Source: a virus. Taken from it: DNA of 5,726 nucleotides. The translations under genes were made by a program, and so were the position numbers. The notes beneath the pieces were generated by a model. It did no database searches, had not been told where the DNA came from, and saw only the letters and a program-made list of their open reading frames with translations. This document shows, in pieces, positions 1 through 5,726 of the stretch. The DNA lies in the IMG/VR virus record IMGVR_UViG_3300029570_000099, positions 1-5,726 of that record, one strand, 5' to 3'. How positions within the stretch are numbered: position 1 is the first letter of the stretch; every line of letters begins with the position of its first letter.

Positions 1-91
1 TGTTATTTACTCTCCTTTTTTACAGCCGGATGCCACCGCGCATAGGTTTCTGGCTGAGGTTGATACTTTTGGTTTTTCTTGCGGTTACGTT
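1..91. repeat. Terminal direct repeat, copy 1. It is identical to 5636..5726 and is the overlap produced when a circular genome is linearised.
   Basis: Base-by-base comparison shows 1..91 (tgttatttactctcc...gcggttacgtt) equals 5636..5726 exactly. That gives a circular unit of 5635 nt. The repeat cuts through the small basic ORF and through the SD and start codon of the VP5-like ORF, which fits an assembly artefact and not a biological LTR/ITR. Confidence 0.95.
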
Positions 92-121
92 AAACATGCG
101 GCGGTCTTTTGCGCCGCTCAT
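20..121 (-). CDS. Small highly basic protein of 33 aa, a candidate DNA-binding/packaging peptide of the microvirus J / gokushovirus VP8 type
   Basis: Hand translation of the minus strand from ATG 121..119 to TAA 22..20 gives MSGAKDRRMFNVTARKTKSINLSQKPMRGGIRL. It is too short for the supplied ORF track. It is rich in K/R and ends in P-M-R-G-G-I-R-L, which resembles the RGGxR[LF] C-terminus I recall for gokushovirus small basic ORF8 proteins such as SpV4 and Chlamydia phages. The ATG lies 4 nt after the stop of the 74-aa ORF (TAAAACAATG) with no SD of its own, so translation is probably coupled. An alternative start is ATG 97..95, giving 25 aa. Its stop overlaps the SD of the next gene. Confidence 0.55.
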   Translation of the reverse strand: MSGAKDRRMFNVTARKTKSINLSQKPMRGGIRL

Positions 122-125
122 TGTT

Positions 126-350
126 TTACGATGTCGTGCCATTGTTATACTCCCTTCGTATTAGCTCTAATTCAATGGCATTTACAAAGCTTTTCATCTG
201 CCAAATTTCATCTACCAGTTTTTTTGCATCTTCAATGTTTGACACTTTTTTAAGTATTTTGTAATTGCCATCGATTTCTTTGTATTTTCGTATGAGCAGT
301 TCTTCCAGTGCCTCTTTGGTCTGGTCTCTTACGTTCCATGTTTTCTGCAC
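126..350 (-). CDS. Hypothetical protein, 74 aa, predicted helical and charged, with a GTG start
   Basis: ORF track 126..350. The start codon is GTG (plus-strand cac at 348..350). It is preceded by AAAAGGAG (GGAG at 363..360) with a 9-nt spacer, and this SD lies in the last codons of the upstream 40-aa ORF. There is no TM segment, no signal peptide and no family motif that I recognise. Confidence 0.5.
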   Translation of the reverse strand: MQKTWNVRDQTKEALEELLIRKYKEIDGNYKILKKVSNIEDAKKLVDEIWQMKSFVNAIELELIRREYNNGTTS

Positions 351-356
351 TATGGT

Positions 357-479
357 TTACTCCTTTTCTTTTTCGTTGATGCTATCATGCAGCGCATGAT
401 AGATCTCGTCTAGCTTTTCCAAAATCTGCATCATAAGACGGATTGCCTGCTTGACGTCCTTAATGGAAATAAGTGCCAT
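357..479 (-). CDS. Hypothetical small protein, 40 aa (MALISIKDVKQAIRLMMQILEKLDEIYHALHDSINEKEKE)
   Basis: This is the internal Met of track ORF 357..572. ATG 479..477 is preceded by GAAAGGGGGTATAAC, an SD with a good spacer. It lies 1 nt after the peptidase stop (TAAC-ATG), so coupling is tight. The longer 71-aa version starting at 572 has no SD and would overlap the peptidase out of frame. The protein looks like an amphipathic helix with no TM segment. Confidence 0.45.
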   Translation of the reverse strand: MALISIKDVKQAIRLMMQILEKLDEIYHALHDSINEKEKE

Positions 480-480
480 G

Positions 481-873
481 TTATACCCCCTTTCTGTACT
501 TTTTAGTGCGTGTGTCGATGTGTACCCAAGTACTGTAAACGATAATGCCGCATTCATCCGGTATGATTGCATTCAGCTTTTTGGCAATTTCTTTTGCGGT
601 CATACCATTGACCCGTATGTCTGCTGCCATTCCTCGCATGTGGTATGAGTACTTTGCACCGCCTACTGCTTTATTCCTTGTCGGTGTCCGGTATCCACTG
701 TTGATGTATACCGGCTTACCGACTTGGTTTCTTAAGATGTCTAGGATAGATACTAGGTGGTCATCTATAAAAACTACTTGTGAGCCATCTTTACAAGCAA
801 ATTCTCGCACTTTGAAGTGCTGTCCTATTTTTTCGTTTGCGTCTGTGTCCATGATATAACATTTGATTGCCAT
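481..873 (-). CDS. Zn-dependent peptidoglycan peptidase of the M15 superfamily (Peptidase_M15_3 / YcbK-DUF882-like), a putative endolysin of 130 aa
   Basis: The translation contains SGYRTPTRNKAVGGAKYSYHMRGMAADI and WVHIDTR. These match the SGYR...N...GG...S-x-H-x-x-G-x-A-x-D and x-V-H-x-D zinc-ligand/catalytic pattern of M15A-type cell-wall peptidases. I prefer ATG 873..871 as the start because it is preceded by AAAGAGAGGTGAATAAC, an SD with a 6-nt spacer. The track start at 882 is a GTG lying inside that SD. There is no N-terminal signal or TM segment. Confidence 0.85.
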   Translation of the reverse strand: MAIKCYIMDTDANEKIGQHFKVREFACKDGSQVVFIDDHLVSILDILRNQVGKPVYINSGYRTPTRNKAVGGAKYSYHMRGMAADIRVNGMTAKEIAKKLNAIIPDECGIIVYSTWVHIDTRTKKYRKGV

Positions 874-895
874 GTTATTCACCTCTCTTTATCGT

Positions 896-924
896 ATTTT
901 ACCATTTTTTTAATCGCCTGTCAA
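896..924 (-). promoter_or_regulatory. Near-consensus sigma70/sigmaA-type promoter directly upstream of the peptidase operon
   Basis: The minus strand reads TTGACA (919..924), a 17-nt spacer ggcgattaaaaaaatgg, then TAAAAT (896..901). The spacer ends in TGg, which gives an extended -10 TGn. The predicted transcription start is about 15-20 nt upstream of ATG 873, leaving a short leader that holds the GAGAGGTG SD. Confidence 0.55.
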
Positions 925-1017
925 TTGTTTTTTGGTTTGAATGGCGCTTTAGCGCCTTGCCGTGTGGAGCGTATGCGGAACGCGGCTAAATCCTTTCCTT
1001 TTTAGCGCTGTGCGCGT

Positions 1018-1191
1018 TTTCAACAGTTTCAACAGTTTCAACAGGTTTTCAACAAAATATTGCACAATGATTTCCGTCATTTTGACGAACTTTCAACATT
1101 TCAACAAATTTTCAACAAATCTTTCAACACTGTTTTTTGCTTTTTATTTACGTTTTAACGTTAAATTTTAGTACTTATCAACTTTTCAACA
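1018..1191. repeat. Array of nine direct, same-orientation copies of TTTCAACA (TGTTGAAA on the coding strand), iteron-like
   Basis: Exact TTTCAACA 8-mers start at 1018, 1027, 1036, 1047, 1091, 1099, 1110, 1122 and 1184. The first three are spaced exactly 9 bp apart (cagtttcaa tandem). There are two clusters of four plus one outlier. An AT-rich stretch at 1131..1180 includes the 10-bp palindrome ttaacgttaa (1155..1164). Confidence 0.9.
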
Positions 1192-1223
1192 TTGCCTACT
1201 ACTACTCCTACAACAAGTTATAT

Positions 1224-1253
1224 ATTATACGGCGCTTGTGAGCTTGCGAACAA
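1224..1253 (-). promoter_or_regulatory. Candidate weak promoter with a perfect -10 and a poor -35
   Basis: The minus strand has TATAAT at 1229..1224 and TTGTTC (3/6 match to TTGACA) at 1253..1248, separated by an 18-nt spacer. The spacer overlaps the ggcgc...gcgcc hairpin at 1231..1260. A transcript from here would run through the TTTCAACA array toward the peptidase operon. Confidence 0.3.
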
Positions 1254-1268
1254 TAGCGCCTAAAGAGC

Positions 1269-1311
1269 CGCGCGTGCGCGCGTGTGCGTTTCGCGCGCGT
1301 GCGCACGCGCG
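1269..1311. repeat. GC-rich inverted repeat (hairpin or cruciform) made of two 20-nt perfectly alternating pyrimidine-purine tracts
   Basis: Arm 1 is cgcgcgtgcgcgcgtgtgcg (1269..1288), followed by ttt, then arm 2 cgcgcgcgtgcgcacgcgcg (1292..1311). The arms pair over 20 positions: 17 Watson-Crick pairs plus 3 G.T pairs on the plus strand, which become A.C mismatches on the minus strand. The outer 11 bp are perfect. Both arms are strict (YR)10 and therefore Z-DNA-prone. By eye the GC content is far above the rest of the genome. Confidence 0.85.
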
Positions 1312-1330
1312 ATAAAGTATAGCTATTTGA

Positions 1331-1347
1331 TAGACTGAATAGACTGA
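1331..1347. repeat. Short tandem repeat, tagactga-a-tagactga
   Basis: TAGACTGA occurs at 1331..1338 and 1340..1347 (9-bp period), immediately after TTGATAG-type sequence (atttgatagactga). Confidence 0.7.
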
Positions 1348-1364
1348 TACATGGAGTCTTTAGA

Positions 1365-1403
1365 TGACAAAAGCCCAGTATCTTACTTGATAGGTACTGG
1401 GCT
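1365..1403 (-). terminator. Perfect 9-bp hairpin downstream of VP4, a possible intrinsic terminator and/or origin hairpin
   Basis: The stem is agcccagta (1372..1380) paired with tactgggct (1395..1403), with a 14-nt loop tcttacttgatagg. On the coding strand it reads AGCCCAGTA-loop-TACTGGGCTTTTGTCATC and begins 19 nt after the VP4 stop. The T-run is short (4 T, one of them in the stem) and the loop is large, so terminator strength is uncertain. Confidence 0.4.
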
Positions 1404-1422
1404 AGGTGACACCATGACACTG

Positions 1423-2442
1423 TTAAAGTGTCCCTCTCTTTTTCATCTGCTTCTTTATCACTCTCTCTTTCGTTTTGCATTGTTCTGCAAAGTTTGCATT
1501 TTCGTACTTTAGCCGGTTTTCTGCTATGGCCGCTGCTTGTCTGTTCTGTTTAATTCTCCACAATCTTTGTGGGTTTTCCGCTTCCATCATTTTTTCATAA
1601 TAACGTGGAATTTGTGCGCGTTTGCCGTTTGTGCATTGGATATACCCTTGTTTCCAGATCTCTGCTTTGTGTTCTTGATAGTAGTGATCTCCTAGACCTG
1701 GTTTAAGGCTCATACATGCAAAAGGTTTTTGTTGCCCTAGTTCATAGTATACGTTTGCTTTCTGTCCGTCAATTTCGTACATCTTTTTTGTAACGTATCC
1801 TGCAACATATCTATATGTTTCCGGTACTGCTTGTGCTATCTGTATTTGACCCATGCCCCATAGGTCTGTTAGCCATTTACTTGTGAAATATCCGTTGTGT
1901 TGTATCTTGTATAGGTGATCTAGGTCTGTTGGTCTCCATCCATATAGAATCATATGGTAATGTGGTCTTGCCGTTTGTTCTCCGTATTCTCCTGCTACGA
2001 AATAGCGTAATTTGCCTCCATAAGCCTTCCTGAGGCGTTTTAAGAACTTTTGAATGTCAGTATATAGCAACGTTTGGACGCTTTCAGGGCGCTTCTCTCC
2101 CGGTTTCCAGACGTATTGTACTTTTCGCATGATTTCGCCTGTGTTTACTATCATGCCCGGTACATGATCATCGTCATAAGTTAATGTGATAAACCAAACT
2201 TCTTCTCTTGGATAGTCTCGTGCTTCTAATTCTATACGTGTTGTCCAGTCCTCTCTCTGTCTTATTCTACATCCGATGCACTGCCCGCACGGTATTAACA
2301 TGACATCTTTTCTATACATCAGATCTTCATATTTTAGCTGCTTTCCCGATATTTCAGAAAAGCGGGCAAGTGAATACACCCGCCCGCTTATGTCTTTGTT
2401 TTCCGGGTTGTACAGCCTTATTAATGGCTTGTAACAACTCAC
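1423..2442 (-). CDS. VP4: Replication initiation protein, an HUH rolling-circle endonuclease (Microviridae VP4 / protein A family)
   Basis: The 339-aa ORF has FITLTY (motif I), RPHYHMILYG (the HUH motif, with HYH encoded at 1954..1962) and YRYVAGYVTKK (the tyrosine motif). It also has the N-terminal CYKP and the CGQCIGC cysteine cluster typical of gokushovirus VP4. The start is GTG 2442..2440, overlapping the VP2 stop as GTGA, with AGGTGA 9 nt upstream. Confidence 0.93.
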   Translation of the reverse strand: MSCYKPLIRLYNPENKDISGRVYSLARFSEISGKQLKYEDLMYRKDVMLIPCGQCIGCRIRQREDWTTRIELEARDYPREEVWFITLTYDDDHVPGMIVNTGEIMRKVQYVWKPGEKRPESVQTLLYTDIQKFLKRLRKAYGGKLRYFVAGEYGEQTARPHYHMILYGWRPTDLDHLYKIQHNGYFTSKWLTDLWGMGQIQIAQAVPETYRYVAGYVTKKMYEIDGQKANVYYELGQQKPFACMSLKPGLGDHYYQEHKAEIWKQGYIQCTNGKRAQIPRYYEKMMEAENPQRLWRIKQNRQAAAIAENRLKYENANFAEQCKTKERVIKKQMKKRGTL

Positions 2443-3308
2443 CTTAAATAATCACCTGCTTTTCTTTTTTCTCCGTAGGATCCAGTTTTGTCTTGTGGTG
2501 CTTGATAGCCGCTTTTATAGCCGCTTTTTCTGTCGCTCTTTTTTGGTACGTTTTTGTCGATAGCTTTGCTTGTGTCTTCTCCGATTTCTGTTAAGGCCTT
2601 TTGCAGTCCGTAAGGCGTCATTTGTGTAGAACTGAGCATCTGCTGCCAGCTTTGCGCTGCATTGTACCAGTCGCTTTTACTCCAACTGTTGCTTTCGTAT
2701 GCGTTAGGTACAAATCCTCCGCTTCGGCTTACTCCTAGTGCACTGCTGCTTGCAAGTCCCATACTTGCTCCACTGATTGTTCCTGCACTTCCTCCCGGTG
2801 TGCTTGCGCCGCCGTTTGCGAATGCTAAGATAGGGTTAAGCCCTGCTTTTTTCATGTCCTCAACGGCTCGCTGGTACGCTGTGTTTGACATGTGCTCTTG
2901 CCAGTTCCTGTTTGCTAGTGCTTCTGCGCTGTTGTAGTTCATTGCTACACTGTTTTCGATGTGGTTGTATACGCCTTGCATGATTGCTTGTAGCGTGTTA
3001 TAGCCCATCTGTTTTAACATACTCTGACTGTTGTATTTGCCTTGCATGGCTGCTTCTTGTCCTTGGTATGCGTATGCCTGTTTTAGCCAGTCATTGACTT
3101 GCTGTACGTTGGTGCCTGATTGACTTCCGCTTTCGGAGTGTCCGCCGCCTTGGCTTGTGCTGCCGCCGCTACTTTGGCTATTGCCTGTCTGCCCCCATCC
3201 GCCAAACGCTCCGGCTACGTTTTTAGCTGCTCCTGCAAAAGTTCCGATTGTGTTTGCTACGTTTCCCGCTACGTTTAGTGCTGTTAAGAGTCCAGATAAT
3301 CCACTCAT
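2439..3308 (-). CDS. VP2: Minor capsid / DNA pilot protein (Microviridae VP2, H-like)
   Basis: The 289-aa ORF has the hallmark block NRNWQEHMSNTAYQRAVEDMKKAGLNPILA, a Gly/Ser/Gln-rich low-complexity N-terminal half, and sits immediately after VP1. ATG 3308..3306 is the first possible start because an in-frame TAA lies directly upstream. Confidence 0.88.
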   Translation of the reverse strand: MSGLSGLLTALNVAGNVANTIGTFAGAAKNVAGAFGGWGQTGNSQSSGGSTSQGGGHSESGSQSGTNVQQVNDWLKQAYAYQGQEAAMQGKYNSQSMLKQMGYNTLQAIMQGVYNHIENSVAMNYNSAEALANRNWQEHMSNTAYQRAVEDMKKAGLNPILAFANGGASTPGGSAGTISGASMGLASSSALGVSRSGGFVPNAYESNSWSKSDWYNAAQSWQQMLSSTQMTPYGLQKALTEIGEDTSKAIDKNVPKKSDRKSGYKSGYQAPQDKTGSYGEKRKAGDYLR

Positions 3309-3336
3309 TTAAAAATAGCCCGGGTTTTGCCCGGGC
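3309..3336 (-). terminator. Intrinsic-terminator-like hairpin plus T-tract in the VP1-VP2 spacer
   Basis: The coding strand reads GCCCGGG-CAAAA-CCCGGGC-TATTTTTAA. The stem is 7 bp, all G/C (3318..3324 paired with 3330..3336), with a 5-nt loop, followed by TATTTTT. It lies between the VP1 stop (3348) and the VP2 ATG (3308). Confidence 0.55.
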
Positions 3337-3347
3337 ATCCTCCTTTC

Positions 3348-5009
3348 TTACAGTTTGTACAAGCCCGGTACGCTGTATAGTGGCATCCGTCTTGTGGTTT
3401 TGTTCGCTATGCGGATAGCGCCGAAAAATTGCGGCTCATTCTGCACGACGAGTGTGCGCGCAATTTCGGTCTTGCCTTCTTCCATCCAGTCTTGTGACAG
3501 TGTTGGTACGGTTGAATAATTGTCTGCGTAGTGCCAGAAATCCAACGTGCCTGTTGCGTTGCTTCGCATGAGGCCGCTTACCCGGTTTGGTTTCATTCGG
3601 TAGTCCGCCCAGGCCTCTTGATAGCCGAACGTTTCTTCGTCCGTTGCCGTGCCGGTCAACATGATCTCCTTTTTCTTTACAGGCTGCTCTCCCAGGTTTG
3701 CAAACTGTGGTACATAATAGTCAAGCCTGTCGCTTCTGCTCCAGAAACGTTCCAAGCCTTGCTGGTAACTGCGATTGTGTCGCACACAACAGACACCAAT
3801 TACAAACCCATGCTCTTCAAAAGATTTGGTAAAAGAGCTTTCGCTTACCGGCGTCACTGACATTGCACCAGTTTCGCCCAGCGGTAACTTATCGTTTGCC
3901 GCTGTCTGTACGATTTGGTTGATATTGACGTGATATCTGCCGCCGCCAAGGTATTCCGGCACCTGTACGGTTTTATCGCTGATAACTACGTTCCACAGTG
4001 CCTGTACCTGTTCACGGTAACGGCTGCCGCCTCGTGCGAGCGCTTCGTAGTACTGCTGTACTGCTACGGCTTTTCTTAAGTCGTTGATGGTTGCTGCGGT
4101 TACACTGCTAAGGTCTGCACCTAAGTATCCGCTCTTTTGAGTAGTGCCTTGGGATGTTGATGCGCCTACAACATGTGCAGCTTTTGGGTCGCTTACTGTT
4201 CCTACTTCATTGTATATTTCTGGTGCTCCTGAGCCTGTACCGTTCAAGTAAATGCTATTGCTTGGTGTCATCTTTTTTTTCAGGTCGGTGCTGTCGAATA
4301 GGTTTACTGCTGCGTTGCCTGCCATCGGCAGTGTTACTGCTGGCCCGCGCTGAGGATAAGGTAGACAGCTTGTGAAGTAGTCATGGAATTTGTTTACAGG
4401 CAACAGGTTTCCGCCTTTGTACGCGTTGTTTTCTGCTTCTTGCACCCAATCTTCTTTTCCAAATTCGTAGTCTACGTTTGCATCGTCTGTTTTTAATACT
4501 GCTGTGTTATCTACGTTTTCATCTCTGAAAAATTCGTTCCAGATTTTGACGTATGCTCTTATGGGCAGCGCGTTAATGCTAAATTCTTTTTTAATTTTGG
4601 TCGGTACTCCCATATAGTCCAGTATGGACCTTTCGTTTGGTTTTGGTGCTGCGTCCGTTCCTTTGATTTTGATTTGCGGCACTGCGTAATCTTTGCTTGG
4701 CATCCATGGCGTTGCCTCTACTTCTCCCATGAAGTGTTTGAAGTTGTCCCACAGAATTCTGTTAGGACAATAGAAGTAGTAGAAGTCAATGAATGCATCG
4801 TCCATCACTGGATACTTCGGTGTGCTCATTCGGATGATTGCTGCCGTGTCTACGTTGAAGGTATCGCCCGGTAATACTTCGTCAACATAGAATGGAATCA
4901 GCTTGCCGGAATCGAACGTTGTTAAAATTGTCTGATCACGGTTAAACCGCGTTCGACTTGCTTTCATTTCTGGAATCTGATTAAAGTGTCTTTCGTTGTT
5001 TCGATTCAC
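3348..5009 (-). CDS. VP1: Major capsid protein (Microviridae VP1 / F family)
   Basis: The 553-aa ORF has an N-terminus, HFNQIPEMKASRTRFNRDQTILTTFDSGKLIPFYVDEVLPGDTF...FYCPNRILWDNFKHFMGE, that matches the conserved gokushovirus VP1 opening. The size is typical. The start is GTG 5009..5007, preceded by GCAAAGGAGGAAGAAAA (AAGGAGG with a 7-nt spacer), and it overlaps the VP3 stop as GTGA. Confidence 0.95.
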   Translation of the reverse strand: MNRNNERHFNQIPEMKASRTRFNRDQTILTTFDSGKLIPFYVDEVLPGDTFNVDTAAIIRMSTPKYPVMDDAFIDFYYFYCPNRILWDNFKHFMGEVEATPWMPSKDYAVPQIKIKGTDAAPKPNERSILDYMGVPTKIKKEFSINALPIRAYVKIWNEFFRDENVDNTAVLKTDDANVDYEFGKEDWVQEAENNAYKGGNLLPVNKFHDYFTSCLPYPQRGPAVTLPMAGNAAVNLFDSTDLKKKMTPSNSIYLNGTGSGAPEIYNEVGTVSDPKAAHVVGASTSQGTTQKSGYLGADLSSVTAATINDLRKAVAVQQYYEALARGGSRYREQVQALWNVVISDKTVQVPEYLGGGRYHVNINQIVQTAANDKLPLGETGAMSVTPVSESSFTKSFEEHGFVIGVCCVRHNRSYQQGLERFWSRSDRLDYYVPQFANLGEQPVKKKEIMLTGTATDEETFGYQEAWADYRMKPNRVSGLMRSNATGTLDFWHYADNYSTVPTLSQDWMEEGKTEIARTLVVQNEPQFFGAIRIANKTTRRMPLYSVPGLYKL

Positions 5010-5404
5010 TTTTCTTCCTCCTTTGCTTCCGGTTCTGTTTTTGTTTCTGCTGCTGCCATTTTTTGCAGTTCTTCAAGTTTCATGGCGTTTGCCTGTGCGG
5101 TCGCTACCATTCGATGATACTCGTGAATGTTCTGCGGAAATTCCGTAATATCCGTGTATGTATCGTTTAATGCTCCCTCCGACAGATTTTTCAGAAACTG
5201 CGGGTCAAAACTTGCTTTTCGGACGATGCTTTTGATGTCGCATTCGTCAGAATAGCTTTCAATTTCCTGTTGGATGTCGATTGGTGCAGTTTCTTGCAGT
5301 ACTTCTTGCCCTTTTTCGTCCTTCGTCCAAACGTATTGTTTTTGCTCTTTTTCTCCCGGGTTAGAAAAGAAGGGCTTTCGCCCTTCTTCGTATCGTTTAT
5401 TCAT
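5006..5404 (-). CDS. VP3: Internal scaffolding protein (gokushovirus VP3-like), 132 aa
   Basis: I chose the internal Met of track ORF 5006..5524. ATG 5404..5402 is preceded by GGGAGGG with an 8-nt spacer and overlaps the upstream ORF stop (ATGAATAA). The track start at 5524 has GAAGG directly abutting the ATG and would overlap the VP5-like ORF by 120 nt. The sequence has DECDIKSIVRK and a later EYHRMVATAQ block resembling the conserved DECDINxI...Y(H/E)EA...AQ pattern of VP3, an acidic C-terminus, and a position directly upstream of VP1. Confidence 0.7.
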   Translation of the reverse strand: MNKRYEEGRKPFFSNPGEKEQKQYVWTKDEKGQEVLQETAPIDIQQEIESYSDECDIKSIVRKASFDPQFLKNLSEGALNDTYTDITEFPQNIHEYHRMVATAQANAMKLEELQKMAAAETKTEPEAKEEEK

Positions 5405-5636
5405 GCGGCTTGCCCTCCCATACCTTTTCCTTTTCGTTGGCAAACTCACCGTTTTCGTCGTCAAACTCTGCCAACTTAAAGCCGGTGTAGTCACCAGGTG
5501 CCTGCCCGACAAACGTTTTTTCATCCTTCGCCATTACGTTGCACATACGTGCAAAGGTTGCGTTGTTCTTGCTCTCGCCTACCCATGCATAGCACTTTGC
5601 TACATTGTCCCACAGGCCAAAATATTCATGCTTCAT
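5397..5636 (-). CDS. VP5: Small non-structural protein, gokushovirus VP5-like, 79 aa
   Basis: ATG 5636..5634 is preceded, across the circular junction, by AAAAAGGAGAGTAAATAAC, a strong SD. The sequence pattern is MKHEYFGLWDNVAKCY...NNATFARMC...APGDYTGFKLAEFDDENGEF. It resembles the ...D.vA..y......N.a.a.R.F...P.Dy.L..lG.fDd.tG.. pattern I recall for VP5/ORF5 proteins. The position upstream of VP3-VP1 fits. Confidence 0.6.
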   Translation of the reverse strand: MKHEYFGLWDNVAKCYAWVGESKNNATFARMCNVMAKDEKTFVGQAPGDYTGFKLAEFDDENGEFANEKEKVWEGKPHE

Positions 5637-5726
5637 GTTATTTACTCTCCTTTTTTACAGCCGGATGCCACCGCGCATAGGTTTCTGGCTGAGGTTGATA
5701 CTTTTGGTTTTTCTTGCGGTTACGTT
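5636..5726. repeat. Terminal direct repeat, copy 2 (identical to 1..91)
   Basis: See copy 1. This copy also holds a truncated duplicate of the 3' part of the 33-aa basic ORF (5655..5726), which should not be counted as a separate gene. Confidence 0.95.

What the first reader, a model, noticed from the sequence alone, without database searches (positions are those of the whole stretch)
357..924. Cell-wall peptidase (M15) cassette with its own strong promoter in a microvirus, but no holin, signal peptide or amurin
Classical Microviridae lyse without a muralytic enzyme. phiX174 protein E blocks MraY, and no lysis gene has been established for gokushoviruses. Here a 130-aa M15/YcbK-type Zn peptidase (SYHMRGMAAD and WVHID motifs) sits behind a TTGACA-17-TAAAAT promoter with an extended -10. 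It heads a translationally coupled three-ORF unit. I found no TM segment or signal sequence in the enzyme or in any credible ORF on the coding strand, so its route to the peptidoglycan is unexplained. I recall M15-type ORFs being noted sporadically in metagenomic microviruses, but I cannot verify that here, and I know of no functional work on them. Alternatives to an endolysin role include help with entry or a role as an immunity/modification enzyme.
Basis: partly seen in the sequence, partly recalled or inferred. Interest (0 to 1): 0.72.

Follow-up and report, generated by a model that had tools for sequence, protein, structure and literature searches.

The report
Known gut-microvirus cell-wall peptidase, holin-less
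This small gut virus carries a zinc enzyme that cuts bacterial cell walls. The gene has been known in such viruses since 2012, and only how the enzyme crosses the cell membrane without a helper protein remains unexplained.

Summary
Window 481-873 (- strand) encodes a 130-aa Peptidase_M15_3 protein (Pfam E 2e-23) with an invariant H78/D85/H118 zinc triad. A TTGACA-17-TGgTAAAAT promoter lies 22 nt upstream, and no frame of the coding strand contains a transmembrane-grade segment.

The interpretation needs correcting in three places.
- M15_3 peptidases in human-gut gokushoviruses were published in 2012 (Roux et al.), which proposed them as endolysins with Faecalibacterium affinity. GenBank relatives are annotated "peptidase M15". 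I found more than 1,300 homologue clusters, and 78 of 80 close IMG/VR relatives carry the gene.
- The promoter is the genome's only strong one. It sits at the end of the only large non-coding region and most likely drives seven tightly packed genes through VP1.
- The two downstream ORFs are backbone genes. They also occur in six peptidase-less gokushoviruses.

Homologues in Clostridia prophages and Faecalibacterium tailed phages usually sit beside membrane proteins (63 of 80), so the microvirus took the lysin without its holin.

Best reading: an accessory endolysin added to an unidentified gokushovirus lysis trigger. The membrane-crossing step is inferred, not shown.

Novelty is low. The holin-less puzzle is real, but it is not new to this window.

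The parts
896..924 (-). Sigma-70/SigA-type promoter: TTGACA, 17 nt, TGg-TAAAAT (extended -10). Its -10 element ends 22 nt upstream of the peptidase ATG.
   Evidence: It is the only 11/12 match in the genome and has TG before the -10. Forty-four of 93 relatives have an >=11/12 match within 150 nt upstream of the peptidase start. The chance of one such match anywhere in the genome is about 0.1.
481..873 (-). Peptidase_M15_3 (LAS-fold zinc peptidase), 130 aa, pI 9.5, with no signal peptide and no TM segment. The zinc-ligand codons are H78 at 640-642, D85 at 619-621 and H118 at 520-522. D120 is at 514-516.
   Evidence: Pfam 82.8 bits and PHROG 894 endolysin. The triad is invariant. The AF2 model has pLDDT 78.5. 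Foldseek matches VanY, 1LBU, VanXYc, LdcB and ChiX, and viral 'Peptidase M15A' proteins including several from microviruses.
357..479 (-). ORF2, 40 aa, acidic, with one strongly amphipathic helix (muH 0.70). Its start lies 1 nt after the peptidase stop, behind an AAGGGGG Shine-Dalgarno sequence.
   Evidence: Found in 93 of 94 related genomes. Its frame is open in 67 of 70 full-length matches. It is also present at 66-72% identity in five peptidase-less gokushoviruses (L097-L101), with only a weak 37% match in the sixth, L102. No family hit.
126..350 (-). ORF3, 74 aa, GTG start behind an AAGGAG Shine-Dalgarno sequence. Predicted as a two-helix hairpin.
   Evidence: Found in 87 of 94 relatives. 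It has 2740 homologue clusters, and all 120 listed are on contigs of 6.2 kb or less. AF2 pLDDT is 90.8. No informative fold match.
20..142 (-). ORF8-like gene, 40 aa, highly basic (pI 12). It overlaps the ORF3 end by 17 nt, and VP5 follows 18 nt later. This shows that the transcription unit continues into the structural genes.
   Evidence: PHROG 10695. Present in 94 of 94 relatives. RBS and pI.
3318..3336 (-). Intrinsic terminator (7 G-C pairs followed by a T-run) just after VP1. It is the first convincing terminator downstream of the promoter.

Best explanation
The gene encodes a soluble, single-domain LAS-fold (M15_3/M15A) zinc peptidase that cleaves peptidoglycan stem peptides. An ancestor of this gut gokushovirus clade acquired it from the lysis cassettes of tailed phages or prophages of Clostridia (Oscillospirales, Faecalibacterium-like hosts), but without the neighbouring holin.

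It is now a fixed gene of the clade. In this genome it is the first cistron behind the single strong promoter, so it is probably made throughout infection and accumulates harmlessly in the cytoplasm.

I infer that it acts as an accessory endolysin. It reaches and dissolves the wall only after the membrane barrier fails. That failure would come from the still-unidentified lysis trigger that peptidase-less gokushoviruses must also have. Candidates encoded here are the glycine-rich hydrophobic N-terminus of the pilot protein VP2 and the amphipathic 40-aa ORF2.

Shown here: enzyme family, zinc triad, fold, promoter, synteny, absence of TM proteins, and holin-like (TM-containing) ORFs beside most cellular homologues. 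Inferred: muralytic activity, the role in release, the host phylum, and the route across the membrane.
For: - Family, catalytic residues and fold.
- Closest non-microviral relatives are annotated or contextual endolysins. Faecalibacterium phages FP_Toutatis and Lelie have a 137-aa stand-alone M15 endolysin, 46% identical, followed by two TM proteins.
- Eighty Clostridia genome loci carry homologues at 39-53% identity, and 63 of them have a TM ORF within 1 kb on the same strand.
- The gene is fixed in the clade: 78 of 80 relatives have it, and the two exceptions are contigs truncated at that point.
- Two divergent allele classes occupy the same slot, which suggests selection to keep a lysin there.
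- Six backbone-sharing gokushoviruses lack the peptidase, so a separate lysis trigger must exist.
- Strong Shine-Dalgarno sequences on 7 of 9 genes and an extended -10 promoter fit a Firmicute host rather than a Bacteroidetes host (the link to host phylum is general knowledge).
- The endolysin proposal and the Faecalibacterium affinity agree with Roux et al. 2012.
Against: - No holin, signal peptide, SAR domain or any TM-grade segment is encoded, so the key export step has no identified agent.
- Antisense hydrophobic ORFs are not conserved as open frames.
- There is no cell-wall-binding domain.
- The enzyme is expressed from what looks like a constitutive promoter, so nothing visible sets the timing.
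- No experiment exists for this enzyme, and the host is unknown.
- No cellular genome among 185,579 species representatives holds a close relative.
- The AF2 model has only moderate confidence, and its PDB matches are weak (best E about 1e-3).
Confidence: 0.6

Rival explanations
1. Entry enzyme. The peptidase is carried in or on the virion, or released with the pilot protein, and opens the thick wall of a monoderm host locally during DNA delivery. The analogy is with virion-associated lysins of tailed phages and with P5 of phi6.
For: M15A-fold domains also occur inside very large tail or baseplate-type proteins of tailed phages, such as the 'Gp5 N-terminal OB-fold domain' proteins among the BFVD matches. 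Ebor Gp7, a microviral peptidoglycan hydrolase, was detected in trace amounts in virions. A tailless T=1 virus infecting a thick-walled host would plausibly need such help. That last point is inference.
Against: The nearest relatives are stand-alone lysis-cassette endolysins next to holin-like proteins. No capsid- or pilot-binding extension is present in a 130-aa single domain. Close backbone relatives manage without the enzyme. Internal volume in a T=1 capsid is limited (general knowledge).
Confidence: 0.12
2. Cytoplasmic 'enzymatic amurin'. The enzyme never leaves the cytoplasm. It trims the D-Ala-D-Ala end of UDP-MurNAc-pentapeptide or lipid II, as VanY, VanX and the Streptomyces zinc DD-carboxypeptidase do. 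This starves transpeptidation, so the growing cell lyses without any holin.
For: The only sequence-level PDB match is the S. albus muramoyl-pentapeptide carboxypeptidase 1LBU. The top structural matches are VanY, VanXYc and 1LBU. This reading would explain the absence of a holin, a signal peptide and a wall-binding domain, and the tolerance of early constitutive expression would then need explaining differently.
Against: Homologues at 39-53% identity sit in classical holin-lysin contexts, which implies action on the mature wall. Constitutive early expression of a precursor-destroying enzyme would risk lysis before assembly. Substrate specificity cannot be read from the sequence.
Confidence: 0.1
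3. ORF2 supplies the missing membrane step. The 40-aa amphipathic-helix peptide encoded 1 nt after the peptidase permeabilises the membrane without a classical TM segment, so that peptidase and ORF2 form a minimal lysis pair.
For: ORF2 has a hydrophobic moment of 0.70 at mean hydrophobicity of about 0. It lies immediately after the lysin behind a strong RBS. It is more conserved than the capsid across lineages: 69-79% identity where VP1 is 42-47%. It is present together with the peptidase in the distant genomes L001 and L011.
Against: ORF2 is acidic (net charge -2), whereas most membrane-active peptides are not. It occurs in peptidase-less genomes. Microviral peptidases of other lineages, such as the Dulem viruses, occur without ORF2. 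An amphipathic helix fits a coiled-coil or protein-binding role equally well.
Confidence: 0.1
4. Not a lysis function at all. The enzyme remodels the wall for superinfection exclusion or receptor masking, or it is a dispensable passenger gene.
For: There is no direct evidence for it. It is only not excluded, because no phenotype has been measured.
Against: The gene is retained in 78 of 80 relatives of a roughly 5.6-kb genome under strong size constraint. Its catalytic residues are invariant, and alleles have been replaced in the same slot. A passenger gene would be lost.
Confidence: 0.05

Closest known systems
M15_3 peptidases of human-gut Gokushovirinae (Roux et al. 2012, PMC3394797; GenBank KX513876, KX513868 and KX513877 'peptidase M15'; MG945xxx 'similar to peptidase')
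   Same: Same protein family, same virus group and same habitat. The protein is 62-88% identical and the genome is up to 85% identical at nucleotide level. Gene order is the same. The same endolysin proposal and the same link to Faecalibacterium were already made.
   Different: Nothing essential differs. This window is one more genome of that clade. Added here: the peptidase is fixed in the clade, there are two allele classes, the downstream ORFs are backbone genes, and the absence of TM proteins is quantified.
Stand-alone M15 endolysins of Faecalibacterium tailed phages (FP_Toutatis AUV56799, Lelie) and of Clostridia prophages
   Same: Same size (130-140 aa), single domain, no signal peptide, 39-53% identity and the same zinc triad.
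   Different: Those genes sit beside one or two small TM proteins that are presumed holins. This holds for 63 of 80 loci. The microvirus has none.
phiX174 protein E and other single-gene lysis proteins (amurins)
   Same: A small ssDNA or ssRNA phage that lyses without a holin-endolysin pair. The genome economy is the same.
   Different: Amurins are non-enzymatic inhibitors of MraY, MurA or MurJ and mostly carry a TM helix (general knowledge). Here there is a true peptidase domain and no TM helix. No E-like overprinted ORF was found in any frame.
Ebor Gp7 (Tainavirinae microvirus of Rhodobacter; PMC11980548)
   Same: A roughly 146-aa accessory peptidoglycan hydrolase in a microvirus. It is the only one I found with demonstrated activity on peptidoglycan.
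   Different: Different subfamily and an alphaproteobacterial (diderm) host. Ebor also encodes a 45-aa predicted membrane protein, Gp1. I did not establish whether Gp7 is an M15 enzyme.
Streptomyces albus zinc D-Ala-D-Ala carboxypeptidase (1LBU, MEROPS M15A) and VanY/VanXY
   Same: Shared LAS fold and the H-x6-D...H zinc site.
   Different: Identity is only 22-27% over part of the chain. Those are cellular enzymes with other domains or membrane anchors. Substrate preference cannot be transferred.

Membership tests
Peptidase_M15_3 (Pfam PF08291; MEROPS M15A-like, LAS fold) | Whole-protein score above Pfam's gathering threshold | tested here: met
   82.8 bits against a cut-off of 23.2, E 2.3e-23, covering profile positions 2-108 of 108
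Peptidase_M15_3 (Pfam PF08291; MEROPS M15A-like, LAS fold) | Zinc-binding H-x6-D ... H triad conserved | tested here: met
   H78, D85 and H118 (plus D120) are invariant in 37 sequences reaching down to 41% identity. The H-x6-D stretch aligns with that of 1LBU.
Peptidase_M15_3 (Pfam PF08291; MEROPS M15A-like, LAS fold) | LAS-type alpha/beta fold | tested here: met
   The AF2 model has pLDDT 78.5. The best PDB matches are VanY, 1LBU, VanXYc, Shh-N, LdcB and ChiX. The BFVD matches are 'Peptidase M15A' proteins at E down to 2.5e-13. Confidence is moderate, and the first 17 residues are disordered.
Peptidase_M15_3 (Pfam PF08291; MEROPS M15A-like, LAS fold) | Zinc-dependent hydrolysis of peptidoglycan stem peptides | not testable with these tools
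   Needs purified protein tested on sacculi or muropeptides
Canonical holin-endolysin lysis cassette | Muralytic enzyme gene | tested here: met
Canonical holin-endolysin lysis cassette | Adjacent small protein with at least one TM helix (holin) | tested here: not met
   No coding-strand frame reaches a Kyte-Doolittle 19-residue mean of 1.6; the maximum is 1.10. ORF2 and ORF3 are soluble helical proteins. By contrast, 63 of 80 cellular homologues have a TM neighbour.
Secreted or SAR endolysin | N-terminal signal peptide or signal-anchor-release domain | tested here: not met
   The N-terminus is MAIKCYIMDTDANEKIG. It has no hydrophobic stretch, and the highest 17-residue hydrophobicity within the protein is 1.26.
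MepK/YcbK peptidoglycan L,D-endopeptidase (NCBIfam NF053624; Pfam M15_2/DUF882) | Score above the equivalog cut-off | tested here: not met
   50.2 bits against a cut-off of 185. Pfam M15_2 gives 33.4 bits, well below the M15_3 score. The 'YcbK-type' label comes only from automatic JGI naming.
Amurin / single-gene lysis protein | Small non-enzymatic, usually membrane-anchored inhibitor of a cell-wall synthesis step, often overprinted | tested here: not met
   The candidate is an enzyme domain. No hydrophobic overprinted frame exists on the coding strand. Antisense hydrophobic ORFs are not kept open in relatives.
Gokushovirinae-type microvirus genome | VP1 (Phage_F), VP2 pilot, VP3 (Chlamy_scaf), VP4 Rep and VP5 (Phage_ORF5) on one strand of a roughly 4.5-6 kb circle | tested here: met
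   The genome is 85% identical at nucleotide level to Human gut gokushovirus KX513868.

The most novel reading that the evidence does not exclude
This clade, abundant in the human and pig gut, lyses a monoderm Clostridia host with a soluble endolysin and no membrane protein at all. Release would then depend on a mechanism not yet described. Two candidates are a non-TM amphipathic peptide (ORF2) or the pilot protein VP2 acting as a holin substitute, or the M15 enzyme destroying cytoplasmic wall precursors as an 'enzymatic amurin'.
Probability: 0.15. Interest if true: 0.75.

Novelty: already known. Interest (0 to 1): 0.27.

Why it matters
How gokushoviruses lyse their hosts is still unknown, and they are among the most abundant phages in the mammalian gut. 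This clade keeps a borrowed endolysin but encodes no membrane protein, so it is a compact system for asking how a lysin can reach the wall without a holin. If the Clostridia host assignment is right, it would also support the long-standing suggestion that some microviruses infect Gram-positive-type bacteria. Neither point is specific to this window. The gene, the endolysin hypothesis and the Faecalibacterium link were all published in 2012.

Tried and rejected
- Hidden holin on the coding strand. I scanned all three frames, ignoring start codons. Nothing reached TM grade.
- Antisense holin. The T-rich opposite strand gives many hydrophobic ORFs, but they are not kept open in relatives. The ORF antisense to the peptidase is open in 1 of 72 relatives. 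The two best antisense ORFs are open in about 78%, against 96-100% for real genes.
- ORF2 and ORF3 as peptidase-specific partners or chaperones, by analogy with Ms6 Gp1. Rejected as a strict link, because both occur in peptidase-less genomes.
- The 43-aa ORF at 949-1080 ('LLKLLKLLK'). It is a by-product of the TTTCAACA DNA repeats, it is intact in only 12 of 83 relatives, and it has no Shine-Dalgarno sequence.
- ORF3 fold search. It returned only generic helical-hairpin matches, all with E above 0.4.
- Pfam, PHROGs and NCBIfam gave nothing for ORF2 or ORF3.
- Host from bacterial genomes. No close relative of the peptidase exists in 185,579 species genomes, and I ran no scan of bacterial genomes for capsid or replication genes, so no prophage or episome evidence was obtained.
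- Rfam found no known RNA family.
- The GC-rich hairpin at 1269-1311 folds no better than shuffled sequence of the same composition.
- MepK/YcbK identity was rejected on score.
Full report
WHAT THE WINDOW IS

Positions 1-91 repeat 5636-5726, so the window is a complete circular genome of 5635 nt. All recognisable genes lie on the - strand.
- VP5-like (Phage_ORF5): 5397-5636.
- VP3 scaffold (Chlamy_scaf): ending at 5006.
- VP1 capsid (Phage_F, E 2e-138): 3348-5009.
- VP2 pilot (PHROG 8742): 2439-3308.
- VP4 replication initiator: 1423-2442.
- A 40-aa basic ORF8-like protein: 20-142.

The nearest GenBank genomes are 'Human gut gokushovirus' KX513868 and KT264791, at about 85% nucleotide identity over about 80% of the genome. 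The single large non-coding region is 883-1422.

CHECKING THE OBSERVATION

Peptidase. The CDS at 873..481 gives a 130-aa protein. It scores 82.8 bits on Pfam Peptidase_M15_3 (cut-off 23.2) and 33.4 bits on M15_2/DUF882. It hits PHROG 894 'endolysin' at 1e-43. NCBIfam's MepK model scores far below its cut-off, 50 against 185, so 'YcbK-type' overstates the match.

I aligned the protein with 12 microviral and 24 Faecalibacterium-phage or prophage homologues, reaching down to 41% identity. H78, D85, H118 and D120 are invariant. I checked the codons directly at 640-642, 619-621, 520-522 and 514-516.

An AlphaFold2 model has mean pLDDT 78.5, with the first 17 residues disordered. Its best PDB matches are VanY, the S. 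albus zinc DD-carboxypeptidase 1LBU, VanXYc, Sonic hedgehog N-domain, LdcB and ChiX, which together define the LAS/M15 fold. The E-values are weak, about 1e-3 at best. Against predicted viral structures it matches 'Peptidase M15A' proteins at E down to 2.5e-13, including several from marine microviruses.

Promoter. The promoter TTGACA-17 nt-TGgTAAAAT at 924..896 is the only 11/12 match in the genome. A match of that quality somewhere in a sequence of this size and composition has about a 10% chance. Its credibility therefore rests on two things. It lies on the coding strand 22 nt before the first start codon after the non-coding region. And 44 of 93 relatives have an >=11/12 match within 150 nt upstream of the peptidase start.

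Membrane proteins. No ORF of 25 aa or more on the coding strand has a 19-residue Kyte-Doolittle window of 1.6 or higher. Scanning every frame stop-to-stop regardless of start codon gives maxima of 1.10 over 19 residues (VP2 N-terminus) and 1.38 over 17 residues. The peptidase N-terminus (MAIKCYIMDTDANEK...) is not a signal or SAR sequence.

WHERE THE INTERPRETATION NEEDS CORRECTING

First, this is not a self-contained cassette with a private promoter. The gene spacing downstream of the promoter is as follows.
- Peptidase to ORF2: 1 nt.
- ORF2 to ORF3: 6 nt.
- ORF3 to ORF8: 17-nt overlap.
- ORF8 to VP5: 18 nt.
- VP5 to VP3: 8-nt overlap.
- VP3 to VP1: 4-nt overlap.

Each of these genes has a strong Shine-Dalgarno sequence. 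The first convincing terminator on that strand is the G+C hairpin at 3336..3318, just after VP1. The promoter is therefore most simply the main promoter of the genome, and the peptidase is its first cistron. In about half of the relatives other ORFs lie between the non-coding region and the peptidase.

Second, ORF2 and ORF3 are not partners of the enzyme. I examined 14 GenBank relatives and 80 IMG/VR genomes chosen only by VP1 similarity of 73% or more. ORF2 is present in 93 of these 94 genomes and ORF3 in 87. But five more distant gokushoviruses (VP1 45-47% identical: KT264798, KT264799, MG945157, MG945135 and MG945391) carry ORF2 at 66-72% identity. KT264788 (VP1 57% identical) has only a weak 37% ORF2 match, but ORF3 at 53%. 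All six carry ORF8, five have an ORF3 or ORF3-like match, and none has a match to a peptidase HMM. Conversely, microviral M15 peptidases of other lineages, such as the Dulem viruses, occur without ORF2.

ORF2 is a 40-aa acidic peptide with one strongly amphipathic helix (muH 0.70). ORF3 is a confidently predicted two-helix hairpin (pLDDT 90.8) with no informative structural neighbour. Neither matches any family.

Third, the feature is well known.
- Roux et al. 2012 reported M15_3 peptidases in 11 human-associated Microviridae, 5 of them Gokushovirinae. They showed that 4 of those 5 group with Faecalibacterium genes that lie beside holins in prophage-like cassettes. [quoted passage not shown]
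- Kirchberger et al. 2022 list peptidases among the few accessory genes of microviruses and document their exchange between families.
- GenBank records annotate the gene.
- The protein has more than 1,364 homologue clusters at 90% identity. The best 120 are 84-95% identical, and nearly all lie on microvirus-sized contigs.
- Functional work now exists for one microviral wall hydrolase. Purified Ebor Gp7 degrades Rhodobacter peptidoglycan and is found in trace amounts in virions. Ebor belongs to another subfamily and also encodes a small membrane protein.

WHAT I COULD ADD

1. The gene is fixed in this clade. Seventy-eight of 80 VP1-selected relatives have it, and the two exceptions are short contigs cut exactly at that point.

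2. Its identity to the window's allele ranges from 45 to 94% while the backbone stays at 73-98%. Clustering gives two allele classes in the same slot. One has 74 genomes at 61-94% identity to the window allele. The other has 15 genomes at 46-53%. The two classes are as far from each other as from Clostridia prophage alleles. This suggests replacement by recombination and selection to keep a lysin there.

3. A pattern scan of one genome per bacterial or archaeal species (185,579 species) found no close relative. A profile-based scan found 80 loci at 39-53% identity. Almost all are in Clostridia (Eubacteriales, Acutalibacteraceae, Oscillospiraceae, Faecalibacterium), mostly on prophage-sized contigs.

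4. In 63 of those 80 loci a TM-containing ORF of 40-250 aa lies within 1 kb on the same strand, often directly abutting the peptidase. In FP_Toutatis the 137-aa endolysin is followed by a 131-aa and a 105-aa protein that each have a TM segment. The microvirus therefore took the lysin and left the holin.

5. Hydrophobic ORFs on the opposite, T-rich strand are compositional artefacts. The one antisense to the peptidase stays open in 1 of 72 relatives. The best two stay open in about 78%. Real genes stay open in 96-100%.

6. Four of 89 genomes have an insertion at the ORF8-VP5 junction. In all four the insert encodes a peptide with a single strongly hydrophobic segment (17-residue mean 2.2-2.4), three of them within ATG- or GTG-initiated ORFs of 29-39 aa. 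Three of these genomes carry the peptidase and one does not. The window has only 18 nt at that junction.

MOST LIKELY MECHANISM

The enzyme is a soluble peptidoglycan peptidase used for progeny release. It accumulates in the cytoplasm as lambda R does. It acts once the membrane barrier fails.

Peptidase-less relatives with the same backbone must also lyse their hosts. The membrane-compromising or wall-synthesis-blocking trigger is therefore probably a backbone function that has not been recognised, and the peptidase is an accessory that finishes the wall. That would matter most for a thick-walled monoderm host.

A Firmicute host is suggested by three things. The homologues are clostridial. Most genes have strong Shine-Dalgarno sequences. 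The promoter has an extended -10 element.

All of this beyond enzyme family, fold, synteny and the absence of TM proteins is inference. I put about 0.6 on the endolysin role. About 0.1 goes to each of three alternatives: an entry-associated role, a cytoplasmic precursor-cleaving role, and ORF2 as the membrane partner.

VERDICT

But it re-describes a published, database-annotated and very common feature of gut gokushoviruses, and the 'cassette with its own promoter' framing does not hold. The open question of how a lysin gets out without a holin is real and testable, but it belongs to the whole clade rather than to this window.

LIMITS OF THE EVIDENCE

- TM prediction used hydropathy windows, not a trained predictor.
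- ORFs under 25 aa were examined only through the frame scan.
- The AF2 model of the enzyme is of moderate quality.
- The host assignment is indirect.

Noticed in passing
window 1018-1191 (+ strand as given; TGTTGAAA on the coding strand): Nine same-orientation copies of the octamer TTTCAACA lie within 174 nt of the non-coding region, 95-270 nt upstream of the promoter. Only 0.29 copies are expected by chance. Most relatives have 4-9 copies, including peptidase-less gokushoviruses (L097 has 8). KT264784 shares this stretch at 76% identity although the search found no other matching region in that genome. It looks like an iteron-like protein-binding array, perhaps an origin or a regulatory element.
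   Followed up: partly
L006 (KT264793) 5057-5176; L057 3251-3340; L044 between ORF8 and VP5; L102 (KT264788) 4756-4872: Four of 89 related genomes have a 63-112-nt insertion exactly at the ORF8-VP5 junction. In each the inserted stretch encodes a segment with one strongly hydrophobic stretch, and in L006 and L102 a basic tail; an ORF with a start codon was called in three (L006 39 aa, L057 29 aa, L102 38 aa), for example MITFLAIMFSMIACYAIIV...KKWRNEK. These are candidate holin- or amurin-like lysis peptides. One of the four genomes lacks the peptidase. The window has no such insertion.
   Followed up: partly
window 481-873 compared with loci L017-L096: Two divergent peptidase allele classes occupy the same genomic slot in otherwise similar backbones. 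One class has 74 genomes at 61-94% identity to the window allele. The other has 15 genomes at 46-53%. This implies allele replacement by recombination.
   Followed up: partly
window 357-479 (-): ORF2 (40 aa, amphipathic helix) is better conserved across gokushovirus lineages than the capsid protein. It is 66-79% identical where VP1 is only 42-47% identical. Its function is unknown.
   Followed up: partly
window 1269-1311: A G+C-rich alternating (CGCGCGTG-type) inverted repeat with 20-nt arms at 85% complementarity sits in the non-coding region. It folds at -21 kcal/mol, but no better than shuffled sequence of the same composition. It could be a complementary-strand origin or a terminator after VP4.
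   Followed up: partly
window 3309-3347 and 3308 (-): The strong terminator after VP1 is followed directly by the VP2 start codon with no recognisable Shine-Dalgarno sequence, unlike the seven upstream genes. This suggests attenuated expression of VP2 and VP4.
   Followed up: no
window 1-91 and 5636-5726: An exact 91-nt terminal redundancy shows that the contig is a circular genome of 5635 nt. The window contains slightly more than one genome copy.
   Followed up: yes
L042 (8781 nt), L045 (10711 nt), L078 (7207 nt): Three IMG/VR contigs of this clade are much longer than a microvirus genome. In L042 and L078 the coding-strand scan finds several hydrophobic ORFs outside the regions matched by the core genes. 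They may be chimeric assemblies or concatemers.
   Followed up: no

Follow-up and report, generated by a model that had tools for sequence, protein, structure and literature searches.

A putative DnaA-box and DnaA-trio module in gut gokushoviruses resembles the unwinding half of Firmicute chromosome origins

The window analyzed here, which is the whole 5,726-nucleotide stretch of IMG/VR record IMGVR_UViG_3300029570_000099, represents a circular genome of 5,635 nt with a terminal redundancy of 91 nt that an earlier reading of the sequence (the first-pass annotation) had missed. The genome encodes VP1 (an F-type capsid protein), VP2, a Chlamydia-phage-type VP3 scaffold, the VP4 replication protein and VP5, and gave Pfam matches to PF02305 (E 2e-138), PF09675, PF23343 and PF20577. 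Together with a circular genome in the range of ~4.5-6 kb, these genes place the phage in the Gokushovirinae, and its closest database records are gut gokushoviruses. Phages of this type dominate the ssDNA viromes of human and animal guts. The VP4/Rep gene (2442-1423, minus strand; PF23343, E 1e-17) ends, and an M15 peptidase gene (882-481) starts, on either side of a non-coding gap of 540 nt (883-1422), which holds a repeat array. The only strong promoter of the gap is the sigma-70/SigA-type promoter of the peptidase gene (896-924, minus strand; TTGACA, 17 nt, TG-n-TAAAAT), which has 11 of 12 matches and an extended -10 TG; it is part of the context and lies outside the module described below.

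Within this gap the 8-mer TTTCAACA occurs nine times, always on the plus strand, with starts at 1018, 1027, 1036, 1047, 1091, 1099, 1110, 1122 and 1184. Its expected count in the window is 0.29, and nine copies were reached in 0 of 200 dinucleotide-preserving shuffles. No exact copy was found elsewhere in the window beyond 1018-1191, and a search permitting one mismatch added two sites only, at 3012 and 4920. The first-pass annotation had described nine same-orientation copies far above chance, spacings of 9, 9, 11 and 8, 11, 12 bp in two clusters of four, no sighting of the motif elsewhere, and an AT-rich stretch with the palindrome ttaacgttaa between the second cluster and the last copy; recomputation agreed with all of these observations. 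The first putative DnaA-box cluster (1018-1054) exhibits conservation of ~0.9-1.0 in its boxes and less between them among 129 unique modules from related phages, and its spacings recur in the host origin arrays described below. It is followed by an interval (1055-1090; 44 nt from box start to box start) that contains a small palindrome, GTCATTTTGAC, at 1076-1086. The 44-nt interval is kept in most relatives, and the palindrome is retained in varying sequence (GTCATAATGAC in L061). The second putative cluster (1091-1129) is succeeded by the AT-rich block (1130-1174; GC 0.25 over 1100-1199), with ttaacgttaa at 1155-1164 and a moderate conservation of ~0.5-0.9 per position.

The ninth copy had been described as an outlier. 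It is indeed separate from the clusters, but it appears to be the inner box of a complete unit of boxes, gap and trios that spans 1175-1229 in the order TTATCAACT-TTTCAACA-TTGC-CTA CTA CTA CTC CTA and then an AT tract. Its upstream member, TTATCAACT (1175-1183, plus strand), is a degenerate tenth box that was overlooked in the first pass; it directly abuts the ninth TTTCAACA (1184-1191, plus strand), so that the two adjoin as a 9-mer plus an 8-mer. The upstream box has two mismatches to TTATCCACA and reads TTWTCAACT in nearly all relatives, where the base that varies corresponds to W in the DnaA-box consensus TTWTNCACA. The trio-proximal box is TTTCCACA/T, the canonical DnaA core, in most relatives; read as a 9-mer, it is TTTTCAACA (1183-1191), with two mismatches to TTATCCACA and one to the relaxed TTWTNCACA, and most relatives have TTTTCCACA/T at this position. 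The 4-bp gap TTGC (1192-1195) is constant in length in nearly all relatives and varies in sequence (ttgc, acct, gcct, gtct). The putative DnaA-trios follow at 1196-1210, where the trio strand (3'-GAT-5') is the minus strand of the window and the opposite, top strand supplies a TnnT DnaD element. A single CTACTACTA is found in the window, where chance predicts 0.01, and among the 129 unique modules trios 1-3 and 5 are conserved at 0.9 or more while the fourth is variable. The AT tract TTATATATTATA (1218-1229), of which GTTAWTATWATA is conserved, is presumably the site of first melting, and its position after the trios matches that of the AT-rich element in oriC. This conserved stretch (GTTATATATTATA after the trios and a CAACAAG tail) is only ~12 nt long, with GC-rich DNA on both sides, and is short beside chromosomal unwinding elements. 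Between trios and tract, and partly overlapping the latter, lies a phage-specific tail, CAACAAGTTA (1211-1220, plus strand), which is conserved at 0.9 or more in the 129 unique modules and present in the most diverged carriers. This tail was not present after the trios in the host origins examined, and DnaA does not account for its strong conservation.

The box-gap-trio unit reproduces the published layout of Firmicute chromosome origins, and on that ground we read it in terms of DnaA. In B. subtilis incC, the basal unwinding system (BUS) comprises DnaA boxes #6/#7, DnaA-trios and an AT-rich region (Richardson 2016/2019, Pelliciari 2021; PMC6669920, PMC8287927), and a clostridial version is known from C. 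difficile oriC2, with CACCTACTACTATTACTACTATGA as an example of its trios (PMC7561715). TnnT motifs opposite the trios form the DnaD element (PMC10201434). The corresponding rows are TTATCCACA AATCCACA GGCC CTACTATTACTTCTACTA in B. subtilis, TTATTAACA TATCAACA AGCC (CTA)6 in C. botulinum and TTATTAACA TTATCAACA ACAC CTACTACTA... in C. difficile R20291; the abutting 9-mer and 8-mer of the phage resemble the first two of these, and the published gap region averages 4 bp. Boxes were defined there by no more than two mismatches to TTATCCACA, with up to four in a second tandem box (Pelliciari et al. 2021), and TTATCAACT (1175-1183) and TTTTCAACA (1183-1191) have two each. The distance from box to first trio is 0-16 bp in that definition, with a mode of 12-13 bp that corresponds to the second box plus a gap of ~4 bp; in the phage, the 8-mer box and TTGC make 12 bp, a length shared with the rows for Bacillus, Listeria, Staphylococcus and Clostridium. 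The definition further calls for at least three consecutive 3'-NAN-5' trios (preferably 3'-GAT-5'), with strand and orientation set by the box, and the phage has three perfect GAT trios, one degenerate and one perfect, all five of which satisfy NAN in the orientation of the published table. The phage unit resembles the BUS in order, orientation and spacing, from the 9-mer box, abutting 8-mer and 4-bp gap to the CTA-type trios and a putative AT-rich unwinding tract, and shares with it the additional same-orientation boxes upstream and the TnnT motifs opposite the trios. It differs in that all of its boxes point one way, its AT tract is short, its fourth trio is degenerate and it carries the extra tail CAACAAGTTA. 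It also resides in a 5.6-kb ssDNA phage rather than between dnaA and dnaN. The published definition refers to a chromosomal oriC, typically beside dnaA; because this unit lies in a 5,635-nt microvirus genome that carries no dnaA, we class it as one that would work like a BUS and not as a chromosomal oriC.

The module as a whole (~1017-1229, ~213 nt, plus strand) proceeds from boxes to trios to AT tract, opposite to the direction of the genes. It is conserved in more than 100 gut gokushoviruses, whose VP4 proteins are 29-96% identical to the present one, and homologous modules occur in about 43 GenBank gokushoviruses. An alignment of related intergenic regions had been proposed in the first-pass annotation; such comparisons revealed that repeat number and phase are conserved while spacers drift more, with a conservation of 0.94 at boxes against 0.68 at spacer positions (129 unique phage modules). 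The spacing pattern 9-9-11-44-8-11-12 is shared among relatives, and most of 72 genomes have 205 nt from the first box through the last trio. The box sequence stays TTTCAACA/TTTCCACA even where VP4 is only 29-58% identical to the present protein, and the proximal box switches between CAACA and the canonical CCACA. In six of 70 close relatives (L007, L038, L052, L053, L059 and L061) the module is inverted in place, with sharp boundaries (TTTTCAACAG...CAAGTTATATAWTA), and in KT264784 it is relocated to between VP2 and VP4. The strand of the module folds no better than shuffled sequence (z = -0.04), an Rfam search returned sub-threshold noise only, and no frame is open across the array in 64 of 72 genomes. 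Given the inversion, the relocation, the unstructured strand and the lack of a frame or Rfam match, we argue that the module acts as duplex DNA, independently of its context.

The distribution of the module has limits. The classical cultured phages phiMH2K, Chp2 and SpV4 lack the trio run and have no box cluster above shuffle level, which rules out a general gokushovirus feature and indicates that microvirus replication does not generally require the module. The relatives examined included no clean natural deletion variant: L011 is probably chimeric, the incomplete record MG945219 has its break in the module region, and the other apparent absences are truncated loci (L078 and L243, for example, are one contig, and L243 has the unit). 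When units with the canonical TTATCCACA were sought in other microvirus clades, the sole microvirus match, L386, proved to be a single box in an ordinary hairpin. A dedicated repeat-binding protein encoded by the phage was also considered and rejected; small open reading frames match only VP5-like and J-like families or nothing, and VP5 is also annotated in phiMH2K and Chp2, both of which are without the module.

To look beyond phages, we scanned 185,579 species genomes for three close copies of TTTCAACA, which identified at least 120 loci. Among the matches listed, ~46 (counted by hand from record titles) belong to Oscillospiraceae, Ruminococcaceae, Ruminococcus or Clostridia, and ten adjoin dnaA/dnaN, nine of them from these same groups; this enrichment is partly circular, since the scan selected loci by the motif itself. 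Pfam searches placed DnaA and DnaN on the flanks of L102, L140 and L168 and found DnaA in L092. TTTCAACA is the top or joint-top 8-mer in eight of eight dnaA-dnaN spacers, with 89 copies in total. Like the phage module, the Oscillospiraceae/Ruminococcus spacers (L087, L092, L102, L140 and L168) mix TTTCAACA with TTTCCACA at 8-12 bp spacings and terminate in one or more boxes, 4 nt, (CTA)n and AT-rich DNA. They end in TTTCAACA-cccc-CTACTACTACTACTA, that is, in TTTTCAACAgTTTCAACAcccc(CTA)5 before the AT-rich DNA, and the DoriC row for R. albus 7 likewise contains TTTTCAACA GGT TTTTCAACA. Unlike the phage module, the longer host arrays comprise 10-20 boxes, some of them opposed, and have a CCCC gap and five perfect trios. 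TTTCAACA deviates at the normally conserved C6 from the DnaA-box consensus of E. coli, and we infer from its position and context that it is a DnaA box in Oscillospirales. No VP1 or VP4 was present in any of 120 loci, which rules out that the bacterial matches are binned phage copies. BLAST of the module against 120 bacterial loci yielded motif-driven matches only and no extended homology, and no alignable homology to the dnaA-dnaN spacers exists beyond the motifs; because the likeness is at the motif level only, descent from a host origin, including its recent capture, is unsupported.

At the level of sequence, these comparisons establish how the module is built, that it is conserved, that it does not follow Rep divergence and that it is of one kind with Oscillospiraceae/Ruminococcus origins. 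The reading that we favor, and judge rather probable, is that the repeats are host-type DnaA boxes and that 1017-1229 copies in kind the unwinding half of an origin as found on Firmicute chromosomes. This is in keeping with the origin-like architecture of direct repeats and an AT-rich unwinding region that the first-pass annotation had proposed. That host DnaA binds the boxes seems likely, while actual firing of an origin, beyond mere DnaA capture, appears to us an even call. On this mechanism, host DnaA-ATP would fill the two four-box clusters and the tandem boxes TTATCAACT and TTTCAACA on the duplex replicative form, then polymerize from the proximal boxes onto the trio strand (3'-GAT-5', the minus strand of the window) and open the adjacent AT tract. 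TnnT motifs, which DnaD recognizes, lie on the other strand and would be displayed once it is freed, so that DnaD, DnaB and DnaI could load the replicative helicase. The outcome would be a host-initiated (theta-type) start that amplifies or maintains the duplex form, separate from rolling-circle replication by VP4.

Microviridae replication is classically initiated by the phage's own nickase, and a candidate site for this is located outside the module. A hairpin just after the VP4 stop (1372-1403, minus strand; ssDNA fold of -8.3 kcal/mol, z = -3.4) with the conserved loop ATCAAGTA is present in 124 of 170 genomes, each time on the coding strand, and its stems are lineage-specific with compensatory changes while the loop is constant. 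VP4-driven rolling-circle synthesis probably starts at this conserved hairpin beside the VP4 gene. A further direct repeat, ATAGACTGA in two copies (1330-1347), is found beside the hairpin, and the distance between module and hairpin varies among relatives. We tentatively suggest that many uncultured gut gokushoviruses could be dual-origin replicons, with an HUH-Rep origin and a functional host-type oriC module, whose duplex form would behave as a DnaA-dependent minichromosome. Host DnaA is recruited through boxes near an AT-rich region in P1 oriR, F, pSC101, RK2 and R6K; in those replicons the boxes are accessory to an iteron-binding initiator of their own and, to our knowledge, no trio unit has been described, whereas in the phage the boxes themselves form the array and the phage's own initiator is an HUH nickase.

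The boxes might instead bind DnaA without firing an origin, either titrating it in the manner of datA, multiplied by the copies of the replicative form, or tying gene expression to DnaA-ATP, with no helicase being loaded. This seems to us unlikely, though it has the best claim among the alternatives. With about ten boxes in each genome, a duplex present in many copies would be a substantial DnaA sink, the AT tract is short, and in the orientation of the window the module adjoins the gap's only strong promoter. Regulation, if any, could act on the lysis/peptidase promoter, which lies ~90 nt past cluster 1. T5-like phages carry, in their injection-stop region, eight paired DnaA boxes that include TTATCAACA variants and for which a replication role was opposed by the authors (bioRxiv 10.1101/866236). 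Those clusters are likewise phage-borne, conserved and precisely arranged, but they are paired inside inverted repeats in a large dsDNA phage, with no trios described. A sink or operator would not need trios, a fixed 4-bp gap or an AT tract, which are the most conserved parts of the module, and a promoter-proximal role fits poorly with retention of the module, apparently still working, when it is inverted or moved away from the peptidase promoter. DnaA might also help with melting: by opening the trio/AT region it would let VP4, as an HUH endonuclease dependent on ssDNA, nick the tail at CAACAAG/TTATAT, a sequence that we take to be loosely like the phiX174 origin CAACTTG/ATATTAATAAC. The tail is part of the strand left free by DnaA in this scheme, is conserved at 0.9 or more in all lineages and missing from host origins, and has CAAGT[T/A]A in common with the conserved hairpin loop. 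We nevertheless regard this as improbable: the tail strand is non-coding in 64 of 70 close relatives and coding in six, so that nicking there would have sister lineages package opposite strands, module and hairpin are not a constant distance apart, and the strand-fixed hairpin with its conserved loop is the simpler nick-site candidate.

The first-pass annotation had compared the array to iteron-containing origins of plasmids and of CRESS-DNA/geminivirus-type HUH replicons. If the repeats were iterons bound by Rep (VP4), as in CRESS-DNA viruses, geminiviruses or plasmid pMV158, their likeness to DnaA boxes would be a coincidence. Some HUH Reps do bind to short direct repeats, and the phage repeats share with such iterons that they are short, direct and near an AT-rich block, close to the Rep gene in most genomes and near the origin of a small Rep-encoding replicon. 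Iterons, however, adjoin the stem-loop that contains the nick site and normally co-vary with Rep specificity, whereas the phage repeats are unchanged across VP4 proteins of 29-96% identity, which leaves the VP4 reading unsupported, and form a movable cassette: its orientation and its position (one of two) vary among genomes, and the candidate stem-loop remains fixed on the coding strand. The same word makes up host oriC arrays, the interchange of CAACA and CCACA and the box-gap-trio unit are features of DnaA sites that match the BUS, and ATAGACTGA beside the hairpin would be better placed as a Rep site; we consider VP4 iterons very improbable. Least probable of all, in our view, is that the array serves a different regulator of the host (Spo0A, for instance) as an operator, forms part of an RNA leader or encodes a small protein. 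The first-pass idea of an operator for a host factor came nearer to the mark than its iterons, but the features of the unwinding unit favor a DnaA origin module. In B. subtilis, 0A boxes overlap DnaA boxes at the origin. The resemblance that had been noted to the 0A box is a near miss, TGNCGAA against TGTTGAA in the phage, which differs by one base, lacks the CG core and leaves the trio unit unexplained; it arises because 0A box and DnaA box resemble each other. An RNA leader, or any structured RNA or ssDNA element, is contradicted by the folding and Rfam results and by inversion and relocation, which would destroy a strand-specific role. A conserved small protein, which had been named as the case that would overturn the first-pass reading, is at odds with the lack of an open frame in 64 of 72 genomes, and any product would be garbled wherever the module is inverted. 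None of the deposited genomes examined has an annotation here, apart from 'hypothetical protein' features that overlay the region in a few GenBank records.

If the DnaA-box reading is correct, these phages recruit the chromosome-initiation machinery of their host, which would provide a mechanism for duplex amplification or long-term episomal persistence. Were the dual-origin proposal also to hold, it would allow a plasmid-like carrier state in step with the cell cycle of the host, and the phage could vie with the chromosomal origin for DnaA. Our literature search found no origin module of this kind and no role of DnaA for Microviridae, so that such a module appears not to have been described in this family; the first-pass annotation likewise knew of no iteron-type origin there, and the FLiP preprint contained nothing on DnaA function. 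Since the box dialect TTTCAACA matches Oscillospiraceae/Ruminococcus origins, the module may serve as a host tag that is readable from sequence for phages without a cultured host. It points to Ruminococcus-type gut bacteria (Oscillospiraceae/Ruminococcus), a testable host assignment for a clade with no cultured host. The unit, of ~55 bp, would also offer a compact natural substrate for DnaA unwinding assays in anaerobic Firmicutes and an example of an unwinding unit as a portable cassette outside chromosomes. Similar box-trio units were also observed in larger viral contigs, which suggests that portable unwinding units may be widespread.

Since the first and last 91 nt of the window (1-91 and 5636-5726) are identical, it represents the whole of a circular gokushovirus genome, 5635 nt long. 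All genes lie on the minus strand, in the order VP5-like, VP3 scaffold, VP1 capsid, VP2 and the VP4 Rep (2442..1423), after which come the M15 peptidase (882..481) and three small ORFs. A non-coding gap of 540 nt separates the VP4 stop from the peptidase start; this region was left unannotated in the deposited genomes examined. The peptidase gene is preceded by a near-consensus extended -10 promoter (TTGACA, 17 nt, TGgTAAAAT; 896-924, minus strand) and a strong GAGAGGTG ribosome-binding site. Promoters of the form TTGACA-17-TGnTAAAAT and GAGAGGTG sites are both characteristic of Firmicutes, which agrees with the host proposed below.

Within the gap, TTTCAACA occurs nine times at 1018-1191, exclusively on the plus strand, with spacings of 9, 9 and 11 and of 8, 11 and 12, plus one later copy. 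The same-orientation array described in the first-pass annotation is therefore exact: its count was matched in 0 of 200 shuffles, and no further copy was found elsewhere in the genome. The ninth copy, which had been regarded as an outlier, instead sits in a box-gap-trio unit at 1175-1229 that reads, on the plus strand, TTATCAACT TTTCAACA TTGC CTA CTA CTA CTC CTA CAA CAA G TTATATATTATA. This unit contains CTACTACTA, expected 0.01 times in the window. Immediately 3' of the trios lies a phage-specific tail, CAACAAGTTA (1211-1220, plus strand), which is at least 90% conserved over all lineages and is absent from host origins.

At 1175-1229 the elements follow the order published for the basal unwinding system (BUS) known from bacterial chromosome origins (PMC6669920, PMC8287927): two adjoining DnaA boxes, then ~4 bp of gap, then three or more DnaA-trios (3'-GAT-5', which read CTA on the strand of the boxes), and finally AT-rich DNA, to which a short tract of ~12 nt would correspond in the phage. 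The box-to-trio spacer measures 12-13 bp in Firmicutes. Pelliciari et al. 2021 give the lower strand 3' to 5' in their supplementary table; with its rows converted to the top strand, B. subtilis reads TTATCCACA AATCCACA GGCC CTACTATTACTTCTACTA, C. botulinum TTATTAACA TATCAACA AGCC (CTA)6 and C. difficile R20291 TTATTAACA TTATCAACA ACAC CTACTACTATTA..., and the R. albus 7 row includes TTTTCAACA GGT TTTTCAACA. A clostridial form of the system is also described for C. difficile oriC2 (PMC7561715). In DoriC, TTATCAACA and TTTTCAACA are species-specific standard boxes in some taxa. The phage unit has every sequence feature sought by the search program of Pelliciari et al. 2021, and departs from the published system on one criterion, in that it lies outside any chromosome.

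We scanned a genome collection for three TTTCAACA copies 0-4 nt apart and obtained at least 120 loci. By a hand count of record titles, ~46 of those listed, R. albus KH2T6 included, belong to Oscillospiraceae, Ruminococcaceae, Ruminococcus or unclassified Clostridia/Eubacteriales, as do 9 of 10 among the listed loci (at least 10) that adjoin dnaA/dnaN. Pfam placed DnaA upstream and DnaN downstream in three loci (L102, L140, L168) and DnaA in a fourth (L092). In all eight dnaA-dnaN spacers TTTCAACA was the top or joint-top 8-mer (89 copies summed), mostly oriented toward the trios, interspersed with canonical TTTCCACA and set at the 8-12 bp spacings also seen in the phage array; the last element of these arrays is TTTTCAACAgTTTCAACA cccc CTACTACTACTACTA, beyond which the DNA is AT-rich. 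As the loci were picked by three copies of the motif, this evidence leans partly on a motif-selected sample; outside that selection stand the 10-20 copies in some spacers, their location and the terminal unit. Neither VP1 nor VP4 is encoded in any of the listed bacterial loci, so that these do not represent phage DNA binned in error. No similarity to the phage module beyond motifs was found in them, and we therefore claim only that module and host oriC appear alike in kind, not related by descent. A host of Oscillospiraceae/Ruminococcus type seems probable, which the Firmicute-type promoter and M15 lysin fit. Among other matches, four Thermotogota MAGs (Mesoaciditoga/Athalassotoga; L112, L153, L188, L146) hold 10-11 copies, some with CTA trio runs and with no dnaA detected near them, and an archaeal Nitrosopumilus MAG (L143, 895-1142) holds a regular 21-copy tandem array.

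VP4 relatives were then taken from IMG/VR and GenBank. The unit was present in 70 of 81 close genomes as TTWTCAACT, TTTC[C/A]AC[A/T], 4 nt, CTA CTA CTA Cnn CTA CAA CAA, GTTAWTATWATA; the other 11 are mostly truncated loci. Its geometry is constant in nearly all of the 70, and in most the proximal box (1184-1191 in the window) is TTTCCACA, the canonical DnaA core. Two sites vary in the proximal boxes: one is the W of TTWTNCACA, and the other, C/A, is also variable in host origins. The distance from first box to trio end is 205 nt in most genomes (spacing 9-9-11-44-8-11-12), and 214-nt variants carry one additional 9-nt unit. Across 129 unique modules (at least 56% identical to the window), conservation was 0.94 in boxes versus 0.68 between them. 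Repeat number and phase, the point of the alignment proposed in the first-pass annotation, are kept among relatives. Scanning viral contigs recovered the unit in at least 84 microvirus contigs forming several discrete clades, most with 5-9 boxes upstream, whose VP4 is 29-96% identical to that of the window; in six diverged GenBank genomes (VP4 39-84% identical) boxes and unit are unchanged. The repeat therefore does not track Rep, whereas iterons do, and the earlier reading as Rep iterons is not supported. The module is absent from the classical cultured gokushoviruses phiMH2K, Chp2 and SpV4, and so is an acquisition of the gut clade; no clean sibling genome lacking it was found among the relatives. 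A contig of 8.8 kb (L011, 5117-7600) carries the conserved hairpin and a VP4 with 96% identity, but ~100 nt beyond VP4 its sequence gives way to unrelated DNA whose large ORFs run in the opposite direction; the contig is probably an assembly chimera or a recombinant.

Six close relatives carry the segment matching ~1017-1229 at the same place but in inverted orientation, with sharp boundaries; in MG945867 it follows VP4 on the coding strand, and in KT264784 it is found between VP2 and VP4. Function that survives inversion and relocation points to duplex DNA acting as a self-contained unit. These rearrangements exclude an RNA leader and a promoter-proximal operator, both suggested earlier, as well as a coding sequence, the conserved small protein that had been named as a possible refutation. 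The module strand is no more structured than shuffled controls (z = -0.04), an Rfam search of it gave no match, and no reading frame across it is kept in relatives.

Judged from sequence, the repeats are very probably DnaA boxes; whether the module also fires as an actual origin we consider evenly balanced. If it does, host DnaA-ATP would occupy both clusters of four boxes, and the tandem pair of proximal boxes, on the double-stranded replicative form, and would polymerise from there along the trio strand (window minus strand), opening the AT tract. The strand set free carries TnnT repeats, candidate targets for DnaD, which recognizes such repeats in B. subtilis (PMC10201434), and helicase loading would lead to host-initiated replication of the phage duplex. 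One main rival, a DnaA sink or sensor, would keep DnaA and change its purpose, but trios, fixed gap and AT tract would then be needless. The other main rival has DnaA assist melting so that VP4 nicks within CAACAAGTTA; given the inversions, however, the nicked strand would switch between sister lineages.

Plasmid and P1 origins use DnaA boxes as accessories. A full-text literature search found Microviridae or gokushoviruses linked with neither iterons, DnaA boxes nor DnaA-trios. The closest phage precedent comes from T5-like phages: their injection-stop region has eight DnaA boxes arranged in pairs, without trios, and the authors who describe them argue against a role in replication (bioRxiv 10.1101/866236). 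Ten large IMG/VR contigs (10-160 kb; L324, L337, L378, L342, L336, L390, L354, L377, L238 at 3262-3822 and L314 at 7824-8384) carry textbook units, e.g. TTATCCACA TTATCCACA GCCC CTACTACTA, with up to 8 consensus DnaA boxes upstream and neither dnaA nor dnaN in the fetched loci. Such units may be widespread as portable modules in other phages or phage-plasmids; alternatively, host origin DNA may form part of these contigs.

Rep may have a home apart from the DnaA-type module. A hairpin directly after the VP4 stop (1372-1403, minus strand; z = -3.4) recurs in 124 of 170 related genomes, each time on the coding strand, with stems that vary by lineage in a compensatory manner and a constant loop, (CT)ATCAAGTA(AG), of which ATCAAGTA is 8 nt. 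It would be a natural candidate for the VP4 rolling-circle nick site, and more than a plain terminator. CAAGT[T/A]A is common to its loop and the tail CAACAAGTTA. About 25 nt away, an exact tandem 9-nt direct repeat, ATAGACTGA x2 (1330-1347; TCAGTCTAT x2 on the coding strand), is conserved in part among relatives, and its position makes it a likelier Rep-binding repeat than the TTTCAACA array. A long imperfect palindrome, rich in GC and made of alternating CGCG/TGCG, extends over 1261-1311 in an otherwise 45% GC genome (-21 kcal/mol as ssDNA, z only -1.6); it is kept in the inverted-module relatives and may serve for recombination or as an origin of the complementary strand.

What the first reader, a model, noticed from the sequence alone, without database searches (positions are those of the whole stretch)
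1269..1311. 43-nt GC-rich hairpin built from two (YR)10 tracts, a Z-DNA/cruciform-prone island in an AT-leaning genome
Two 20-nt perfectly alternating pyrimidine-purine tracts (CG/TG only, with one CA) are separated by TTT and are mutually complementary: 17 Watson-Crick pairs plus 3 G.T pairs. Composition and structure are unlike anything else in the window. In an ssDNA phage, such a hairpin is an obvious candidate for the complementary-strand priming signal. The comparisons are the PriA/primase recognition hairpins of phiX174 and G4, or the sso elements of RCR plasmids. It could also be a packaging or Rep-termination signal. In the supercoiled replicative form it could extrude as a cruciform or flip to Z-DNA. 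It lies inside the spurious 90-aa ORF of the track.
Basis: seen in the sequence. Interest (0 to 1): 0.62.

Follow-up and report, generated by a model that had tools for sequence, protein, structure and literature searches.

The report
Strand-specific CG hairpin of gut gokushoviruses
A 43-base GC-rich hairpin in the gene-free region of this small gut phage is kept, with compensating changes, by about a hundred related phages and pairs fully on only one strand, the one opposite the genes, so it is a candidate start signal for second-strand synthesis and a clue to which strand these phages package.

Summary
Window 1269-1311 is a 20-bp/TTT hairpin made of two (YR)10 tracts, with 17 Watson-Crick and 3 G.T pairs on the + strand. 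No simulated sequence reaches that stem length.

The window is a circular gut gokushovirus with all genes on the minus strand. The hairpin lies in the promoter-to-terminator gap and is probably not transcribed.

About 100 related genomes from at least four gokushovirus lineages keep an equivalent hairpin:
- The stem is 20 bp in the gut clade and the loop is 3-4 nt.
- 98% of cells are paired, and 9 of 20 pairs show double compensatory changes.
- 97% of steps alternate pyrimidine-purine.

The non-Watson-Crick pairs are almost always G.T on the non-coding strand (201, against 5 A.C).

That strand is also the T-rich strand at four-fold sites. It also carries the conserved phiX-like hairpin (loop CTTGAT followed by GGTGACACC). 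All three features sit together on the coding strand in T-rich-coding gokushoviruses.

My reading is a single-stranded-DNA signal on the displaced, and probably packaged, strand. It is most likely an SSB-resistant landmark for complementary-strand initiation. That function is inferred, not shown.

Z-DNA or cruciform, an RNA element, a terminator and a coding region are all less supported. One complete relative lacks the hairpin.

Earlier notes of this scan had already raised the strand bias and opposite-strand packaging on other DNA.

The parts
1269..1288 (+). 5' arm of the hairpin, (YR)10: CGCGCGTGCGCGCGTGTGCG
   Evidence: stem positions 1-20 are paired in 91-100% of 60 unique homologues
1289..1291 (+). 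loop TTT (3 or 4 nt in all homologues: CTT, TTT, CTAT and others)
   Evidence: loop is 3 nt in 32 and 4 nt in 28 of 60 unique hairpins
1292..1311 (+). 3' arm, (YR)10: CGCGCGCGTGCGCACGCGCG
1231..1260 (+). second, optional hairpin GGCGCT-[18 nt, conserved]-AGCGCC. It is present in about half of the close relatives and absent in the others.
   Evidence: G-C to A-T double changes (AGCGCT/AGCGCT, GGCACT/AGTGCC, AACGCT/AGCGTT). Three sequences carry the G.T intermediate on the + strand and none carries A.C.
1330..1347 (+). tandem 9-mer ATAGACTGA x2 between the hairpin and the ori-like hairpin. Many relatives read ACTTGATAGACTGAAT here.
   Evidence: read from the sequence; function not tested
1372..1413 (+). 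ori-like hairpin: 12-bp stem (one T.G on the + strand), loop TACTTGAT, then AGGTGACACC. On the - strand the same hairpin is followed by TTTTG, so it is the likely Rep terminator.
   Evidence: stems covary, and the loop CTTGAT plus GGTGACAC is conserved. It lies on the non-coding strand here and in L114, and on the coding strand in L187 and Chp2.
1196..1230 (+). (CTA)n run and AT-rich block AAGTTATATATTATAC immediately 5' of the hairpins. This is the end of the DnaA-box-like cassette (1018-1230) described by earlier notes.
   Evidence: The cassette is inverted relative to the genes in L091, L094, L097 and L098, while the hairpin asymmetry is not.
896..924 (-). strong sigma-70-type promoter TTGACA-17-TAAAAT (TG before the -10) for the peptidase operon. 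Together with the terminator at 1403-1365, it leaves about 924-1365 probably untranscribed.

Best explanation
The element is a conserved hairpin that works as single-stranded DNA on one particular strand, the window + strand, which is antisense to all genes.

Shown here:
- It is kept in about 100 gokushovirus genomes.
- The stem length is fixed at 20 bp in the gut clade, with a 3-4-nt loop.
- There are compensatory changes, and the wobble pattern tolerates G.T on that strand while purging A.C.

Inferred:
- That strand is the one displaced by rolling-circle replication and packaged. It carries the phiX-like nick hairpin (loop CTTGAT, then GGTGACACC), and it shows the X-to-T substitution bias typical of exposed ssDNA.
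- In the incoming or displaced single strand, the 20-bp G+C-rich duplex resists coating by SSB. It then serves as the landmark where a host priming system (RNA polymerase, primase or a PriA-type primosome) starts synthesis of the complementary strand, which here is the coding strand. That makes it functionally an sso or oric.
- Its place fits this role. It lies 60 nt 5' of the putative nick in this genome, 10-170 nt in the close clade, and about 1 kb in other lineages. It is therefore among the last sequences to be displaced, as is usual for the single-strand origins of rolling-circle plasmids.

The strict Py-Pu alternation is explained at least in part by descent from a (CG)n hairpin. Such a hairpin can only drift through G.T intermediates, that is by transitions, which keep purines as purines.
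For: Real and non-random:
-.

Conserved:
- 62 of 68 anchored IMG/VR relatives have it.
- Six of eight more distant GenBank relatives have it, with quite different sequences.
- Three of six further GenBank records have it.
- 32 microvirus-size contigs from a pattern scan have it. These include a separate 4.5-5.0 kb, ~55% G+C gokushovirus clade that lacks the DnaA cassette.

Pairing is selected:
- Stem positions 1-20 are 91-100% paired, while positions 21 and 23-24 are only 30-41% paired (position 22: 74%).
- On alignment A1, 98% of cells are paired, 9/20 pairs have changes on both sides, and 0/500 shuffles reach the observed values. Partners slid by +-2 give only 87-90% pairing and 2-3 such pairs.

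Strand-specific:
- There are 201 G.T against 5 A.C over 60 unique hairpins.
- On the Rep tree there are 47 WC-to-G.T events against 7 WC-to-A.C events. Tested against the 2.5:1 mutational expectation, p = 0.005.
- The mean dG is -23.6 against -18.2 kcal/mol, and the non-coding strand is more stable in 43/45 cases.
- Hairpin 2 shows the same bias.

The asymmetry follows the gene strand, not the DnaA cassette, in genomes where the cassette is inverted (L091, L094, L098).

Co-orientation:
- In 30/32 contigs the G.T strand is the T-rich strand at four-fold sites. Four of these are T-rich-coding genomes in which the G.T pairs are on the coding strand.
- The ori-like hairpin is on the same strand in 7/7 contigs where my filter found it (L222).
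- The ori-like hairpin plus GGTGACACC is non-coding in the window and L114, and coding in L187. Chp2 and SpV4 have the ACTTG-loop hairpin on the coding strand.

Substitution spectrum at four-fold sites:
- Per-base rates for C>T, G>T and A>T are 2.5-4x higher on the non-coding strand.
- ssDNA phages normally favour NNT on the packaged strand (PMC3278643). Here A is 52% and T is 11.5% on the coding strand.

Not RNA, coding or a terminator:
-.

Precedent:
- Intergenic hairpins have been proposed as negative-strand initiation sites in other microviruses (PMC9865509).
Against: - No direct evidence of priming exists, and no recognisable primase, RNAP or PriA determinant was found in or beside the hairpin.
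- The complete genome KT264798 has no (YR)n hairpin anywhere. L076 also lacks it and L015 has it truncated. The element is therefore dispensable, replaceable, or lost in assembly.
- Chp2, SpV4 and phiMH2K have none.
- The textbook polarity of Microviridae (packaged strand = coding strand) would put the best fold on a strand that is never free.
- The same C>T bias that makes the strand T-rich also creates T.G pairs, so part of the asymmetry is mutational rather than selective.
- The Py-Pu alternation is conserved across deep lineages more strictly than a plain stability requirement needs. This hints at a property I have not explained.
- Relatives are phylogenetically non-independent.
- The pattern scan forced one T.G on the pattern strand.
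Confidence: 0.4

Rival explanations
1. It is an accessory element of the viral-strand origin or of packaging. In this reading, a duplex landmark on the displaced strand is recognised by Rep (VP4), the small DNA-binding protein or the procapsid. It would help termination and re-ligation or entry of the strand into the capsid, not priming.
For: - In the gut clade it sits 10-170 nt 5' of the ori-like hairpin, on the same strand.
- HUH enzymes such as relaxases, IS200/IS605 TnpA and parvovirus Rep commonly read hairpins near their nick sites (established knowledge).
- It shows the same strand specificity as the ori-like hairpin.
Against: - The distance to the ori-like hairpin is not fixed. It is about 1.0-1.3 kb in L114 and L187.
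- In L094 the hairpin sits before the Rep gene, far from the position after the Rep stop where relatives carry the ori-like hairpin.
- phiX-type Rep needs no such hairpin (established knowledge).
Confidence: 0.2
2. It is a non-B DNA element of the double-stranded replicative form. In this reading, the alternating Py-Pu tracts flip to Z-DNA or the palindrome extrudes as a cruciform. This absorbs supercoils and tunes opening of the adjacent AT-rich/DnaA module or promoter activity.
For: - 97% Py-Pu alternation is kept across divergent lineages.
- There are two 10-repeat CG/TG tracts, which is the classic Z-forming composition (established knowledge).
- AT-rich flanks favour extrusion (established knowledge).
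- It adjoins the AT-rich block in this clade.
Against: - A duplex-level function gives no reason for G.T on one strand and never A.C (201:5).
- Z-DNA needs no central loop and no arm-to-arm register, yet both are conserved.
- The 3-nt loop puts the two tracts out of alternation phase.
- The element also occurs in clades without the DnaA/AT module.
- Transitions through G.T intermediates would preserve alternation without selection for it.
Confidence: 0.12
3. The polarity is canonical and there is no strand-specific function. In this reading the coding strand is packaged and the hairpin acts there with its A.C mismatches, or merely exists. The G.T pattern is only the footprint of a genome-wide G>A bias on the coding strand.
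For: - Microviridae are described as positive-sense (established knowledge).
- The substitution bias is real, at 2.5:1, and by itself predicts more T.G than A.C on the + strand.
- phiMH2K also has an A-rich coding strand.
- The coding-strand fold is still about -18 to -20 kcal/mol.
Against: - The event ratio of 47:7 exceeds 2.5:1 (p = 0.005), and the standing ratio is 40:1.
- The bias itself, with all X>T on the non-coding strand, is what ssDNA exposure produces. It is the mirror image of Chp2, SpV4 and L187.
- The ori-like hairpin flips together with it.
Confidence: 0.1
4. It is a selfish or neutral (CG)n palindromic microsatellite. In this reading it is generated and kept uniform by slippage and intrastrand template switching, and has no role for the phage.
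For: - The arms are also direct repeats of a CGCGCGTG-like unit (family D2).
- Quasipalindrome correction can mimic compensatory change (established knowledge).
- Some genomes lack it.
Against: - It is single-copy with a fixed 20-bp stem and a sharp boundary.
- It is retained at 54-97% Rep identity and in separate clades.
- Template switching would erase G.T pairs, yet they persist at the same positions.
- A.C states are rare and confined to tips.
Confidence: 0.1
5. It is an RNA element: a G.U-containing hairpin in an antisense small RNA, or a stabiliser or processing site in read-through mRNA.
For: - G.U pairs are well tolerated in RNA.
- A 20-bp stem is RNase III-sized (established knowledge).
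- In L187 the hairpin lies between two genes on the coding strand and would be transcribed.
Against: - In the window it lies between the Rep terminator and the only strong promoter.
- No promoter-like site points into it on the + strand, and there is no T-tract after it on either strand.
- There is no Rfam match.
- Its orientation relative to the genes flips between lineages, while its orientation relative to the ori-like hairpin does not.
Confidence: 0.08

Closest known systems
phiX174 primosome assembly site (n'/PriA recognition hairpin, F-G intergenic region) and G4 oric (primase hairpins)
   Same: - It is a single-copy, intergenic, stable hairpin in a microvirus genome that would stay duplex in SSB-coated ssDNA.
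- It is separate from the Rep nick site.
- The proposed role is to start complementary-strand synthesis.
   Different: - I recognised no sequence likeness.
- It is one plain 20-bp uninterrupted stem, not a mismatched 44-55-nt hairpin (phiX174) or three hairpins with a CTG start (G4).
- Its composition is alternating CG/TG.
- It folds on the strand opposite the genes.
- Function is untested.
Single-strand origins (ssoA/ssoT/ssoU/ssoW) of rolling-circle plasmids of Firmicutes
   Same: - It is strand- and orientation-specific folded ssDNA.
- It lies upstream of the putative double-strand origin, so it is displaced last.
- It is dispensable or exchangeable between relatives.
- The presumed host phylum is the same (earlier notes).
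   Different: - It is much shorter, at 43 nt against 150-300 nt.
- The loop is TTT, with no CS-6 (TAGCGT/A) in it.
- No RS-B was recognised.
- TAGCGC words occur nearby on the same strand, but I did not test them.
Intergenic hairpins of roodoodoo- and reekeekeeviruses (PMC9865509)
   Same: - They are hairpins predicted in microvirus intergenic regions.
- They have compensatory substitutions in both arms.
- They were proposed, but not certified, as negative-strand initiation sites.
   Different: - They come from different clades, with different sequences and sizes (13-22 nt and 64 nt).
- No Py-Pu alternation or strand-asymmetry analysis was reported there.
Z-DNA-forming d(CG/TG)n tracts and cruciform-forming palindromes in supercoiled DNA
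   Same: - The composition and symmetry match: two (YR)10 tracts forming a near-perfect inverted repeat with a 3-nt spacer.
   Different: The conservation pattern (G.T on one strand only, conserved loop, register-specific covariation) points to a one-strand hairpin rather than a duplex-level structure.
Single-stranded promoters and minus-strand origins read by RNA polymerase (M13/f1 ori(-), F plasmid Frpo)
   Same: - A hairpin on the entering single strand is used by a host enzyme to make a primer.
   Different: There are no -35/-10-like hexamers or characteristic bulges in the stem. The stem is perfect on the folding strand.

Membership tests
Complementary-strand origin of Microviridae (phiX174 PAS / G4 oric type) | Stable hairpin(s) on the packaged single strand, in a non-coding region | tested here: inconclusive
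   The hairpin is non-coding and stable on the + strand. Whether the + strand is the packaged one is inferred from three co-oriented features.
Complementary-strand origin of Microviridae (phiX174 PAS / G4 oric type) | Supports PriA-dependent primosome assembly or direct primase priming on SSB-coated ssDNA | not testable with these tools
   This needs an in vitro ssDNA-to-RF assay.
G4-type oric | Three adjacent hairpins with a primase start trinucleotide just 3' of hairpin I | tested here: not met
   There are one or two hairpins only. A CTA lies 12 nt 3' in the window, but the 3' flank is not conserved among relatives.
ssoA-type single-strand origin of rolling-circle plasmids | Long imperfect palindrome with RS-B and a CS-6 (TAGCGT/A) terminal loop | tested here: not met
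   The element is 43 nt with loop TTT, CTT or CTAT. The definition of CS-6 and RS-B is recalled from the literature, not checked against a model.
ssoA-type single-strand origin of rolling-circle plasmids | Orientation-specific; placed upstream of the double-strand origin on the displaced strand | tested here: met
   It is on the same strand as, and 5' of, the ori-like hairpin in the window, L085, L088, L089, L091, L092, L096 and L098. This is conditional on that hairpin being the nick site.
RNA-polymerase-read ssDNA origin/promoter (M13 ori(-), Frpo) | -35 and -10-like hexamers reconstituted in the hairpin stem | tested here: not met
   There is no promoter-like site within 1269-1311 on either strand.
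Z-DNA-forming tract | Run of alternating pyrimidine-purine, CG/TG-rich, of at least about 12 bp | tested here: met
   There are two 20-nt perfectly alternating tracts, and 97% alternation across homologues.
Z-DNA-forming tract | B-to-Z transition at physiological superhelicity in the replicative form | not testable with these tools
   This needs antibody or chemical probing of supercoiled clones.
Cruciform-forming inverted repeat | Near-perfect inverted repeat with a short spacer | tested here: met
   The arms are 20 nt with a 3-nt spacer. Extrusion itself is not testable here.
Intrinsic (rho-independent) terminator | G+C-rich hairpin followed by a T/U tract | tested here: not met
   The scan finds none at this site. 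The flanks are ATAAAG (+) and GCTCTTTAGG (-).
Any Rfam RNA family | Covariance-model match | tested here: not met
   There is no hit at 1269-1311 at E <= 1.

The most novel reading that the evidence does not exclude
The hairpin is one of three co-oriented markers. The other two are the phiX-like nick hairpin CTTGAT plus GGTGACACC, and X>T substitution bias with T-richness at four-fold sites. Together they suggest that this gut gokushovirus clade, and a second 4.5-5.0 kb clade, displace and package the strand complementary to all their genes. They would then be negative-sense Microviridae. The (YR)n hairpin would be their origin for synthesis of the coding strand. Sister lineages (L187, L138, L191, L222, Chp2) keep the same three markers on the coding strand.
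Probability: 0.5. Interest if true: 0.85.

Novelty: new variant of a known kind. Interest (0 to 1): 0.62.

Why it matters
Gokushoviruses are among the most abundant phages of the human and animal gut, yet their replication signals have never been mapped. If this reading holds, three things follow:

- **A concrete candidate signal.** This element is single-copy and widely conserved, which makes it a testable candidate for the step every ssDNA phage must perform first, making the second strand.
- **A sequence-only test of folding strand.** The one-sided G.T pattern shows from sequence alone which strand folds, and so probably which strand is single-stranded.
- **A challenge to the positive-sense rule.** Combined with the ori-like hairpin and the codon-position bias, it challenges the assumption that all Microviridae package the coding strand. 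That would affect annotation conventions, the interpretation of strand-specific virome libraries, and models of ssDNA mutation bias.

If instead the hairpin works as Z-DNA or a cruciform in the replicative form, it would be a rare case of a conserved non-B DNA element in a phage.

Tried and rejected
- **Rfam.** A scan of the whole window at E <= 1 gave nothing at the site.
- **Terminator or promoter reading.** Rejected. There is no T-tract and there are no hexamers at the site.
- **Coding reading.** The 90-aa ORF is rejected. It has no PHROG hit and the frame is not conserved in relatives.
- **DnaA-open-complex idea.** I considered that the free strand opposite the DnaA-trio strand folds. This is not supported, because in genomes with the cassette inverted (L091, L094, L098) the wobble strand stays with the gene/ori polarity.
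- **XerCD/dif-like, integron attC-like and parvovirus RBE-like readings.** I considered these from memory only and dropped them. I saw no dif-like core, no extrahelical bases on the folding strand, and no fixed spacing to the nick hairpin.
- **Restriction-site idea.** CGCG and GCGC are not strongly avoided elsewhere in the genome (O/E 0.68 and 1.58 outside the hairpin), so no case could be made.
- **Reference gokushoviruses.** Chp2, SpV4 and phiMH2K have no (YR)n hairpin.
- **Mirror data set.** I looked for a T-rich-coding clade around L187, but only three relatives were found. The directional substitution analysis could therefore not be repeated there.
- **Pattern scan.** The accepted pattern also hits many high-G+C phage contigs that are unrelated.
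- **Literature.** Searches found no description of this hairpin, of Z-DNA in Microviridae, or of negative-sense microviruses.
Full report
**What the window is.** The 5726-nt window is a complete circular genome of 5635 nt plus a 91-nt terminal redundancy (family D1). It belongs to a human/pig-gut gokushovirus. All recognisable genes lie on the window minus strand:
- major capsid protein, 3348-5009
- DNA pilot protein, 2439-3308
- replication initiator VP4, 1423-2442
- an internal structural protein
- a small DNA-binding protein
- an M15-type peptidase, 481-882

The closest GenBank genomes are human-gut gokushoviruses at 75-83% identity. The finding lies in the 540-nt gene-free region between VP4 and the peptidase gene.

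**The observation.** The sequence at 1269-1311 is exactly as described: CGCGCGTGCGCGCGTGTGCG, then TTT, then CGCGCGCGTGCGCACGCGCG.
- Each arm is a perfect (Py-Pu)10 run.
- On the + strand the arms form 20 uninterrupted pairs, 17 Watson-Crick and 3 G.T.
- As DNA the + strand folds at -27.0 kcal/mol. Only 1 of 200 dinucleotide shuffles folds as well.
- The minus strand reaches only -20.4 kcal/mol, because the wobbles become A.C.
- A 20-pair stem is far beyond chance. The next longest on that strand is 9, and 200 Markov-simulated genomes give 8-15.
- The 90-aa ORF that runs over it has no family match, and its frame is not conserved in relatives.

**Conservation.** I fetched 80 IMG/VR relatives through VP4, at 85-97% protein identity. 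In the 68 that could be anchored on both sides, 62 carry a full hairpin at the same place. This holds although the flanks differ by indels, and although a second hairpin (window 1231-1260) comes and goes.

More distant GenBank relatives also carry a hairpin. Six of eight have one of the same build but with clearly different sequence, and so do three of six further records.

A pattern scan of IMG/VR found 32 more microvirus-size contigs with a clear hairpin. These include a separate 4.5-5.0-kb, ~55% G+C clade that PHROG matches show to be gokushoviruses. That clade has no DnaA-box cassette.

Counting outward from the loop in 60 unique hairpins:
- Positions 1-20 are paired in 91-100% of sequences.
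- Positions 21 and 23-24 are paired in only 30-41% (position 22 in 74%).
- The loop is always 3 or 4 nt.
- 97% of steps alternate Py-Pu.

On a gap-free alignment of 22 distinct 43-mers:
- 98% of cells are standard pairs.
- 9 of 20 pairs have changes on both sides.
- No shuffle in 500 reaches the observed values.
- Sliding the partners by two columns keeps the CG register, yet gives only 87-90% pairing and 2-3 double changes.

Pairing in this exact register is therefore maintained. It is not just a by-product of (CG)n being self-complementary.

**Strand asymmetry.** The non-Watson-Crick positions are nearly always G.T on the window + strand, which is the non-coding strand.
- There are 201 G.T against 5 A.C over 60 unique hairpins.
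- The non-coding strand is the more stable one in 43 of 45 stems trimmed to 20 bp. The mean is -23.6 against -18.2 kcal/mol.
- Mapped on the VP4 tree, 47 changes create G.T and 7 create A.C.
- The background transition bias at four-fold sites is 2.5:1. The excess over that is significant (p = 0.005).
- A.C states hardly persist.
- The second hairpin behaves the same way. It has four kinds of G-C to A-T double change, and the only intermediates seen are G.T on the + strand.

In genomes where the neighbouring DnaA-box/trio cassette is inverted relative to the genes (L091, L094, L098), the wobble strand stays with the non-coding strand. The asymmetry therefore belongs to the genome's polarity, not to the cassette.

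**Which strand is single-stranded?** Three independent features point the same way.

1. *Composition and substitutions at four-fold sites.*
   - The coding strand has A 52% and T 11.5% at four-fold sites. Chp2 and SpV4 have T 51% and T 66%.
   - ssDNA phages in general prefer NNT, which is attributed to C>T damage of the exposed strand (PMC3278643).
   - Direction-resolved substitutions on the VP4 tree show C>T, G>T and A>T each 2.5-4 times more frequent per base on the non-coding strand than on the coding strand.

2. *The Rep-proximal hairpin at 1372-1403.*
   - It has a covarying stem, a conserved loop CTTGAT (phiX174 is nicked in CAACTTG/ATA; established knowledge), and a conserved 3' tail GGTGACACC.
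   - All of these read on the non-coding strand here, in relatives and in the 4.5-kb clade.
   - In L187, a gokushovirus with T-rich coding strand and genes confirmed on the + strand, the same hairpin plus GGTGACACC is on the coding strand.
   - In Chp2 the strongest hairpin of the genome is on the coding strand. Its loop is TCTACTTGAT, followed by GGTGA. SpV4 has a similar one.

3. *The G.T strand of the (YR)n hairpin.*
   - In 30 of 32 contigs it is the T-rich strand at four-fold sites.
   - Four of these are T-rich-coding genomes where the G.T strand is the coding strand (L138, L181, L187, L191). L222 adds a fifth.
   - The ori-like hairpin is on the same strand in all 7 contigs where my strict filter found it.

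The simplest reading is that the strand marked by all three features is the one displaced by rolling-circle replication and packaged. In the window's clade that strand is antisense to the genes. This is an inference and has several caveats:
- The polarity of Chp2 and SpV4 is taken from textbook knowledge.
- The relatives are not independent.
- Codon selection cannot be excluded.
- The mutational bias contributes to the wobble pattern.

Earlier notes of this scan, on this and other genomes, had already raised the mismatch bias and opposite-strand packaging. I treated them as leads and tested them with my own data.

**Anatomy of the region** (window + strand, 5' to 3'):
- Reverse complement of the strong peptidase-operon promoter TTGACA-17-TAAAAT, at 924-896
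- GC palindromes
- The DnaA-box-like array with the (CTA)n run and the AT-rich block, 1018-1230
- The optional hairpin 2, 1231-1260
- The (YR)n hairpin, 1269-1311
- A tandem ATAGACTGA x2, 1330-1347
- The ori-like hairpin, 1372-1403, with GGTGACACC following
- The end of VP4

On the coding strand the ori-like hairpin is followed by TTTTG, so it probably also terminates the genome-length transcript. This leaves about 924-1365 untranscribed, which argues against an RNA role.

**Mechanism.**

*Shown:* a single-copy hairpin under selection for pairing on one defined strand.

*Inferred:* it acts in single-stranded DNA of the displaced or packaged strand.

*Most likely role (about 0.4):* a duplex island that SSB cannot melt and from which a host priming system starts complementary-strand synthesis. 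It would be the functional analogue of the phiX174 PAS, the G4 oric, the M13 ori(-) and plasmid sso elements. Four points fit this:
- It is strand- and orientation-specific.
- It lies 5' of the putative nick, so it is exposed last.
- It is separate from the nick hairpin in other lineages, by about 1 kb in L114 and L187.
- It is occasionally absent, as exchangeable sso elements are (KT264798).

The alternation of Py and Pu can be inherited. A (CG)n stem that evolves through G.T intermediates changes only by transitions. Its depth of conservation is nevertheless not fully explained.

*Rivals:*
- An origin or packaging accessory (0.2).
- Z-DNA or cruciform in the replicative form (0.12). This is disfavoured by the one-sided wobbles, the conserved loop and the register-specific covariation.
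- Canonical polarity with a purely mutational asymmetry (0.1).
- A selfish palindromic microsatellite (0.1).
- An RNA element (0.08).

**Comparison with what is known.** The element works like a single-strand origin, but it is not a member of any defined family that I could test:
- It has no three-hairpin G4 layout.
- It has no CS-6 loop or length of ssoA.
- It has no promoter-like hexamers as in M13 or Frpo.
- It has no Rfam match.
- Its composition meets the sequence definition of a Z-forming tract and of a cruciform-prone palindrome, but the conservation pattern does not point to those forms.

The nearest published parallel is the set of intergenic hairpins with compensatory changes in roodoodoo- and reekeekeeviruses. 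Those were proposed, but explicitly not certified, as negative-strand initiation sites (PMC9865509). I found no paper describing this hairpin, Z-DNA in Microviridae, or negative-sense microviruses.

**Verdict.** This is a real, non-random, widely conserved and strand-specific DNA hairpin. I class it as a new variant of a known kind (single-strand signals of ssDNA replicons) with function still to be shown. Its main value is twofold. It is a concrete candidate for the unmapped complementary-strand origin of gut gokushoviruses. It is also one of three concordant markers suggesting that this clade packages the strand opposite its genes.

Noticed in passing
window 1372-1413; L187 about 1165-1213; L114 (minus strand, near + coordinates 100-190); L083 (Chp2) 2896-2945: A hairpin with loop ...CTTGAT... 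followed by GGTGACACC is conserved across gokushovirus lineages. It lies on the non-coding strand in the window and L114, but on the coding strand in L187 and Chp2. In the window's clade the same hairpin, read on the coding strand, is followed by TTTTG and probably doubles as the Rep terminator.
   Followed up: partly
window, all long ORFs; L002-L081 VP4 genes: Four-fold degenerate sites on the coding strand are A 52%, T 11.5%. This is the mirror image of the NNT preference of Chp2, SpV4 and ssDNA phages in general. On the VP4 tree C>T, G>T and A>T are each 2.5-4 times more frequent per base on the non-coding strand. phiMH2K is also A-rich and G-poor on its coding strand.
   Followed up: partly
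L091 (KT264801), L094 (KT264784), L097 (KT264800), L098 (MG945867): The DnaA-box/(CTA)n/AT-rich cassette is inverted relative to the genes in these relatives. In L094 and L095 it sits between VP2 and VP4 instead of after VP4. GGCGCT/AGCGCC palindromes flank the cassette in the window (943-956 and 1231-1260) and could mediate inversion.
   Followed up: partly
window 1231-1260: The second hairpin GGCGCT-[TGTGAGCTTGCGAACAAT]-AGCGCC has a conserved 18-nt interior and compensatory stem changes. It is precisely absent from about half of the close relatives.
   Followed up: partly
L219 (KT264798, complete 5477 nt); L076; L015: One complete relative has no (YR)n hairpin anywhere. L076 lacks it at the usual site, and L015 has only the 5' arm. 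This could be genuine loss or collapse of a GC palindrome during assembly; I could not tell which.
   Followed up: partly
L114 1212-1256 and the other 4.5-5.0 kb contigs (L106, L110, L121, L125, L130, L132, L148, L153, L178, L188, L198, L204, L206, L209): In this second clade the hairpin (14-16 bp, flanked by CT-rich runs on the folding strand) overlaps the last ~20 codons of the VP4 ORF on the opposite strand. There it would encode an Arg-rich tail, so one sequence may serve two uses.
   Followed up: no
window 949-954, 1001-1006, 1254-1259 (+ strand): The word TAGCGC occurs three times on the + strand of the non-coding region and not on the other strand. As I recall, it resembles the CS-6 motif (TAGCGT/A) of plasmid ssoA elements. 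I did not check this against any model or in distant relatives.
   Followed up: no
window 1330-1347: A tandem 9-mer ATAGACTGA x2 lies between the (YR)n hairpin and the ori-like hairpin. Many relatives read ACTTGATAGACTGAAT here, which is a second copy of the loop word of the ori-like hairpin.
   Followed up: no
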